Source of the DNA: Phycisphaerae bacterium | GTDB taxonomy: Bacteria; Planctomycetota; Phycisphaerae; UBA1845 | NCBI GenBank assembly: GCA_020056715.1 | Contig: JAGVHG010000073.1 | Location: 4,754 to 68,753 of the forward strand | Direction of reading: 5' to 3' | Length of the DNA: 64,000 nt | Shown here: in pieces, positions 1 to 64,000 of the stretch | Position numbering within the stretch: position 1 is the first letter of the stretch | Layout: each line of letters starts with the position of its first letter | Program-made: the position numbers and the translations under genes | Notes under the pieces: model-generated | Databases searched by the model: none | What the model was told of the DNA's origin: nothing | What the model saw: the letters and a program-made list of their open reading frames with translations, nothing else

Positions 1-758
1 TCGACGTAGAGGACACCCACGACATCGCCGTGATAGGTCAACGGCGCGACCACCGCGGTGACGGCGTAGCCCAGCTTGGCGTTTAACTGGCCGGCGGTTT
101 GCGGATAGCGACCGGCCACATTTTGGAGCAACGGGGCGAGCACGAACGACTGGCTCGCCGGCGTCAGCGACCCACTTGGCGGTCGCTTCAACGCTCTTTG
201 TACGAGCGGTCGAAGATCGGCCTTCCCCTCACCGCGTAGGGCGATCATGCCCCGTTCGCCTTGTAAGTCCAGGATGATCTGCCCCAGAGCGGCCGCGGCG
301 ATGTCCTCCGCACGCGCGGTGAGCGGCTGATCGCCGACGAGCTGGGCTAATTGTTCGATCTGCGGGATGGTTAGCGATACCGGGGCCTTGAGCTTCACCC
401 ATTCGCAGTCCGGCGGTTCGGTTCGATCGGGGGTGAGGAACTCTAAGTCCGGCGCGTCGGGCCGCGTGGAGTCGTCGAGGAACTCCAACACCCGGTCCCC
501 AGCCCGGACGATGTCCCCGCCGATCAAAAGCGTCTCGGTAATCAGCTCACCGTTGACGTAGGTCTTGTTGCGGCTGCCTAGGTCACGGATGCGATATCGT
601 CCATTGCTTTCCAGGTCGATCCTCAGATGCTCGCGGGAGATCATGTCAGAATCGAGAATGAGCTGCGACGTCGGCGCCCGGCCGATCAAGAAGTGCTCTG
701 AATCCAACAGTTTCGTCTGCAGCCGACCGGCGTCATCCAGGTATCGAAGCGCACCCAT
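1..758 (-). CDS. FHA-domain protein, N-terminal part (ORF runs off the left window edge)
   Basis: Not in the ORF track because it is open at the edge. My translation from the ATG at 758-756 (minus) reads MGALRYLDDAGRLQTKLLDSEHFLIGRAPTSQLILDSDMISREHLRIDLESNGRYRIRDLGSRNKTYVNGELITETLLIGGDIVRAG. This shows the G-R..S-R-x-H..N-x-T-Y-V-N-G pattern of FHA domains. The distal part (..GMIALRGEG..APLTYHGDVVGVLYV) looks GAF-like. Confidence 0.7.
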   Translation of the reverse strand, partial: MGALRYLDDAGRLQTKLLDSEHFLIGRAPTSQLILDSDMISREHLRIDLESNGRYRIRDLGSRNKTYVNGELITETLLIGGDIVRAGDRVLEFLDDSTRPDAPDLEFLTPDRTEPPDCEWVKLKAPVSLTIPQIEQLAQLVGDQPLTARAEDIAAAALGQIILDLQGERGMIALRGEGKADLRPLVQRALKRPPSGSLTPASQSFVLAPLLQNVAGRYPQTAGQLNAKLGYAVTAVVAPLTYHGDVVGVLYV

Positions 759-870
759 CGGCGGACACTATAAATCCAACGGCTTGTAGGGCAAGTCGCT
801 CATCCCGTGTTGGTTGTGGCACCGGTTGTCAATCGGGTATGTGTTTAGTGTCCGGCGCGTACGCCGAGTG

Positions 871-952
871 CCACTGTTGGAACAACAGTGGTCTTCCTTC
901 CGGGACAAACCCACTGCTCAAGAGCAGTGGCACACTCCGTCAGTGGCACCCC
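871..952. repeat. REP-like composite of GTGCCACTG-type hairpins, copy A
   Basis: Hairpins CCACTGTTG-GAA-CAACAGTGG (871-891) and CCACTGCTC-AA-GAGCAGTGG (911-930) are followed by CACAC and CAGTGGCACCCC (941-952). The same ordered motifs recur at 54824-54980. Confidence 0.6.
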
Positions 953-1163
953 GGCATAAACCGGCCTCCAATGGCTTCCCCAAATTACATTCGTTCGACG
1001 GCGTTGCATTGTACCAAACGGCGTGCATCGAAACAAGCCCCTATTGGGGTAGGTCTGCAGCGTCACATAGGTGGTGCCCCCCGGCGGCTTGCAAGCATTT
1101 TCATCCTCTGGTAAGTTCCGCTAAGCGCCCGCAGGGTCGCGGGCCGATGTTTTTTCCAGACGC

Positions 1164-1194
1164 CGTCAGCTCCAAGTCCCTTGAGACCTGGAGC
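1164..1194. repeat. 31-nt hairpin element, copy 1 (upstream of smc)
   Basis: CGTCAGCTCCAAGTCCCTTGAGACCTGGAGC. The stem GCTCCAAGTC/GACCTGGAGC has one mismatch. It is nearly identical to 4818-4848. Confidence 0.6.
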
Positions 1195-1246
1195 AAGTAT
1201 TGGGCCATAACCGGCGGTCTACGGGGCGCATGGAGGTGCCCGAAAC

Positions 1247-4200
1247 ATGCTTCTTAAACGTGTAACACTCTGCGGATTCAAGAGTTTCTCGGACTCGGTC
1301 GACTTCGACTTCGGGCCGGGGGTGACCTGTATTGTCGGCCCCAACGGGTGCGGCAAGAGCAACGTCGTGGACGCCTTCAAGTGGGTCCTGGGTGAGCAAT
1401 CGGCCCGTTCCCTGCGCGGGCGGCAGATGTCGGACATGATCTTCAACGGGTCCAGCAGCCGAAAAAGCAGCGGCGTGGCCCAGGTGGACCTGGTCTTCGA
1501 CAATACCGACCGGACCCTGCCCGTCGATCAGACCGAGATCACCGTCACCCGCAAACTCTACCGCTCCGGGGAGAGTGAGTACTTGCTCAACCGCGAGGTC
1601 GCCCGGCTAAAGGACGTCCGCGAGCTGTTTATGGACACGGGCATCGGGGTGGACGCCTACTCAGTGATCGAGCAAGGCCGGGTGGACCAGCTTCTGCAAA
1701 GCAGCCCCGTCGATAGGCGGATCATCTTTGATGAAGCCGCCGGGATCAGCAAATACAAGGCCCGCAAGCGTGAGGCCGAACGTAAGTTGGAGCGTACGCA
1801 GCAAAACCTCCTCCGCGTGGCGGACGTGATCGAGGAGTTGGAAAAGCGGCTTCGCAGCGTGAAGCTCCAGGCGGGCAAGGCCCGCAGCTTCAAAGAATAT
1901 CAAGTTAGACTTAACGAATTACGCTCCAGCTACGCGATGGCGGAGTATCACCGCTTCACGGGCGACATCAGCCGAGTGAGCCGTGAAACGGAAATGTGCA
2001 ACGATCGCATCACCGGCCTGCGTACGGACATTGATCGCAACGAAGCCGACGAGTCGCAGGTGACGCTGGAGCTGGACGCCCTGGCCGAGCAGATCAATCA
2101 TGCGGACAACGAGGTCGTTCGGGCGAAATCCAACCTCGCGGCTCAGGAGGAGCGCATCGAGGCGTCGCGACGCCGTGCGGAGGAGCAACAGGCCCAACGA
2201 ACTCGCGGCGCCGAACGACTGCAATCCGACGCCCGCCGACTCGAAGAATCGCAAAGTGAACTCGCCCAGATACAAGAGTCGGCCATCGATCTGCAACGCC
2301 AGACCCACGAACTTCACGCTCGAATCGCCGATTTGAACGAGCAAGACCGCTCCTTGGCCCGTGACCTGACCCAGGCCCAAGCCATCCTGGAGGACGAGAA
2401 GGCCGGAATCATCGACCTGCTGCGAAAGAGCGCCCAGACGCATAACGAGATCACCCGCCTCAACACCCATCGGGAATCGCTCGTCGGTCAGAAAGGCCGC
2501 CTGGCGCTGCGGGACGTGCAGATCGCGGGCGAACTGGAGTCGGCCCTTGAACAGAAGGCTCAGTTCCAACGCCGATTACAAGAAGTCGAAGCTCTGATTG
2601 TCGAGGAAAGCCGCAGGCTCGACGAAAAAAAGCTGGAATCCGCCCGCGTTCACGAAATGCGCCAACGGCTCATTGAAGAGCTTGCCCACACCAAGGAGCG
2701 GCGAAGCGCCCTTTTCTCGCGGCGGGATCTGCTCAACGACTTGCAGCAGAAGATGGACGGCGTCGGCGAGGGCGTCCGCAAGTTGCTCGACGAAAGTCGG
2801 CAGGAGAACCACCACCGCGCCCTCAATGGAGTGGTTGGTTTGGTTGCGGACCTGATCGACACCGACGTGCAATATGCCTCGATCATCGAGGCGGTGCTCG
2901 GCGAGTCCGACCAAAGTCTCGTTATCTCTGACAGCGAAGCGTTTCTATCGCATCCGGAGTTGTTTAGCGATCTGCCTGGTCGGCTGACCGTACTGTGCGC
3001 TGACCGCTTGCCGCCCGTGGTCAATCCCCGCGATTTTACGGGGCAGCCGGGCTTCGTCGCCCGTGCGATCGAACTGGTGCGGTTCCCTGGAGCGCACGAA
3101 ACGGTCGCCCGTCATCTGCTGGGCAAGACGATCGTCGTGGAGACCTTGGAGGACGCTCTGGCACTGGCGCGATCGGACGTGTTCGGACATCGCTTCGTCA
3201 CTCGGCGAGGCGAGGTGCTCGAACCCGACGGGCGAATCAGCCTGGGGCCGTCGGCGTCGACGGCGGGCTTGATTTCACGCAAGAGCGAGCTGCGCGACAT
3301 TGACGTTCAGTTGAGCGACATCGACGGACGGATCGTCACGCTCACCGATCAACTCAACCGCACCCAGGCCGAGGTCAGCCACCTCGACGGCGTGCAGCAA
3401 GAGCTTCGCACCGCGATCTACGAATCGAACACCGCCAGGGTCGAGGCCAACGCCGCACTGCACAACATCGCCGAGACGGTGCATAGGCTTACCGGCGAGC
3501 AGCCGCTGATCGCTCGTGAGGTCGCGTTCATCGAACAGCAGATCAATGAGGTGTTGGACAAGAGCGCCGAAGGCGGGAAATCACTCGAAGCCATCGAACA
3601 AGAGAATAAAGAGCGCGAGCGACTTGTAACCTTACACCAGGAGCGCATCGACGGCGTAGTCACTTCCCGTCGCGAGGTGCAAGAGCAGGTTACTCAGGCC
3701 AAGGTTGCAGCCGGGCAGCTCATCGAAAAGCGAGCCGCCGCGGCCGAGACCATCAACACCCTGCGGCGGAGCATTCACGAACTGGAGACCACCGTCGTCT
3801 CCGTGAAACATGATATCGAGCAATGCGAGGCCCGGATCACCGACGCGGAAAACACGATGACCGTCGCCCGCGAGCAATCGACCTTGCTGACCGCGGAAAT
3901 CCAAAAACTCGAAGCGGCGGTCATGGAACTTCGCAATCATCGCGACGATCTGCGGCAGAACCTTGAAACGCTCACCCACACGGTGAAAACAGCCCGAACT
4001 GAGCTTGCCGCCGAGGAAGCCCGTCTGCACGAACACCTGATGTCCCTCGCCCAAACCAACGTCCGCCGCGACGAACTCGTGGCCCGCATCATTGACGAGA
4101 TGGGTGTCAACCTCTCCGAGCGGTACACGCAGTACGAGCACCAGGAGCAAGATTGGGAGCGGGTGGAGGCCGAGATCGTTGAGCTGCGCGGCAAGATGGA

Positions 4201-4813
4201 CCGGCTCGGCAACGTAAACCTCGACGCCATCGCCGAGCTGGAAGAGTTGGAACAACGACACTCCTTCCTCACCGGTCAACGCGACGACCTGAATGAATCG
4301 TACCGCCAGCTTGAGCAGCTCATCGTGAAGCTCAACGAGGAATCGCAGGAGCGGTTCAAGACGGCCTTCGAGCAAATCCGGGAGAATTTCCGCGTCCTGT
4401 TCCGCAAACTGTTCGGCGGCGGCCGCGCGGATATCATCCTGGAAGATCCGGCCAACGTCCTGGACTGCGGCATCGAGATCGTCGCCCAACCGCCGGGCAA
4501 AGAGCTTCAAGCGATCTCCTTAATGTCCGGCGGTGAAAAGTCGATGACCGCGATCGCACTCTTGATGAGCATCTTCAAGACCCGGCCGGCGCCGTGCGCG
4601 ATCCTCGACGAAGTGGACGCGGCGCTCGACGAAGCCAACAATGAACGCTTCAACCGCATTATTAAGGAGTTCGTCACCGAGGCCCAGTTCATCGTCATCA
4701 CCCACTCTAAGCGTACGATGGGCATCGGCGACCGCCTGTACGGCATCACCATGCAGGAGCCGGGCGTCTCCACGCGGGTGAGCGTGCAGCTCGGCAACGC
4801 CAACGTGGCGTAG
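1247..4813 (+). CDS. smc: chromosome segregation protein SMC
   Basis: 1188 aa. N-terminal Walker A FGPGVTCIVGPNGCGKSNVVDAFKWVLGEQSARSLRG, long coiled-coil arms, a hinge region, and C-terminal LSGGEKSMTAIALL signature plus Walker B ILDEVDAALD. Confidence 0.97.
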   Translation: MLLKRVTLCGFKSFSDSVDFDFGPGVTCIVGPNGCGKSNVVDAFKWVLGEQSARSLRGRQMSDMIFNGSSSRKSSGVAQVDLVFDNTDRTLPVDQTEITVTRKLYRSGESEYLLNREVARLKDVRELFMDTGIGVDAYSVIEQGRVDQLLQSSPVDRRIIFDEAAGISKYKARKREAERKLERTQQNLLRVADVIEELEKRLRSVKLQAGKARSFKEYQVRLNELRSSYAMAEYHRFTGDISRVSRETEMCNDRITGLRTDIDRNEADESQVTLELDALAEQINHADNEVVRAKSNLAAQEERIEASRRRAEEQQAQRTRGAERLQSDARRLEESQSELAQIQESAIDLQRQTHELHARIADLNEQDRSLARDLTQAQAILEDEKAGIIDLLRKSAQTHNEITRLNTHRESLVGQKGRLALRDVQIAGELESALEQKAQFQRRLQEVEALIVEESRRLDEKKLESARVHEMRQRLIEELAHTKERRSALFSRRDLLNDLQQKMDGVGEGVRKLLDESRQENHHRALNGVVGLVADLIDTDVQYASIIEAVLGESDQSLVISDSEAFLSHPELFSDLPGRLTVLCADRLPPVVNPRDFTGQPGFVARAIELVRFPGAHETVARHLLGKTIVVETLEDALALARSDVFGHRFVTRRGEVLEPDGRISLGPSASTAGLISRKSELRDIDVQLSDIDGRIVTLTDQLNRTQAEVSHLDGVQQELRTAIYESNTARVEANAALHNIAETVHRLTGEQPLIAREVAFIEQQINEVLDKSAEGGKSLEAIEQENKERERLVTLHQERIDGVVTSRREVQEQVTQAKVAAGQLIEKRAAAAETINTLRRSIHELETTVVSVKHDIEQCEARITDAENTMTVAREQSTLLTAEIQKLEAAVMELRNHRDDLRQNLETLTHTVKTARTELAAEEARLHEHLMSLAQTNVRRDELVARIIDEMGVNLSERYTQYEHQEQDWERVEAEIVELRGKMDRLGNVNLDAIAELEELEQRHSFLTGQRDDLNESYRQLEQLIVKLNEESQERFKTAFEQIRENFRVLFRKLFGGGRADIILEDPANVLDCGIEIVAQPPGKELQAISLMSGGEKSMTAIALLMSIFKTRPAPCAILDEVDAALDEANNERFNRIIKEFVTEAQFIVITHSKRTMGIGDRLYGITMQEPGVSTRVSVQLGNANVA

Positions 4814-4817
4814 ACTG

Positions 4818-4848
4818 CGTCAGCTCCAAGTCCCTTGAGACTTGGAGC
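4818..4848. terminator. 31-nt hairpin element, copy 2 (5 nt after the smc stop); likely terminator
   Basis: CGTCAGCTCCAAGTCCCTTGAGACTTGGAGC with a perfect 10-bp stem GCTCCAAGTC/GACTTGGAGC and a 6-nt loop. Same element as 1164-1194. Confidence 0.55.
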
Positions 4849-4903
4849 GATGGATAGGCCCTGAGCGTTGACGGCAGTCGTGCTTTTGCTAGGCTCCCCT
4901 CTT

Positions 4904-5806
4904 ATGAAGATCGGGTTTAGTTCGTTGGTTTGCCCCACGTGGAACCTGGAAACCATCGTCGCCAACGCGGCGAAATTTGGCTATCAAGGCATCGAGCTTC
5001 GCGGCCTGTGCGGAGAGCTGCATCTGCCGCTTGTGCCCGAGTTGGCCCGCGACCCGGAGGCCGTCCGCCGTTTGTTCTCCGACAACAAGGTCGAACTCGT
5101 TTGCTTGGGCGCCTCGGCGACGCTTACCTCGAAAGCACCTCGTGTTCTCGCCGGGCAAAAGGGCGCGGTGACGGAGTTCATGGAGTTGGCCTCGAAACTC
5201 GGCTGCCCGTACGTTCGGATCTTCGTGGGCGAAGTGGACCGATGGGACAATCAACGGGCGGCGCTCGCCCGGATCGCCGAGGCGTTGATTTCACTGGCCC
5301 CCATCGCCGCGCGACTGGGCGTTACCCTGCTGGTGGAAAACGGCGGCGACTTTCCGGGCAGCGCGGATTTGTGGTTCCTGATCGACGCCGTCGCTCACCC
5401 GGCGGTGGGATGTTGCTGGAACCAGTGCCACGCGATGACCCTTGGCGAACGAGCAACCAATTCTGTCCCGCGGCTGGGCAATAAGATCGGGATGGTCCAT
5501 CTCTGTGACGGCAAATTCGATGAAGCCGGAGCGCTGCTTAGCTACGCGCTCCCGGGTGAAGGGGACATTGGGGTCAAGCGGCAGATCGAGATTCTGAAAG
5601 GATTGCTCTACGACCGGTATCTGATGTTCGAGTGGCCTAAGCTGTGGGTCGACTCGTTGCCAGCGCCCGAGTCGGTGTTGCCGGAAGTCGCCAAGTTTCT
5701 CCGGGAGACGATCGACGCCAAGCAGTCGATCCTTTCCGCCTACAAGGGTGACAAGAACGCCCCCAAGTTGGCCTCCCGCGGCGTGCCGACCAACGCCGCT
5801 TCATGA
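4904..5806 (+). CDS. sugar phosphate isomerase/epimerase (xylose isomerase-like TIM barrel) family protein
   Basis: MKIGFSSLVCPTWNLETIVANAAKFGYQGIELRG.., ..YVRIFVGE.., LLVENGGDF.., HLCDG. This layout is typical of the AP-endonuclease-2/xylose-isomerase-like TIM family. I prefer the ATG at 4904 over the TTG at 4868 given in the track. Confidence 0.8.
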   Translation: MKIGFSSLVCPTWNLETIVANAAKFGYQGIELRGLCGELHLPLVPELARDPEAVRRLFSDNKVELVCLGASATLTSKAPRVLAGQKGAVTEFMELASKLGCPYVRIFVGEVDRWDNQRAALARIAEALISLAPIAARLGVTLLVENGGDFPGSADLWFLIDAVAHPAVGCCWNQCHAMTLGERATNSVPRLGNKIGMVHLCDGKFDEAGALLSYALPGEGDIGVKRQIEILKGLLYDRYLMFEWPKLWVDSLPAPESVLPEVAKFLRETIDAKQSILSAYKGDKNAPKLASRGVPTNAAS

Positions 5807-5837
5807 TACGACAGCCACACGGTCTTAAGGATTTACA

Positions 5838-7298
5838 TTGGTGATCGTCGCGGACGCGCAGGGCTGGGCGGCGGAATGGTCCGGTTCGCTCACCGCCATA
5901 CTGCTGGGCGGCGCGATCATCAGCTTGGCCTGTCGACGTCTTCTCCCGCGTGGTTCGGCGTGGGTGGGATTTGTCTTCTTTCTCAGCGCCGCGGGCGCGA
6001 TTGCGTTCGTCCGATTCCTCACCCTGACCACCACGCCGACTCAACACGTCGCGTGGTTGTGCGTCTTCCTCTGCCTCTTCTGGTCCCTCGTAACCGCCGC
6101 GGCCACGGCGAGGCGACGGCACATTGCCGACGCAACGGCTGTGGCGAGATTGGATTTCATCTCCCTTAGCCGGTTGGCGGCTATGTTGTTCGGCGTAGTG
6201 ACGGCCATTATCCAATCCGTCGTACTCGTCATGCGTATGATCTACGTGGGAGTGGACATCATTCACGGTTACCCCTGGGAAGGCGTTCCCGATTACGGCT
6301 TTGGCCCAATGGGTCTGTGGAGTCTCGCCCTTCTTTTTCTATCCTGCGCAATCGGACTGCTCTCCACCGGTGCACGTCGTCTGGCGACGGTCCAGCTTTG
6401 GACGGCGGTATTGCTCACCCTCTGGGCGTGCCTGCTTTATCCGCCATTTCAAGCGAATGCCTCCGGCGCGTTTGAACGCACCAGCGGTACGCTACTGCTG
6501 CTCGCGTCCCTTTCGATGGTGTTGACAGGAGCCGTTTTGGTCGAGGGATGGTTCGCGAATCACCGCCGAACCGATAGTGAATCTTCGAAGGCTTCGCGGC
6601 GCGAGACCCCGGGATTCACCGCAAGTTGCGGCGTGTTGGCGATCGTGATCATCGTTCTCACTTGTTATCACTTGCTCGTTCCCGTGCGGACGATGTGGGG
6701 CGGGTTCCGAGGTTCCACGCTGTCGGTTTTCGTCTCGGGCGCAGTAGCCGCGGGGGGAAGTTTCCTCTTATTAGACCGCAGTTGGAGCGACAATTTGGCG
6801 GATGCGTCCTTGGGTTTGGCCTCACTGAGCTTGTGCGGACTGGCGATGCTGGCCGTTCCCAGTTTGCCCACGTCGCTAGCCGAGCGGTATCCGATGATGT
6901 TCAACGCCATGATCGTTGGGCTGACCTTGGCGACGGGGCTGTGGGCTTGGTTTTCATGTGTTCGGCCCGCACAGCTCGACGACGGCGAGCCGGGGACGAC
7001 GGCCGTCCGGTTGATTCCCCATGCTCAGCGCTTCGCCTTCCTCAGCGCCGCCCTCGCTCTGGTCGCGGGAGCATTGATGACCTATTGGCCTCGTATGCCC
7101 TCGATTGCCGGCATGGATCATTCCCTGGGACGAATTACCGCGGGCCTCGCGGCACATCTTTTCCTGGTCCTGGTCATGCTTTGGTGTTCGCGGCGACTGC
7201 GCAGCATAACATTTCATCTCTTGACCGTAATGGCCGTCGTGTCGACGGCGGGGTTCATTATCATCCGCATGGCCCCGTTCGCCTCGCGGTTGGGATGA
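5838..7298 (+). CDS. polytopic integral membrane protein, unknown function
   Basis: 486-aa ORF with about 12 hydrophobic segments and no recognisable motif. Starts on TTG/GTG (5838/5841). The overlapping ORFs are Arg/Gly-rich shadow frames. Confidence 0.6.
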   Translation: MVIVADAQGWAAEWSGSLTAILLGGAIISLACRRLLPRGSAWVGFVFFLSAAGAIAFVRFLTLTTTPTQHVAWLCVFLCLFWSLVTAAATARRRHIADATAVARLDFISLSRLAAMLFGVVTAIIQSVVLVMRMIYVGVDIIHGYPWEGVPDYGFGPMGLWSLALLFLSCAIGLLSTGARRLATVQLWTAVLLTLWACLLYPPFQANASGAFERTSGTLLLLASLSMVLTGAVLVEGWFANHRRTDSESSKASRRETPGFTASCGVLAIVIIVLTCYHLLVPVRTMWGGFRGSTLSVFVSGAVAAGGSFLLLDRSWSDNLADASLGLASLSLCGLAMLAVPSLPTSLAERYPMMFNAMIVGLTLATGLWAWFSCVRPAQLDDGEPGTTAVRLIPHAQRFAFLSAALALVAGALMTYWPRMPSIAGMDHSLGRITAGLAAHLFLVLVMLWCSRRLRSITFHLLTVMAVVSTAGFIIIRMAPFASRLG

Positions 7299-7306
7299 TT
7301 AGAAGC

Positions 7307-7393
7307 GAATTGACAATTGCCGATTGCCAATTAACGATGAGGCGTGCGGTTGTGTTCCGTCGCGTAATCGGCAATTGGCAATCGGCAATCAGG
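7307..7393. terminator. inverted arrays of heptad repeats (AATTGCC-type) between the membrane protein gene and dtd
   Basis: Left arm gaattga-caattgc-cgattgc-caattaa (7307-7336). Right arm cgtaatc-ggcaatt-ggcaatc-ggcaatc (7363-7393). GGCAATT is the reverse complement of AATTGCC, so the arms can pair in several registers. Confidence 0.5.
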
Positions 7394-7408
7394 CGGCGGT
7401 GCTACTGA

Positions 7409-7858
7409 ATGCGTGCGGTCGTACAGCGAGTCAGCGAAGCCACTGTGGCGGTGGATGGCCGATCCGTCGCCGCCATCGAACATGGGCTGCTGGTCTATCT
7501 CGGTGTGGCCGCTGACGACGGCGATGCGGACCTGACATACATCGTCGACAAAGTGCGGCACTTACGAATCTTTTCCGACGAAAATGAGCGGATGAACCTC
7601 GATGTGGACCAAGCGGGCGGCAAAGTGCTCGTGGTGAGCGCTTTTACTGTGCATGCCGACGCTCGGCATGGGCGGCGGCCATCGTTTCAGGGTGCGGCCC
7701 CGCCGGACCGTGCCCGCGTTCTGTATGAACTGTTCTGCGATGCTCTTGTCCGAAGCGGCCTCATCGTGCAACGCGGCTCGTTTGGAGCGATGATGGCCGT
7801 GCAGTCCGTCAACGCCGGTCCGGTCTGTGTCCTGCTCGATTCCCGAAGAACGTTCTAG
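7409..7858 (+). CDS. dtd: D-aminoacyl-tRNA deacylase
   Basis: 149 aa. MRAVVQRVSEATVAVDG.., GLLVYLGV, NLDV.., VLVVSAFTV..RHGRRPSF..AAPPDRARVLYE. Collinear with Dtd over its full length. Confidence 0.93.
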   Translation: MRAVVQRVSEATVAVDGRSVAAIEHGLLVYLGVAADDGDADLTYIVDKVRHLRIFSDENERMNLDVDQAGGKVLVVSAFTVHADARHGRRPSFQGAAPPDRARVLYELFCDALVRSGLIVQRGSFGAMMAVQSVNAGPVCVLLDSRRTF

Positions 7859-7861
7859 ACT

Positions 7862-7897
7862 CCTCTCCCCTTGAGGGGAGAGGCTGGGTGAGGGGTG
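7862..7897. repeat. CCTCTCCCCTTGAGGGGAGAGG hairpin element; bidirectional terminator between dtd and clpS
   Basis: Perfect stem CCTCTCCCC/GGGGAGAGG followed by CTGGGTGAGGGGTG. An inverted near-copy lies at 55039-55076. Confidence 0.6.
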
Positions 7898-7927
7898 CAA
7901 CCCGCGATCTTACTGTCACCCCGAGTT

Positions 7928-8275
7928 TTATGCCCCGTCGGGTTCGATCGTGACCGTGATCTTGAAGGTGGTGAACTGCTCGTGGTACAGCTCGGCCCGT
8001 TCTTTGTGGGTGACCAGCAGCAGGGCGACGCCGGTTTCGTGGGCTTCGAGCGTCCGGAGTACGGCCTCTTGCGGTTGCAGCGTGGTCAGCTTGAGGATTG
8101 CCGCGATCACGCTCTCGAAGGTGTTGACCTCGTCGTTGTGTAGAAGAACCTTGAAAGGCGGCAGTTGCTTGGGCCGGCGCTTCGTAACCGCCGGCTTTTT
8201 CGCCGGCACCGTTGCTATAGCGTTTCCATCGCCCGTTTCCGTCAATTCCGCCGTTTGCAATCCGTGGTCCGCCAT
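7928..8275 (-). CDS. clpS: ATP-dependent Clp protease adaptor ClpS
   Basis: 115 aa. Core PPFKVLLHNDEVNTFESVIAAILKL..QEAVLRTLEAHETGVALLLVTHKERAELY matches the ClpS fold signature. Confidence 0.9.
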   Translation of the reverse strand: MADHGLQTAELTETGDGNAIATVPAKKPAVTKRRPKQLPPFKVLLHNDEVNTFESVIAAILKLTTLQPQEAVLRTLEAHETGVALLLVTHKERAELYHEQFTTFKITVTIEPDGA

Positions 8276-8412
8276 AATTCGCCTGTACCATCATTCCTTA
8301 CGATGAAGAGCCCGCAATCCTTCCCTGCGGTACTTCCTCATAAGTATACATCAACCCGACCCTTGCGCCAAGTGGGGCTCGACGGTATCGGGGTCAAATG
8401 CTAACGGGGCAG

Positions 8413-9489
8413 TTATTGATTGAAGAAGAGGAAGAAGACGAGCATTACCATTGCCCAACTAGTGAGGACCGGAAAGAGCAACGCGTACATTACGACAATC
8501 CGCGCTGCGTGGCCGCGTGACTGAATAAGCTGTTTCGTCCAATCGGACCGCACGGGTGCGACCCACCCAAACGCGGCGTAGAGCACGATTGCGACGGGAA
8601 TCCCAATCAAACAAAGAATCTCCGGAAGGTTTGAGCCTAACGGCATAAAGCTGCGCCGCGAAGAAGCGCTAAGAGCGTATCCAACCGTAGCCAGGATGAC
8701 AGCAAGGCTCGTTGCCGCGCTCCCATAGATCAAACGGTGAGACTCATACGCCCCGGCTGCGATAATCGTAAGCGGCGGGCGCGCGAACTGCGGAAGCCCC
8801 TTTCGAATCTGAGTGACCAACCCCACAAACACAGGTCCGGCCCACGTCAGGGCAAGCCAGAGCAGGATCCCCGTCGCGACGGGAACGGACCGCCATTGGG
8901 GTGAACCGATCACCAATCGGGTTGTTGAGGTCATCCCAAAAGTCTTGCCAGGCTGCCAGCCGTCTTTCCAGTCAGGAATCTGCAGCTCCTCGAAACCCCC
9001 TCGCATGATGCCCTCACGGATAATCGCGGTAGCCTCATGAAGAACCGCAGACAGCGGATCACCGATGTTCGAAAACCGGTAGATCGTCGTAGTTTCGGCG
9101 GCGATCGACGACGCAACCACCGTCCCGGTGAGCACAATCGCCGCGGCAATCGTGGCGTTCCTTGCTACGACTCTGAGAGAGCGCCGGAGGTCACCTGGTC
9201 GGTCCAGTGCCCACCACCATCCCGGCGGACGTTTCCGAATGAACCTGAAAGGACCGGAGAAGAACCATTTCCCGGAATCGACAAGCTCCCAGACTTGACG
9301 CCGATACCCATCCGCAATGTTGAGCAGCCCACATTCCGGACAACGCGGCTCGTCACCCAGACCGAAGAGGCTGTAACCGCACGCTAAGCACGTCCTCGAA
9401 GTCTCGTTCGGTTCGCATCCGTTCACTTCCGCTCGCAGTTCAGATCCGGGGGCCCCTACAAGCGGCAGCGCTATGTCGGAGTCGCTCAC
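8413..9489 (-). CDS. membrane protein with N-terminal zinc-ribbon (CxxC..CxxC)
   Basis: 358 aa. CLACGYSLFGLGDEPRCPECG is followed by about 6 hydrophobic helices. It overlaps the upstream peptidase gene stop by 4 nt, so the two are probably an operon. Confidence 0.6.
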   Translation of the reverse strand: MSDSDIALPLVGAPGSELRAEVNGCEPNETSRTCLACGYSLFGLGDEPRCPECGLLNIADGYRRQVWELVDSGKWFFSGPFRFIRKRPPGWWWALDRPGDLRRSLRVVARNATIAAAIVLTGTVVASSIAAETTTIYRFSNIGDPLSAVLHEATAIIREGIMRGGFEELQIPDWKDGWQPGKTFGMTSTTRLVIGSPQWRSVPVATGILLWLALTWAGPVFVGLVTQIRKGLPQFARPPLTIIAAGAYESHRLIYGSAATSLAVILATVGYALSASSRRSFMPLGSNLPEILCLIGIPVAIVLYAAFGWVAPVRSDWTKQLIQSRGHAARIVVMYALLFPVLTSWAMVMLVFFLFFNQ

Positions 9490-11396
9490 GGCTGTTTTTT
9501 CAAATGCTTATCAAAGAACTTCGCCAACTCCTTGTAGTAGAGCAAGCGGTTCTCCTCCTTGGCGAAGCCATGCCCTTCGTCGGGAAAGTAAAGTTCGCCA
9601 ACGTCCATGCCGCGTTTCTTGAGGGCCACGGCGATCTGCATGGCCTCGCCGACGGGCACACGCGGATCGTTCAGCCCGTGGGCGATCATCAACGGCATGT
9701 CGATCTTGTCCACCTTGTAGATCGGCGAGATGGATTTCAAGAATTCCGGATCGGATAGCGGCCCGTACTCGGCCTCGCGTAGCTTACGGCGGTAGTCCTT
9801 GGTCTTCTCCAGAAAAGTCTGAAAGTTGACGACACCCACCACATCGCACGCGGCGCCGAAAAGTTCCGGCGCTTCCGTGATGGCGGCCATGGTCATGAAC
9901 CCGCCGTAGCTTCCGCCCCAAGCGGCGACCATCTTCTTGTCGGTGTAGCCCTGGTCGATCACGTACTTCGCGGCCCAGATGCCGTCCTTGACGCTCTTCA
10001 TCCGGTCCTTGTAGTTGTCGGCCTCCAGGAACTTCTTTCCATACCCGCTCGATCCGCGCACGTTCGGGGCAATGACCCCGTATCCCTGAGCGACGAAATA
10101 CTGGAACGAGCGGTTAAACCCAGGTCGAAACTGCCCCTCCGGGCCGCCGTGGTATTGAACAATAAACGGTATCTTCTTTCCCTTCTGGTAGTCGCCGGGC
10201 AGATACACGAACGCCGGAATCTTCGTGCCGTCGAATGACGGATAGTGGACCAACTCCGGCAGGCGGAACTTCGAGACGTCGATGCCCTGCGTGTCGGCCG
10301 TGGTCAGGGCGACTCCCGGCTCGGTGGGCTTGTTGAGGTCCCACTTGTAGATCAGTCCGGGCGTGTTGGCGTTATCGAGGGCATAGAGCATGTTCTTGCC
10401 CTGAAAGGTCACATTACCCACGACGCCCTTGGCCAGGGTCGGAGCCTGGATCGGCGTGAAGTCCGAGGTTTTCCGCAAGTGCAAAGCTGCATAACCGTCT
10501 TCATTGACGACCGCCGCGAGAACTTGGTGGTCCTCGTTGAGCGTTCCATAGTCGATCTCCCGTCCGGCCAAGTCCGTCAGCACCGGTTTGATCATGCCGG
10601 TTTGCAGGTCGATGGTGTGGATCGTGTTGAGGTCGCCCTTGTAGTCGGTGTTGACGATGAAGTTGCGATCGGCAGCGTCGTAACCGATGGCGTCGAAGGA
10701 CCACTCCTCACCCTTGGGAGTGATTTCGCGCTTCTCGCCGGTGGCGAGGGTCACTTCGAACAACTGTGAGAATGAGGCCGAGGTATATTTCGACACCACC
10801 AGCTTGGTGCCGTCGCGGTTGAAGTCCACCGCCCTATGGTCGCCTGCGGCTTCATATACCTTCTTGGATTGCTTCGATTCGAGGTCGTACACATAAACGT
10901 GGAAGTCCGCGGAGGAGGTTTCGTTGGAGCGATAGGCGAAGGCCTTGGAGTCCCGTCGCCAAAGCGGCGCAGCGTAGACGTGCTCCGGATTGACGAACAA
11001 CGGATCGATCTTGCCGCTCGCGGCGTCGAGCAGATACATACTGAATTGCTCGCTGCCGCCGACGGCAGCCGTTAGAACGATCCGCTTGCCGTCGTCGCTC
11101 GGCGAGTACCCACCGACCCCGTCCGGAAAGGTGGTGAGCTTGACGGCGTCTTTCTGCGTGCCGCCCGGCGGCACTTTGTAAAGCTGTCGGATGCCGTCGG
11201 GATCGTAGATGAAATATGCCGTCCCGTCCGGCGCGAGTTGACCGGCAAAGGGCCACCGCATCTTGATGTAGGGCTCGATGCCGGTGCTGTCGGCCGCAAG
11301 ACTGGTCCGCGGCACACTAATCAGAGGCCATGCGTTCGCTGCCAGCATGATCGCAAGAAGTTGAATCCGTTTGGTGGTCGGTTTCATAGGTTTCAT
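9486..11396 (-). CDS. S9 family serine peptidase (prolyl oligopeptidase / acylaminoacyl-peptidase type)
   Basis: GGSYGG nucleophile elbow, ..DPRVP.. and DEGHGF catalytic motifs, and an N-terminal propeller-like region. I moved the start to ATG 11396 (or 11387), giving MKPMKPTTKRIQLLAIMLAANAW as a signal peptide. The longer track ORF (to 11696) would overlap psd. Confidence 0.9.
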   Translation of the reverse strand: MKPMKPTTKRIQLLAIMLAANAWPLISVPRTSLAADSTGIEPYIKMRWPFAGQLAPDGTAYFIYDPDGIRQLYKVPPGGTQKDAVKLTTFPDGVGGYSPSDDGKRIVLTAAVGGSEQFSMYLLDAASGKIDPLFVNPEHVYAAPLWRRDSKAFAYRSNETSSADFHVYVYDLESKQSKKVYEAAGDHRAVDFNRDGTKLVVSKYTSASFSQLFEVTLATGEKREITPKGEEWSFDAIGYDAADRNFIVNTDYKGDLNTIHTIDLQTGMIKPVLTDLAGREIDYGTLNEDHQVLAAVVNEDGYAALHLRKTSDFTPIQAPTLAKGVVGNVTFQGKNMLYALDNANTPGLIYKWDLNKPTEPGVALTTADTQGIDVSKFRLPELVHYPSFDGTKIPAFVYLPGDYQKGKKIPFIVQYHGGPEGQFRPGFNRSFQYFVAQGYGVIAPNVRGSSGYGKKFLEADNYKDRMKSVKDGIWAAKYVIDQGYTDKKMVAAWGGSYGGFMTMAAITEAPELFGAACDVVGVVNFQTFLEKTKDYRRKLREAEYGPLSDPEFLKSISPIYKVDKIDMPLMIAHGLNDPRVPVGEAMQIAVALKKRGMDVGELYFPDEGHGFAKEENRLLYYKELAKFFDKHLKKQP

Positions 11397-11617
11397 CTCC
11401 GAATACTCTGTCCGTTTACGACAATGTTTAGGTCCGCAATGTGGACAGCATAACGCCTCTTGCTTTTCCTGCCCAGACGGGCGGTCAGTCGCGGGATGCT
11501 TGGACAAGTTTGTACCGGTATCCGGGTTCGAGGTACGGGGTCCGCGTGCGTTCCGTCCACAACCCGGTACGATAGAAGCCGATAGAGAGTGTGGTACTTC
11601 TACGGGATGTGGCGGCC

Positions 11618-12364
11618 ATGCCGATTGCCAAAGAAGGATTACGTGAGATCGCATTAGCGACGGTCGTCCTCGGCCTGCTCGCGTGGGGCGGGGCATGGAT
11701 CTATTGGCCGCTGGCGATTCCGTTTGCCCTGGTATGGATCTGGGTGCTCTCCTTCTTCCGTGATCCTACACGACGGGGCACGTTCGAGCGCGGAGATATA
11801 TGCTCACCCGCCGATGGAACCGTCACCGAGATCACCCATGTGGACGACTATGAACCCCTCGGTGGACCGGCGATACGCCTCGGGACGTTCCTCAGCCTTT
11901 TCAACGTGCATGTCAACCGTTCGCCGTGCAGCGGCACCGTGCGGTCGCTTTCGTATCGCGCGGGGGAGTACCTGGATGCGCGGCATCCTGAATCGGGCCG
12001 GCGCAACGAGTCCAATACGCTGCTGATCGACCCGGACGGCACGATGCCCGGCCCCATCGTGGTTCGGCAGGTGGCCGGGTTCGTTGCCCGTCGGATCATC
12101 TGCAACGCACAGGCGAATCAGCACCTCACCATCGGCGAGCGCTTCGGACTTATCAAGTTCGGATCGCGGACGGAGTTGGTGATCCCCCAATGCGACGGTA
12201 CGGAAGTCCTGGTGAAGCTGGGCGACAAGGTGCGCGCGGGGCTTACGGTGATGGCGAGACAGCCGCTTCCTGCTTCCAACATGAGCAGTCCTGCCACCGA
12301 TGACGCCTGCAAAGTAGGTTCCCAAAAGACAGGACTTGTGACACCCCTACGGGTGCCGCTATGA
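11618..12364 (+). CDS. psd: phosphatidylserine decarboxylase proenzyme (short type)
   Basis: ..FFRDPTR..SPADGTV.., FLSLFNVHVNRSPCSG, and the LIKFGSRTEL self-cleavage G-S motif. Two N-terminal TM helices. ATG at 11618 preferred. Confidence 0.9.
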   Translation: MPIAKEGLREIALATVVLGLLAWGGAWIYWPLAIPFALVWIWVLSFFRDPTRRGTFERGDICSPADGTVTEITHVDDYEPLGGPAIRLGTFLSLFNVHVNRSPCSGTVRSLSYRAGEYLDARHPESGRRNESNTLLIDPDGTMPGPIVVRQVAGFVARRIICNAQANQHLTIGERFGLIKFGSRTELVIPQCDGTEVLVKLGDKVRAGLTVMARQPLPASNMSSPATDDACKVGSQKTGLVTPLRVPL

Positions 12365-13317
12365 CAATCATCGCCAAGCTGCCGTCCAGTTCCGACCGTC
12401 CCCGGCCCCATCGGCGGCGTCTGCGTTCGTTGGCGTTCGTCCCGACGCTGATTACGCTGGGGAATTTGCTCTGTGGTTTCGCCGCGATCCATTTTGCGTT
12501 GCGGGCGATGATCGACCTCGGCGCGGGCGTTACCCCGGAGCAGATCAACACGCTGCACCACCCGGTGATCGAGCGGCTGCTTCCATCGTTCTTGTCCGTC
12601 GGGGCGATCTTGGTTGCGCTTGGCATGGTCTTGGACTGCTTCGACGGTCTGATCGCCCGCGTGACCCGCAGCACCACCAACTTCGGCGGCCAGCTCGATT
12701 CCCTCGCCGATGTGGTCACCTTCGGAGTGGCGCCCGCGACGTTAATGGTGGCGTTCATGACCAAAGAACTGGCCGGCGACTCGATCGTCCCCTCGCCGAT
12801 CAGTGAACACGCCTTGGGGCGCTTTACATGGGTGTCGGCGGCGGTCTACGTCGCTTTTACTGCGGTCCGCCTCGCCCGCTTCAACGTCGAACACGCCAAG
12901 GCGGATTTCGACCATCGGATTTTCCGCGGGCTGCCCTCCCCCGGGGCCGCTGCCATCATGGTGGCACTGATCCTCTTTCAAGACCAGCCTATGGGGGCCG
13001 TGCTGCGGCCGGCGATCGTGTACGCCACTCCGTTCATCGCCATGGGCATCGCGTTCCTCATGGTCAGCCGCATCCCGTATCGACGTTTCCATCGTGCGTA
13101 TCTGCTTGGCCGGCAACCGTTCGGACAGTTCCTGGTCGTGATGCTCGTCGTGGCCGTCTTCCTTGCGTTCAAGGCGGAAACGTTTCTTGTGATCGTGTTG
13201 TGGTATGGCCTGAGCGGTCCGATCTTCTACCTCGTTCGAGTGCTGCGCGAGCAAACACGACCCGGCCACGGAGTCGCTGCCACTTCGAGGCCAGACGAGG
13301 AGCGTAAGCTGGCGTGA
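12361..13317 (+). CDS. pssA: CDP-diacylglycerol--serine O-phosphatidyltransferase
   Basis: CDP-alcohol phosphatidyltransferase motif DCFDGLIARVTRSTTNFGGQLDSLADVVTFGVAP in a polytopic membrane protein. Overlaps the psd stop by 4 nt. Confidence 0.92.
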   Translation: MTIIAKLPSSSDRPRPHRRRLRSLAFVPTLITLGNLLCGFAAIHFALRAMIDLGAGVTPEQINTLHHPVIERLLPSFLSVGAILVALGMVLDCFDGLIARVTRSTTNFGGQLDSLADVVTFGVAPATLMVAFMTKELAGDSIVPSPISEHALGRFTWVSAAVYVAFTAVRLARFNVEHAKADFDHRIFRGLPSPGAAAIMVALILFQDQPMGAVLRPAIVYATPFIAMGIAFLMVSRIPYRRFHRAYLLGRQPFGQFLVVMLVVAVFLAFKAETFLVIVLWYGLSGPIFYLVRVLREQTRPGHGVAATSRPDEERKLA

Positions 13318-14834
13318 CATCGACAGTTACGGATCCGGTTAGAGTTCGCTTTGCTCCGTCCCCGACGGGGTATCTGCACATCGGCAGCGCGCGGACTGTA
13401 TTGTTCAATTGGCTTCTGGCGCGAAAGCACGGCGGCACGTTTATCCTGCGTATTGAAGATACCGACCAGGCGCGACATGTGGAGGACTCGGTTCAGAAAA
13501 TCCTCGACGATCTTCGCTGGCTGGGCCTGACCTGGGACGAGGGGCCACAGGTCGGCGGCGACTACGGGCCGTATTTTCAGAGTAAACGCCTGGAGATTTA
13601 CAATCGCTATTTGCAAAAGCTCCTTGAATCCGGCCACGCGTACTACGCCTTGGAGATGCCGCAACAATTAACGGCGTTGCGCGACGCCGCCAAGGCCGCG
13701 AAGCAGTCCTACAAGTACGTTCGCCCCGATCCGCCGCCGACCATCGCGGAGGGCGAGGCCGCACGAGCAGCGGGTCGACCCGTCGTCGTGCGCTTCAAGA
13801 TGCCCGCCGTCGACATTACCGTCGTCGACGATATCCTTGGCCCTGTCACGCTGCCTGCCGATCAATCCGAGGACTTCGTGATCCAAAAAGGCGACGGGTA
13901 TCCGACGTACCACTTCGCTTGCGTGGTCGACGATGAGTTGATGAAAATCACTCACGTCCTCCGCGGCCAGGAACACCTCATTAACACCACCAAACACGTT
14001 GCCTTGCAGCGCGCGTTGGGCTTTGCCACGCCGCACTACGCTCATCTGTCCGTCATTTTCAACATGGACGGGACGAAGATGAGCAAGCGAGACAAAGAAA
14101 AAGCCGCCAAAGAAGGGCGACGGCCGCCGGAGATCGACGTGCATGATTTCCGCGTCGCGGGCTACTTGCCGGAAACGCTCGTCAACTACATCGCCCTCTT
14201 GGGCTGGTCGCCGGGCGACGACCGCGAATTCTTTAACCTAGATGAACTGACCGGGGTGTTCGGCCTCGATCGCGTCGGCAAGACCAACGCTCGGTTCGAT
14301 CGTGAGAAGTTGCTTTCCTTCAACACCACGTGGGCGACGCGGCTGTCGCCCGATCGGCTTTTGGAGGCCTTCAAGGATTTCATCCGCGTGAGTGAGTCTC
14401 CGATGCGCGGTACGGACGACGACTTGCTCCGGGAGATTTTGCGAACATGCGCGGGATTCCGCACCTTCCGACAAGTCGAGGAGAAGGTACGGTTCCTGTT
14501 TCTCGCCGACAATGCGATCGAGTACGACCCCAAGGCCGTGCAGAAAGTCCTCGCCAAGAACAATGGAGAGGGTTATACCGCTCTGAGCGAAACCCTACCC
14601 CGACTGCGAGATCTGTCCGCTTGGACGGCCGACGCCGTCGAAAAGCTCATCCACGACGTGTGCGAGAAAAAAGCCGTACAGATGGGCGCCATTGCTCAAC
14701 CGCTGCGTGTCGCCATCACCGGGACGACGATCAGCCCGTCGATTCACGACACGCTAGCGCTCCTCGGCCGTAAACGAACGCTGGCGAGGGTAGAGAAATG
14801 CCTGAAAGGGAGTCAATCTCTTCCACACGTTTGA
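13314..14834 (+). CDS. gltX: glutamate--tRNA ligase
   Basis: VRVRFAPSPTGYLHIGSARTVLFNW (HIGH motif), ILRIEDTDQAR, and KMSKRD (KMSKS motif). 506 aa. GTG start overlaps the pssA stop. Confidence 0.97.
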   Translation: MTSTVTDPVRVRFAPSPTGYLHIGSARTVLFNWLLARKHGGTFILRIEDTDQARHVEDSVQKILDDLRWLGLTWDEGPQVGGDYGPYFQSKRLEIYNRYLQKLLESGHAYYALEMPQQLTALRDAAKAAKQSYKYVRPDPPPTIAEGEAARAAGRPVVVRFKMPAVDITVVDDILGPVTLPADQSEDFVIQKGDGYPTYHFACVVDDELMKITHVLRGQEHLINTTKHVALQRALGFATPHYAHLSVIFNMDGTKMSKRDKEKAAKEGRRPPEIDVHDFRVAGYLPETLVNYIALLGWSPGDDREFFNLDELTGVFGLDRVGKTNARFDREKLLSFNTTWATRLSPDRLLEAFKDFIRVSESPMRGTDDDLLREILRTCAGFRTFRQVEEKVRFLFLADNAIEYDPKAVQKVLAKNNGEGYTALSETLPRLRDLSAWTADAVEKLIHDVCEKKAVQMGAIAQPLRVAITGTTISPSIHDTLALLGRKRTLARVEKCLKGSQSLPHV

Positions 14835-14914
14835 GGTGGGGCATCGAAGCCACAAACGCAACAAGCCCACGCCCTGAGAATGTAGGCGCTTGCTGAATCG
14901 TTGCTCAAAAAGCG

Positions 14915-14949
14915 GCCGGGGGGCTGATGACGAACTCAGCCTCCCCGGC
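14915..14949. terminator. GC-rich hairpin between convergent gltX and a hypothetical gene
   Basis: GCCGGGGGGCTGA-TGACGAAC-TCAGCCTCCCCGGC, a stem of about 13 bp with one bulge. Confidence 0.55.
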
Positions 14950-14980
14950 CGGCATATTGCCATGGGAGTTAGCGTCGTGG

Positions 14981-15469
14981 TTACAGACTCGCGAGAAACA
15001 GCGTCGTGACGAGGAGGGTCCAGGCCGATCCGGAGCCCGGCTCGATCGGCGTGGCGTCGTCCGGCTCGGTGACTGGGAAATCGTCCCCCGTCGTATCGAC
15101 TTCCTCTTCGTGATTGCCTACCTCCGGGACGACCAACGGGCACTGATCACACGATCTTACCGAACGGCCGCTGGCCGCTCGGCACTGGGCTGTAGTCATC
15201 CGCTGGGTATTATCACAGGTAAACCTAGGTGTCGAAGGACGCGGGGGTGGACAGCACGGGTACAACGGTTGAACGATAGGATTGATCAAGATGTTCGCTT
15301 CGGGTAGGAAGGATTCCCTCGCACTCGGCGTGGACGCGACCCCGTTGGATTGCACGCTGCCGAGCGCGGTTGGGGGCGTGTCGTCGGATGCTGCCCGAAC
15401 GGTCGCCAGCCCGACAACGACACCCAGCGCCAGCACGTAGACGGATCCATTTCGAATCGCCACGCTCAT
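14981..15469 (-). CDS. hypothetical secreted Cys/Pro-rich protein
   Basis: From ATG 15469 the product begins MSVAIRNGSVYVLALGVVVGLATVRAASDD, a signal-like N-terminus. It has an acidic C-terminal region ending in a hydrophobic segment (PIEPGSGSAWTLLVTTLFLASL). No family recognised. Confidence 0.45.
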   Translation of the reverse strand: MSVAIRNGSVYVLALGVVVGLATVRAASDDTPPTALGSVQSNGVASTPSARESFLPEANILINPIVQPLYPCCPPPRPSTPRFTCDNTQRMTTAQCRAASGRSVRSCDQCPLVVPEVGNHEEEVDTTGDDFPVTEPDDATPIEPGSGSAWTLLVTTLFLASL

Positions 15470-15976
15470 GAATTTCCACTCGCTACTTCTCTTCATTGAT
15501 TTCTTGCTCCTTTTTGCCGCAACTATGAACTCTCTCAACCGCTCGAAACGTATCGACCGGTCACAATGGAATCCGCCTCCTCGACGGTTGTGCCTAAGTT
15601 AGATTCGCCTTCGGAGTTACAGGCGCGCCCGCCAACCCCCATGCGCCAATACGCAGACCACAAATCCGTTGACGGATTAGCGGCCTACAATGGGTTGTCG
15701 ACCGTCGGGATCCTCTTTACCCTGCCAACCTAGCGGTGGGTCTTGATCGCCCAGGCTCTTCCTCCGCTGCATCCAAGCCACTACGCAGCGAGCCAACAAC
15801 TCTATCACAATCGGCTCGTTGCGGCAAGTTCCTTTCTCGTTTTTTAATTGACGCATCGCCCTCGTCCACAAGTTTCGACAACCACGGAGGTTATTTCGAT
15901 CGAAGATCAGCGCTGACGGATCGCAACCGATGTGTCGAGTGGCCAATTCCCAACAATGAGATAAGATTGCCGCGTC

Positions 15977-17179
15977 ATGCCATCCAACCCTCCGATCACG
16001 TCCCCGTCACTAGCGCCCTGCGGGCTGTATGTGCACGTCCCGTTTTGCGAGACAAAGTGCGGCTACTGTGATTTTTATTCCGTCGCCCTGAAAGATCGAA
16101 ACCCAACCCCGCTCGTGGACTGCATCGGGCGCGAACTGCGTCAACGGGTCAACGGCTGCGCCCACGCAGTGCGGACCGTGTTTTTCGGCGGCGGTACACC
16201 GACGATTCTGCCGTTGAGCGAGCTGGCCCGGCTACTGAACTTCGTTTACGAGGCGGTTAATGTTCGCCAATTGGAAGAATTCACCGTCGAAGCCAACCCC
16301 GCGACCGTGGACGATGAAAAAGCCGAATTACTCGTATCCTCCGGCGTCAGCCGCGTCTCCATGGGCGCTCAATCGTTCTTCCGCAATGAACTCGCCACCC
16401 TGGAGCGCTTGCACTCGCCCGAAGACATCGCCCCCTCGGTGGCGACCCTGCGACGGCATGGGGTTGGGCAAATCAACCTCGATCTCATCTTCGGCATCCC
16501 CGGCCAGACGCTCGAAACCTGGTCGCAGTCGCTGTCCCGCGCGATCGACTTGGGGCCGGACCATATCGCCTGCTACGGACTGACCTACGAGCCGGGCACG
16601 CGCCTGACCGCCATGCGCCGACATGGCCGGATGACGCCCTGCGACGAGGACATCGAGGCCGACATGTTCCTGCGGACTTTTGACACGCTCGAATCCGCAG
16701 GCTACCGACAGTACGAAATCAGCAACTACGCCAAACCCGGCTGCGAATGCCGACACAATCTTTTGTATTGGCGGAATGAGCCGTACATCGGCGTCGGCCC
16801 CTCGGCCGCGGGATGCGTCGACGGCCGCCGGTATAAGAACGTCGCCGATGTCGCCGGCTATGTACGCCTCATCGAACGCGACGGCCATGCCGAAGTGGAT
16901 TCGGAGATCATCGACACGGAGATGCTGATCGTTGAGCTGGTGATGATGCAACTGCGGCTCAATGAAGGCCTCTCCATCGCCGTGTTCCGAGAGCGAATCG
17001 GCGTCGATCCGCGCGACTCGTTCGGAGAAGCACTCATGCGGCTTGTGGACCTCGGCCTCGTCACCGTGTCCGATACGCATATTGCCCTGACGCGATCGGG
17101 TCGGCTGGTTGCCAACACCGTAGTGGCCGAGCTTGCCGCCGTCCCCCGCCAGGCCGATCTCGCGTTGCCTATTCTCTAG
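15977..17179 (+). CDS. hemW: radical SAM family haem chaperone HemW / HemN-like protein
   Basis: LYVHVPFCETKCGYCDFYS (CxxxCxxC radical-SAM cluster), GGGTPT, and a HemN_C-like tail. 400 aa. Confidence 0.9.
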   Translation: MPSNPPITSPSLAPCGLYVHVPFCETKCGYCDFYSVALKDRNPTPLVDCIGRELRQRVNGCAHAVRTVFFGGGTPTILPLSELARLLNFVYEAVNVRQLEEFTVEANPATVDDEKAELLVSSGVSRVSMGAQSFFRNELATLERLHSPEDIAPSVATLRRHGVGQINLDLIFGIPGQTLETWSQSLSRAIDLGPDHIACYGLTYEPGTRLTAMRRHGRMTPCDEDIEADMFLRTFDTLESAGYRQYEISNYAKPGCECRHNLLYWRNEPYIGVGPSAAGCVDGRRYKNVADVAGYVRLIERDGHAEVDSEIIDTEMLIVELVMMQLRLNEGLSIAVFRERIGVDPRDSFGEALMRLVDLGLVTVSDTHIALTRSGRLVANTVVAELAAVPRQADLALPIL

Positions 17180-17371
17180 CAGAGGCACTGAGGCATTAAG
17201 GCACCCTTCTAGGGCAGGCTCCGGCACGAAGAGGACGTAAAAATGGATTTCGTCCAAACGAACCAGCAAACCTTGCCGGCCGGGTAAAGAACGCGTTTTG
17301 TCCGTCGGGATTTGGCTTCGTTTGGGTTCTTTTTCCGTATTCGCCTGCCATCGCGTCCGCGTGGCGAGAGG

Positions 17372-18631
17372 TCAAAACGTGTAGTAGGCGTGGTAATGGT
17401 CGCGGATGGCGACGTCGACGTTGAAGACGGAGGCCATGAGGGCGGAGCGCATCCACATGCCGTTTCGGACCTGTGCCCAGTACTTGGCCTGGGGGAGGGC
17501 GTCGAGGCGTTGATCGAGTTCGTTACGCCGGGGTAAGGGATGTAAAATCGCAAGGCCGGGCTTGAAATCCTTGGCCATCTCGTAGGTCAAACTGTAGGCG
17601 TAGTAGTCGATCGCTTTCGATTCCCCCGCGACGTCGTGCTCGTCCTGCATGCGCGTCATATAGATGGCATCGTACTCACCGATCGAGGAGCGGAGGTCCT
17701 CGGCGACGTCATATTCGATGCCGTTCCGCGAGAGATACTCGAGGATGTCTTCGCCAATGCGAAGCTGCGGAGGAGAGACGAACACCAGCCGCACGCCAGG
17801 ATAACGGCACAGCAAATAGGCGAGCGAGCGGACCGTCCGGCCGCGCTTCAGATCGCCCACGAAGGCAATCGTTTTGCCCGCGAACACGTTCCGAGTGTAT
17901 CGCGGCTCCTCGCGCGCCGCGCGCGGGTCGGCGAAGCAGCGATACAACGTGTAGATGTCGAGCAGCGCCTGGGTGGGATGTTGGTCCTTGCCTGATCCGG
18001 CGTTGAGCACGGGGATCGTCCGCGGCATCTCGTTGAGCATGTTGGCCACGTGCTCGGCGAAACCCTCCAGGGGGTGGCGCATGATGATGAGATCGAAGTA
18101 TTGGCTGAAGGTGCGAACGGTGTCGTCCTCAGACTCACCCTTGACCTCCGACGAGGTCGAGCGGTCGCGGACGGAGCTGTAGCGCATACCGACGATCTGA
18201 CACGCGGCGGTGAAGGAGAGGAAGGTCCGCGTGGACGGTTGGATGAAGTAGAGCATCGCCCGGCGGTGACTCAATAACGTCTGGAGGAACTGGCTGCCCT
18301 GTCGCGAGCCGCTAATGGAGCGGATCATGTCGGCGAGCTGGCAAAGTTGATCGACGGTCGGGCGGTCGAACTGCTGAGCGAGAACGACGTGGAAAGGCTT
18401 GTCGTTTCGGTTCAGGGCCGCAATACGATGGGCCGTATCAGGGTGTGTCGGTACGTACGGTTGAGATTCGGTTGCCGGCATATCGCCCCCGTCAGAAGGT
18501 GTTAAGGACAGCCGATCAGGACCACAATGATCCACGGCGTCGCCTGGCGATCGACCGTCCACTTCGGTGAAGATTAGACCAACCATGCGAGAAAACGTCA
18601 AGGCCTGGGGTTCTGGTAATGGGGCTGTCAC
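17372..18631 (-). CDS. pyrB: aspartate carbamoyltransferase catalytic subunit (start uncertain; alternative ATG at 18481)
   Basis: PSTRTFLSF, HPTQALLDIYT, VGDLKRGRTVRSL and HPLPRRNEL are the ATCase carbamoyl-phosphate and aspartate binding motifs. The track ORF carries an N-terminal extension that may not be translated. Confidence 0.85.
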   Translation of the reverse strand: MTAPLPEPQALTFSRMVGLIFTEVDGRSPGDAVDHCGPDRLSLTPSDGGDMPATESQPYVPTHPDTAHRIAALNRNDKPFHVVLAQQFDRPTVDQLCQLADMIRSISGSRQGSQFLQTLLSHRRAMLYFIQPSTRTFLSFTAACQIVGMRYSSVRDRSTSSEVKGESEDDTVRTFSQYFDLIIMRHPLEGFAEHVANMLNEMPRTIPVLNAGSGKDQHPTQALLDIYTLYRCFADPRAAREEPRYTRNVFAGKTIAFVGDLKRGRTVRSLAYLLCRYPGVRLVFVSPPQLRIGEDILEYLSRNGIEYDVAEDLRSSIGEYDAIYMTRMQDEHDVAGESKAIDYYAYSLTYEMAKDFKPGLAILHPLPRRNELDQRLDALPQAKYWAQVRNGMWMRSALMASVFNVDVAIRDHYHAYYTF

Positions 18632-18687
18632 ATCGGGGCAACTGGGGTTTGCCTCGGTAGGCGATTTGAGTTATGCTTCTATTAACA

Positions 18688-19071
18688 ATGGCTAGACGGC
18701 TCCTCATCTTGGCTGGCGTTCTCACTTGGCAGTTCTCGGCCATGCCCATCGGCGACGACATCCGTGGGAAGGCTTCAACTTCATCCTCGCAGTGCCGTTG
18801 CGGCTGCGGCGTGCAGTGCCGGTGCTGCTGCCAAAAGCCATCGAACCCGTCGCCCACGCCGTCGGGAGGGCAAAGCCTGTGCCGCTGTCCGATGCAGTCC
18901 ATTCCGACGCTGCAACGGATGATGACTGAACCCGAACGGGAGGTGCACGTCGCCGTTCTTGTTGACGAATCTCACACGCTGGGTGAACCCCCGACCGAGC
19001 TGGTCCGGGCAATCGCCCATGCCCCACCTTCTCAACTCACGCACTTAACCACGTGCGTTCTGTTGATCTAA
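18688..19071 (+). CDS. hypothetical small secreted Cys-rich protein at the head of the metal efflux island
   Basis: MARRLLILAGVLTWQFSA signal-like N-terminus followed by SQCRCGCGVQCRCCCQKP..SLCRCP. GC-rich third positions. Same strand as the efflux genes and directly upstream of them. No family recognised. Confidence 0.45.
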   Translation: MARRLLILAGVLTWQFSAMPIGDDIRGKASTSSSQCRCGCGVQCRCCCQKPSNPSPTPSGGQSLCRCPMQSIPTLQRMMTEPEREVHVAVLVDESHTLGEPPTELVRAIAHAPPSQLTHLTTCVLLI

Positions 19072-19308
19072 TTCTCTGAACCCATTAGCAATCTGACTTG
19101 TCCCCTGACTTGCGGGCGACCGTGCGTTGGGGATATGAAGATGCGTTGCGCCTGCGCGTAAATCCTCGGGGGTATAGGCTAGCCCATACGCAGGGTTCCT
19201 GATCGTCGTACGTCATCTGGCTGTGGAGATTGGAACGAGGCCGTCCGAAGTCCCGGCGAACGTGTAGTTCGGGATAAGGTGCGGCGAGATTACAAAGGAG
19301 ATTGTCTT

Positions 19309-19875
19309 ATGTTTGTGAAAGCGATGTTTATTTCGGTCGTATCCTTGGCGATGGCGCCCGTTGTCGCCCTGGCGCAGCACGGGGAGGAGAAGGGGAAACC
19401 CGCTGAGTTCAAGATGCCCACGACGTACAAGGCGGGCGTGGAGGAGATTGAACATCGACTCGATGTGATATCGAAGTTAATGGAGTCGAAACAACTGGCG
19501 AAGGTTCACGTCGAAGCCGACGTGATCCAGAAGGTCGCCAAGGAGATCGGACAATTGGCGCTCAAGGAAGGCTCCAGCGTTCCGAAGGAGGCGGTCAAGG
19601 ATATCGACCAGGCGGGGAAGGACCTCGCGGGCAAGTTCGACGCTATCGACAAGAGCGCCGACGCCGGAGACGCCGCAGGCACGAAGAAGATCTATGACGA
19701 GATGGTCAAGATCGCGGCAACGCTGGCGAAGTACACGCCAAAGACTTATCAGTGCCCGATGAAGTGCGAGCGCGAGAAGACCTATGACAAGCTCGGAAAA
19801 TGCCCCAAGTGCGGCATGGATCTTAAGGGCGTTAAGTCGCACGTCGACCATGAGGCCGAGCACGAGGGACATTAA
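19309..19875 (+). CDS. periplasmic helical protein with C-terminal heavy-metal-binding domain (YxCPM..CPxCGM)
   Basis: AAAGGAG lies 8 nt before ATG 19309. Signal peptide MFVKAMFISVVSLAMAPVVALA, a helical DUF3347-like body, C-terminal YQCPMKCEREKTYDKLGKCPKCGMDL, and a His-rich tail HVDHEAEHEGH. Confidence 0.75.
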   Translation: MFVKAMFISVVSLAMAPVVALAQHGEEKGKPAEFKMPTTYKAGVEEIEHRLDVISKLMESKQLAKVHVEADVIQKVAKEIGQLALKEGSSVPKEAVKDIDQAGKDLAGKFDAIDKSADAGDAAGTKKIYDEMVKIAATLAKYTPKTYQCPMKCEREKTYDKLGKCPKCGMDLKGVKSHVDHEAEHEGH

Positions 19876-20024
19876 CGATGACCGGTGCCTACGTCCGATG
19901 AGGGAAGACGGCTGACCTGCGGCCGCACGAGTAAGCCCCAGACCGGATTCGGTGTGGACTCGGATTGCGGGGACATGTTCGGTATGGGTTCGCGTTGGCG
20001 ACTGAATCCGGAACGGAGAATGTT

Positions 20025-21563
20025 ATGATGGCGCGCAAGATGAGTGGAAGATCGTGTGTCGTATTGCTGGCCGGCTTGACCTGTTCGTGCGCGCGGGTGG
20101 ACCACACGGCGGAGTTTCGTCAGGCAGCCGAACAGATGAAAACGGCGTCCGGCCTGGAAACACCGTGGGGAGACGGCGGCGAGCCGCAGGACTTGACGCT
20201 GGACGACGGCGACGTGCTCCCGCTGGATCGCGCCGTCGTGCTGACTCTACGCAACAACCGATCCCTTCGCGCGGATATGGAAATGATCGCGTCGGCCAAG
20301 GCGGATCTCGTACAGGCCGGACTCTTGTCGAATCCGATGCTTTCGGTGATGGCCCGACTTCCGGAGGGCGGCGGACGGGCGAGTCTCGATTTCGGTCTTT
20401 CGAAAGACATTGCGGACCTGTGGCTGATCCCCAGCCGCAAACGGGCCGCGCAGCGGATGCTCCAGCGCACGATTCTGTCGTTCACCGATTCGGCCGTCGC
20501 CCTGGTCAACGAAGTGAAGACGACTTACTACACGGTCGGCTATCAGACGACGGCGATCGAGTTGCAGAATCGGAACATCCGGGTCTTGCGGGAGACGGTG
20601 GAACTGGCTCAGGCGAGGTTCCGCGCCGGGGATACGAGCCAGCTCGACGTGAACCTGACGCGAAGCCGACTCATCGAGGCGCAGTTGGAGCTTCTGGCGC
20701 TTCAAACCGAATACGGGACCTCGCAGCGCACGCTGTTACGTATGATGGGCGTCGCCGCGTTTCCCGGCGAATGGAGGTTCCAGCCCATCGAGCCGCCGAG
20801 TCTCACCGTCGCGGAAGACGAATCCATTGTGGAAAACACGGCATTGGAGCGGCGACTGGATGTGCAGGCGGCGTGGTGGGAGGTCGAGTCCGCCGCGGCC
20901 GACGTAGAGCAGCAGCGCCTTCGTTTGTTCCCTTCTCTGGGACTGGGGATATCGGCGTCACGATTCGAACGTCGGGCGACGCCGGGACGCAAACTCTTGG
21001 CGGACACGGCCAGGGCCTCTGTGGCAAACGGAGCGCTGACGGCGCCGGAGATCCAGTCCCGCGCTGATCGCCGTCGCGAACGCAGCCGGGAAATCGACGC
21101 CATCCTCGGCCCGTCGATCGAGGTTCCGTTGCCGATCTTCGACCAGAACCAGGCCCAGGTCGCCAAAGCACAGGCGAAGGCACGCGAACTGAAGCAACGG
21201 TATGAAGAGGTGCAACAGCGCGTCGTCGAGGGCGTGCGTACCGCGCTGTACACCTATCGACTGGCCCAAGAGCGGGTCCGGATGTTCAAGGAATCCCTCC
21301 TTCCCCAGCAGGAGGCGAACCTGCGTTTCGCGGAGAAATCGTACCAGGCCGGTCAGGAAACCATTTTGACCGTACTGCTGGCGCAGGAAGCGCTCATCCG
21401 TTCGCAGCTCAGCGCCGCGGCGGCGGAGCGCGATCTTGCGGTCAGTTCGGCCAACCTCGAACGCCAGCTCGCCGGCCAAATCCCGGACTTTTTGCTTCAA
21501 TCTGCCGAAACTGCGTCGCCGTCCGCACCGCCGGAGGGCGTAGAAAAGAAGAACGATAACTGA
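20025..21563 (+). CDS. TolC-family outer membrane efflux protein (CusC/CzcC-like)
   Basis: Two OEP-type repeats (..LTLRNNRSLRA.., ..AQARFRAGDTSQLDV.., ..AEKSYQAGQETILTVLLAQEAL..). GGAG lies upstream of ATG 20025. Sits immediately upstream of the adaptor and pump genes. Confidence 0.85.
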   Translation: MMARKMSGRSCVVLLAGLTCSCARVDHTAEFRQAAEQMKTASGLETPWGDGGEPQDLTLDDGDVLPLDRAVVLTLRNNRSLRADMEMIASAKADLVQAGLLSNPMLSVMARLPEGGGRASLDFGLSKDIADLWLIPSRKRAAQRMLQRTILSFTDSAVALVNEVKTTYYTVGYQTTAIELQNRNIRVLRETVELAQARFRAGDTSQLDVNLTRSRLIEAQLELLALQTEYGTSQRTLLRMMGVAAFPGEWRFQPIEPPSLTVAEDESIVENTALERRLDVQAAWWEVESAAADVEQQRLRLFPSLGLGISASRFERRATPGRKLLADTARASVANGALTAPEIQSRADRRRERSREIDAILGPSIEVPLPIFDQNQAQVAKAQAKARELKQRYEEVQQRVVEGVRTALYTYRLAQERVRMFKESLLPQQEANLRFAEKSYQAGQETILTVLLAQEALIRSQLSAAAAERDLAVSSANLERQLAGQIPDFLLQSAETASPSAPPEGVEKKNDN

Positions 21564-21586
21564 CCCGACTTTTCAGGATCGCTGCC

Positions 21587-23560
21587 ATGCCATCACCATC
21601 GAGTAACTCAGTCGGAGAGCAGAGGACATCCGTCCTCGGCCGTTTGTGGACGTTCGTTCGGATTATGAACGTCCGACTTCGATTCATCTTCCTGATGCTC
21701 CTAGTCGGCCTGCTCGTCGGCTACTGGGAAAACATCATGAACTACTACGACCGATGGACGAGACCGGAAACCGTTGTTGCGACTGTCCAGGCCGAAGAGA
21801 TCGAATACTACTGCCCGATGCACCCCAACATCATCCGCGCAGAACCCGGAAGCTGTCCGATTTGCGGGATGCCGCTGTCGAAGCGGTCCAAGACGGCCGC
21901 GGCGCAGTTGCCGGAGGGTGTTCTCGCCCGCCAGCAACTTACCCCTTACAAGGTAGCGCTCGGGGGTATCGCAACATCGCCCGTCGAGTATCGCCTGCTG
22001 GCGCGGGAAATCCGCACCGTCGGCATTGTGGATTACGATGATACCCGTCGCGCCTTCATCGCCGCTCGCATCAAGGGGCGCATCGACAAGCTGTTCGTGA
22101 ATTATGAAGGACAACACGTCGAGAAAGGCGACCCTTTGGCTTGGATCTACAGTCCGGACCTGCTCACGACGCAGGAAGGTCTACTGGTTGAATACCGCCG
22201 CCTTCAGCAGATGCGGGCCGGCAACAGCCCCGACCTCGCCGCCCAGGAATCGCTGGTCGAGGACGCAAAAAAAAGACTGACCCTCTGGGGCACGACAGAA
22301 CAGCAGGTCGACGAAATCCTCACCCGCGGCACGTCACAGACTCACCTTGTCATCTACTCACCGATGACCGGCATTGTGACGGAGAAGAACGTGCTGGAGG
22401 GTCATTATGTGGAGGAGGGCGGAGACCTTTATACGATCGCGGATCTCAGTCGAGTTTGGATGCAAGCGAAAATCTTTGAAGACGAAATGGCCGGCGTCGA
22501 TATCGGCAGCGCGGTGGAAATCAGGAGTACGGCTTACCCCAATGAAATCTTCGCCGGGCGGATCGCGTTCGTCGCCTACAGGGTGGACCCCGCGACCCGA
22601 ACCGTGGCGGCCCGGGTGGAAGTCGATAACCCGGATTACAAACTGAAACCGGGCATGTACGCCCAGGCCTACATTCGACTGCCGATCGGCAAAGTGACCG
22701 TACTAACGGAGGAGGAGGCGAAGGCCGCCTTAGCGCCAGAAGCTGCGAAACCTTCCGCCACGCCGACGGAAATCCTGACGGCCGCGTACCTCGATCTCAC
22801 CGCCGCGTTCTTTAACGACAAGACGGACGAGGCGGCCCTCGCCAAGCTGCGTTCCGAGGCCGAAACCCTCAAAAAGCGTCTCACCGGCGAAGCCGCTGCA
22901 CACTCCAACGCCATTTTCGAAAGCGCCGTCGCCATGACCGGCAAGCCCCTCGCCGAGCAGCGCAAACAGCTTAAGTCCCTCAGCGCTCACGCCATCGAGC
23001 TGCTGAAGAAGAACTCCCCCGCCCAGGTCACCCTGTACGTCGTACACTGCCCGATGGTCCCGGCTGATTGGCTCCAATCGAAGAAGGGAATCAACAATCC
23101 CTATTACGGATCGGAGATGGCCTACTGCGGTGAAGTGACCGGTTCCATTGAGCACGCCGCCGGCGGACAAAGCCCGCGGTTCGTGGTGGGTTACTACTGC
23201 CCGGTTTTTCCCGATCGGCTTTTCGAAAAGCCGGAAACCTGTCCGCTGGACAAGTTTCCGTTGAAACCGGCCAGGGTGGAGAGGGTTCTTGCCGTTCCCG
23301 CATCCGCGATCGTGAACACGGGCAAACGGAGAGTCGTCTACCGCGAAAGTGAGCCCGGCACGTTCGACATGCTGGAGATCCAAGCGGGCAACCGGGCGGG
23401 CGAATTCTATCCCGTGGTTTCGGGTTTGAAGGAAGGCGATCGCGTGGCGACGGCCGGGGCCTTTCTCGTCGATGCCGAAAACCGATTGAACCCGGCCACC
23501 AGTGCCCAGTACTTCGGCGCCAGCGGCGGACCGCAAAGCGGTCAGCAGGACAAACATTAG
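21587..23560 (+). CDS. efflux RND periplasmic adaptor (CusB-like) with N-terminal HMBD and an internal DUF3347-like insert
   Basis: TM anchor, then YYCPMHPNIIRAEPGSCPICGMPL, then barrel-sandwich/lipoyl motifs (ARIKGRIDKLFVNYEGQHVEKGDPL, IYSPMTGIVTEKNV). The internal segment ..YVVHCPMVPADWLQSKKGINNPYYGSEMAYCGE resembles DUF3347. Confidence 0.9.
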   Translation: MPSPSSNSVGEQRTSVLGRLWTFVRIMNVRLRFIFLMLLVGLLVGYWENIMNYYDRWTRPETVVATVQAEEIEYYCPMHPNIIRAEPGSCPICGMPLSKRSKTAAAQLPEGVLARQQLTPYKVALGGIATSPVEYRLLAREIRTVGIVDYDDTRRAFIAARIKGRIDKLFVNYEGQHVEKGDPLAWIYSPDLLTTQEGLLVEYRRLQQMRAGNSPDLAAQESLVEDAKKRLTLWGTTEQQVDEILTRGTSQTHLVIYSPMTGIVTEKNVLEGHYVEEGGDLYTIADLSRVWMQAKIFEDEMAGVDIGSAVEIRSTAYPNEIFAGRIAFVAYRVDPATRTVAARVEVDNPDYKLKPGMYAQAYIRLPIGKVTVLTEEEAKAALAPEAAKPSATPTEILTAAYLDLTAAFFNDKTDEAALAKLRSEAETLKKRLTGEAAAHSNAIFESAVAMTGKPLAEQRKQLKSLSAHAIELLKKNSPAQVTLYVVHCPMVPADWLQSKKGINNPYYGSEMAYCGEVTGSIEHAAGGQSPRFVVGYYCPVFPDRLFEKPETCPLDKFPLKPARVERVLAVPASAIVNTGKRRVVYRESEPGTFDMLEIQAGNRAGEFYPVVSGLKEGDRVATAGAFLVDAENRLNPATSAQYFGASGGPQSGQQDKH

Positions 23561-23587
23561 TCGGCGCCACTAGCCGCGAGGGCAAAC

Positions 23588-26500
23588 ATGATCCCAAAGA
23601 TCATCGAATACTGCGTCCGCAACCGCTTTATCGTGCTCATGATCATGGCCGGTGTGGCCGTGTGGGGCGTCTATTGCGTGCTCAAGACACCGATCGACGC
23701 CATTCCCGACCTTTCCGAAAACCAGGTCATTGTCTTCACCGACTGGATGGGGCGCTCCCCGCAGGAGATTGATGACCAGATCACCTACCCCTTGTCCGTG
23801 AACCTCCAGGGCCTCGCCGGCGTGAAGGCGATCCGGTCATCGAGCGAATTCAACTTCTCGATGATCAATATCATCTTCGACGACAAGACCGACTTCTACT
23901 TTGCGCGTACGAGGGTGCTGGAGCGTTTGAACGTCGCCAGTACGTTTCTGCCGCCCGGCGTCGTACCGTATCTGGCACCCGACGCGACCGCTCTTGGCCA
24001 GGTCTTTTGGTACACCGTCGAAGGCGACGGTTACAGCGTCGATGAGCTCCGTGCAGTTCAGGATTGGTATGTTCGTTATCAGCTCTATGTAACCGGCGTG
24101 GCCCAGGTGGCCAGCGTGGGCGGCTTCGTTCGTGAGTATCAGATCGACGTCGATCCTGACAAGCTTCGTGCCTTCGACCTCTCGCTCGGATCGGTATTTA
24201 ACGCGGTTGCCGGCAGCAATATTTCTGTCGGGGGCAAGGTCTACTTCGAAGCCAACGCCGAATTCCTCATACGCGGGGTCGGATGGGTTCGCGGAGTACG
24301 CGACCTGGAAAACGTAGTGGTGGCCGAACGCAATGGCGTCCCCATTTACGTTCGGAACCTGGCCGCCGTGCAGCTTGGTCCCGAGTATCGCCGCAGCATG
24401 TTGGAGAAGAACAACCAGGAGGCCGTGGGCGGCGTGGTGATGATGCGCTTTGGCGAGAACCCACTCGCCGTGACCAAATCCATCAAGGAACGCATCGAGC
24501 AGCTTCAACCCGGTCTGCCCCCCGGCGTTCGGATCGTTCCCTTCTACGACCGTACGCGTCTAATCGAGGGCGCCATCCACACGCTCGTCAGCACGCTCAA
24601 GGAAGAATTGATTGTCGCCAGCATTGCGATTCTGCTGATTCTGGCTCACTTCCGCAGCGCGATCGTCGTGTGCAGCACTTTGCCGATGGCGGTGCTCGTG
24701 GCGTTCATTTTCATGTACTACGTGGGCGTGCCCAGCAACATCATGTCCCTGTCCGGCATCGCCATTTCCATTGGGCTGTTCGTCGATGCCGCCGTGGTCA
24801 TGGTCGAGAATACGATCCACGAGCTGACCAAAGAACATGGATCGGCCCGGATTAAAGGCGACACCACGGAAGCGGTGGTCCGTGCCTGCCGGTTGGTCGG
24901 CGCCCCGATCTTTTTCGCCATGTTGATCATGCTGGTCTCCTTCATTCCCGTCTTCGCACTGGGCGGCACGGAAGGAAAGATGTTCCACCCGCTCGCCTTC
25001 ACCAAGACCTTCGCGATGATCGGGGTGGCCATCATGGCCGTGACGTTCGTGCCGGCGATGATTCCGATCTTCGTCCGGGGCCGCCTCCAGCGCGAAGAGG
25101 ACAACTGGTTCGTCCGCACGTTTATCAACATTTACAAGCCGGTCCTGACCTGGCTTATGCACGTGCCCGCAGCGGGCATCTGGTTCATGGGCTTTTTGTT
25201 CATCGTTGGGACCGGGTTCATTGGGAGCCGTCCGCTCTTTCTGGGCATGCTCGCGCTTTCGTTGTTTTTCGGCAGCGTGTTCTTTCGACGGGCGTGGAGT
25301 AAGGGGCTGGCATTCGTTCTGTTGTTCACGACCGCGGTGTGGGCGTGGGGATTCCCGAAGCTGGGACGCGAGTTCATGCCCCCCCTGGACGAGGGGAGCG
25401 TTCTCGACATGCCCGTGACCGTCCCGCGAGTCTCGATCACTCAGGCGGCCGACGACATCCGCGTACGCGATGAGGTCATGCGCGGCTTCCCGGAAGTGGA
25501 TCAGGTCGTCGGCAAGGTGGGCCGCGCCGACACGCCTACCGACCCGTCCGGGATCGACATGGTTGAAACGGTGGTGAGCCTGCGCCCCAAAGAATGGTGG
25601 ACGAAGCGGAAGGTCCAGTTCAACGACGCCCTGGACGAGGCCAAGAAGCTGCTGACCGCCATGCAAGAGTCCGGTTTCGTGCGGAGCGATTTGAAGCCGG
25701 ACGAGGCCGACGCATTGGCCAACAACGCTTCGATGGACGCCATGACCCAGTTCGACCGAAGGATGCGAGGCTTCGCTTCCCGCCGGCAAACGGAGTTCGG
25801 GCCCGTCGTAGCAAAGAAACTTGTTGTCGCGGCGGTCAACGACCTGGTGGAGCTATTCCGTCGTAAGGGCGAGCTGAAGACCGAGCCGACGGCGGCCCAG
25901 GTTGATCAACTGGCTGAGCCGCTAGTGAAAAAACACGGGCTATTACTGGTCGAAGTCCCGCGTCGGGAAGAACTCACGAAACTAATGGAGGCCGCCACGG
26001 ACAGCCTCGCGGCCCTGGGTGCCGTCGAAAGAAAACCCGAGCTGTTGCTCCTGCCCGCAAGTCCCTGGACCGAACTGCGGGATGCCGTGGCTACCGCACT
26101 TGGCTCCGAAAAGGCGACGCTCGCGGGCCGAATGTTCGAGGATTTAGAGCAACGGTTAAACGTCGAATGGGTTCAGCGCATCAGGGTGCTTAATTGGGAG
26201 CTTGAGGACCAGGCGGGCGGGGCGATGGTGTGGGCGTTATTGGAAGCGCTTCGCCATCACGCTGACATCGGCGGTCTCCTCGCCAACAAGCCGCAGGACG
26301 CGGAGCTGCAGAAGCTTCGCGAGGCCAACGAAGAGGACTTCCACCAGCGAACGTTCTTGTGGCGTAAACTGAAAAGTGACCTAGTCGAGGAGATGGACAG
26401 CGAACTGCAGATGCCCGGCTGGGGCAACATCTGGACGCAGCCGATCATCAACCGCGTGGATATGCTCGCCACCGGCGTGCGCACTATGATCGGCGTCAAG

Positions 26501-27769
26501 GTCTTTGGTCCCCGCCAGGAGGACCTCACCGAAGAGACAAACGAAAACGGAATCCAGAAGGTCGTCCTCAAGGAGCCGGGCATTCAAGGCATCTCCAACC
26601 AAGTGGCCGGCGTGCTTCGGGGAATCCGCGGAGCCGTGGACGTTTTCCCAGATCAGGTGGTCGGCCGCAGCTACCTGCAGATCGACATCGACCGCGAGAA
26701 AGCCGCCCGCTACGGCGTGAACGTTTCGGAGATTGAAGAAGCCATCGAAGTAGCGATGGGCGGGAAAACGATCACGACCACCGTTGAGGGGCGACGCCGG
26801 TTCCCCGTTCGTGTCCGCTACGCACGCGACTTCTGGCAGACCGAGGACGCCCTTCGCCGGGTGCTGGTTACCGGCAGGCGAGGGGCGAGCGCCGAAAGAA
26901 CCGCAACCGGGAGCACGACGTCGAGCGCTTCGATGGGTAGTGATAACTCCGCCGCAATGGCCGGCGGCGAGGTCATCCAGATACCCATCAACGAAGTGGC
27001 CGACATCAAGGTCGTCGAAGGCCCCAGCGTCATCAAGAGTGAAAACGGCATGTTGCGCGCGTACGTCCAACTGAACGTACGCGAACGAGACATCGTCGGG
27101 TTCGTCGAAGAGGCCCAGCGCGCCGTCGCGGAACAGGTCAAACTTCCCACCGGTTTCTTCATCGAATGGAGCGGACAGTTCGAACATCAGGTCCGGGCAA
27201 AGAAAACGCTCCAGATCATCTTTCCGATGGTCGTGCTGCTGATGTTCGTCATCCTCTACATGACCTTCAACGACGTCCGCGACGCGCTGTTGATTATGCT
27301 CTCCGTGCCCGGGGCCCTGATCGGCGGCGTCATCTTCCAGAGCTTGTTCGGCTTTAACTTCAGTGTGGCCGTCTGGGTCGGTTACATCGCATGTTTCGGG
27401 GAGGCCACGCAGACCGGAATCGTCATGCTGGTGTACCTGCACGACGCGATCAACTCCCGCGGCGGGCTAAGTAAAATCGGCTCCGAGGCCGAGCTGTCGG
27501 CGACGATTGTCAGTGGCGCAGTGCACCGCCTGCGACCCAAGCTTATGACGGAAGGCTGCGCCATCATCGGTCTGATGCCGATGCTCTGGGCCACCGGTAT
27601 CGGATCCGAAGTTATGAGGCCGATGGCCGCGCCGGTGCTCGGCGGAATGCTGGTGGCGGACGAGGTCATCGACCTGCTTTTGCCGGTCATCTTCAATTGG
27701 TATCAGTGCCGCCGTTGGCGGCGCCAGCACGGCAAAGATATCGGCGCCTCTGATGGAGCTAAACAGTGA
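23588..27769 (+). CDS. CusA/CzcA-family heavy-metal efflux RND permease, unusually long (1393 aa)
   Basis: MIPKIIEYCVRNRFIVLMI.., AIPDLSENQVIVFTDW, and 12-TM RND topology collinear with CusA/CzcA. The exception is a roughly 260-aa helical insertion (25613-26398) and a short Ser/Thr/Ala-rich insertion near aa 1090. Confidence 0.95.
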   Translation: MIPKIIEYCVRNRFIVLMIMAGVAVWGVYCVLKTPIDAIPDLSENQVIVFTDWMGRSPQEIDDQITYPLSVNLQGLAGVKAIRSSSEFNFSMINIIFDDKTDFYFARTRVLERLNVASTFLPPGVVPYLAPDATALGQVFWYTVEGDGYSVDELRAVQDWYVRYQLYVTGVAQVASVGGFVREYQIDVDPDKLRAFDLSLGSVFNAVAGSNISVGGKVYFEANAEFLIRGVGWVRGVRDLENVVVAERNGVPIYVRNLAAVQLGPEYRRSMLEKNNQEAVGGVVMMRFGENPLAVTKSIKERIEQLQPGLPPGVRIVPFYDRTRLIEGAIHTLVSTLKEELIVASIAILLILAHFRSAIVVCSTLPMAVLVAFIFMYYVGVPSNIMSLSGIAISIGLFVDAAVVMVENTIHELTKEHGSARIKGDTTEAVVRACRLVGAPIFFAMLIMLVSFIPVFALGGTEGKMFHPLAFTKTFAMIGVAIMAVTFVPAMIPIFVRGRLQREEDNWFVRTFINIYKPVLTWLMHVPAAGIWFMGFLFIVGTGFIGSRPLFLGMLALSLFFGSVFFRRAWSKGLAFVLLFTTAVWAWGFPKLGREFMPPLDEGSVLDMPVTVPRVSITQAADDIRVRDEVMRGFPEVDQVVGKVGRADTPTDPSGIDMVETVVSLRPKEWWTKRKVQFNDALDEAKKLLTAMQESGFVRSDLKPDEADALANNASMDAMTQFDRRMRGFASRRQTEFGPVVAKKLVVAAVNDLVELFRRKGELKTEPTAAQVDQLAEPLVKKHGLLLVEVPRREELTKLMEAATDSLAALGAVERKPELLLLPASPWTELRDAVATALGSEKATLAGRMFEDLEQRLNVEWVQRIRVLNWELEDQAGGAMVWALLEALRHHADIGGLLANKPQDAELQKLREANEEDFHQRTFLWRKLKSDLVEEMDSELQMPGWGNIWTQPIINRVDMLATGVRTMIGVKVFGPRQEDLTEETNENGIQKVVLKEPGIQGISNQVAGVLRGIRGAVDVFPDQVVGRSYLQIDIDREKAARYGVNVSEIEEAIEVAMGGKTITTTVEGRRRFPVRVRYARDFWQTEDALRRVLVTGRRGASAERTATGSTTSSASMGSDNSAAMAGGEVIQIPINEVADIKVVEGPSVIKSENGMLRAYVQLNVRERDIVGFVEEAQRAVAEQVKLPTGFFIEWSGQFEHQVRAKKTLQIIFPMVVLLMFVILYMTFNDVRDALLIMLSVPGALIGGVIFQSLFGFNFSVAVWVGYIACFGEATQTGIVMLVYLHDAINSRGGLSKIGSEAELSATIVSGAVHRLRPKLMTEGCAIIGLMPMLWATGIGSEVMRPMAAPVLGGMLVADEVIDLLLPVIFNWYQCRRWRRQHGKDIGASDGAKQ

Positions 27770-27840
27770 ACGATCGGACGGGCCGCGTTGGCTGTCTGTT
27801 GAGTAGGTTTCGAGTTGCAGTTACAAAAAGGAGATCGATC

Positions 27841-28182
27841 ATGCGACTGATTGCGATAGTGGGTTTAGTTCTTTGCGTAGCCTCACTGGCAGGCTGCGCT
27901 AACGAACACGCCAGCAGGGGCTGTGGCGGTTGCGGCTATGACCGGACGGGGAGCTACCGTCAGTCCACCTACGAGTCCGAGCGGTATGAACGTACGCCGG
28001 GGTTTGACGATCGCGGCCAAGACTATCGGTCCACGGGCGAGGTCGACCGAAACCGTCCCGACGTTCGTAGGAGTGACGCCCCGGCTGTGATCTATACGTG
28101 CCCCATGCACCCGGAAGTCGTTCAGGCGTCACCCGGTCGGTGCCCGAAATGCGGGATGGAATTGGTACGCGGGCGACATTAG
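27841..28182 (+). CDS. lipoprotein with heavy-metal-binding domain (HMBD)
   Basis: AAAGGAG precedes ATG 27841. MRLIAIVGLVLCVASLAGC has the lipobox LAGC. C-terminal YTCPMHPEVVQASPGRCPKCGMEL. Confidence 0.75.
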   Translation: MRLIAIVGLVLCVASLAGCANEHASRGCGGCGYDRTGSYRQSTYESERYERTPGFDDRGQDYRSTGEVDRNRPDVRRSDAPAVIYTCPMHPEVVQASPGRCPKCGMELVRGRH

Positions 28183-28193
28183 CGCGCCGGCTG

Positions 28194-28337
28194 GCCGCGC
28201 CGTCGATCGGTGGGCTGACGATCGAACTGCTTTCGCTTTTTGTCTTGCCGGTGTCGTATTGCATGCTGAAAGAGTGGCTCTGGCGGGCTGGCGTCCGAAA
28301 AGGCCGCTTCGTGGTCGAAGCGCCGTCGCCGCTATAA
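28194..28337 (+). pseudogene. relic of the C-terminus of a second RND heavy-metal pump
   Basis: The frame of ORF 28098..28337 encodes ..AAPSIGGLTIELLSLFVLPVSYCMLKEW... This aligns with the C-terminus of the intact pump upstream (MAAPVLGGMLVADEVIDLLLPVIFNWYQ). No upstream pump body is present, and the fragment overlaps the lipoprotein gene end in another frame. Confidence 0.45.
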
Positions 28338-28431
28338 TGTGGTAACGGGTTAATCATGCACGACTTTCGAGTATCACGAGCCGGTGCGGTGCCGGGCTTG
28401 TTACGTGTTGGGAATCAACCGAAGGAGTCGA

Positions 28432-28812
28432 ATGATGAATCGCATTACGGTCTTTTGCGCAACGGTATGGATGTGTGCGGGCGTGTCCTGCAACGCCCCG
28501 TCAAAGCTCCCTCCGGGGGGCGGAGGGGCACACGATCATGGGCATTCACCCGCGGCCCACGAGGGGTCTGGGCCGGCTGGTCGACAATCGGGACCCGCGA
28601 AGGAAAGTCCCAAGGTGGCCGTGGTCCCGTATCCGCTGGATTTCTGCATCGTCAGCGGCGAAAAGCTCGGCTCCATGGGCGGGCCGATCGTCAAGGTGTA
28701 TGACGGGCGAGAAGTTCGCTTCTGCTGTTCCGGTTGTGTCAAAAAGTTCGAAGCGGACAAGGCCGCGTACTTCGCGAAGATCGACGCCAAGGCTGGTTCG
28801 GGCAAGCACTGA
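28432..28812 (+). CDS. secreted His-rich protein with TRASH/YHS-like Cys motif
   Basis: GAAGGAG precedes ATG 28432. Signal MMNRITVFCATVWMCAGVSC, His-rich GGGGAHDHGHSPAAHEG, then C-x25-C-C-x2-C (DFCIVSGEKL..VRFCCSGCVKKFEADKAAYF), resembling TRASH/YHS metal-binding domains. Confidence 0.65.
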   Translation: MMNRITVFCATVWMCAGVSCNAPSKLPPGGGGAHDHGHSPAAHEGSGPAGRQSGPAKESPKVAVVPYPLDFCIVSGEKLGSMGGPIVKVYDGREVRFCCSGCVKKFEADKAAYFAKIDAKAGSGKH

Positions 28813-29000
28813 GCTTCTTTCCGCCCGCTCATTGGGCGCGGAGAATCCTGTGCATAGGTGCTGGGGGCGTAGAGGTGTGGAAGAAACCCAGCCCGCTCGG
28901 CATCTATTTTGAAAAGTGTAACGGCGCGACGCGGAGGCAGCGTGAGAGCGGCATCCGCGCTGCCGGCTCTTGAAGGAAGTCCACTATTCGGAGGTAAACG

Positions 29001-29096
29001 ATGGGAATGGGAATGATGGGTGGTTTGATGATGGCGATGTTTGCAATGTGGATGATGTTCTTCGGGCGTTCTTGGATGTTCCCCAGTACACTGTGA
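29001..29096 (+). CDS. candidate 31-aa Met-rich hydrophobic micro-protein
   Basis: Below the ORF-track cutoff. CGGAGGTAAACG-ATG, i.e. GGAGG 6 nt upstream. Translation is MGMGMMGGLMMAMFAMWMMFFGRSWMFPSTL* (12 Met in 31 residues). Same strand as the metal island. Confidence 0.45.
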   Translation: MGMGMMGGLMMAMFAMWMMFFGRSWMFPSTL

Positions 29097-29173
29097 CGAC
29101 GCTCAGGGTTCCTTGCGACTGACTTCGGTGCGGCGGTTCGCACGGCGCGCCGTCTTCTGCCATCGCACGTCGC

Positions 29174-29668
29174 ATGGAGCGAGGTCACACCGGAAGGATC
29201 ATGGCCCAGGGAACTGCGACTCGTGTTTCGGCGGCAATCCGCGAGGCCCAGCCGGCGTCGGCCAGGGCGGGTCGCGGACTTCGCTCCGTACTGTTTTCCG
29301 TCGGTGACGGCATGTTTCTCCTCACCGTCGGCGTCGTTGCCGCCGCATGTATGCGACTTGTTGATTCGCTGGGGTGGAACTCCGTACTCGCCTGGATCAT
29401 TGGAATGGGCTTGGCGATGCTGCTGCAGACCATCCTCGCATTTGCTGCAGCGCCGCTTCTGGGTTCGATCGAAACGATGGTGCCCTCGATGGTCGTCGCC
29501 ATGACCTGTCCGATGGTGCTCGACTTCCTCGAAATGATCGGCGTGAACCTGGGGTGGTCGTGGTCCGTTGCACTCGGCGCCGGATTCGGCTTCGCGATGT
29601 TCATGTTTGTCGAAGGTTACGGCGTTCTGTGTCGTAAGTCATTCCGTCGGGCTGGCGTGCCACGGTAA
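29174..29668 (+). CDS. hypothetical 4-TM membrane protein (start uncertain, 29174 or 29201)
   Basis: 164-aa ORF with four hydrophobic helices (FLLTVGVVAAACM, VLAWIIGMGLAMLLQTILAFAAAPLLG, MVPSMVVAMTCPMVL, WSVALGAGFGFAMFMFVEG). Met-rich. No family recognised. Confidence 0.55.
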   Translation: MERGHTGRIMAQGTATRVSAAIREAQPASARAGRGLRSVLFSVGDGMFLLTVGVVAAACMRLVDSLGWNSVLAWIIGMGLAMLLQTILAFAAAPLLGSIETMVPSMVVAMTCPMVLDFLEMIGVNLGWSWSVALGAGFGFAMFMFVEGYGVLCRKSFRRAGVPR

Positions 29669-29676
29669 GACGAGCC

Positions 29677-30339
29677 ATGTCGAAGATTTGGGATCTGCGC
29701 GCTCGGCTCTACGACGTGTGTGAGGGGTCCGACCTCCGTCGCGGGCCGGCCAAGGCCGACCTTTTTCGGCACATGCGGAGCCGAGCGCTCTTCGTCGCCG
29801 TCGGTACGGGATTGGAGATCAAGCGCTTTCCGCCCGGGTTGGAAATCGTCGGCATCGACATCAGTGAGGCCATGCTCCGCCGGGCCGAACCGCGAGCGCG
29901 CCGGTATCCCGGACCCTTGAGGCTCTTGCAGATGGATGCGGCGCACTTGGGCTTCGCCGACGCATCGTTCGATACCGTCGTAACGTCCTGCACGATGTGT
30001 TCGGTCCCGTACCCGGTCCGTGCGCTTCAGGAACTGTACCGCGTTCTACGCCCGGGCGGGTCACTGCTGATGTTTGAACATGTTCGCAGCCGCAATCCCG
30101 TATTCGGTCTTGCACTCGACTTGATGACGCTGTGGACGCGGTTGAGCGGTACGGAGATGAACCGGAACACGGTTCAGAACGTTGTCGCAGCCGACTTTCG
30201 GATCATGAGTATCGAGAGCGCGTACTTGGACATCGTTTTGGCCATTCGTGGAACGAAGGATGCTCCCCAGAAGAACCACACGCAGTGTGAGGCTCAGCGG
30301 GGTCCGCGAGGTTTGACTCACGCTCTTACCGTCCGATAG
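29677..30339 (+). CDS. class I SAM-dependent methyltransferase
   Basis: Motif I VAVGTGLE, post-I IVGIDISEAML, DASFDTVV, and LRPGGSLLMFEH. This is a Methyltransf_11/25-like layout. Confidence 0.85.
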   Translation: MSKIWDLRARLYDVCEGSDLRRGPAKADLFRHMRSRALFVAVGTGLEIKRFPPGLEIVGIDISEAMLRRAEPRARRYPGPLRLLQMDAAHLGFADASFDTVVTSCTMCSVPYPVRALQELYRVLRPGGSLLMFEHVRSRNPVFGLALDLMTLWTRLSGTEMNRNTVQNVVAADFRIMSIESAYLDIVLAIRGTKDAPQKNHTQCEAQRGPRGLTHALTVR

Positions 30340-30340
30340 C

Positions 30341-31234
30341 ATGATCGCCATGCGAACGACGTTGGCAATCTGCGCGAGCGCGATATTTTCAGTAGCGTGC
30401 CTTGGCCAGCAGGACTTCTCCGGCGTGGAGATCAAGACCACGCCAGTGGCGGGAAAGGTCTATATGCTGGAAGGTCGCGGCGGAAACATCGGCGTCTCCG
30501 TCGGGTCCGACGGCATCCTCATCGTCGATGACCAATTCGCGCCGCTGGCGGACAAGATCAAGGCCGCCTTGGCCAAGCTGGGCAGCGACAAGCCGAAGTT
30601 CATTCTCAACACGCACTGGCACGGCGACCACACCGGCGGCAATCCGCTGTTCGGCCGCGACGGGACCATCATCGCCCATACCAGCGTCCGCGAGCGACTC
30701 ATCGTCAAACAGGAGTTGTTCGGCCAGCCGGTGGAGCCGCTTCCCAAGGAAGGTCTTCCGATCATAACTTTCGACCATTCACTCGCCGTGCACTTCAACG
30801 ACGAGGAGATTCGCGTGATTCATCTCCCCAACGGGCACACCGACGGCGACTGCGTGGTCGTGTTCACCAAGTCGAACGTCGTACACATGGGCGACCATAT
30901 GTTCGCGGGGATGTTCCCCTTCGTCGATTTGGATCACGGCGGCAATGTCGAGGGGATGGCCAAGAACATCGCCAACGTGATCGCGCAACTTCCGCCCGAC
31001 GTGAAGATCATCCCCGGCCACGGACCGATCGCGACGCTTGACGATCTCAAAACGTTCCATCGTATGTTGGTCGAAACGACGGACATCGTGAAGAAGCGGA
31101 TCGCCGCGGGGAAAACCTTGGATCAGATCAAGGCCGAGGGCTTGCCCGACCCCTGGAAAAGCTGGGGCGACGGGTTCATCAAGACCGACGCGTGGCTGGA
31201 GACGATCCACAAGAGCTTATCGAAAAGCCCTTAA
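30341..31234 (+). CDS. secreted MBL-fold metallo-hydrolase
   Basis: Signal MIAMRTTLAICASAIFSVACLG. HWHGDHTGGN (HxHxDH), ..HLPNGHTDGD.., and GHGP, typical of the metallo-beta-lactamase fold. Confidence 0.88.
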   Translation: MIAMRTTLAICASAIFSVACLGQQDFSGVEIKTTPVAGKVYMLEGRGGNIGVSVGSDGILIVDDQFAPLADKIKAALAKLGSDKPKFILNTHWHGDHTGGNPLFGRDGTIIAHTSVRERLIVKQELFGQPVEPLPKEGLPIITFDHSLAVHFNDEEIRVIHLPNGHTDGDCVVVFTKSNVVHMGDHMFAGMFPFVDLDHGGNVEGMAKNIANVIAQLPPDVKIIPGHGPIATLDDLKTFHRMLVETTDIVKKRIAAGKTLDQIKAEGLPDPWKSWGDGFIKTDAWLETIHKSLSKSP

Positions 31235-31252
31235 AACGGTGCCGAAGTCGGT

Positions 31253-34200
31253 CTAGACTGTCACCAATACTCGTCTTTTTTGCGGTTTTGTGCGCGCTTT
31301 TCCAGTGGGTCGCAATAACCGGGCGGTCGATTTGGACTTTACCGGTGATTTCTTGTTGGCTTTGGCCGAGGCGGTCGGCTTTGGCTTCCTGCGGCTCTTC
31401 GGGATTGAACCAGATCGAGGCTTGCTTCCGAACGCGATGGCGGCCTGGGCGGCGGCGAGACGGGCTACGGGAACGCGGAACGGGCTGCACGACACATAGT
31501 CGAGGCCGACCTTCTCACAGAAGTGGATCGACAGGGGATCGCCGCCGTGCTCGCCGCAGATACCGAGCTTGAGCTTGGGCCGCGAGGACCGTCCCTTCTC
31601 CACGGCCATCTTCATGAGAATCCCCACGCCCTCGGCGTCGAGTGATTGGAACGGGTCGTGCGGGAAGATCGGACCGTTCCCTTTAATCAATCCATCCGCG
31701 CCGCCTGAAGCCGGCGGCTCTGAAAGATAATCCGGCAGAAACCGTCCCGCGTCGTCGCGGGAGAGGCCCATCGTTAGCTGCGTGAGATCGTTGGTGCCGA
31801 AGCTGAAGAACTCGGCAGACTCGGCCATCGAATCCGCAAGCAATGCCGCCCGCGGCGTCTCAATCATCGTACCCACCAGGTAGGTTAGCTTGCTCTTGCT
31901 TTCCCGCAGGACCGAATCAGCCACCGCTCGCGTGCGATGCACCAGGATCGACAGCTCTTTCGCATCGATGCTCAGAGGAATCATGATTTCGGGGAGCACT
32001 TCAACGCCCTGCTCACTGCAGCGGACGGCGGCCTCGATGATCGCCCGCACCTGCATTTCCAGGATTTCCGGGAAGGTGATGCACAAACGGCAACCGCGAT
32101 GGCCCAGCATGGGGTTGGCCTCGTGAAGCTGATCGACACGGCGCTGGATGTCATTGATGGTGATGCGCTTGGCTTCCAACGCGTGACGGGCTTCCGAATC
32201 CCATAGTGACAGCGTGGACAATTCGTCGCGGATGTGGGCGTTAAGCTCATCGGCGACGGCTTGCTGGCCGGCCCGGTTGTCGTGTTGCGGTAGGAATTCG
32301 TGCAGCGGCGGGTCGAGCAGGCGGACGGTGACCGGTCGGCCGGCCATCGCCTTGAAAATGCCTTCGAAGTCGTCTCGCTGGAACGGCAACAGCTTCTCCA
32401 ACGCACGGCGGCGAGCGCTCTCATCGTCGGCAACGATCATCTCCCGCATGGCGCGGATGCGCAACGGCTGCGAGGGGTCGAAGAACATGTGCTCGGTCCG
32501 GCACAGGCCGATCCCCTCCGCGCCAAACTCGATCGCCTTATCGGCGTCGGCGGGCGTGTCGGCGTTGGCCCGTACCAGGAGCCGGCGCCGCTGATCGCAC
32601 CACTCCATCAGCGTGTCGTACTCGGCTGGGGCCTGCGGGCGGACCAGTGGTATCGCCCCCTCGAAGATCCGACCGCTGCCGCCGTCGAGGGTAATGGCGT
32701 CGCCCTCGCGTAGCGTCCGATTATTGAGTGTCAACCTCTTGGCATTGTAGTCGATGGACAGTGAGTCACAGCCGACGATGCAGCACTTACCCCAACCACG
32801 AGCGACGACCGCGGCGTGCGAAGTCTTTCCTCCGGTGGCGGTGAGGATTCCCGCGGCAACGTACATTCCGCCGACATCTTCCGGCGACGTTTCCTTACGC
32901 ACCAGGATGACCGTCGCTCCCGCTTTCGCCCGGATCTCGGCCTGCTCGGCGGTGAAGGCGACCTCCCCGGATGCGGCGCCGGGCACCGCGCCGATCCCGT
33001 CGCCCAATTGACGTCGACGCAATTCATCGGGCGAAAAACTCGGATCGAGCACGGGAAAGAAGAGGCGTTCGACGTCCGCCGCGGTGATCCGTTGAATGGC
33101 GTTCTCTTTGGTGATGATGGGTTTCACCGCAGCGGCAGCATACTTTTTCGGTAGGAATCGTTTCTTCACCAAGCGGTTCGCGGCTGATGCGGACAGGAGC
33201 GGCTTGGTCGCCTGATCGACGGCGATCTTGAAGGCCGCCTGCGGCGAGCGCTTGCCGGTGCGGCATTGCAGCATGTAGAGCTTACCTCGCTCGATGGTGA
33301 ATTCGAGGTCCTGCATGTCCTTGTAGTGGACTTCGAGAATGACGCGCATGGCCTCCAACTGGTCGTACACTTCGGGCATGAGTGTGCGGAGTTCCTCCAG
33401 CCGCAGCGGCGTGCGTACTCCGGCGACGACATCCTCGCCTTGGGCGTTGATCAGAAAATCTCCATAGAACGTGCATTCGCCGGTGCTCGGATCGCGGGTG
33501 AAACACACCCCCGTGCCGCAGTCGTCGCCCATGTTTCCGAAGACCATCTGGCAAACATTGACCGCGGTGCCCGACAGGCCGGTGATGTTTTCCACGCGCC
33601 GATAGGTGGTGGCCTTGTCCGCCATCCAACTATCGAACACCGCGTTGATCGCACCTTGCAACTGCTCGAACGGATCCTGGGGAAATTCCTGGCCGCCGTG
33701 CCGTCGATAGATTTCCTTGAAGCGGATGAGGAGTTCCTCGAGTTCCTCGTGGTTCACGTCGGTGTCGAGGACCTTAGCGTCCGACGGTCGCTCGAGGCGG
33801 CGGCGGGTCCGGGTGTTCTTAATCTCGTCGAAAGCGGTCTCGAAGTGCTCGCGGTGGATGCCCTTGGCCGTCGAGCCGTACATCATGATGAGGCGACGAT
33901 AGGCGTCGAGGGCGAACCGGCGGTTGGACGAAGCCTTGGCCAGTCCTTCGACGGAGGCGTCGTTGAGTCCCAGGTTGAGGATGGTCTCCATCATCCCCGG
34001 CATGGACCGGGCCGCGCCGGAACGGACCGACACTAGGAGCGGATTCTTCGCCGCGCCGAACTTCTTCTTTGCGGCACGCTCTAGCGCAAGAAGGTTGTCG
34101 CGGACTTCCTTCTCCAACCCCGCCGGCCAGGATTGGCCGCGTTGGTTGTACGCCGCGCATGCTTCGGTGGTGATGGTGAATCCGCCCGGGACCGGCAGGC

Positions 34201-34318
34201 CGATCCGCGTCATTTCCGCCAGACCCGCGCCCTTGCCGCCCAGCAGTTCCTTCTGATCCCCGCGCCCCTCGGCCCGGCCGTTACCGAAAAAGTAAGCCCA
34301 TCGTCTATTCTTTGCCAT
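31253..34318 (-). CDS. ppdK: pyruvate, phosphate dikinase with a 57-aa Lys/Arg/Pro-rich C-terminal tail
   Basis: ELLGGKGAGLAEMTRIGLPVPGGFTITTEAC, the phosphohistidine region GGKTSHAAVVARGWGK, and the PEP-utilising TIM domain ..GICGEHGGDP... 1021 aa, against the roughly 880-900 aa I expect for the family. Confidence 0.97.
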   Translation of the reverse strand: MAKNRRWAYFFGNGRAEGRGDQKELLGGKGAGLAEMTRIGLPVPGGFTITTEACAAYNQRGQSWPAGLEKEVRDNLLALERAAKKKFGAAKNPLLVSVRSGAARSMPGMMETILNLGLNDASVEGLAKASSNRRFALDAYRRLIMMYGSTAKGIHREHFETAFDEIKNTRTRRRLERPSDAKVLDTDVNHEELEELLIRFKEIYRRHGGQEFPQDPFEQLQGAINAVFDSWMADKATTYRRVENITGLSGTAVNVCQMVFGNMGDDCGTGVCFTRDPSTGECTFYGDFLINAQGEDVVAGVRTPLRLEELRTLMPEVYDQLEAMRVILEVHYKDMQDLEFTIERGKLYMLQCRTGKRSPQAAFKIAVDQATKPLLSASAANRLVKKRFLPKKYAAAAVKPIITKENAIQRITAADVERLFFPVLDPSFSPDELRRRQLGDGIGAVPGAASGEVAFTAEQAEIRAKAGATVILVRKETSPEDVGGMYVAAGILTATGGKTSHAAVVARGWGKCCIVGCDSLSIDYNAKRLTLNNRTLREGDAITLDGGSGRIFEGAIPLVRPQAPAEYDTLMEWCDQRRRLLVRANADTPADADKAIEFGAEGIGLCRTEHMFFDPSQPLRIRAMREMIVADDESARRRALEKLLPFQRDDFEGIFKAMAGRPVTVRLLDPPLHEFLPQHDNRAGQQAVADELNAHIRDELSTLSLWDSEARHALEAKRITINDIQRRVDQLHEANPMLGHRGCRLCITFPEILEMQVRAIIEAAVRCSEQGVEVLPEIMIPLSIDAKELSILVHRTRAVADSVLRESKSKLTYLVGTMIETPRAALLADSMAESAEFFSFGTNDLTQLTMGLSRDDAGRFLPDYLSEPPASGGADGLIKGNGPIFPHDPFQSLDAEGVGILMKMAVEKGRSSRPKLKLGICGEHGGDPLSIHFCEKVGLDYVSCSPFRVPVARLAAAQAAIAFGSKPRSGSIPKSRRKPKPTASAKANKKSPVKSKSTARLLRPTGKARTKPQKRRVLVTV

Positions 34319-34538
34319 CAGCGCATCTTACCAAACCACCCGCCGCCGAACAGCCCGGAAAACAAACGCCATTCGCTTGATAAAAGTTCCGACTTATACG
34401 GTTCGTCAATGGGTACGCCGTGTACTCGACTTGGTCGGGGCGGAGGCGTAAAGCGATCTGAGGGTTCGTGCTTAATGCTCAAAGTGATCGATGCAGATAC
34501 AGACGTGATTTATTCCGATGTCCAATCCCCGGCGTTGT

Positions 34539-35339
34539 CTATGGGCGCGCTTCGGTTCCCACTTTCTCTATAAGCCGGTCTATCTCTTCGAAAGCCCAAT
34601 GTTGAACTTGGAGCTCGCCAAATAGACTTACGACTCTCTTCCGTACATCGCTTAGACCCGGCGCGAATCTCGACACGACGACGAGTTGCATCGGAATTTC
34701 CAGCGACACGCTGTGTTTGTGCAAAAGGTGTCCATCGACGGCAAGCACTTCCGCACGCCTAATAGCTTGATCTTGAGAACCTGAGAATTCGCACGGTTTG
34801 ACCAAATTCAGCACGCCGTTCTTGTATGCATAAGGTATCGCCAGTTTCTTTCGTAACGTCGGCACCTCAACCATTCTATCAAACTCGATTCTTCGCTCAA
34901 AGGTGGGCTGGCGCAAGGCGCTGTCCAACTCCGGGAACGGGATCCTCGGAGAGCGCTGGTATACGGGACCTCCTACGAGATCGTTGAACAGAGTCTCTAG
35001 GTCCGCCTGCGGGTTCATGCTGCGCATTGGACGAAGGGGAGTCATTCGTATTTGGTTCGCGCGGGTTGCGATGAACTGTTCGACGTCGGCGATTGTTCGG
35101 AACGCGACTCGATCGACCTCGAACCGAGTTTGGAATGCGCGCTTAAACGCCTTGAGTCTTTCGGGATCAAAACTTGTGCGCCCGAAGAACTGCGCGACGC
35201 GCTTGTTCCTTCTCGCAACCTTCGCCTTGATGAAGTTCTTGTCCGGGCAATAGAGCAGCACACCTATGTTCGCTGCTTCGAGTTTCGAAGCGTCCGGGCA
35301 GAACTGGATCATACTATAGTACGCACGTTCGCCGGCCAT
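34539..35339 (-). CDS. DUF3037-like protein (unknown function)
   Basis: N-terminus MAGERAYYSMIQFCPDASKLEAANIGVLLYCPD matches my memory of the DUF3037 family signature (Y-x-x-(I/L)-x-(F/Y)-x-P-D..E-x-x-N-I-G-V). 266 aa. Locally low GC. Lies 24 bp downstream of the kinase gene. Confidence 0.65.
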   Translation of the reverse strand: MAGERAYYSMIQFCPDASKLEAANIGVLLYCPDKNFIKAKVARRNKRVAQFFGRTSFDPERLKAFKRAFQTRFEVDRVAFRTIADVEQFIATRANQIRMTPLRPMRSMNPQADLETLFNDLVGGPVYQRSPRIPFPELDSALRQPTFERRIEFDRMVEVPTLRKKLAIPYAYKNGVLNLVKPCEFSGSQDQAIRRAEVLAVDGHLLHKHSVSLEIPMQLVVVSRFAPGLSDVRKRVVSLFGELQVQHWAFEEIDRLIEKVGTEARP

Positions 35340-35363
35340 AATCGTTGCTCCCCCAATCGCAGA

Positions 35364-36209
35364 TCAAAGCCAAAGCTTTCCTGTCTCACTCATTATTGCC
35401 TGTTCGATACTCTTCTCGATTGTATCGACAACATAACTTGCACGTCTCGACAACAGTTCTACGATCGCTTTCCTTACCTTAGTCGATACATTCCACTCTG
35501 TCGGTATTGTACCGACGAGCGACTCGCCGACGTGCTGGTCGAATTCGGCAAGCCGTTGAAGCCAAGGGCGAATCGAACTCCGTGTTACAAACGGCCTAAA
35601 CAACGGAAAGAGACCGTAAAGCCGGTCGTCCCGGACCGTGTGAATATGGGCTAGAGCCTCCGTAAGGTCTCTTCCCCATCCCAAGCACGCCGAATGATCG
35701 ATGGCCTTCAAAACGGGCTGATCGGTCAAACCTTTTCCGACTGAAAGGAAGAGGTTGTCCGGACGCAGCTTCCAGCGCGTTCCGAGCGGTGGGTGGCGGT
35801 CGAGGTTTCGGAGCCACGTGTCAAGTACGACAATCCCCGGAATCATGCTTTCATGGTTGCTGGTCTGTTCTAGCTGCCCCGGAACGTTGCTCCAAGGTTC
35901 GCCTACTTCCCACCGAATCACGATGGCCGGACCCGGTTCTGCCATTCGTCCGTGTCCCAGCGGAATCTCATCGTCTGCGGTTACCCCGATGATTGCAATG
36001 TCAAAAGTCGCAAGACCGAGCCAGGCGGCGAGCTTCGTCCCGATCCATTCACAAGCCAATGCATGAGGTCCTTCCTTATTGCCCAACGCTTTGATTAGGG
36101 CTTGCCCCGCGTCGGTAACGATGATGGCGGGGCCCGTACTCGTGGGGATTGAACGGACCCATCGCTTGAACGTGGTTGGCTGCCACGCTTCCGATCCCGC
36201 GTTGAGCAA
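35364..36209 (-). CDS. HipA-like Ser/Thr kinase family protein (TTG start)
   Basis: ..GPAIIVTDAGQALIKALGN.., ..ALACEWIGTKLAAWLGL.., catalytic loop VLDTWLRNLDRH(x12)DNLFL, and Mg-site-like KAIDHSACLG. This layout resembles HipA-type kinases. Only a TTG start is available; the ATG at 36216 is out of frame. Confidence 0.65.
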   Translation of the reverse strand: MLNAGSEAWQPTTFKRWVRSIPTSTGPAIIVTDAGQALIKALGNKEGPHALACEWIGTKLAAWLGLATFDIAIIGVTADDEIPLGHGRMAEPGPAIVIRWEVGEPWSNVPGQLEQTSNHESMIPGIVVLDTWLRNLDRHPPLGTRWKLRPDNLFLSVGKGLTDQPVLKAIDHSACLGWGRDLTEALAHIHTVRDDRLYGLFPLFRPFVTRSSIRPWLQRLAEFDQHVGESLVGTIPTEWNVSTKVRKAIVELLSRRASYVVDTIEKSIEQAIMSETGKLWL

Positions 36210-36249
36210 GGCTCATCCCTTCGGTGTGTCCTATGCTACGGTCCGGTGC

Positions 36250-37680
36250 CTAATACCGGTAGTGCTCCGATTTATACGGTCCGTCGACGCTGACGCCGAT
36301 GTACTCGGCCTGATCGGGGCGGAGTTTGGTGAGCTTCGCGCTGAGCTTGGCGAGGTGCAGTCGGGCGACTTTTTCATCAAGGTGCTTGGGGAGGATGTAC
36401 ACCTTCTTTTCGTAGTTCGCGGCGTTCTGCCATAGCTCCATCTGGGCGATCACCTGATTGCAGAAGCTGTTGCTCATCACGAAGCTGGGATGTCCCGTGG
36501 CGCATCCGAGGTTTACCAGCCGCCCTTCGGCGAGCACCAGAATGCAATGCCCGTCGGGGAAGACCCACTTGTCCACCTGCGGCTTGATGTTCTCCTTGCG
36601 CACGCCGGGGAAGCGTTTCAACCCGGACATGTCGATCTCGTTGTCGAAGTGCCCGATGTTGCAGACGATGGCCTGGTTTTTCATCTTGGCCATGTGCGCG
36701 GCGAGGACAATGGCCTTGTTGCCCGTGGCGGTCACGAAAACGTCAGCGGTCGTAACCACGTCCTCAAGCGGCAGTACCGTATATCCCTCCATCGCGGCCT
36801 GCAGGGCGCAGATGGGGTCGATTTCGGTGACAACGACGCGACACCCTTGGCCGCGTAGACTTTGAGCGCAGCCCTTGCCGACGTCGCCATAACCGCACAC
36901 GACAGCCACCTTGCCCGCCAGCATCACGTCCGTCGCCCGCATGATCCCATCCACGAGCGAATGACGGCAGCCGTAGATGTTGTCGAACTTGCTCTTGGTT
37001 ACGCTGTCGTTGACGTTGATCGCCGGGAACAGCAGCGTGCCCGCCTCTTGCCGCTGATAGAGTCGCTTGACGCCGGTGGTGGTCTCCTCGCTGACGCCGA
37101 CGATCTCCTTGGCCACCCGATGCCAACGCTGCGGATCCTTTTGCAATTCCTCACGGATCAGGGCGAGGATAATGGCCTCCTCCTCATTGTCCGCCCGGTC
37201 GGGATCGGGCAGCTTGCCTGACTTGGCGAAGGCGTTCTCCGCCTCATAACCCATGTGGATGAGCAGCGTCGCGTCGCCGCCATCGTCTACGAGAAGGTTC
37301 GGACCGCCTTCGGGGAAGAGAAGCGCCTGGTTCGTACACCACCAGTATTCCTCCAATGTTTCGCCCTTCCAGGCGAAGACGGGCGTGCCGGCCTTGGCAA
37401 TCGCGGCGGCGGCGTGGTCCTGGGTGCTGAAGATGTTGCAACTGCACCAGCGAACGTCTGCCCCAAGCTCGGCCAGGGTCTCGATGAGCACGGCCGTCTG
37501 GATGGTCATGTGCAACGAGCCGGTGATGCGTGCCCCGGTGAGGGGTCTGCTCGGGCCGTACTCTTCACGAATGGCCATCAGCCCGGGCATCTCGTGTTCG
37601 GCCAGGACCATCTCCTTGCGACCGAAATCGGCCAAACTAAGGTCCGTAACTTTGAAATCCTCAACAGCTGTAGTCATCAT
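36250..37680 (-). CDS. ahcY: adenosylhomocysteinase
   Basis: 476 aa. ..DDGGDATLL.., the NAD-binding [25 protein letters not shown], and the C-terminal ..YKSEHYRY tail. Full-length collinear with AhcY. Confidence 0.97.
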
Positions 37681-37905
37681 TCACTCCGGGCTTGCTGTAG
37701 AGCTTCCCCCTATTCAGCGGCCCCAAAAAACCTCATTACCGCCCTACCGAACGCTCCATGCTAACATTCTTGGACGGAAGAACCAACCGTGGCTACCGAT
37801 ACTCACGTTGACCCGGATAGGATCGGGAGTGATGATAGGTTAAGCTGGGGGTTGCGGACCTCGCGGCCCGCTTGAAACGGCCACCTCCATTAGGGAACTC
37901 GATCG

Positions 37906-38580
37906 GTGCTGGAGCGTCCAAATCCAAGGAAGGGTGATGTTTGCGGACGAACGTCTGAGTCGGCCCAGGTGGAGGATGTGGAACTGGTTGAGCGGGTCAA
38001 GCAGGGGCAGACCGAGGCCTACGGGGAGTTGGTTCGACGGTATCAGGACCGGGTGTTCAACGCCTGTTGGCGGATTTGTGGTCATCTGGAGGATGCCCGC
38101 GATCTGACGCAGGAGGCGTTCCTCAAGGCTTTCGAGGGGCTGGGCAATTTCCGGCAGCAGAGCGGGTTCTACACCTGGATCTTCCGCGTCGCGGTGAACC
38201 TGTCGCTCTCCCATCGGCGGAACGTCCATCGACGGCGTACGGTGTCTCTGGATGCGGCGTCGGCGGGGACGGGGACGCTGGCAGAAGAGTTGGTCAAGCG
38301 CGAGTCGCCCCGCGCAGCGGTGCGGGACGAGTCCGACGACGACCCGACCCGCGGGCTGGGCGAGGCCGAGTTGCACGCCGCCGTCGCGGGGGCGCTGCAA
38401 ACGCTCGACGACGATCATCGTACGGTGATCGTGCTTCGGGACATCGAGGGGTTCGATTATCAGGAGATCGCCACGATCTTGCAGATTCCGCCTGGAACGG
38501 TGAAATCTCGGTTATTCCGGGCGAGAATAGCGTTGCAGAAGGCGATCGACCCGGCGATATCGCGGGAAGACGCAAAGTGA
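37906..38580 (+). CDS. ECF-type RNA polymerase sigma-70 factor
   Basis: Region 2 ELVRRYQDRVFNACWRICGHLEDARDLTQEAFLKAF..FYTWIFRVAVNLS. Region 4 VIVLRDIEGFDYQEIATILQIPPGTVKSRLFRAR. The start may be an internal GTG. Confidence 0.88.
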   Translation: MLERPNPRKGDVCGRTSESAQVEDVELVERVKQGQTEAYGELVRRYQDRVFNACWRICGHLEDARDLTQEAFLKAFEGLGNFRQQSGFYTWIFRVAVNLSLSHRRNVHRRRTVSLDAASAGTGTLAEELVKRESPRAAVRDESDDDPTRGLGEAELHAAVAGALQTLDDDHRTVIVLRDIEGFDYQEIATILQIPPGTVKSRLFRARIALQKAIDPAISREDAK

Positions 38581-38584
38581 ATCG

Positions 38585-40042
38585 GTGATGGCTAGGATTG
38601 ATCGAGAACAGTTGGGCGAGTTGCTGTCGGGCTACATCGACGGCGAGCTTGACGCCCGCGAGCGTGAGATCATCGAGCGTGTGTTGCGCGAGGATGAGTC
38701 GGCGCGGCAGTTGCTTGTGGACCTCCAACGAACCGCGCAGGCCGTGGCGTCGCTGCCGCGCCATGCCGCCCCCGCGTCGATCCTGGGTGACACTCAGGCG
38801 AACCTCGAACGATCGGCCCTTCTTTACGATTTTCCGGAGCCTCGGGCGCACCAGACACGCGGTCGATCGTCGTGGACCGCGCGATTGGCGATGGCCGCTA
38901 TGGTGGGCCTGGTGGTCGTGACCGGATGGTGGTTCATGGCCGAGCAGAACCGGAGCAGTTCCAAAAGCAAAACCGAACTGGCTCAGCGTGAGGTCCGAGA
39001 GGCCGCACCGATTTCCGTTCCGACCGATAGCCGCATCGCCCTTGAGCGAAGGGGCGACGAGTTCGCCGTCAGCGATGCAGTCGGCAGCGCGGGGGCAGCC
39101 GTTGCGACCGTCGAACAGCAGCTTGCGGCCGGAGTCGATCCCACTTCATTCCGAAGCCAGACGTTCGCCGCCGAACCCGTGCGTCTGCAAGTCACGGTGC
39201 GCGACCGGGCGGAGCGCGAGGCGGTCTCAACGAGAATTGAGGCCGCGTTATCCAGTCAACGCCTTGCAGACCTAGCCTCGGCGCCCGGCGCGGGAGAAGA
39301 CACGACGAATTCTGTGCAGAACTTCTACTACCGCGGGAAGGCGGGCGTAAACTTCGACGCAGCAAACGAAGATCAAATCCTGGTGCGAGCATCGCCGCAG
39401 CAGATTGACCATTTACTCACCAAGCTCTCCGAACCGAATCAGCCGGAGGAAGCGGTCGCGCTCGTGGCTGGACCCATTACGGTGCAAGGCGTAGAGAAGA
39501 GCCGTAGCGTGGTGCAACTGCTCGGCGATCAACAACAGGCCGGCCTGTCGCGAAGTGAGACGAAGCGCAACGACGGGTTATCAGGCGGCCTACTGAAAAT
39601 CGTGGGCATCGATCCCAAGCTGTTGTCCTCGGGGGACAAGTCAGCGACCGAGCCGGGCGTTGCTCCCGTGGAATCCGCTGCCGAGGCCGCACCCACGGAC
39701 TCACCCAAGGTTGCCGACGACGAATCGTCCGTTGCCGACGCTGAGGAGAGCGCAAAATCACACAGAGCAGCAGCTAAGACAAAAGTCGCGGTGTCAACGG
39801 CCACTCGTGCAGCAGTGCAACCCCCAACGCCGCCGCCGTTGGTCGAGCGTCGGCTCCGCGCCGCCGCTGAGTCTTCCCGCGAGTCTGCGGGAAAAGATGA
39901 CCAGCGTCGTGGCGGCGAAGAAACGCCAGGTGCGAGCGTAACGGTCGTCGTTCAGATTATTGAACAACCCAAACCCGTGGAGACCGACAAGCCCGCAAAG
40001 TCGAAGACGGATCGAGCCAAAGCGTCAAAAGGGATCAAGTAG
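38585..40042 (+). CDS. anti-sigma factor (zf-HC2-like N-terminus, single TM, low-complexity exterior domain)
   Basis: LSGYIDGELDAREREIIERVLREDESARQLLVDLQR, then TM WTARLAMAAMVGLVVVTGWWFMA. Starts 4 nt after the sigma gene stop. Confidence 0.7.
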   Translation: MMARIDREQLGELLSGYIDGELDAREREIIERVLREDESARQLLVDLQRTAQAVASLPRHAAPASILGDTQANLERSALLYDFPEPRAHQTRGRSSWTARLAMAAMVGLVVVTGWWFMAEQNRSSSKSKTELAQREVREAAPISVPTDSRIALERRGDEFAVSDAVGSAGAAVATVEQQLAAGVDPTSFRSQTFAAEPVRLQVTVRDRAEREAVSTRIEAALSSQRLADLASAPGAGEDTTNSVQNFYYRGKAGVNFDAANEDQILVRASPQQIDHLLTKLSEPNQPEEAVALVAGPITVQGVEKSRSVVQLLGDQQQAGLSRSETKRNDGLSGGLLKIVGIDPKLLSSGDKSATEPGVAPVESAAEAAPTDSPKVADDESSVADAEESAKSHRAAAKTKVAVSTATRAAVQPPTPPPLVERRLRAAAESSRESAGKDDQRRGGEETPGASVTVVVQIIEQPKPVETDKPAKSKTDRAKASKGIK

Positions 40043-40337
40043 GTGGACACGCCGAAGGGGCGACCCTTCTGAGCCACGGGCGCCTCGTCAGAGCCGTAGG
40101 CGCAAGCCTACGGACACTCCCAACGATTCCCGTGTAAGCTCGAACACCCCCTATCACCGGGCTTGCGCCTGATGCTCTGATCCTAGAATTCGTCTCTCGA
40201 ATAGCTGGAACACCCGTGAATCCGTACTCGTATCGTGCCTTGTTGCGAATACCGTCCCGGTCCTCGAAGATGACCCATTGTCGTCGTGACGGCGCGGATG
40301 ATGCGGACGGTGTGTTTCCCGGGGATCCCCTGAACCA

Positions 40338-40730
40338 TTGATGAGCGAATCCTTCGTGCGAGTGTTCGTAGTGGGCGCGGGTGGGGCGGCGGGGAGCATT
40401 CTGCGCTACATCGTCGGAGGCCTGGTCCAGCGGACGGTCGTCGCGTTCCCGCTGGGCACCCTGGTCGTCAACGTCCTGGGTTGCCTTGCGATCGGGTTCC
40501 TCAGTGAGCGGCTTACCGAAGCTTCTGTCGATCCGCTGTATCGTACGGGCATTCTCGTCGGCGTGCTGGGCGGGTTCACTACCTTCAGCACGTTCTCGCT
40601 GGAGACGTTGAAGCTCGCGGAGGATCGCCAGTTTGCCTTGGCCCTGTTGAACGTGGCCGCAAGCGTGACGACCTGTTTGATCGCGGCCTGGGCGGGGGCT
40701 AAATTCGCAAGATGGATGGTGACGCCATGA
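40338..40730 (+). CDS. crcB: fluoride ion channel CrcB/FluC
   Basis: 130 aa. GAGGAAGSILRY, FPLGTLVVNVLGCLAIGF and GVLGGFTTFSTFSLE are the CrcB signatures. Confidence 0.93.
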   Translation: MMSESFVRVFVVGAGGAAGSILRYIVGGLVQRTVVAFPLGTLVVNVLGCLAIGFLSERLTEASVDPLYRTGILVGVLGGFTTFSTFSLETLKLAEDRQFALALLNVAASVTTCLIAAWAGAKFARWMVTP

Positions 40731-41074
40731 AAACGCCCATGAAGGGATGTTTGCTGCGGGTGCTGATCGGCGAGTCGGACCATTGGCACCACCGACCGCT
40801 CTACGAGGCCATCGTTCTTAAGGCGCGGGAGCTGCACCTCGCGGGTGCGACCGTGCTGCGCGGGATCATGGGGTTCGGCGCCCATTCGCGGCTGCACACG
40901 TCCAAGATTCTGCGGCTGTCGGAGGACCTGCCCATCGTGATCGAGATCGTCGATAGCCGTGAGAAGATCGACCAGTTGTTGCCGCATCTCGACGAAATGG
41001 TGATGGAGGGATTAGTCACCCTTGAAACCGTCGAAGTCGTTCAGTATCGCGCGGGAGGACAAGACGATGCCTGA
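40727..41074 (+). CDS. DUF190 (PII-like) protein commonly linked to crcB
   Basis: LRVLIGESDHWHHRPLYEAIVLKARELHLAGATVLRGIMGFG..LPIVIEIVD. ATGA overlap with the crcB stop. Confidence 0.85.
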   Translation: MKTPMKGCLLRVLIGESDHWHHRPLYEAIVLKARELHLAGATVLRGIMGFGAHSRLHTSKILRLSEDLPIVIEIVDSREKIDQLLPHLDEMVMEGLVTLETVEVVQYRAGGQDDA

Positions 41075-41729
41075 CCTGACCGCTCCAGCGGTTGAACTCG
41101 CGGATGGACGTGGAACTTCGCCGGCGCAGTGGTGGTGCGCGACTGCGGCGGGGACGATCGTCTCGCTTCCGTTTGCGTGGCTCCTTTCCTACGCGGCCAT
41201 GTTGCCGTTTTACCTCGGCCTGTTCTTTTTCATGCTGTTCGGGCTGGTAATAGGCGCGGTTGTCTACCGCATCGCGGCCCCGGGTAGACCCTACGGACGC
41301 TTTGCAGTCCTCACGGGGACGACCCTCATCGTCGGCGTTTGCTGGACGCTCTCCATAGTGAAGGAAAGCCGCGACTTCCCCGCGGACGTCGCCGCGGACG
41401 CCGTGCTGCGTAGCCGCGACATCGGGCGGCGATCCGCGGACGAATACCGCACCGCTGTCGCGGAAGAAGTTCGTTCCTTCCTTCGTGAGCGTCATTCTCC
41501 CGGCGGAGTGCTGGGCTATGCGCGATGGATGCTGCTCGAAGGGGAGATTAAAAAGGGCGCCATTCCATCGTTCGATCAAACGCTACGCCGCTCGCCGGCA
41601 CGAATCGGGTGGGCCATTCGCGTCGTGTTGTCGATTGCGCTTCTCGGTTTCGCCGTCGGTTCGCAGACGCTCTCGCTAAGCAGGCGCAGCAACCCTGTTG
41701 CATCGCCGGCCCAACCCATTCTCCGTTGA
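41067..41729 (+). CDS. hypothetical membrane protein translationally coupled to the DUF190 gene
   Basis: ATG 41067 overlaps the DUF190 stop. About 4 hydrophobic helices (IVSLPFAWLLSYAAMLPFYLGLFFFMLFGLVIGAVVY..). No family recognised. Confidence 0.5.
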   Translation: MPDLTAPAVELADGRGTSPAQWWCATAAGTIVSLPFAWLLSYAAMLPFYLGLFFFMLFGLVIGAVVYRIAAPGRPYGRFAVLTGTTLIVGVCWTLSIVKESRDFPADVAADAVLRSRDIGRRSADEYRTAVAEEVRSFLRERHSPGGVLGYARWMLLEGEIKKGAIPSFDQTLRRSPARIGWAIRVVLSIALLGFAVGSQTLSLSRRSNPVASPAQPILR

Positions 41730-41806
41730 AGGTCCAACATCTCAAAGGTCGTTTCGTTATCGGTCGTCAACGATGCCGTGAATCTGCCGATGTGTATTTC
41801 AGTATT

Positions 41807-42163
41807 ATGCCAGCACTACAGGGCATCGAAAGACAGACGAAATGTTGTGAACTGACGGTCCACCTTGTGACGGGGGTGCGGATCGTGGGGACGTTCCACA
41901 TAGCCGTCGACACCAGCTCGGCCATCCGCCCCTCCGACGCCATACGCGACGGCAAGGGCGGATTCCTCATCCTTACCAACGCGACGATCCACGAACCGAC
42001 CGGCCCGCGGGAGCAAGGGTCGATCATGGTCCGTACGGAGGCAATCTCCTACATCAACCTACCGGCCAAGGGCTGGTCGGCGAGGGAACCACTAACCACT
42101 GTAGATTTCGGGCCTTTCCCGGCGGTTACGCTGCAGGGTAGCGTCCAGCCTCCGGTCTCTTAA
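41807..42163 (+). CDS. hypothetical protein
   Basis: 118 aa from ATG 41807 (MPALQGIERQTKCCELTVHLVTGVRIVGTFHI..). Codon bias is acceptable but no recognisable motif. The 3' end overlaps the convergent response regulator gene by 4 nt. Confidence 0.4.
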   Translation: MPALQGIERQTKCCELTVHLVTGVRIVGTFHIAVDTSSAIRPSDAIRDGKGGFLILTNATIHEPTGPREQGSIMVRTEAISYINLPAKGWSAREPLTTVDFGPFPAVTLQGSVQPPVS

Positions 42164-42846
42164 CGACAAGACTTGTATGTGTACCAGCGACCGGTGAGCG
42201 TGGCCAGCGAGTCCGACTGGGTTTTCCTCATCAGACTGGCCCGGTGTGTAGCGACCGTCTTGACGCTGATGCCGAGAAGCGCCGCCACTTGTTGGTTGCC
42301 ATTGCCGGAAGCGAGCAGTTCGAGAACTTCCCGTTCACGCGGTGTTAGTTCGAGAATTCGCAACGACGTCTCGTGTGTGTGGTCGAGTTCCTTCGGCACG
42401 CCCCGACCTGCCTGTATCGCCTTACATACGGAATCCAACAGAGCCGTAGGTCCCTGGGACTTCGTGCAATAGTCCTGGGCGCCGGCCTTGATCGCACGAG
42501 CCGCTAACGCCGCATCATGGCTGCCCGTGAAGAGGATCACGGGGGTTGTAACGCCTTTGCGTTGGAGTTCTTCCAAAAGAGCGATTCCGCTCATTCCAGG
42601 TAGACCCATATCGATGACCACGCAGCCTGGGCTTGTTGAATCGAAGATTCTCTGGAACTCCTCCGCGGACGCGCAGCACTCGGCGCGGAAGCCTGCGGAT
42701 TCCAGGAGCAACTGAAGCGTTTGCCGCACGGACGGGTCGTCATCGACAACGAACACGGTCACGGGTGGGTTTTGACCGGTGGACCCCACTTGCACGGGGA
42801 TTTGCCGTTCCTTATTATCGGATGCAATTGGGTCGGTTGACTTCAT
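42160..42846 (-). CDS. FixJ/NarL-family response regulator (REC + LuxR-type HTH)
   Basis: VFVVDDDPSVRQTLQLLL..VVIDMGLPGMSG..PVILFTGSHD (REC domain). TPREREVLELLASGNGNQQVAALLGISVKTVATHRASLMRK (HTH). No histidine kinase is adjacent. Confidence 0.92.
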   Translation of the reverse strand: MKSTDPIASDNKERQIPVQVGSTGQNPPVTVFVVDDDPSVRQTLQLLLESAGFRAECCASAEEFQRIFDSTSPGCVVIDMGLPGMSGIALLEELQRKGVTTPVILFTGSHDAALAARAIKAGAQDYCTKSQGPTALLDSVCKAIQAGRGVPKELDHTHETSLRILELTPREREVLELLASGNGNQQVAALLGISVKTVATHRASLMRKTQSDSLATLTGRWYTYKSCR

Positions 42847-43141
42847 ACGTTGCCCTGCCGGTTCCCGTCGGTTGTTCGCCCAACTATCCAGCCCGCGATT
42901 CCTCTACCTCTATAATGGCGCGAAAGGCCAGCGCATACACGCGCTTTCTTAGAAAAATTTGTGATTCGGCCCATTGGGTGGATGGGGGGACGTTCCAGGG
43001 TCATTCTAGGCAGGTTGCGGTTCTCCACGGATACAGCTATAATGGACAACCCATGTGGATGGATTCATCCAGCATGACGAGTCGCCACAACGCTCAACGG
43101 CGTTTGGGCTGAACGTCGACTTCGTGCGAATCGGTTGCCGG

Positions 43142-43711
43142 ATGGACGTCGAACCCAACAATTCGACCAGCGTTCAGACGATCGAACGACTATTAGTCGC
43201 ACATCGGAACGAAATTCGAAACTTCATCGGTCGCCGGTCCGGTTCCGTGGTCCTGCAGCGCACCACGATCGACGATCTTTATCAGGAAACGGCGACCGCA
43301 GCGCTAGCGAGCGCTGAGACTTTCGAGTACGTCAATGATGCCGGTTTCATTTCCTGGGTTTCAACTATTGCTCGACGGGTGATTTCACACTCGCTCCGTA
43401 GCCCTCAGGCCCGGCTGTCGACCGTCCGGATTCGAAGGGCGAAATCGACCGGGATCGGCGTTAGCGAGACCCGCCTTTATGCACCCAATCGAACCCCGTC
43501 GAGTGCCGTCGCGGACAGCGAACAGAGCGACTCGTTGGTGAAGGGCCTCAGAGAGCTCCCTCCCGACTACCGGATGGTCTTGCAGCTTCACAGAATCGAA
43601 GAACTCCCGTTGACGGAGGTCGCGGCGCGGATGAACCGCACCAAAGGAGCGACATGCCAGTTGATCGCCCGAGCGATGGCCATGCTGCGGGAAAAGCTAC
43701 GGGTGGATTAG
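43142..43711 (+). CDS. ECF-type sigma-70 factor (paired with the downstream Ser/Thr kinase)
   Basis: Region 2-like DDLYQETATAALASAETFEYVNDAGFISWVSTIARRVI. Region 4 LPPDYRMVLQLHRIEELPLTEVAARMNRTKGATCQLIARAM. ATG 43142 preferred over the GTG at 43055. Confidence 0.8.
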   Translation: MDVEPNNSTSVQTIERLLVAHRNEIRNFIGRRSGSVVLQRTTIDDLYQETATAALASAETFEYVNDAGFISWVSTIARRVISHSLRSPQARLSTVRIRRAKSTGIGVSETRLYAPNRTPSSAVADSEQSDSLVKGLRELPPDYRMVLQLHRIEELPLTEVAARMNRTKGATCQLIARAMAMLREKLRVD

Positions 43712-43713
43712 CC

Positions 43714-46359
43714 GTGACCACCCGTTCCGATCCCGCCTTGGACACAATCCTTGAAGACTTTCTGACCCGTCGCGAGGACAACCAGACGCCGGCTCCGGAA
43801 GAGTATCTCGCACGCCACCCGGAATTCGCCGAGGAACTCGGCCAGTTCTTCAGCGATCTAGAATTTGTCGATACAAAGCTCGCTGACCAACGGGGAACAT
43901 TCCCTGCCCTTAGCCTGCCGGACATCGGCCTGCCAGACATCGGCCTGGATCGACCGGATGGGAACGCAACAAACGGCGGCCGTGTGGTGCGAGATTGGAA
44001 TCTCGCACCAGCTACAGATGGCAGCGCCGGATCGACCACGCAACTCCCCGCGATCGGACGATTCAAAGTCCTGGAGGAACTCGGCAGCGGCAGCCAAGGC
44101 GTCGTCTACAAGGCGGAACAGCTTGGCACCAAGCGGATCGTAGCGCTCAAGATCATTCGGGAAGGCGCGTTTGCATCGGCGGTGGAACGCCGCCGCTTTG
44201 AAAACGAAGTACAACTCTCTTCGCAGCTTAAACACCCCAACATCGTCGCAATCTTCGAGTGCGGGCGAGACCAAGGACGGGATTTCTTCGCCATGGAGTA
44301 CGTGGAGGGAGTCCCGCTCGACGTTTACTTGAGTTCCCGCACGCTTTCCGTCGACGAGACGATCCAGCTTCTGTTGCAGGTCTGCGACGGCGTGAACTAC
44401 GCCCACCAGCACGGGATCATTCACCGGGACCTGAAACCGACCAATGTTATCGTGGATTCTCACGGGAAGGCCCATATCCTCGATTTTGGACTAGCGAAAC
44501 GAATCGTGGATGAAGAGTCGGTCCCCGCGGCCAGGGTGACACAGGTCGGCATGTTCGCGGGGACGTGGCACTATGCCTCTCCGGAACAGGTCCGTCGTGA
44601 CGCCGGTCTTCTTGACGTCCGCAGCGATGTCTATGCGCTCGGCGTGATCTTCTACGAGGCACTGACCGACGCCTACCCCTATCCCATCGACGGAGAGTCC
44701 AGGGCCAAGATCGCTGAACACATTCTTGAGACCGTCCCTCTTCGCCCATCGGCGATTCGGGCGGACATCGACGACGATGTGGACACGATCGTTCTCCGTG
44801 CGCTTCAGAAGGATCCGGCCCGCCGGTATCAGTCGGCCGCGGCGTTCGGAGAGGATCTTCGCCGGTATCTCGCGGGCGAAGCGATCGAGGCCAAGCGCGA
44901 CAGCCATTGGTATATCCTTCGGATGACCCTACGCCGCTACCGATGGCAGGCAACGGCAGCTCTGGTGGGGGTCGCGGTGCTGGTGTCGTTCGCGGTGACG
45001 GTCACGATACTCTATGCGGACGCCACGGCGGCACGAGCCACTACGGAGGTTCGCTCGGAACTGGTACGCAGCAGCCAACAGTATCTTGTAGAAAAACTCG
45101 ATGACCTGCATCGGTTATCGAACGCCGTCCGGGAAATACGAGAAACAGACCGATTACATCCGGCCGTTCAGCGGCTGCAAAAGCCGCTCCAAACGGCCCC
45201 GGCACAACTCCTGCTTGAGGCCTCTAAGAATATCCCTAACACCATCGACAAGATGATGCATCTCGCGGATACCCCGGATTTTGCCGATGGCAAGGCGTGG
45301 CTGAACGCCAAGCGACGCCGGCTAGAAGAAATCGAGTCGGCCACACTGAGCTTTCGGTTTGAATTCCCGACCATGGACGATGCGGCGGATGCTGATTGGA
45401 TCATCTTCGGACTTCCGATGCACGTTGGCGAAGCCGAACAAGTCTCGAAGGCCCTTGTTGCCTTAGCTCTGTTGGACTTTCATGATGGAAACGACGATTC
45501 CGCGATCCGAAACCTGAGTGCCGCCCGATCCCTTGCCCTCGATTTGGGCGACGGTCGAACCTTGATCCCTATTGATTCCTCGATCGCCACACGAATGCGC
45601 ACTTATGAAGCGTTGTTATACATCCTCGAAGCATCCGCGACACAGGGTACACGCGGGGAGGCGTACATCGCGTTTGCAATGTCGGACCCTCCGCTAGCAA
45701 GTTACAAAGAGGTCTTAATCACCGAGCGACTCAAGCTTTCACAACTGGTCGAAGGGGCTACACGCGCGGGGCGATTGGGCGGATCGCGATACTTGGACTT
45801 GGACGCGCTAGAAACAAGATTCCCGGGCCTTTACGAAAGCCTCGGTCCGGGGCCGGATGGGAGGCCAAGGCATGTCCTCGACGTTTCCGTTGAGGAGCTA
45901 AGCGAGGCCATCGAGCGCTTCGCGCACGAAGCCCAGTCTTGGGAAAACCTCCCACTCCGCGAGGTTGCCGGACGCCAGACCGCGCTCCACGCGACTCTTG
46001 CCAGCCACGATTCAACAAGGGTTCTCACGCCGTTGCTGCCGAACCTACGGCCTTGCCTGGTGATGCGGGCGCGTGTTGACGCGATGCGTTCTGCAACGCT
46101 ACTCGCGGCGTATGTTTGTCGCTATCACCTTGATCGCGGCGAATGGCCGGAGCGCTTGTCGGACGCGGTTCCACAAGACACATCTATGACTACCATCGAT
46201 CCGTACACCGGCGTTGAATTCGGATATCGGATCGTGAACGGTAATCCCGTCCTAAATTCGATCAGCGATGACGGCCATGACAGTCACGGCCGGCCCGCGG
46301 CATGGGGACAGCCGACGACGGAGGTCGTCTTTTTCTCGGTTAATCGTCCCAACGGTTGA
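43714..46359 (+). CDS. Ser/Thr protein kinase with TM segment and large uncharacterised C-terminal domain
   Basis: GSGSQGVVYKA..VALKII, HRDLKPTNVIV, DFGLAK and APE-like SPEQ. TM ATAALVGVAVLVSFAVTVTILY. GTG 43714 lies 3 nt after the sigma gene stop. Confidence 0.93.
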   Translation: MTTRSDPALDTILEDFLTRREDNQTPAPEEYLARHPEFAEELGQFFSDLEFVDTKLADQRGTFPALSLPDIGLPDIGLDRPDGNATNGGRVVRDWNLAPATDGSAGSTTQLPAIGRFKVLEELGSGSQGVVYKAEQLGTKRIVALKIIREGAFASAVERRRFENEVQLSSQLKHPNIVAIFECGRDQGRDFFAMEYVEGVPLDVYLSSRTLSVDETIQLLLQVCDGVNYAHQHGIIHRDLKPTNVIVDSHGKAHILDFGLAKRIVDEESVPAARVTQVGMFAGTWHYASPEQVRRDAGLLDVRSDVYALGVIFYEALTDAYPYPIDGESRAKIAEHILETVPLRPSAIRADIDDDVDTIVLRALQKDPARRYQSAAAFGEDLRRYLAGEAIEAKRDSHWYILRMTLRRYRWQATAALVGVAVLVSFAVTVTILYADATAARATTEVRSELVRSSQQYLVEKLDDLHRLSNAVREIRETDRLHPAVQRLQKPLQTAPAQLLLEASKNIPNTIDKMMHLADTPDFADGKAWLNAKRRRLEEIESATLSFRFEFPTMDDAADADWIIFGLPMHVGEAEQVSKALVALALLDFHDGNDDSAIRNLSAARSLALDLGDGRTLIPIDSSIATRMRTYEALLYILEASATQGTRGEAYIAFAMSDPPLASYKEVLITERLKLSQLVEGATRAGRLGGSRYLDLDALETRFPGLYESLGPGPDGRPRHVLDVSVEELSEAIERFAHEAQSWENLPLREVAGRQTALHATLASHDSTRVLTPLLPNLRPCLVMRARVDAMRSATLLAAYVCRYHLDRGEWPERLSDAVPQDTSMTTIDPYTGVEFGYRIVNGNPVLNSISDDGHDSHGRPAAWGQPTTEVVFFSVNRPNG

Positions 46360-46439
46360 ATCTTCGACCCCGGACAAGCGGAGTCCGGACGAGGGCATTC
46401 GGACTCCGCTCAGCAGGATTGAAAAGAGCGATCGCTTCC

Positions 46440-46814
46440 TCACATCGGCTGATTGCACGGGCAGGATGTCGGTGTGCTACCCGATGGGCAACCGGAACCG
46501 GCCCACACTGAGCAGCTTCCGGCCGAACCCACGCAGCAATGGAGGTTCGATATGCTTCCCATACCATCCCGAACCTCGTCCCACGCGGAATAGGCGGGCG
46601 TCGCCTCTTGTTCGTCCCCATGGGCGAGGTCGCCCTCGGAATACGTTGGTTCACCGTACGTGACGTATGAGACGCCCACATCGCTCGGACTCGCGACTGC
46701 GCGGCTGGATTGCGACGAAGCCGTGAGAGTGAGAAGGCTCCCGATTCCCAGCAGGGCGGCCGTACCGAATACAATTCGATGAACCGGCCTAGATAGTGTG
46801 GATAGTGATCTCAT
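46440..46814 (-). CDS. small secreted protein with Cys-rich C-terminus
   Basis: AAGGAG lies 7 nt before the ATG. Signal MRSLSTLSRPVHRIVFGTAALLGIGSLLTLTASS. C-terminus NLHCCVGSAGSCSVWAGSGCPSGSTPTSCPCNQPM. Confidence 0.55.
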   Translation of the reverse strand: MRSLSTLSRPVHRIVFGTAALLGIGSLLTLTASSQSSRAVASPSDVGVSYVTYGEPTYSEGDLAHGDEQEATPAYSAWDEVRDGMGSISNLHCCVGSAGSCSVWAGSGCPSGSTPTSCPCNQPM

Positions 46815-47522
46815 GGTAAGTCTCCTTTTTGTCTAAAAGCGCGCACTCCCCGCGGTGCGAGCGACATCCGCTCGCACGAAACGCGGATCGTGCGACTCCG
46901 TTGAGCTAACGATCAGATCGAACCGACGGCGACGGGGCTCCGTGGTTCTTTCCCCATGACCGAACACCAACGTCCCCTCTGTCGGCGTTCGAGGATCGTT
47001 GCGCCGGAGCCAATAGGCGGCACATCAAGCAACCCTCCTTGGTTTGAATTCGATGGGCCTAACCGGCTGAATCGACTCTATTAGTTCTATGGCGAATTGA
47101 GGGCTGGTATTCACGCGCAAAATTGGAAAAAAGCGAAATTTTATTGCACGGAGTGCTATTTTCGAGCGCGACGCCCTTCCAACCCACCGGAAGATTCTTC
47201 GCTGCGCTCAGAATGACACCCCTGGGCATTCGAAGGGGGGGACGTTTAGGCGCCCGGCTCTATTCCGATTCGATGGTGGCCGGGGGTTTGGAAGAAAGGT
47301 CGTAGACGACGCGGTTTACGCCCCTCAATTCATTGATGATCCGGTTTGGGATGCGATCGGCCTTGTATCCGGTTTCTGTTCGCCGAGTCCGAGTTTTGGG
47401 CTACAGCTCCCTTCAGATTCCACCTCGCGAAGGACACCCTGGCCTGCCCTGGAGGTTCCGACCATCGCGGCCCGCAAAGGAATCGCACCTCCAACACGCA
47501 TCACATGCCTGGCAAACAAAGA

Positions 47523-47552
47523 GGAACCCGGGCTCGCCGAAACCCGGGTTCC
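47523..47552. other. perfect 10-bp hairpin in a long non-coding region
   Basis: GGAACCCGGG-CTCGCCGAAA-CCCGGGTTCC. Confidence 0.5.
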
Positions 47553-47670
47553 CTAGGTAAGGCCGTCCTTCCTTTCAGAAGGTAACGCCGGCCTTATGTC
47601 CGGCCTATCGACACGCCGTACGCGAGGCTTGAGAACGTTAGGTCCCTCGCAATCCGTGCGATGATCGTTC

Positions 47671-47696
47671 GCCCCAACGCTCAAGGGCGTTGGGGC
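47671..47696. other. perfect 10-bp hairpin 44 nt upstream of cdsA
   Basis: GCCCCAACGC-TCAAGG-GCGTTGGGGC. Could be a terminator of an unannotated upstream transcript or a 5' UTR structure. Confidence 0.5.
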
Positions 47697-47739
47697 TGAC
47701 TTGTTGCGTCGCGAACCGCGAAGGGGTAGGAACTCGCCC

Positions 47740-48741
47740 ATGACTCAGCGGGTGGCCTACGGGGTACTAGCGATCGCGGTGCTGGTTCTGCTGTTCATGC
47801 AGGACGCGGTGATCGCCAAGCAGTCGATCGAGTTGAGCGGCCCGCTCGGCGATCTCCTTCGTCGCGGCAGCCTCATTCCCCTGCTGTTCATCGTGGTTCT
47901 TTTGCGAGCCGCGGTGGAACTCGACCGCATCATCCGGGCCAAGGACGTTAGGCCCCACTCCGCTTTCGCGTACCTGATGATCTTGGTCCTTCTTCTGACG
48001 CCGTGGTTTTCGGCAGCGGGATGGCTTGGAGCGGACGTCCGCGACCAAGAGGGTCTATTCTGGCAGCTAGTTGCCTTGATGGTAACGGTCATCGGCGCCG
48101 GAGTGCTGTGCGTTTTCCGCGGACATCCTCGAGGCGCGATACCCGACATGGCGGCCACGTTGTTGATGGTCTTTTATGTAGGGTTCTTAGGCTCTTTCGG
48201 ACTACAGCTTCGCTGTGGGCGGGACATTCCAGGCCAGGAAGGGGCGTGGCTGCTCTTGATCACGCTTTTGGTCACTAAAGCCTCCGACATCGGGGCCTAT
48301 TTCGTGGGTACGGCGACGGGGCGGCACAAACTGATCCCCGGAATCAGCCCTGCAAAGTCTGTTGAAGGCGCAATCGGCGGGCTGCTGGCGAGCGCGCTCG
48401 TTGCGATGCTCTTCGCCTCGGCGGATGCAATTCACGGACTACTAGGGTCGAGTGAGAGTGTCTTCGCCGCGATGCTCCGCGATGTCATTCGTTCATTCAG
48501 TGTTCGCAATGACCCGATCGGCATGTCACCCGTCGTTCGGGCGCTGCTCTTTGGGCTTGCCCTCTCCGCGGCCGGGCAAATCGGCGATCTTGTCGAATCA
48601 TGCTTTAAACGCGACAGTGGTGTTAAAGATTCCAGCAACTTGATTCCACGGTACGGTGGTATACTGGACATGATCGACAGCCCGGTGTTCGCGATGCCGG
48701 TGGCTTGGTTCCTGATGACAGCGGTTTGGAATGTCGTGTGA
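47740..48741 (+). CDS. cdsA: phosphatidate cytidylyltransferase (CDP-diglyceride synthase)
   Basis: Polytopic membrane protein. SDIGAYFVGTATGRHKL..SPAKSVEG and the C-terminal signature region SCFKRDSGVKDSSNLIPRYGGILDMIDS. Confidence 0.88.
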   Translation: MTQRVAYGVLAIAVLVLLFMQDAVIAKQSIELSGPLGDLLRRGSLIPLLFIVVLLRAAVELDRIIRAKDVRPHSAFAYLMILVLLLTPWFSAAGWLGADVRDQEGLFWQLVALMVTVIGAGVLCVFRGHPRGAIPDMAATLLMVFYVGFLGSFGLQLRCGRDIPGQEGAWLLLITLLVTKASDIGAYFVGTATGRHKLIPGISPAKSVEGAIGGLLASALVAMLFASADAIHGLLGSSESVFAAMLRDVIRSFSVRNDPIGMSPVVRALLFGLALSAAGQIGDLVESCFKRDSGVKDSSNLIPRYGGILDMIDSPVFAMPVAWFLMTAVWNVV

Positions 48742-48841
48742 CTATGGGCTAGACTGTTAGGATTGCGAGCTACTGCTCCAGGCGGGTATTACGCGTCGAG
48801 GGACGTTGTTCCCGAGACCGCCTGGAGGAACGTGAGACCCG

Positions 48842-49789
48842 TTGGAACTTACCATACCCATCGAGGATCCGTCGCGGCGCGGAGCGCTGTATGGAACCGG
48901 CGATCGCAACCTCCGCCTGATCCGCGCAGCCTTCGACGTTCGCATCAGCGCCCGCGAAAATGTAGTACACATCGGCGGGGCGGATGAAGCCGTGCGCAAG
49001 GCGTCCTGCGTCATTGAGGATATCCAACGATTCCTACGAGACCACGAGGACGTAAGCGACGAGTGGGTGCAGGACTCCATCGATCAGGCGGGCATGGACG
49101 GCAAGGCCGGATCGGGCGCGCCGATCGATGTGTTCCTGTCCGCCACGACCATCACGCCAAAGGGCGAGGGCCAACGGCAATACGTCGAAGCGATCCTCAA
49201 ACACGATCTGACCTTCTGCCTAGGTCCGGCCGGTACAGGGAAAACGTTCCTCGCCGTCGCGGTTTCGATAACGCTCCTTAAGCAGCACAAGATCAAGCGG
49301 ATCGTGCTCGCCCGACCGGCGGTGGAGGCCGGGGAAAAATTGGGATATTTGCCCGGCGATCTTCAAGCGAAGGTCAACCCGTATTTACGCCCTTTGTTCG
49401 ATGCCATGCACGACATGATGCCGTTCGACCAGATTCGGCGCTTTCTGCAAAATGACGTGATCGAGGTAATCCCCCTGGCGTTCATGCGCGGACGGACACT
49501 CAATCATTCGGCGATCATCCTCGACGAGGCCCAGAACTCGACGGTGTCGCAAATGCTGATGTTCCTCACCCGCCTCGGTCACCACAGCAGGATGGTCGTG
49601 ACCGGTGATGACAGCCAAAGCGACCTTCCGAACAGCGAATCGAGCGGATTGATCGACGCGGTGCGGCGGCTGGAGACGGTGGAGGGAGTGGCCACCGTGC
49701 GGTTGACCAAGGGTGACATCGTTCGGCATCCGCTGGTTCAGGACGTGGTCGAGAGGTACAGCCGCGTGGATCGCAACGTCCGAGAATAA
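48842..49789 (+). CDS. phoH: PhoH-family ATPase
   Basis: Walker A GPAGTGKTFLAVA, ARPAVEAGEKLGYLPGDLQAKVNPYLRPLFDA, and Walker B IILDEAQN. TTG start per the track. Confidence 0.93.
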   Translation: MELTIPIEDPSRRGALYGTGDRNLRLIRAAFDVRISARENVVHIGGADEAVRKASCVIEDIQRFLRDHEDVSDEWVQDSIDQAGMDGKAGSGAPIDVFLSATTITPKGEGQRQYVEAILKHDLTFCLGPAGTGKTFLAVAVSITLLKQHKIKRIVLARPAVEAGEKLGYLPGDLQAKVNPYLRPLFDAMHDMMPFDQIRRFLQNDVIEVIPLAFMRGRTLNHSAIILDEAQNSTVSQMLMFLTRLGHHSRMVVTGDDSQSDLPNSESSGLIDAVRRLETVEGVATVRLTKGDIVRHPLVQDVVERYSRVDRNVRE

Positions 49790-49896
49790 CAGTATGGTCA
49801 GATTAACGGTGATGCGGTCATCCGATGCCATGTCCCCGCGTTGGCATCGTCCGATAGGGATTAGCTGCGGATAGAATCCTCCGCGGATCGTGCGTA

Positions 49897-52257
49897 ATGT
49901 TTAGACTGACCGCAAAGAATGGGAGTCGCCGTCGGCAACTGCGCGAACAGCGGGTGAAGCCGGGTGGATCGCGGTGGAGCCGTTTATTTCGTCGCATAGT
50001 GAATTGGCCGACAACGGTCGGAGCCGTTTTCATCGTCGCGGCATCGGCCGTCGCCCTGTGGGGTGAAGGCTCTCTGGACTATGTCGTCGGGCAGCGCATC
50101 GAGCAACCCATCTACACCAAGGTCCGGTTTCAAGTTCCGGACATTAAACAGACCACGAATGACCGCAAGGCGGCGCGGGCGAAGACCTCCAGCTTCTACG
50201 CGATGAACGACCCCGCATTGACTTTTGGTCGGATTCGCGCCGACCTAATGCGGCTCTATCAAGTCGCCGCCGACGCGGACACGTTCGAGACCTACTCCAC
50301 GGCGATGGAGGGGTTGAAGTGGCCCGCCGAGCGGGCGGCATACGATCGCCTACGGGCGTTGGTGGACATGCCCGACGACTCGGGACGGGTGCAGTTCCAG
50401 GAATGGATCGACAAACTCCCCCTGGAAAGTCAGTACGTCGTCCGCGGTCTCTCCAAGGAACCCCGCGATCCACCTAGTGCGACGGATTTTATTCTTCTGG
50501 AGACCCGCGGCACGGATAACGAAATCAGCGCGTCGCAGGTCCCCCATTCCGAGCTTGTGCTTCAAGGTAATGACAAGGCCCTGCAGGGCAGTGCGGGCAT
50601 CGTTGCGAGGAGAGTACCGGCCTACGAGCTGCGCCCCGTCGTCGAGGCGATGATCGTATCCGTTTTCCGCGAGCAGCCGACCATCGTCTATGCCCAAGAG
50701 CGGACCGTGGATGCTTTGCAAAAAGCGGAAGAGGCGACGCCCGAGGCGTTGACGACCTATGAGAAAAACCAACCGTATATCAATCCGGGAGAGTTGGGAG
50801 ACGGTGGTTACACCCTGCTGAAGGCGCATCATGCGGCCTATGAAGCGTTCCTTTCCCAGGACACCGCCGAGGCCGCCGTCCTGCGACTGGAACGGTGGCT
50901 GCAGCGCGGCGGTCTGGTCGCGCTGGTCGTCGTCCTATCGGGGGGATTGCTGGTCTATTCACGACTCTATCAACCCTCGATGTTTGAAGTCCGGGCGAAG
51001 ACCCTTGCGTTCGCCGCGGTCATGTTAGGAACGCTCGCGACGGCGCGCTTTCTGGCCATCAAGCTGCCTCATTTCCCGGAGTTGGTCTCCTCGCCGTGTC
51101 TGATTGCGGCGAGCGTCTTGTGCATCGCCTATCCGCGACGTTTCGCGATCGGGGCGATGTGCATCGTTACCGTGTTGGTCGCGACGATCGTACACAACCA
51201 TCTCGCGTTTTTGTTGATGTTGCTGACGGGCGTCGGAGCAACGGTCTATCAACTCGACGAGATCCGTACGCGGACTAAGTTGATCAAGGTGGGGCTGGCG
51301 ACGGCCGGAGCGATCATGCTGGCGTCGGCGGCGGGCGGCTTAATGGAGGGGCAAACGCCGGCATTCGTGTTCCAGCACGCCGTATGGGCTGGATCGTGCG
51401 CCCTGATGTCCGCGTTTGTGGTTTCCGGAGTTCTGCCGTTCATCGAGCGCATCTTCCGCATCGCCACATCACTTACCCTGCTGGAATGGAGAGACCCGAC
51501 CCGTCCGCTCTTACAGCTTTTGGCGCGAGAGGCGCCCGGGACTTACAACCACAGTCTGGTCTTGGGGACACTGGCCGAAGCGGCTTGTGAGCGGCTGGGG
51601 GCCAACGGGCTGCTCGCCCAAGTCGGCGCCCTCTATCACGACGTCGGCAAAATCCATCGGGCCGAGTACTTCATGGAAAATCAGGAGGGGCGAATCAGCC
51701 GCCATGACAATCTCGCCCCGACGATGAGTCTGCTGATTATTCTGGGACACGTGAAGGACGGGTTGGAGCTGGCCAAGCAGTACAAGCTGCCGCCGGTCCT
51801 GCACCAGTTCATCGCCGAGCACCACGGCACGACGGTGGTACGTTACTTCCACCACGTCGCCGCCGAAAAACAACCGCATGTCGCCAGCGGGCGTCATGAC
51901 CGCGAGGTGTCGGAGGCGGATTTCCGCTACCCGGGGCCAAAGCCTCGTGCCAAGGAGGCGGCGGTGTTGATGCTCTGCGACGGCGTGGAGGGGGCCGTGC
52001 GGGCGCTTAGCGAGCCGACGGTCGGGCGTATCGAGAGCACCGTACACGAAACAGTGATGGACCGTCTCAACGACGGTCAGTTCGACGATTGCGACATTAC
52101 CCTGCGCGAGATTCACCAGGTCGAGGATTCTCTGGTCAAGACGCTGTGCGGCATCTACCATGGACGGGTCGCCTATCCCAAGGCCCGAAAACCCCGCGAG
52201 GGTGAACGCGACCAAGGCGGTAACGTGAACATGCCGGCAGCGAGGATTAGCGTCTGA
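49897..52257 (+). CDS. 7TM-receptor HD/HDIG phosphohydrolase (PgpH/YqfF-like)
   Basis: Extracellular N-domain, 7 TM helices, then the HD domain HSLVLGTLAEA..GALYHDVGK..GHVKDG..FIAEHHGT. Conserved position between phoH and ybeY. Confidence 0.9.
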   Translation: MFRLTAKNGSRRRQLREQRVKPGGSRWSRLFRRIVNWPTTVGAVFIVAASAVALWGEGSLDYVVGQRIEQPIYTKVRFQVPDIKQTTNDRKAARAKTSSFYAMNDPALTFGRIRADLMRLYQVAADADTFETYSTAMEGLKWPAERAAYDRLRALVDMPDDSGRVQFQEWIDKLPLESQYVVRGLSKEPRDPPSATDFILLETRGTDNEISASQVPHSELVLQGNDKALQGSAGIVARRVPAYELRPVVEAMIVSVFREQPTIVYAQERTVDALQKAEEATPEALTTYEKNQPYINPGELGDGGYTLLKAHHAAYEAFLSQDTAEAAVLRLERWLQRGGLVALVVVLSGGLLVYSRLYQPSMFEVRAKTLAFAAVMLGTLATARFLAIKLPHFPELVSSPCLIAASVLCIAYPRRFAIGAMCIVTVLVATIVHNHLAFLLMLLTGVGATVYQLDEIRTRTKLIKVGLATAGAIMLASAAGGLMEGQTPAFVFQHAVWAGSCALMSAFVVSGVLPFIERIFRIATSLTLLEWRDPTRPLLQLLAREAPGTYNHSLVLGTLAEAACERLGANGLLAQVGALYHDVGKIHRAEYFMENQEGRISRHDNLAPTMSLLIILGHVKDGLELAKQYKLPPVLHQFIAEHHGTTVVRYFHHVAAEKQPHVASGRHDREVSEADFRYPGPKPRAKEAAVLMLCDGVEGAVRALSEPTVGRIESTVHETVMDRLNDGQFDDCDITLREIHQVEDSLVKTLCGIYHGRVAYPKARKPREGERDQGGNVNMPAARISV

Positions 52258-52292
52258 CTCCAGCGGCCTGGGTCGCGGCAGCAGACCGTCGT

Positions 52293-52781
52293 ATGAAAAA
52301 CGCGCCTATCTACGACGTACGTATAGCACTGCGAAGCGGCGAAGTTCCGAAGGTCGAAGCCAAGGTGCGGAAGGCGATTCGTGCGGCGTTGCGCCGACAC
52401 GGGGTGGTCAGGGCGCGAATCAGCGTGGCCCTGGTGAATGACGCCGCTATGGCACGATTGAACCGGGACCACCTCGGGCACAATGGTCCCACGGACGTGC
52501 TCAGCTTCGACCTTCGCGACGAGGCGAGCGAGAAGAAAGCGATCGATGGGGAGATCGTGATGTCGGTGGACATGGCCATGAAACAGGCGCGCGAACGCGG
52601 ACACGCCGTGGAGGCCGAGCTTGCCTTGTACGCGGTGCACGGGACTTTGCACCTCTTGGGATACGACGACCGGCGCAAAGCCGACGCCGCGCGGATGCAC
52701 GCCATGGAGGATGAAGTTTTGTCTTCGATCGGATTCGGGACAGTGTACGCGAAATCGACGGATCAGAATGCTGAATTGTGA
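52293..52781 (+). CDS. ybeY: rRNA maturation endoribonuclease YbeY
   Basis: GPTDVLSF and the zinc motif HGTLHLLGYDD. 162 aa. Confidence 0.93.
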   Translation: MKNAPIYDVRIALRSGEVPKVEAKVRKAIRAALRRHGVVRARISVALVNDAAMARLNRDHLGHNGPTDVLSFDLRDEASEKKAIDGEIVMSVDMAMKQARERGHAVEAELALYAVHGTLHLLGYDDRRKADAARMHAMEDEVLSSIGFGTVYAKSTDQNAEL

Positions 52782-52847
52782 ATGGTGAATGCGGAAACGG
52801 TTATTTGTGGTATTTAGCATTCCGCATTCCGCATTCGTCATTCATTG
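52766..52847. terminator. inverted arrays of GAATGNN / CATTCNN heptads between ybeY and the CBS-domain gene
   Basis: gaatgct-gaattgt-gaatggt-gaatgcg, then a 23-nt loop, then cattccg-cattccg-cattcgt-cattcat. Perfect core pairing GAATGCGGAA (52787-52796) with TTCCGCATTC (52820-52829). Confidence 0.6.
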
Positions 52848-52859
52848 TGAGTTGACCAA

Positions 52860-54143
52860 GTGAACGACTGGGTGCTGTGGGTGGGGTTTGCGGGGCTGCT
52901 GGGCTTGACCTTGTTCTCCGTGCTGAACCTGTCCTTGCGGACGCCGTCGCGATCGCGCAATGCGGAGGAGTTCGATCGTCGAGGCCGGGGGCACCTTTTC
53001 GAAGGCTTCGTCGCTCGACGCCCGCAGTATCTCCTGGCGACTGCGGCGCTGCGCTCCGCGTCCGTGTTCGTCCTCTTCGTAACGGTGCTCTATCAATTCG
53101 AGTCGGGCGAAACGCGGAGCGGGTTCAATCGGATTATCGGCGCCTGCACGGTAGCGGGGACGCTGCTGTTGATCTTCGGCGTGGCGATTCCCTATGCTTG
53201 GGCCAAGTATTCGAGCGAAGGACTGGTGGTTTTCTTCTTGCCGTTGCTCGTAATGCTGCGGGTGGTGTTCTTGCCGGTAATCAAGTTTTTGGAGCTTTTC
53301 GATCCCGTCATTCGACGCCTTGCCGGCGTCCCGCTCCCCGACGCCAAATCCGCCGCCGATGAACTTGAGCAGGAAATCCTCGACGTGGTCAGCGAGGGAG
53401 AATTGCACGGGGCCGTCGACGAGGAAGAGAAGGAGATGATCGAGTCGGTCATCGAGCTGGGCGACACCCGCGTGGTGGAGATCATCACCCCGCGGACGGA
53501 GATCGTCGCTCTGCCCGTGGATGCCGATCTCGCCACCGTGCTGGAAGCGATCCGCAGCCAAGGCCATTCCCGCATCCCGGTGTACGAGGGGACCATCGAC
53601 ACCATCTTGGGTGTTTTGTACGCCAAGGACCTGCTCGGCCGCGCGGAGGACGCACCCTTTCAACTCAGCTCGCTCATGCGCAAGGCGTTGTTCATCCCGG
53701 AGTCGAAATTGGTGCGCGATCTTCTGCGGGAGCTTCAAAAGCAGAAGGTGCACATAGCCATCGTGTTGGACGAATACGGGGGCACCTCCGGCCTGGTGAC
53801 CATCGAGGACATCCTCGAAGAACTGGTCGGCGAAATCGGCGACGAATACGAGACGACCGCCCCGGCCACCTTCAAGCGAATCGACGAGACGACCTTCGAG
53901 GTGGACGCCGGGATGCGCATCTACGACCTCAACGACCAGCTCAACGTGATGCTGCCCGACGACCGCGACTACGAGACCCTCGGCGGTTTTGTGTTCAGTA
54001 CGATGGGGAAGATTCCCAAAGTCGGCGAACGCTGCCAGTTCAACAACATCGGGATACAAGTGTTGGCCGCGGAGCCGCAGCGCATCACACGCTTGCTGGT
54101 GAAGGTGGCGCCGACGGAAGAGCCTAAGGAAACCGCAACCTAA
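52860..54143 (+). CDS. CNNM/TlyC-family membrane protein (DUF21 + CBS pair + CorC_HlyC)
   Basis: N-terminal 4-TM DUF21, then VIELGDTRVVEIITPRTEIVAL..HSRIPVY..ILGVLYAKDLL (CBS pair), then C-terminal ETLGGFVFSTMGKIPKVGE (CorC_HlyC). The 536-aa antisense ORF is a shadow frame. Confidence 0.93.
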   Translation: MNDWVLWVGFAGLLGLTLFSVLNLSLRTPSRSRNAEEFDRRGRGHLFEGFVARRPQYLLATAALRSASVFVLFVTVLYQFESGETRSGFNRIIGACTVAGTLLLIFGVAIPYAWAKYSSEGLVVFFLPLLVMLRVVFLPVIKFLELFDPVIRRLAGVPLPDAKSAADELEQEILDVVSEGELHGAVDEEEKEMIESVIELGDTRVVEIITPRTEIVALPVDADLATVLEAIRSQGHSRIPVYEGTIDTILGVLYAKDLLGRAEDAPFQLSSLMRKALFIPESKLVRDLLRELQKQKVHIAIVLDEYGGTSGLVTIEDILEELVGEIGDEYETTAPATFKRIDETTFEVDAGMRIYDLNDQLNVMLPDDRDYETLGGFVFSTMGKIPKVGERCQFNNIGIQVLAAEPQRITRLLVKVAPTEEPKETAT

Positions 54144-54300
54144 GCGCCGGGGTTGGAGCCAAAACGAGTCGGGAGCGCGATCGAGCGGCGACAAGCGGGA
54201 GAAGCGTTCTTGCTTTGGTTTGTGAATCATGGCTGTCAAATGGCTTCGTTTTGCGAGTACAGTTTTTTTGCGAGTGTCAGCATATGGCACCCAACAAGAC

Positions 54301-54360
54301 AATTGACGAATGTCGATTGTCGAATGGAGGGAATTGCCAATTTCCAATTGCCGATTGATC
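54301..54360. repeat. eight consecutive AT-rich heptads ((g/c)aatNNc type)
   Basis: aattgac-gaatgtc-gattgtc-gaatgga ... gaattgc-caatttc-caattgc-cgattga. Related to the 7307-7393 arrays. Confidence 0.5.
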
Positions 54361-54685
54361 TGAGCCGCGCGGCGCGAGCCCGCGGACCCTTGATCCGAAC
54401 CGCTACCGCAGGCACTTGTTTGGGTTTCGGTGGCTTTCCGCCTGATGCTCATTTTCCGTAACCCCTTTGTCTACCGCGATTTATGGATTTCGCGGTGGGT
54501 TCGTTTCGTACGGGCGCTTTCGCTAGGCATTAAGGCAATAATGCACGAAGGGGAGAAAACGCAGAAACACAGAAACCATGAGTACTGACTCCTACTGGCG
54601 CGCGGAGCGGGTGTGGCTTTCATCTACACCTATAACTTGACGGGTGATCGGTAGGGACCGTGTGATCGGGCGATCACCGGGCGGC

Positions 54686-54720
54686 AATTACGAATTACGA
54701 GTTACGAGTTACGAATTACA
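54686..54720. repeat. 5 x 7-bp tandem repeat (A/G)(A/G)TTACG
   Basis: aattacg-aattacg-agttacg-agttacg-aattaca. Preceded by three copies of GTGATCGG, including an 8-bp inverted pair GGTGATCG/CGATCACC. Confidence 0.7.
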
Positions 54721-54823
54721 ACGAAGGTCAGTTACGGCGCGGTGGCGGCGGTGATCCGGTAGGGCATGTCATCGACATGCCTTCCTCATGGAACGCCGAA
54801 GACGCCGATAGGAGACGTACCGT

Positions 54824-54980
54824 GTGCCACTGCTGTGTCAGCAGTAGGCTTTGCATCGGGGAGGGACGCATTCGTCGGTTAGGAACGGGCTTCGGGTGAG
54901 CAGGCGAACCCACTGCTCGCAGAGCAGTGGCACACAAAATAAGGAGTCTGCGTGCAAGGGGTATCCAACAGTGCCACCCC
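54824..54980. repeat. REP-like composite of GTGCCACTG-type hairpins, copy B
   Basis: GTGCCACTGCTG-TGT-CAGCAGTAGG (54824-54848), CCCACTGCTCGCAGAGCAGTGGCACAC (54909-54935) and CAGTGCCACCCC (54969-54980), in the same order as copy A at 871-952. Confidence 0.6.
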
Positions 54981-55038
54981 GCCGAACGGCTCGGATGCTG
55001 GGGGTGAAGGTTTGCGTGAGAGTTGAATCTGCAGGAAT

Positions 55039-55076
55039 CACCCCTCACCCAACCTCTCCCCTCAAGGGTAGAGGGG
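55039..55076. repeat. inverted near-copy of the 7862-7897 element
   Basis: CACCCCTCACCCAACCTCTCCCCTCAAGGGTAGAGGGG compared with the reverse complement of 7862-7897, CACCCCTCACCCAGCCTCTCCCCTCAAGGGGAGAGG. Confidence 0.6.
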
Positions 55077-55088
55077 ATCAGATCGGGA

Positions 55089-55284
55089 GTTGAAGAGTTC
55101 AAGGGTTGAAGAGTTCAAGGGTTTGAAGGGTGACAAGGATTTGAAGCAGCTGGGTAGGCGAAAAACGTCAAAACGTCAAAACGCCGAAACGCCGAAACGT
55201 CAAAACGCCAAAACGCCAAAACGTCAAAACATCAAAACGTCGAAACGTCGAAACGTCGAAATAGAGGAGTTGCGGCTGGACCCC
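55089..55284. repeat. intergenic repeat module, copy 1 (GTTGAAGAGTTCAAGG x2 ... octamer array ... GCGGCTGGACCCC)
   Basis: Shares GTTGAAGAGTTCAA(A)GGGTTGAAGGGTGA..TTTGAAG..GGGTAGGCGAAAAACGTCAAAACGTCAAAA..CGAAATAGA(G/A)GAGT(T/C)GCGGCTGGACCCC with 55800-55907. Confidence 0.65.
55161..55263. repeat. tandem array of about 12-13 octamers (A/G)AAACG(T/C)C
   Basis: aaaacgtc aaaacgtc aaaacgcc gaaacgcc gaaacgtc aaaacgcc aaaacgcc aaaacgtc aaaacatc aaaacgtc gaaacgtc gaaacgtc gaaata. Shorter runs lie at 55699-55730 and 55856-55885. Confidence 0.8.
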
Positions 55285-55384
55285 ACTGTGTCCCCCCTCC
55301 GCCGCGGCGGATCTTCGACTTGGTAAGGGGGGAGGCTGGCCGCACAAGGACATCCTGTCGCGCCGGGATTTCCACGATCGGTCA

Positions 55385-55621
55385 TCAGCCGGTTCGCTTG
55401 GGTGCCGATTGTCCGTTGAGCACTTCCAAACTGGTGACGAGGAGTAAGTCTACGATCTCGGAAGTGTCGTCGGGTTTGTAGACGACGATGGTGCGCCCCG
55501 CCGGCGAGCGGGCGACGAAATCGGGGTGATGTACGTCTAGGCTTCGCCCGTCGGCCATGTGAATCCGATAGGGACTAAACGGCTGAGCGTGCTGCGTGGC
55601 CTGGAGTTGTTCGACGGTCAT
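55385..55621 (-). CDS. small conserved hypothetical protein (78 aa), paralogue of 57072..57311
   Basis: MTVEQLQATQHAQPFSPYRIHMADGRSLDVHHPDFVARSPAGRTIVVYKP.. shares QPF-x-P..DGR..V-x-HP-x-FVA..P-x-G..I-x-V...LVTSL..NG with the second copy. Confidence 0.6.
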   Translation of the reverse strand: MTVEQLQATQHAQPFSPYRIHMADGRSLDVHHPDFVARSPAGRTIVVYKPDDTSEIVDLLLVTSLEVLNGQSAPKRTG

Positions 55622-55799
55622 TTCAAGACTCCGTAAGTTGATCGTATGTCCAACGAGAGTTTACCACGGCGGCGGGGAGGGAACAAGGGCAACAAAGACG
55701 AAACGTCGAAACGTCAAAAAGTCGAAACGGGAGAGGCATGGAGCCATCCGCCGTTGGCGGACCTTGCTCCGGCACGGAGGGCGGGGTTGGGGTTGGAGG

Positions 55800-55907
55800 G
55801 TTGAAGAGTTCAAAGGGTTGAAGGGTGAGTATGGTTTGAAGTGGCGGGGTAGGCGAAAAACGTCAAAACGTCAAAAAGCCGAAATAGAAGAGTCGCGGCT
55901 GGACCCC
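55800..55907. repeat. intergenic repeat module, copy 2
   Basis: Same module as 55089-55284 in direct orientation, but with only about 3 octamers. Followed by the hairpin CCCCCCT-TGCCA-AGGGGGG. Confidence 0.65.
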
Positions 55908-55954
55908 CCTCAATCCCCCCTTGCCAAGGGGGGACGCAGGAGGGTCAGCGTTGG

Positions 55955-56935
55955 TCATGAAATCCGATCGGCGTAAGAGGCCAGTTCGTCCTCGAAAGAG
56001 CGCATTGTTAGGTCGAAGGTTCGCTCGGCGATGGTGTGGTCGCAGGTGCTGTCTTCTTGAGACATTGCCACTTGACCGGCGTCGAAGCGGAAAACGCGCA
56101 TCGACGGCATGATCGTCTCCGCCAAGGCCATGAACGGTTGGCCAAGGGTCGCGGTGAGCTTGGCAATGGCCACGTGCTGGGAAACGATGGGCTTCCAGTG
56201 TTTCGCGCCGGGCATCAGGGCGCGGCAGGCGTTGTACAGTTCCACCCACGAGTACGCCTTGGGACCGCCGAGGGGAAACACTTGGCCGATCGTCTCCGGG
56301 GCAACGAGCGAGCGCACGAAGCAGGCTGCGACGTCCTTGACGGACACCGGCTGCACTTTGGCCTGTCCGCTGCCGAAATACGGAATCACGGGCGGCACAA
56401 GGCCACACATGAAGCGCTTCATCAGTTGCATGAACTCGCCTTCCGCTCCGTGGATGAGGCTCGGTCGAAAGATCGTCCAATCCAACCCGCTACGGCGGAC
56501 GTATTCCTCCGCCGCCCATTTCGTGCGGTGATAGGCCGACACCGCGTCGGACCGCGCACCAAGGGCCGACATGTGCGCGTAGCGGCGGATGCCGGCTCGT
56601 TGCACGGCGTCGACGACGTTTACCGTCCCTCGTGTGTGGATCGCGGCGAACGTCTGCCCGCGCAGCGGTCGGGCGATGATGATCCCCACCAGATGAATGG
56701 CCGCCTGGCTCAACTCGGCGGCCTCACGCAAAGCTCCACGATCGTTGAGACTCCCCACGATGGGCGTGAATCGCTCGGGGTCCACGTCTCGATGTTGCGC
56801 GCGGAGCTTCTCCGCCGAGCGGACGAGACAGACAGGACGCAGGCCCTTGGCCAGCAACTCGCGCACGACGGAGCGACCCACGAACCCCGTCGCACCGGTC
56901 AGCATCACGTTTTGGATTGAGCTGGATTCTGCCAT
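55955..56935 (-). CDS. NAD(P)-binding SDR-family protein (NAD-dependent epimerase/dehydratase, NDUFA9/NmrA-like)
   Basis: N-terminal Rossmann motif VMLTGATGFVGRSVVRELLAKG..VCLVRS. 326 aa. The antisense 294-aa ORF is a shadow frame. Confidence 0.88.
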   Translation of the reverse strand: MAESSSIQNVMLTGATGFVGRSVVRELLAKGLRPVCLVRSAEKLRAQHRDVDPERFTPIVGSLNDRGALREAAELSQAAIHLVGIIIARPLRGQTFAAIHTRGTVNVVDAVQRAGIRRYAHMSALGARSDAVSAYHRTKWAAEEYVRRSGLDWTIFRPSLIHGAEGEFMQLMKRFMCGLVPPVIPYFGSGQAKVQPVSVKDVAACFVRSLVAPETIGQVFPLGGPKAYSWVELYNACRALMPGAKHWKPIVSQHVAIAKLTATLGQPFMALAETIMPSMRVFRFDAGQVAMSQEDSTCDHTIAERTFDLTMRSFEDELASYADRIS

Positions 56936-57071
56936 ATGTGCGGCTCCCGCCGCTGTTTCGACGAATCCGGTCGCTTCCGCTCCCGGCTCTGAATTCGGCG
57001 GAGCAGGATCGTAAGCCCCTTAAATGTCCGGGTAAAGACGTGGGCTTTCAAAAACCACGATCGGGCCGCGC

Positions 57072-57311
57072 TTATCGCCGCCGCCGCGTCTTGCCGTTGA
57101 CGTAGTCGAGCGACGTCACCAAGAAGGCATCAAGGACGCGATAATGCTCCCCGGGGCCGAAAACGATGAAAATCCTGTTGCCCTCCGGGGCGATCGCTAC
57201 AAATTTCGGGTGCTTCACGCGGAATGTCCGACCGTCCGTCAGGCAAATCGTAAACGGCTCAAACGGCTGTTTGCGAATGGCGTCTCTGAGCTGCGTGATG
57301 GTCAATTCCAA
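57072..57311 (-). CDS. small conserved hypothetical protein (79 aa), paralogue of 55385..55621
   Basis: MELTITQLRDAIRKQPFEPFTICLTDGRTFRVKHPKFVAIAPEGNRIFIVFGP..FLVTSLDYVNG. Lies 15 nt downstream of panD. Confidence 0.6.
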   Translation of the reverse strand: MELTITQLRDAIRKQPFEPFTICLTDGRTFRVKHPKFVAIAPEGNRIFIVFGPGEHYRVLDAFLVTSLDYVNGKTRRRR

Positions 57312-57326
57312 ATCCTCCAGGCGTCC

Positions 57327-57734
57327 TCAACCCTCCAGCATCGAAGCGATTTCCTCGGTGGTGGGGGCGGCGGGGATGCGGCGGATGGGTTCGTTGTGTT
57401 CGTCGAGACGCAGTACGCGGGGACGGTGCTTGCCTTCGCGGACAACGGCCTCATCCAGCCAGCAGAAGGACATGACGATGATACGGTCGCCGGCCGAGCC
57501 GAGTCGGGCGGCGGCTCCGTTAAGTACCATGCGACGCGAGCCGAACGGTTCGGGGATGGCGTATGTCTCCAGGCGACTGCCATTGTTGATGTTGGCGACG
57601 AGAATCTTCTCGAACGGATAGATTCCCACGGCCTCCATCAGTTCGATGTCGATGCCCAGGCTGCCTTCGTATTCCACGTCCGCTTGAGTGATGCAGGCCT
57701 GATGCAGCTTTGCCCGGAGTACTTCGATTTTCAT
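57327..57734 (-). CDS. panD: aspartate 1-decarboxylase proenzyme
   Basis: From ATG 57734: MKIEVLRAKLHQACITQADVEYEGSLGIDIELMEAVGIYPFEKILVANINNGSRLETY..LNGAAARLGSAGDRIIVMSF. Contains the G-S self-processing site and is collinear with PanD. Confidence 0.92.
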   Translation of the reverse strand: MKIEVLRAKLHQACITQADVEYEGSLGIDIELMEAVGIYPFEKILVANINNGSRLETYAIPEPFGSRRMVLNGAAARLGSAGDRIIVMSFCWLDEAVVREGKHRPRVLRLDEHNEPIRRIPAAPTTEEIASMLEG

Positions 57735-57849
57735 CGTCGGCAGCTTTCCAAAACGAGTAGGTTTCCGACTGTCTATCCTTGAACGGTCCTTCACGGACCC
57801 ACTCTTCGTTATTGTTGCGAGCCGATCTGCGAATGTCAAAAAATGACGC

Positions 57850-59655
57850 CTACGGTCTCGGTTTTAGGGCATCGCTACGGATGACGCCTTTACCTTGTTG
57901 AATGACGTAGAGCGACCCTGCGGCCAAGTTGGGGAATTCCGCTTGCGAACCATCAGGCCAGCGGATCGTCAGGCGAGTGATGCTCGTTGCCTGGCCCAAT
58001 CCGAAGGTTGGGGTCAACTCGGACTGACTCAGATACGAGCCGCCCGTCGTGACGTAGCGCGTTTGTGTCACGCTCCCTATTTCAGCGCGAAGCACTGCTC
58101 CAAGGGCGTTGGTATTCTTGCCCGATCCGATCAAGCGCACGCGGACTACGTTTGCGTCTTTCGAGCGCTCGTTGCGCAGCAATTTTGGCGGACCGCCGTT
58201 GGCCGTTAGCAGAACGTCGAGATCGCCATCGCCGTCGATATCGGCCGTGGCGACGGAACGTCCCACGATCTTGGACTCAAACGGCGCTCCGGCGCGATCC
58301 GTGACCTCGACGAATTGTCCGCTACGGTTGTTGAGAAACAGTTGCGGCCTCTGAGCGAACTCCCACGTCTTCCGAATGTGCTCGATCTCCGGCTCGATGT
58401 GCCCGTTGGCGAGGATCAAATCCTCGAAGCCGTCTAGGTTGATGTCCGCAAACAAGAGTCCGAAGGTCAGCGCGGCCTCGGTCGGCTTCGACAAGCGGCT
58501 CGCCCCGGCCCGATCGAGAAACGTCTCCATCCCCATTTGCGTGTAGAGTGAGACGGGTTCGCCGCTGAAGTTGCCGATGGCGATGGACTTCGACCCGCGG
58601 TTGTCGAGGTCGGCGACGCTCACGCCCATCCCCGCCCGAGCAAGCCCGTTTTCATCGTAGGCCACTCCCGCGCTGAGCGCCCGGTCGGTGAAGGTGCCGT
58701 CCTGATTGTTGATATACAAAAAGTTCGGCTGGGTGTCGTTGGTGATGACCAGATCGGGCCAACCGTCGTTGTTAAAGTCATCCGCAACGACGCCGAGGCT
58801 TTTCCCGTCGCGGTTGAAGACGCCGGCTTGTTTGGTCGCGTCGGTGAACTTCCCATCGCCCTCGTTGCGGAACAAAACGGAGGTCGATCCGTCGTAGGGC
58901 TGCGGCGTGGCGTAGGATTTCGTCTTCCCGTCCAGCGTCGCCCAAATGTCCGTCTGCGGCGTCCAGGCCACGTAGTTGCAGACGAACAGGTCCAGGTCCC
59001 CATCTCGATCGTGGTCGAGCCAAGTGGCACCTGTGGACCATTCCCAAGGCGATGCCGAGTCGTTGCACGCGCTAAATCCCACACCGGCCTCGTCGGTTAC
59101 GTCGACAAATTTCCCGCCGTCGTTTCGCAAGAGATGGTTCTTGCCGACGGCGGTGATGTATACGTCACTGTCACCGTCGCCGTCGTAGTCCGCGGCGGAA
59201 AAGCCCATTGCATAGCCCGAAACGATCGAGAGGTTCGACGCACCGGTGACGTCCTCGAACGTGCCGTTACGGCGATTGCGATAGAGCTTACTGGTCGGTG
59301 CCTGTCCCGGCTGTTCATGCCCGGGCCAATAACCGCTGTTCACCAGCAGGATGTCTGCCCAACCGTCGCCGTCATAATCAAAAAACCCACCACCGCCGCC
59401 CATCGTCTCCAGCATCCACTTCTCCCCGAACGCTCCGTTGACATGCGTGAAGCGGATACCCGCGGACGCGGTAATGTCGGTGAACGTCACGTCGGGTTCG
59501 TTCGATCCGCGCGGCGCGGTGTAGGTCGGCGGGGCGTCGGGTTGGATGTATTCGCTAACCGCTATCGGTGGTGGCGGTGATTCCTTCTTGCAGCCGCCGA
59601 TGCCGAAGAATGCGATGACGAGGCACGCTGCCAAGAACCCGCTTCGCCGTTTCAC
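57850..59655 (-). CDS. CRTAC1/ASPIC-UnbV family lipoprotein with FG-GAP (VCBS) repeats
   Basis: Lipobox FFGIGGC. Repeated D-x-D-G-D-G-x-x-D motifs (FFDYDGDGWADILL, DYDGDGDSDVYI, DHDRDGDLDLFV, FNNDGWPDLVI, DINLDGFEDLIL, DIDGDGDLDVLL). C-terminal UnbV_ASPIC-like GGSYLSQSEL..IRWPDGS. Confidence 0.88.
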   Translation of the reverse strand: MKRRSGFLAACLVIAFFGIGGCKKESPPPPIAVSEYIQPDAPPTYTAPRGSNEPDVTFTDITASAGIRFTHVNGAFGEKWMLETMGGGGGFFDYDGDGWADILLVNSGYWPGHEQPGQAPTSKLYRNRRNGTFEDVTGASNLSIVSGYAMGFSAADYDGDGDSDVYITAVGKNHLLRNDGGKFVDVTDEAGVGFSACNDSASPWEWSTGATWLDHDRDGDLDLFVCNYVAWTPQTDIWATLDGKTKSYATPQPYDGSTSVLFRNEGDGKFTDATKQAGVFNRDGKSLGVVADDFNNDGWPDLVITNDTQPNFLYINNQDGTFTDRALSAGVAYDENGLARAGMGVSVADLDNRGSKSIAIGNFSGEPVSLYTQMGMETFLDRAGASRLSKPTEAALTFGLLFADINLDGFEDLILANGHIEPEIEHIRKTWEFAQRPQLFLNNRSGQFVEVTDRAGAPFESKIVGRSVATADIDGDGDLDVLLTANGGPPKLLRNERSKDANVVRVRLIGSGKNTNALGAVLRAEIGSVTQTRYVTTGGSYLSQSELTPTFGLGQATSITRLTIRWPDGSQAEFPNLAAGSLYVIQQGKGVIRSDALKPRP

Positions 59656-62654
59656 TTGCCCTGCCCCCTGTGTGAACCGGTCTGATGGGACATCTCAGTG
59701 ATGCCTCCGGCGTGTTCATGCGACGCGGTCAAATCATGCACGTGGATGGGTTGCGATTCGAGGTTGTCATGCGGGTGGCTTAGTCGATAAGCCTGCGTGA
59801 CCTCGGCCTGGGATTCATCGATCTTGTAGCGAAGATACGCCGCCTCCGCCGACGCGGCCAACTCCGTGCGGCCCAGCGCACGAGCACTCAGCATGACGTG
59901 ATAGTGGGCCACACGGTCCTCCGGGTCGATTCGCAGAACCTGATCCATGGCTTCGATTGCTTCCTCAAACTTCCCGTCGAGGTAGTAGGTACGACCGAGG
60001 TTCCGCCACGTCGCGCGGTCGTCCGGGAACCGTTGCAGCACTCGTTTGTAGGCACTAGCGGCCTCGACGTAGCGACCGTCTTCCTGCAACAACACACCCC
60101 AGAACCACGCCGTTTGCGGGTCGTTGGAGACCAGCTCCTCGCATCGCAGAAGCTGCTCATACGCAACGGGCAGATTACCGTCGCTTAACGCCACGCGGGC
60201 CAGGTTCCGCGGCCCATCGATCCGCTTGGGGACGAGCCGCGTCACCTCGGCGAAAGCCGCTTCCGCGCCTTTGGTATCCGACTGCAAAAACAGGCCGATC
60301 CCATAATCGTTGAATCGCATCCAATCGGAAGCCAGCGCGCCCGCGTCAACCTCTCGCGGCGTAGGGGCCGACTCGCCCGGTTCAGCAATCGCCAACGTAA
60401 CCTCCGCCCGGCAAATTTCCGTGATCGGCAGGTCCGGGCACTTATCAAACCGTTTGAACCCTTGGCGATTGGTGTTGAACGCGAACTCGGTATACCCTCG
60501 ATCGAACTTTCGCCACATCAGCCGCGCGCGAACCTTCACGCTTTCGCCCGGAAGTTCCGGGACTTCGACGGCGTAATGCACTGTGTGGGCCGTGCCTGGG
60601 CCGATCACGCTGGTATACACGGCCGCATACATGTCCTGGGCGTTGCGCCGGTGGATCGCCTCACTGTGACGATCGACCACCAACGCACGGAAAAAGTGTG
60701 CCGCGGTATCGACGTATCCGTCCTCGCCGACGGACCCGCTCTGATAGAGCACCCGATCCTTGGCGTCGAGGACGGTGAACTCGATCCAACCTTCGTTCGA
60801 GTCGTTGGTCCCGCCGGGGAAAGTATGGCCCACGTCCTTGTTGCGGACCACGATGTCGAAGGTCACTTTCTCACCGGCCCGCAAGGGAGGCTGAGTCTTG
60901 TCCAAAGCAAGGACCGTCTCGCTCACACCCTCCGTTCGATCGCGCTGCAGCGCGAAAACGTCGATCCTTAGCCTGTTGTCGCGGAGGAAAGCCTCGATCC
61001 GCCGAATCGTATCCTCGTCTCCACGGATGTGCGGCAGCGCGGTGTTGATCGCGATAAAACGGTGCGATCTCACCATCCCGTTCTTGGCGGCGACATCCCC
61101 GAGCGGTGCCGGCTCCGGCGGCATGTGGCAGTCCTGGCATACTCGCTTATTGGGCGGAAGGTAGAACGTCCGCGAGGCATTCAGTGCCACGCCGCTGTCA
61201 TGCCAGTTGTCGTATTCATTTTGTCCACGGAACCAGCGGTAGTCGTTCACCGACTCCGGCAGGCTCACTTTATGGCAGGCGCTGCAGAATTCGCTGGTGC
61301 GGAAGACCGGCTGCAACATCTGCTTCTTATGCGCCTCCGGCTTGGCCTTGATCGCCGTGTCGTGCAACAACGCCCCCAGGCTCCCCGTTTCCGCTTGTGC
61401 AAACACATAGGGGTCTTCGTGCTCGTCGGCGATGTTGTAGGCCCCGTCGCCGGTGACGTTGTGAATTTTGTCAATCGCGTGGCACGCCAAGCAGGTAAGT
61501 CCCGCCTGGGCTTGAGGGGTGCGGCGGTCGATCTCCTCCGTCATCTGACCGGCCAACATCACCGACGGATCGTGACAGCCCGAACACCATTTGCTCTTGA
61601 TTTTCCCCGTCCGATCCTCCCATTGCGGGAAATGGGCGACGTGCTCGCTCACGCCCGTGGTCATCGACAAGGCCTTTTCGCGCATGTCGTTGATTGAGGC
61701 CTCGTAGAAGGGGTTGTTGAAGGAAGCGAAACGGTGGGCCGACTTCGACCATTGCTCGACGATATCCGCATGACACCGCTCGCAGGTTTCCGCGCCGATT
61801 TTCTCGCTCACCACGAACCCAATGTTGTCCAGGTCTGGGGCTAACTTTTCCGGGGATGACACGTCGCCGCGGGTGATGATCCGTTCCGGCAAATAGCCGC
61901 CCGTGGTCGTGGTCGTGGCGCTGGGAAAGAACGGGCTGGCCGGGGGCACGTACCCGACGGGCAGGTAAGGCCCATCAATGAACTCGGCCAGATCCCGCGC
62001 CTTCGAGCCGGGGCCGGTGTCGCTGCCCGTCGCCTGCGCCAGTTGTGCTTCAGGCGTCAAACCCGCGTCACGACTGCCCAACACGTGCATCCCGAAAACC
62101 ACCGCCGCCGCTCCGCCCACCAGTGTACCGAAGCGGACTAACGCGCGTGGTTGCGCGGGCACATAGGAGAACATGCGGTGTACGACGTACGCCGCCGGCA
62201 CAATCGCGGATGCGACGACATGCGTCCACCACACCCACCCGTGTTCGCGCGAGGCTGCGGCATACATGATGAAGGGACCGGTGATCGCCAAAATTAACCC
62301 GGTCGTGAGAAAGAAAAGGCCGCTGACCACCGTCCGCCGTCGATGCCGTCGCCATACCGTGGGCAGGTGCCACAGCGCGAACACCAGCAGCAGACTGACG
62401 ACAAGGAACCCCAATCCGGTGTGAGATAACACCATTACCTGAAAGAGCTTGGAAACGGTGTAGGCGCCCTCGGTGTAACGTTCCGCGGTGACGCCTGGTA
62501 AAACAGAAGAGGCCAGGCGATTCGCCAAGAGGTACAGTGTGTTCGCCAGCAAAAGCGCGGTCAATATGAGCGTGAACGTCAGCCAGCCGCGCTGGACGCC
62601 GGAAAGCAGGCTTTTGGCCTGACGCCGCTCTTCAGTAAGCAGTTCCTTGAGCAT
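59652..62654 (-). CDS. membrane-anchored pentahaem c-type cytochrome with C-terminal TPR repeats
   Basis: About 5 N-terminal TM helices. Five CxxCH motifs: CERCH, CSGCH, CLACH, CSACH, CQDCH. C-terminal TPR-like repeats (..AWFWGVLLQEDGRYVEAASAYKRVLQRFPDD..). The stop overlaps the ASPIC gene start by 4 nt. Confidence 0.85.
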   Translation of the reverse strand: MLKELLTEERRQAKSLLSGVQRGWLTFTLILTALLLANTLYLLANRLASSVLPGVTAERYTEGAYTVSKLFQVMVLSHTGLGFLVVSLLLVFALWHLPTVWRRHRRRTVVSGLFFLTTGLILAITGPFIMYAAASREHGWVWWTHVVASAIVPAAYVVHRMFSYVPAQPRALVRFGTLVGGAAAVVFGMHVLGSRDAGLTPEAQLAQATGSDTGPGSKARDLAEFIDGPYLPVGYVPPASPFFPSATTTTTGGYLPERIITRGDVSSPEKLAPDLDNIGFVVSEKIGAETCERCHADIVEQWSKSAHRFASFNNPFYEASINDMREKALSMTTGVSEHVAHFPQWEDRTGKIKSKWCSGCHDPSVMLAGQMTEEIDRRTPQAQAGLTCLACHAIDKIHNVTGDGAYNIADEHEDPYVFAQAETGSLGALLHDTAIKAKPEAHKKQMLQPVFRTSEFCSACHKVSLPESVNDYRWFRGQNEYDNWHDSGVALNASRTFYLPPNKRVCQDCHMPPEPAPLGDVAAKNGMVRSHRFIAINTALPHIRGDEDTIRRIEAFLRDNRLRIDVFALQRDRTEGVSETVLALDKTQPPLRAGEKVTFDIVVRNKDVGHTFPGGTNDSNEGWIEFTVLDAKDRVLYQSGSVGEDGYVDTAAHFFRALVVDRHSEAIHRRNAQDMYAAVYTSVIGPGTAHTVHYAVEVPELPGESVKVRARLMWRKFDRGYTEFAFNTNRQGFKRFDKCPDLPITEICRAEVTLAIAEPGESAPTPREVDAGALASDWMRFNDYGIGLFLQSDTKGAEAAFAEVTRLVPKRIDGPRNLARVALSDGNLPVAYEQLLRCEELVSNDPQTAWFWGVLLQEDGRYVEAASAYKRVLQRFPDDRATWRNLGRTYYLDGKFEEAIEAMDQVLRIDPEDRVAHYHVMLSARALGRTELAASAEAAYLRYKIDESQAEVTQAYRLSHPHDNLESQPIHVHDLTASHEHAGGITEMSHQTGSHRGQGK

Positions 62655-62946
62655 CGGTCCAATATCCCCCTATCTCGCCGCCCTGGAATGGCGCAACATC
62701 CCCCCAGGCTGCTTACGCAAACACAATATATCCGGCGGTACCTTCCGCCGGAACGTCTAGATCCTTAACTGTGTTACCCGGCCCTTTATTCTACCAGTCT
62801 ACCAGCTAATCGGCGGGTCGGTCAAGACCTGAGAAGCACCAATCGGCAAGGGGGAGTGTTACACGCCCAACCATCCCTACTATATTGGCATAGGAATATA
62901 GGTTAGAGTATTCTTCGAAGATGATCTCCAAAGAGCAGAAAGGGCG

Positions 62947-63516
62947 ATGTTCACAATGAACCGAGGTTTCTCAGTATTTCTATTCGTAGTCATGGGTTCA
63001 CTGATTGGCTGCAGCTTAATCCCCAACAATCCCGGGTCTGCAGAGATACCTAAACCAAGCGATGACGCATTGCCGGATTTTTCTCTGGTCGATGTCAATG
63101 CAAACTCCGCGCGCTACCAGGAGACCGTCTCGCCCCGCGATTATCTGGGACTAATCTCCGCCTGGTACTTCGGCCACTCGACGTGAGGTTACTGCAGAAG
63201 CCAGTTTGGCTTCCTCAACCAAATGCAGACCGAGATCGATTCACAAGAGACCTTGCGTCCGATTCAGATTATGGGGATCAACGGCATAGGGTTGGAGTCC
63301 GACAACGACGCCATGACGGCCGATCGGGTTCGGTCATGGCTCCAGCCGGCAGCCGACGAAGACGTTTGGACGTCGTGGTTGGTCGTGTATCGGGACGTGG
63401 TGATCCTCGGACCCGGTAATGAGCATCTGGGCACCTACAACCTGACGGAGCACGACTTGGCCGATCCGGCGAACTACGCGGCGCTGATGAATCAACTGCT
63501 CGAAGCGGCCCGTTAG
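62947..63516 (+). CDS. thioredoxin-fold (TlpA/redoxin-like) lipoprotein with in-frame TGA at 63184-63186: candidate selenoprotein (U-G-Y-C), otherwise a pseudogene
   Basis: Track ORFs 62947..63186 and 63223..63516 are in the same frame and are separated only by the TGA plus 12 sense codons. Read-through gives ..PDFSLVDVNANS..GLISAWYFGHST-U-GYCRSQFGFLNQMQ.., with the TGA at the first Cys position of CxxC. Lipobox LIGC at the N-terminus. Confidence 0.55.
63197..63213 (+). promoter_or_regulatory. candidate bacterial SECIS hairpin
   Basis: GAAGCCA-GUU-UGGCUUC, a 7-bp stem starting 10 nt after the UGA, with G and U in the apical loop. Confidence 0.4.
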
Positions 63517-63565
63517 CCGAATCCGCCGGTCGGTCCGCCGTAGGTCCGCCGAAGACGGATTCGGC
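63516..63565 (+). terminator. 10-bp stem hairpin overlapping the stop of the thioredoxin-like gene
   Basis: GCCGAATCCG (63516-63525) pairs with CGGATTCGGC (63556-63565). The large 30-nt loop contains GGTCCGCCG twice. Confidence 0.4.
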
Positions 63566-64000
63566 GAGGGTCAGCCAAGACGCGCCTCAGTTGTGGTTCT
63601 CCGGTTTCTGCTCGCTCGCTCCGCGAACGCCTTCCGCCGGAACGCCCGGATCCCTCTGAATTACCGAACCTCTATTCTTCCCCCTCACCGGCGGGTGGAT
63701 CAAGACCGATCATTGGAACGCCGACCGCGCTTTCACGCATTTCTGCCTCCAATGCGGCACCCACGCGGATGGTTCGTGCGTCCTGATCGGCGGCGACGCC
63801 GACTGCCTTTTCCTTCGGGATGGTGCCTCTTCGGAAAAGCGTCGCTGCCGAGGCGTAGGAAGTAAAAGGGTCGATTTAGGCGGCTAACGCGGCCCCGACG
63901 CGTTCCGAACCAAGGTGCTCTACGGTTCTGCGGTGAACTGAGCACGCGGCAAACGGGGCCGCACAGCGACAAGCCAACCCGCGGACCGCGGGACACAGCT

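Follow-up and report, generated by a model that had tools for sequence, protein, structure and literature searches.

In the surveys of Gladyshev and Zhang, the Prx-like thiol:disulfide oxidoreductases were described as selenoproteins that are distantly related to the peroxiredoxins (Prx) and carry a thioredoxin-like UxxC motif (PMC1088965). The selenoprotein families compiled in a 2026 review (Table 1, PMC13188914) comprise several similar UxxC families: the Prx-like thiol:disulfide oxidoreductase (representative WP_010940744.1), the thiol-disulfide isomerase-like (MGB1650493.1) and the redoxin family (HEU0032618.1). NF053656 is absent from that table. It is an NCBIfam entry (NF053656.1), which is named redoxin_TUGYCR and defined as 'TUGYCR motif thioredoxin fold (seleno)protein'. 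A search of the literature found no paper on the TUGYCR/NF053656 family, its SECIS or its function. The family is catalogued and experimentally uncharacterised.

The locus discussed here is found in a 64-kb stretch of DNA of a Phycisphaerae bacterium, the whole of which was analysed and is called the window. Its in-frame TGA is, almost beyond doubt, a genuine codon for selenocysteine within the gene of a membrane-anchored thioredoxin-fold redox protein; such proteins are already catalogued and not new. Our main reading, to which we assign a probability of about 0.88, is that of one gene for an extracytoplasmic NF053656 lipoprotein of ~19 kDa, in which the UGA at 63184-63186 is decoded as selenocysteine. 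The features of the locus are:

62858..62914, + strand: two overlapping candidate promoters of sigma-70-like type, upstream of the start codon (9/12 each; consensus match only)
62947..63516, + strand: predicted complete selenoprotein CDS, 188 sense codons plus one UGA (Sec) plus TAG (from the frame, the NF053656 profile and dN/dS)
62947..63012, + strand: predicted signal peptide with lipobox MFTMNRGFSVFLFVVMGSLIG-C, from inspection of the sequence; lipidation is predicted for Cys22 (63010-63012)
63073..63507, + strand: thioredoxin-fold domain (redoxin_TUGYCR), residues 43-187 (from NF053656, the AF2 model of a homologue and Foldseek)
63184..63186, + strand: UGA as predicted selenocysteine, opening the redox motif U-G-Y-C (from conservation and alignment with Cys-type proteins)
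63193..63195, + strand: TGC, Cys at +3 from Sec, predicted resolving residue with a putative role in a selenylsulfide (from alignments)
63197..63213, + strand: SECIS-like hairpin within the CDS (from fold, covariation, synonymous resampling and comparison with Cys forms)

The first-pass annotation had drawn attention to two ORFs that share a reading frame, and its sequence facts hold. The ORFs 62947..63186 and 63223..63516 form one frame interrupted by a lone TGA (63184-63186). The former encodes 79 amino acids and terminates at this TGA; past it, 12 sense codons without a stop lead to the ATG at 63223 and further to the TAG at 63514-63516. The read-through product comprises 189 residues (MFTMNRGFSVFLFVVMGSLIGC...AWYFGHST*GYCRSQFGFLNQMQ...LLEAAR). 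In the context of the TGA, ...LISAWYFGHST-[TGA]-GYCRSQFGFLNQMQ..., the TGA-encoded residue is followed by GYCRSQF.

The ORF and hairpin facts alone are not beyond chance; homology and comparative data are decisive. In the window, which has 60% GC, there are 60 TGA-joined in-frame pairs of open stretches, each of at least 60 codons, and the local fold of 62 nt at the site reaches a z of -1.84 only, 11 of 200 shuffles folding equally well. Because of these numbers, the case rests on comparative evidence. A list of the TGA-joined ORF pairs, drawn up to find further selenoproteins, consists mostly of spurious open frames of GC-rich DNA; in the two adjacent in-frame pairs inspected, 52173-54452 and 34539-36209 of the - strand, no domain crosses the junction. 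TGA ends 11 of the 19 well-supported genes of the window and is its commonest stop. The genetic code is therefore not reassigned, and a global reassignment of TGA can be ruled out.

Translated with Cys for the TGA, the gene gives a protein that matches NF053656.1 with 214.1 bits (curated cut-off 100; E = 7.4e-64). The match covers residues 43-187, i.e., positions 2-146 of the 146 of the profile, and thereby both sides of the TGA. The signature of the family is present as ...HST-[TGA]-GYCR..., with the TGA at U. With an end-to-end match at twice the curated cut-off and an identical T-U-G-Y-C-R, no difference from NF053656 was detected: the window gene is a member of this family, which had already been curated and flagged as selenoprotein. 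In Pfam, neither half alone yields any match, and the whole protein contains no domain of the Redoxin, AhpC-TSA or Thioredoxin type above the gathering score. The best match there is AhpC-TSA (PF00578), with 12.4 bits vs a gathering score of 26 (E = 0.15). PF00578 is the family to which the Prx-like selenoproteins have been assigned (PMC13188914), whereas the window protein scores only those 12.4 bits against it. Compared by description, the window protein resembles the Prx-like family (PMC1088965) in combining relatedness to Prx with a UxxC motif.

The product had been described as a protein of thioredoxin fold, and the NF053656 match, a homologue's AF2 model and Foldseek all agree with this description. 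The homologue modelled (P0001) is 55% identical to the window protein and has W at the Sec position. Its model shows a mean pLDDT of 77, with the core mostly at 85-97; a strand (76-81, SAWYFG) precedes the TGA-encoded residue 86, and a helix (88-104) follows. The top matches that Foldseek finds for it in the PDB all have the thioredoxin fold; their probability is 1.0, and TM reaches 0.72. They belong to two groups, TlpA/ResA/DsbE/Etrx (Etrx2) and the peroxiredoxins (AhpE, Prx1, Bcp4). In sequence alignments, the Sec falls on the leading Cys of two motifs, WCGPC of DsbE 3gl3 and WCPTC of E. coli CcmG (hhalign probability for the latter, 92.7%), and the Cys at +3 of TUGYC on the second CxxC Cys of both DsbE and CcmG. 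The claim that the TGA falls on the first Cys of a CxxC motif is thus borne out in DsbE/CcmG as well as in Cys-type homologues. Judged from model and alignments, the Sec would correspond to the first Cys of CxxC in a TlpA/ResA/DsbE-like fold, at the N-terminus of helix alpha-1.

Like TlpA, ResA, CcmG (DsbE) and Etrx, the TUGYCR protein has an N-terminal beta-hairpin extension and an active site that starts helix alpha-1. These relatives, too, are attached outside the cytoplasm by a membrane or lipid anchor, and Etrx2 likewise is a lipoprotein. The TUGYCR proteins differ from them in having Sec for the first Cys, in an identity of only 13-21%, and in that their genes lack a conserved association with ccdA or with genes of cytochrome-c maturation. 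The product had also been called a lipoprotein, and rightly so, as far as the lipobox LIGC at its N-terminus indicates: by inspection, MFTMNRGFSVFLFVVMGSLIG-C fits the pattern [LVI][ASTVI][GAS]-C. Database homologues display an equal hydrophobic stretch, then [GAS]-C, and 66 of the 101 relatives with sufficient upstream sequence fit a crude lipobox pattern. The N-terminus is a probable lipoprotein signal with a predicted lipid anchor at Cys22.

The full-length protein would be exported and anchored to lipid via Cys22 of the LIGC lipobox. In a TlpA/ResA/DsbE-like thioredoxin fold, as model and alignment suggest, Sec80 would lie at the N-terminal end of helix alpha-1, followed one turn on by Cys83. 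Sec80 is the putative nucleophile that would attack a substrate, be it a disulfide, a sulfenate or a peroxide. Cys83 would then resolve the intermediate to form an intramolecular selenylsulfide, which a membrane reductant could re-reduce. The role we favour is that of a TlpA-type thiol:disulfide (selenol:disulfide) oxidoreductase or sulfenate reductase.

A peroxidase-type activity may also be possible, since the conserved segment Y-R-D-V-V-I-L-D is aligned with the peroxiredoxin arginine. The selenoprotein would then work as a Prx/GPx-type peroxidase, its Sec being oxidised by peroxide to selenenic acid and Cys83 being the resolving residue. We consider this alternative the less probable one, yet a tenable minority view. 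The peroxiredoxins AhpE, Prx1 and Bcp4 are among the best structural matches, the sole weak Pfam match is AhpC-TSA, and a Prx-like family of UxxC selenoproteins has been described (PMC1088965). Moreover, the near-invariant R116 (YRDVVILD) falls on the catalytic Arg of Prx (hRisfLID) in an hhalign alignment to E. coli Bcp over 118 columns. This alignment is, however, a weak one, in which the second Cys falls on the peroxidatic Cys, and its probability of 35% has to be compared with the 92.7% for CcmG/DsbE. The near-invariant Y-R-D-V of the family would lie at the place of the loop before strand beta-3, where TlpA/ResA/CcmG-type proteins have a cis-Pro motif. The redox motif also weighs against a peroxidase: unlike the PxxxT/SxxC of peroxiredoxins, it has no Pro, and its first position is U instead of T or S; it is UxxC, not TxxC or TxxU. 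A relationship to GPx, hinted at by an S-x-U-G likeness, was rejected, GPx4 showing no significant similarity (hhalign probability 0.5%). The active site of UxxC plus Arg suggests a biochemical question: disulfide reductase or peroxidase?

The main reading also draws on the hairpin GAAGCCA-GUU-UGGCUUC at 63197-63213. Its stem is formed by 63197-63203 with 63207-63213, its loop is the GUU of 63204-63206. It has seven Watson-Crick pairs, amounts to -8.3 kcal/mol on its own, and the first loop base is G. It is located 10 nt past the A of the UGA (+13 to +29), with a distance of 17 nt from loop to UGA. The codons it occupies spell R-S-Q-F-G-F in the window and R/x-S-Q-F-G-F/Y across the family.

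A gap-free alignment of 110 distinct sequences, anchored at the UGA, was used to analyse this hairpin. The seven pairs are formed in 90.2% of the cells, a level not attained by a single one of 500 column shuffles, in which 73.6% are paired. Cells changed on both sides number 114, where 33 are expected. Shifting the 3' partner by 1-3 columns, as a control, lowers pairing to 27-47%. Pair 15-29 illustrates the variation: it is U-A in 56 sequences, A-U in 25, G-U in 15, C-G in 5 and G-C in 3. The GUU loop occurs in 107 of 111 sequences. Because the stem is built on conserved codons, synonymous codons were also resampled with each protein kept fixed. Of seven pairs, 3.67 are expected from this procedure (highest mean of 200 resamples, 4.01), while 6.32 are observed; at least six pairs are seen in 89% of the sequences, but in 6% of the resamples. 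The window hairpin is intact (7/7 pairs). The three Cys-type loci, which have TGT (...HSTCGYCRSQFVVL), retain only 4-5 non-contiguous pairs, i.e., the background level. Covariation, controls and degradation in the Cys forms together mean that the hairpin is selected for and accompanies the TGA. The hairpin of SECIS type, first noticed in a single sequence, has in this way turned out to be conserved and covarying, and to go with TGA, not with TGT.

Its loop G and its spacing fit the consensus of bacterial SECIS elements (PMC1088965). Unlike the usual SECIS, the hairpin of the window and of the family is very compact, with 7 bp, a 3-nt GUU loop and no bulged U; in sequences with A-C for the closing A-U, the loop grows to 5 nt. 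The element of E. coli fdhF is longer and has a bulged U. A search of 62600-64000 against Rfam at permissive thresholds yielded neither a SECIS nor any other family, just a chance match to a miRNA. The hairpin with its 7 bp and GUU loop, 10 nt past the UGA, would fold as the ribosome nears the UGA. By analogy with E. coli fdhF, SelB.GTP.Sec-tRNA(Sec) might bind it and bring Sec to the A site, competing there with RF2. A role as SECIS is what we infer for the hairpin; binding of SelB is predicted.

Quite improbable, by comparison, is that a near-cognate or suppressor tRNA inserts Trp, Cys or Arg, all of them standard amino acids, at the UGA, with a hairpin that only stimulates read-through. The small size of the hairpin and the missing Rfam match to SECIS would be compatible with this, as would the search for the Sec machinery. 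As the first-pass annotation had already remarked, there are no sel genes in the window: selA, selB, selD and tRNA-Sec were searched for in its 64 kb and none was found. A tRNA-Sec was not detected in 46 larger loci either, and tblastn with the SelA, SelB and SelD of E. coli revealed no sel gene in the DNA fetched from relatives (0.78 Mb); its single match, in locus L010, proved to be CysN/CysC. Against a standard amino acid stands the position of the codon, exactly that of a catalytic Cys for which homologues with Cys exist; this is the signature classically seen with Sec/Cys pairs. Trp or Arg in place of the nucleophile would kill a strongly constrained redox site, and no ordinary stop is commoner in the window than TGA. 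The hairpin agrees in spacing and loop G with the bacterial SECIS consensus, and the family is curated as selenoprotein. Several Planctomycetes carry a complete Sec machinery (PMC4807772), and a capacity for Sec decoding is presumed for the organism of the window.

If selenocysteine is accepted, one may speculate further. The protein could be a mechanistic hybrid without characterised counterpart, an exported and lipid-anchored selenoenzyme that combines a TlpA-type U-x-x-C with a Prx-type Arg and acts as a periplasmic selenol peroxidase/sulfenate reductase in Planctomycetota; the compact 7-bp GUU-loop SECIS, embedded in the S-Q-F-G codons, could be a lineage-specific minimal SelB-binding element. 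This composite idea is doubtful, and we would rather bet against it.

The relatives decide about the reading of the TGA itself. A search of 5.8 billion proteins retrieved 43 of them. Over 15 of these are N-terminal fragments whose last residues are precisely ...AWYFGHST (or HAT/SAT), three are C-terminal halves, two are JGI proteins with W at the site, which is TGA under code 4, and three have Cys there (HADCQIC, RSSCGYC, AADCSFC). Cys at the TGA codon is found in P0003, P0010 and P0014 and in the loci L005-L007 (TGT). A scan of a genome collection with the family alignment, which required Cys or Trp at the Sec position, yielded three loci of Cys type. The same split gene with the TGA kept is present in the complete Phycisphaerales MAG genomes CP070744 and CP070827, and the TGA is also kept in a Planctomycetota MAG.

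Metagenomes were scanned with the pattern W-Y-F-G-x3-TGA-G-Y-C, which fixes the TGA and, downstream of it, imposes G-Y-C only. It hit at least 120 contigs; among the matches listed, 119 of 120 encode a protein that is conserved for ~105-115 residues past the TGA, the conserved segments being GVN..G.ESGN, GR.LPWLQD, W.V.YRDVVILD and YNLT.HDL. One hit of the pattern, L065, is a chance match. With at least 120 contigs caught by so strict a pattern, the family is widespread in metagenomes of soil, sediment, freshwater and marine origin, and it seems to have its centre in Planctomycetota and Phycisphaerae.

Alignment of orthologues was proposed as a check from the beginning; it reveals Cys or TGA at the codon and a downstream part that is conserved in frame. 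All closest relatives of the window gene, among the matches listed, have TGA at that codon. Compared with the six closest relatives that have a complete downstream half, dN/dS past the TGA is 0.12-0.19 and no higher than upstream. The window gene keeps all invariant and nearly invariant residues of a family alignment of 37 sequences, in which the Cys at +3 from Sec is invariant. The downstream half is under purifying selection.

These data bear on the possibility of a recent pseudogene, in which TGA has replaced a Cys codon, TGC or TGT, by mutation and translation no longer extends beyond it. The first-pass annotation had left this alternative open, and one might invoke for it the existence of Cys-type homologues and the Sec machinery not seen in the window. 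It is nevertheless to be rejected: the TGA stands at the same codon in all closest relatives among the matches listed, every downstream invariant residue is kept, and the TGA-specific, covarying hairpin is intact in the window. From the dN/dS values and the retained residues it follows that a recent pseudogene and a truncated product are, for all practical purposes, excluded. Equally close to excluded are two small genes, a 79-residue lipoprotein ending at the TGA and an independent 97-residue protein from the ATG at 63223, as gene callers annotate the loci in GenBank MAGs: a single thioredoxin fold and a single curated profile span both parts, the 12 codons from TGA to ATG (GYCRSQFGFLNQ) are among the most conserved of the family and hold the second redox Cys, no purine-rich ribosome-binding site precedes the ATG at 63223, and the Cys-type homologues are uninterrupted.

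For annotation, the selenoprotein reading is of practical value. In GenBank MAGs, gene callers break the gene up into a pair of 'hypothetical proteins', and in JGI data the TGA is translated as Trp under code 4. The window gene should be annotated as one selenoprotein. None of the results overturns current knowledge; the increments are the covariation of the SECIS in the 110-sequence alignment, the Prx-like Arg and the domain variants.

As to the genomic surroundings, no conserved neighbour emerged from 124 loci, nothing recurring in more than seven of them, and the neighbourhood gives no hint at the function by association. In the window itself, the divergent neighbour, not a conserved partner, encodes a multihaem cytochrome of 1000 residues, a CXXCH/TPR protein.

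Two full-length database entries from JGI metagenomes, P0001 (the 55%-identical homologue) and P0002, carry tryptophan at the selenocysteine position (HATWGYC). As read from the protein entries, this tryptophan is most likely an annotation artefact: because of the in-frame TGA, the contigs are proposed to have been translated with genetic code 4.

The TUGYCR family of thioredoxin-fold (seleno)proteins also comprises a tandem two-domain form, found in a Planctomycetota MAG (DASUGR010000020.1):

L128 6001-7020, tandem two-domain variant, protein P0009

Its relatives are P0004-6, P0008 and P0011. The first domain has lost both redox residues (DALTAYAVDQFG); the second reads GYYFGAAT-TGA-GYCSSQFGYL and is equipped with a hairpin as in the single-domain members. 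Gene callers cut this variant off at the TGA. In other members (the loci L055, L008/L054/L095, L021, L009 and L075/L116, and the Cys-type relative P0010) the chain runs well past the thioredoxin domain, with 230-1090 residues after Sec in these extended forms. The length of these extensions and the dockerin-like PF00404 domain in that of P0010 suggest, at the level of sequence, a fusion to cell-surface modules.

The selenoprotein gene is bracketed by both copies of a direct repeat of ~90 nt:

62741-62830 and 63630-63708, plus strand, direct repeat, copies ~74% identical

Common to both are CCTTCCGCCGGAACG and CGGCGGGTnGnTCAAGACC. The repeat occurs only twice in the window, was absent from the 127 related loci searched, has no match in Rfam and does not fold above shuffles.

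Divergently from the selenoprotein gene run two overlapping genes:

59652-62654, minus strand, 1000-residue protein with CXXCH haem motifs, divergent from the selenoprotein gene
57850-59655, minus strand, 601-residue FG-GAP/ASPIC-UnbV protein, 4-nt overlap with the former

The 1000-residue protein contains several CXXCH motifs, weak MtrC/MtrF-like and cytochrome c7 matches and C-terminal TPR repeats. Elsewhere, this pair showed no conserved adjacency to TUGYCR genes. On one metagenome contig (L010), a sulfate-activation operon lies ~0.3 kb from the TUGYCR gene:

L010 3581-6569, minus strand, cysD-cysN/C region

A SelB-like tblastn match there is CysN, not SelB.

Further features of the window are the following:

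52842-54452, minus strand, ORF of 536 residues
52173-52841, minus strand, ORF of 222 residues in the same frame
47314-47434, minus strand, group II intron D1-D4 (RF02001, 44.6 bits), isolated Rfam match
35364-36209, minus strand, HipA_2-like kinase gene (27.1 bits, E = 3e-6)
34539-35339, minus strand, DUF3037 protein gene, adjoining the kinase gene in-frame

The first two ORFs are separated solely by a TGA, directly followed by ATG; neither has a Pfam or NCBIfam match, and no evidence of recoding was seen at this TGA. The RF02001 match lies within an ORF-poor gap of 1.3 kb, flanked by a Ser/Thr kinase gene and cdsA. With neither a domain V/VI match nor a reverse-transcriptase ORF at this site, the match probably represents either a remnant or an intron that lacks an ORF. 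As a pair, the HipA_2-like kinase and DUF3037 genes may have a toxin-antitoxin or defence-like role.
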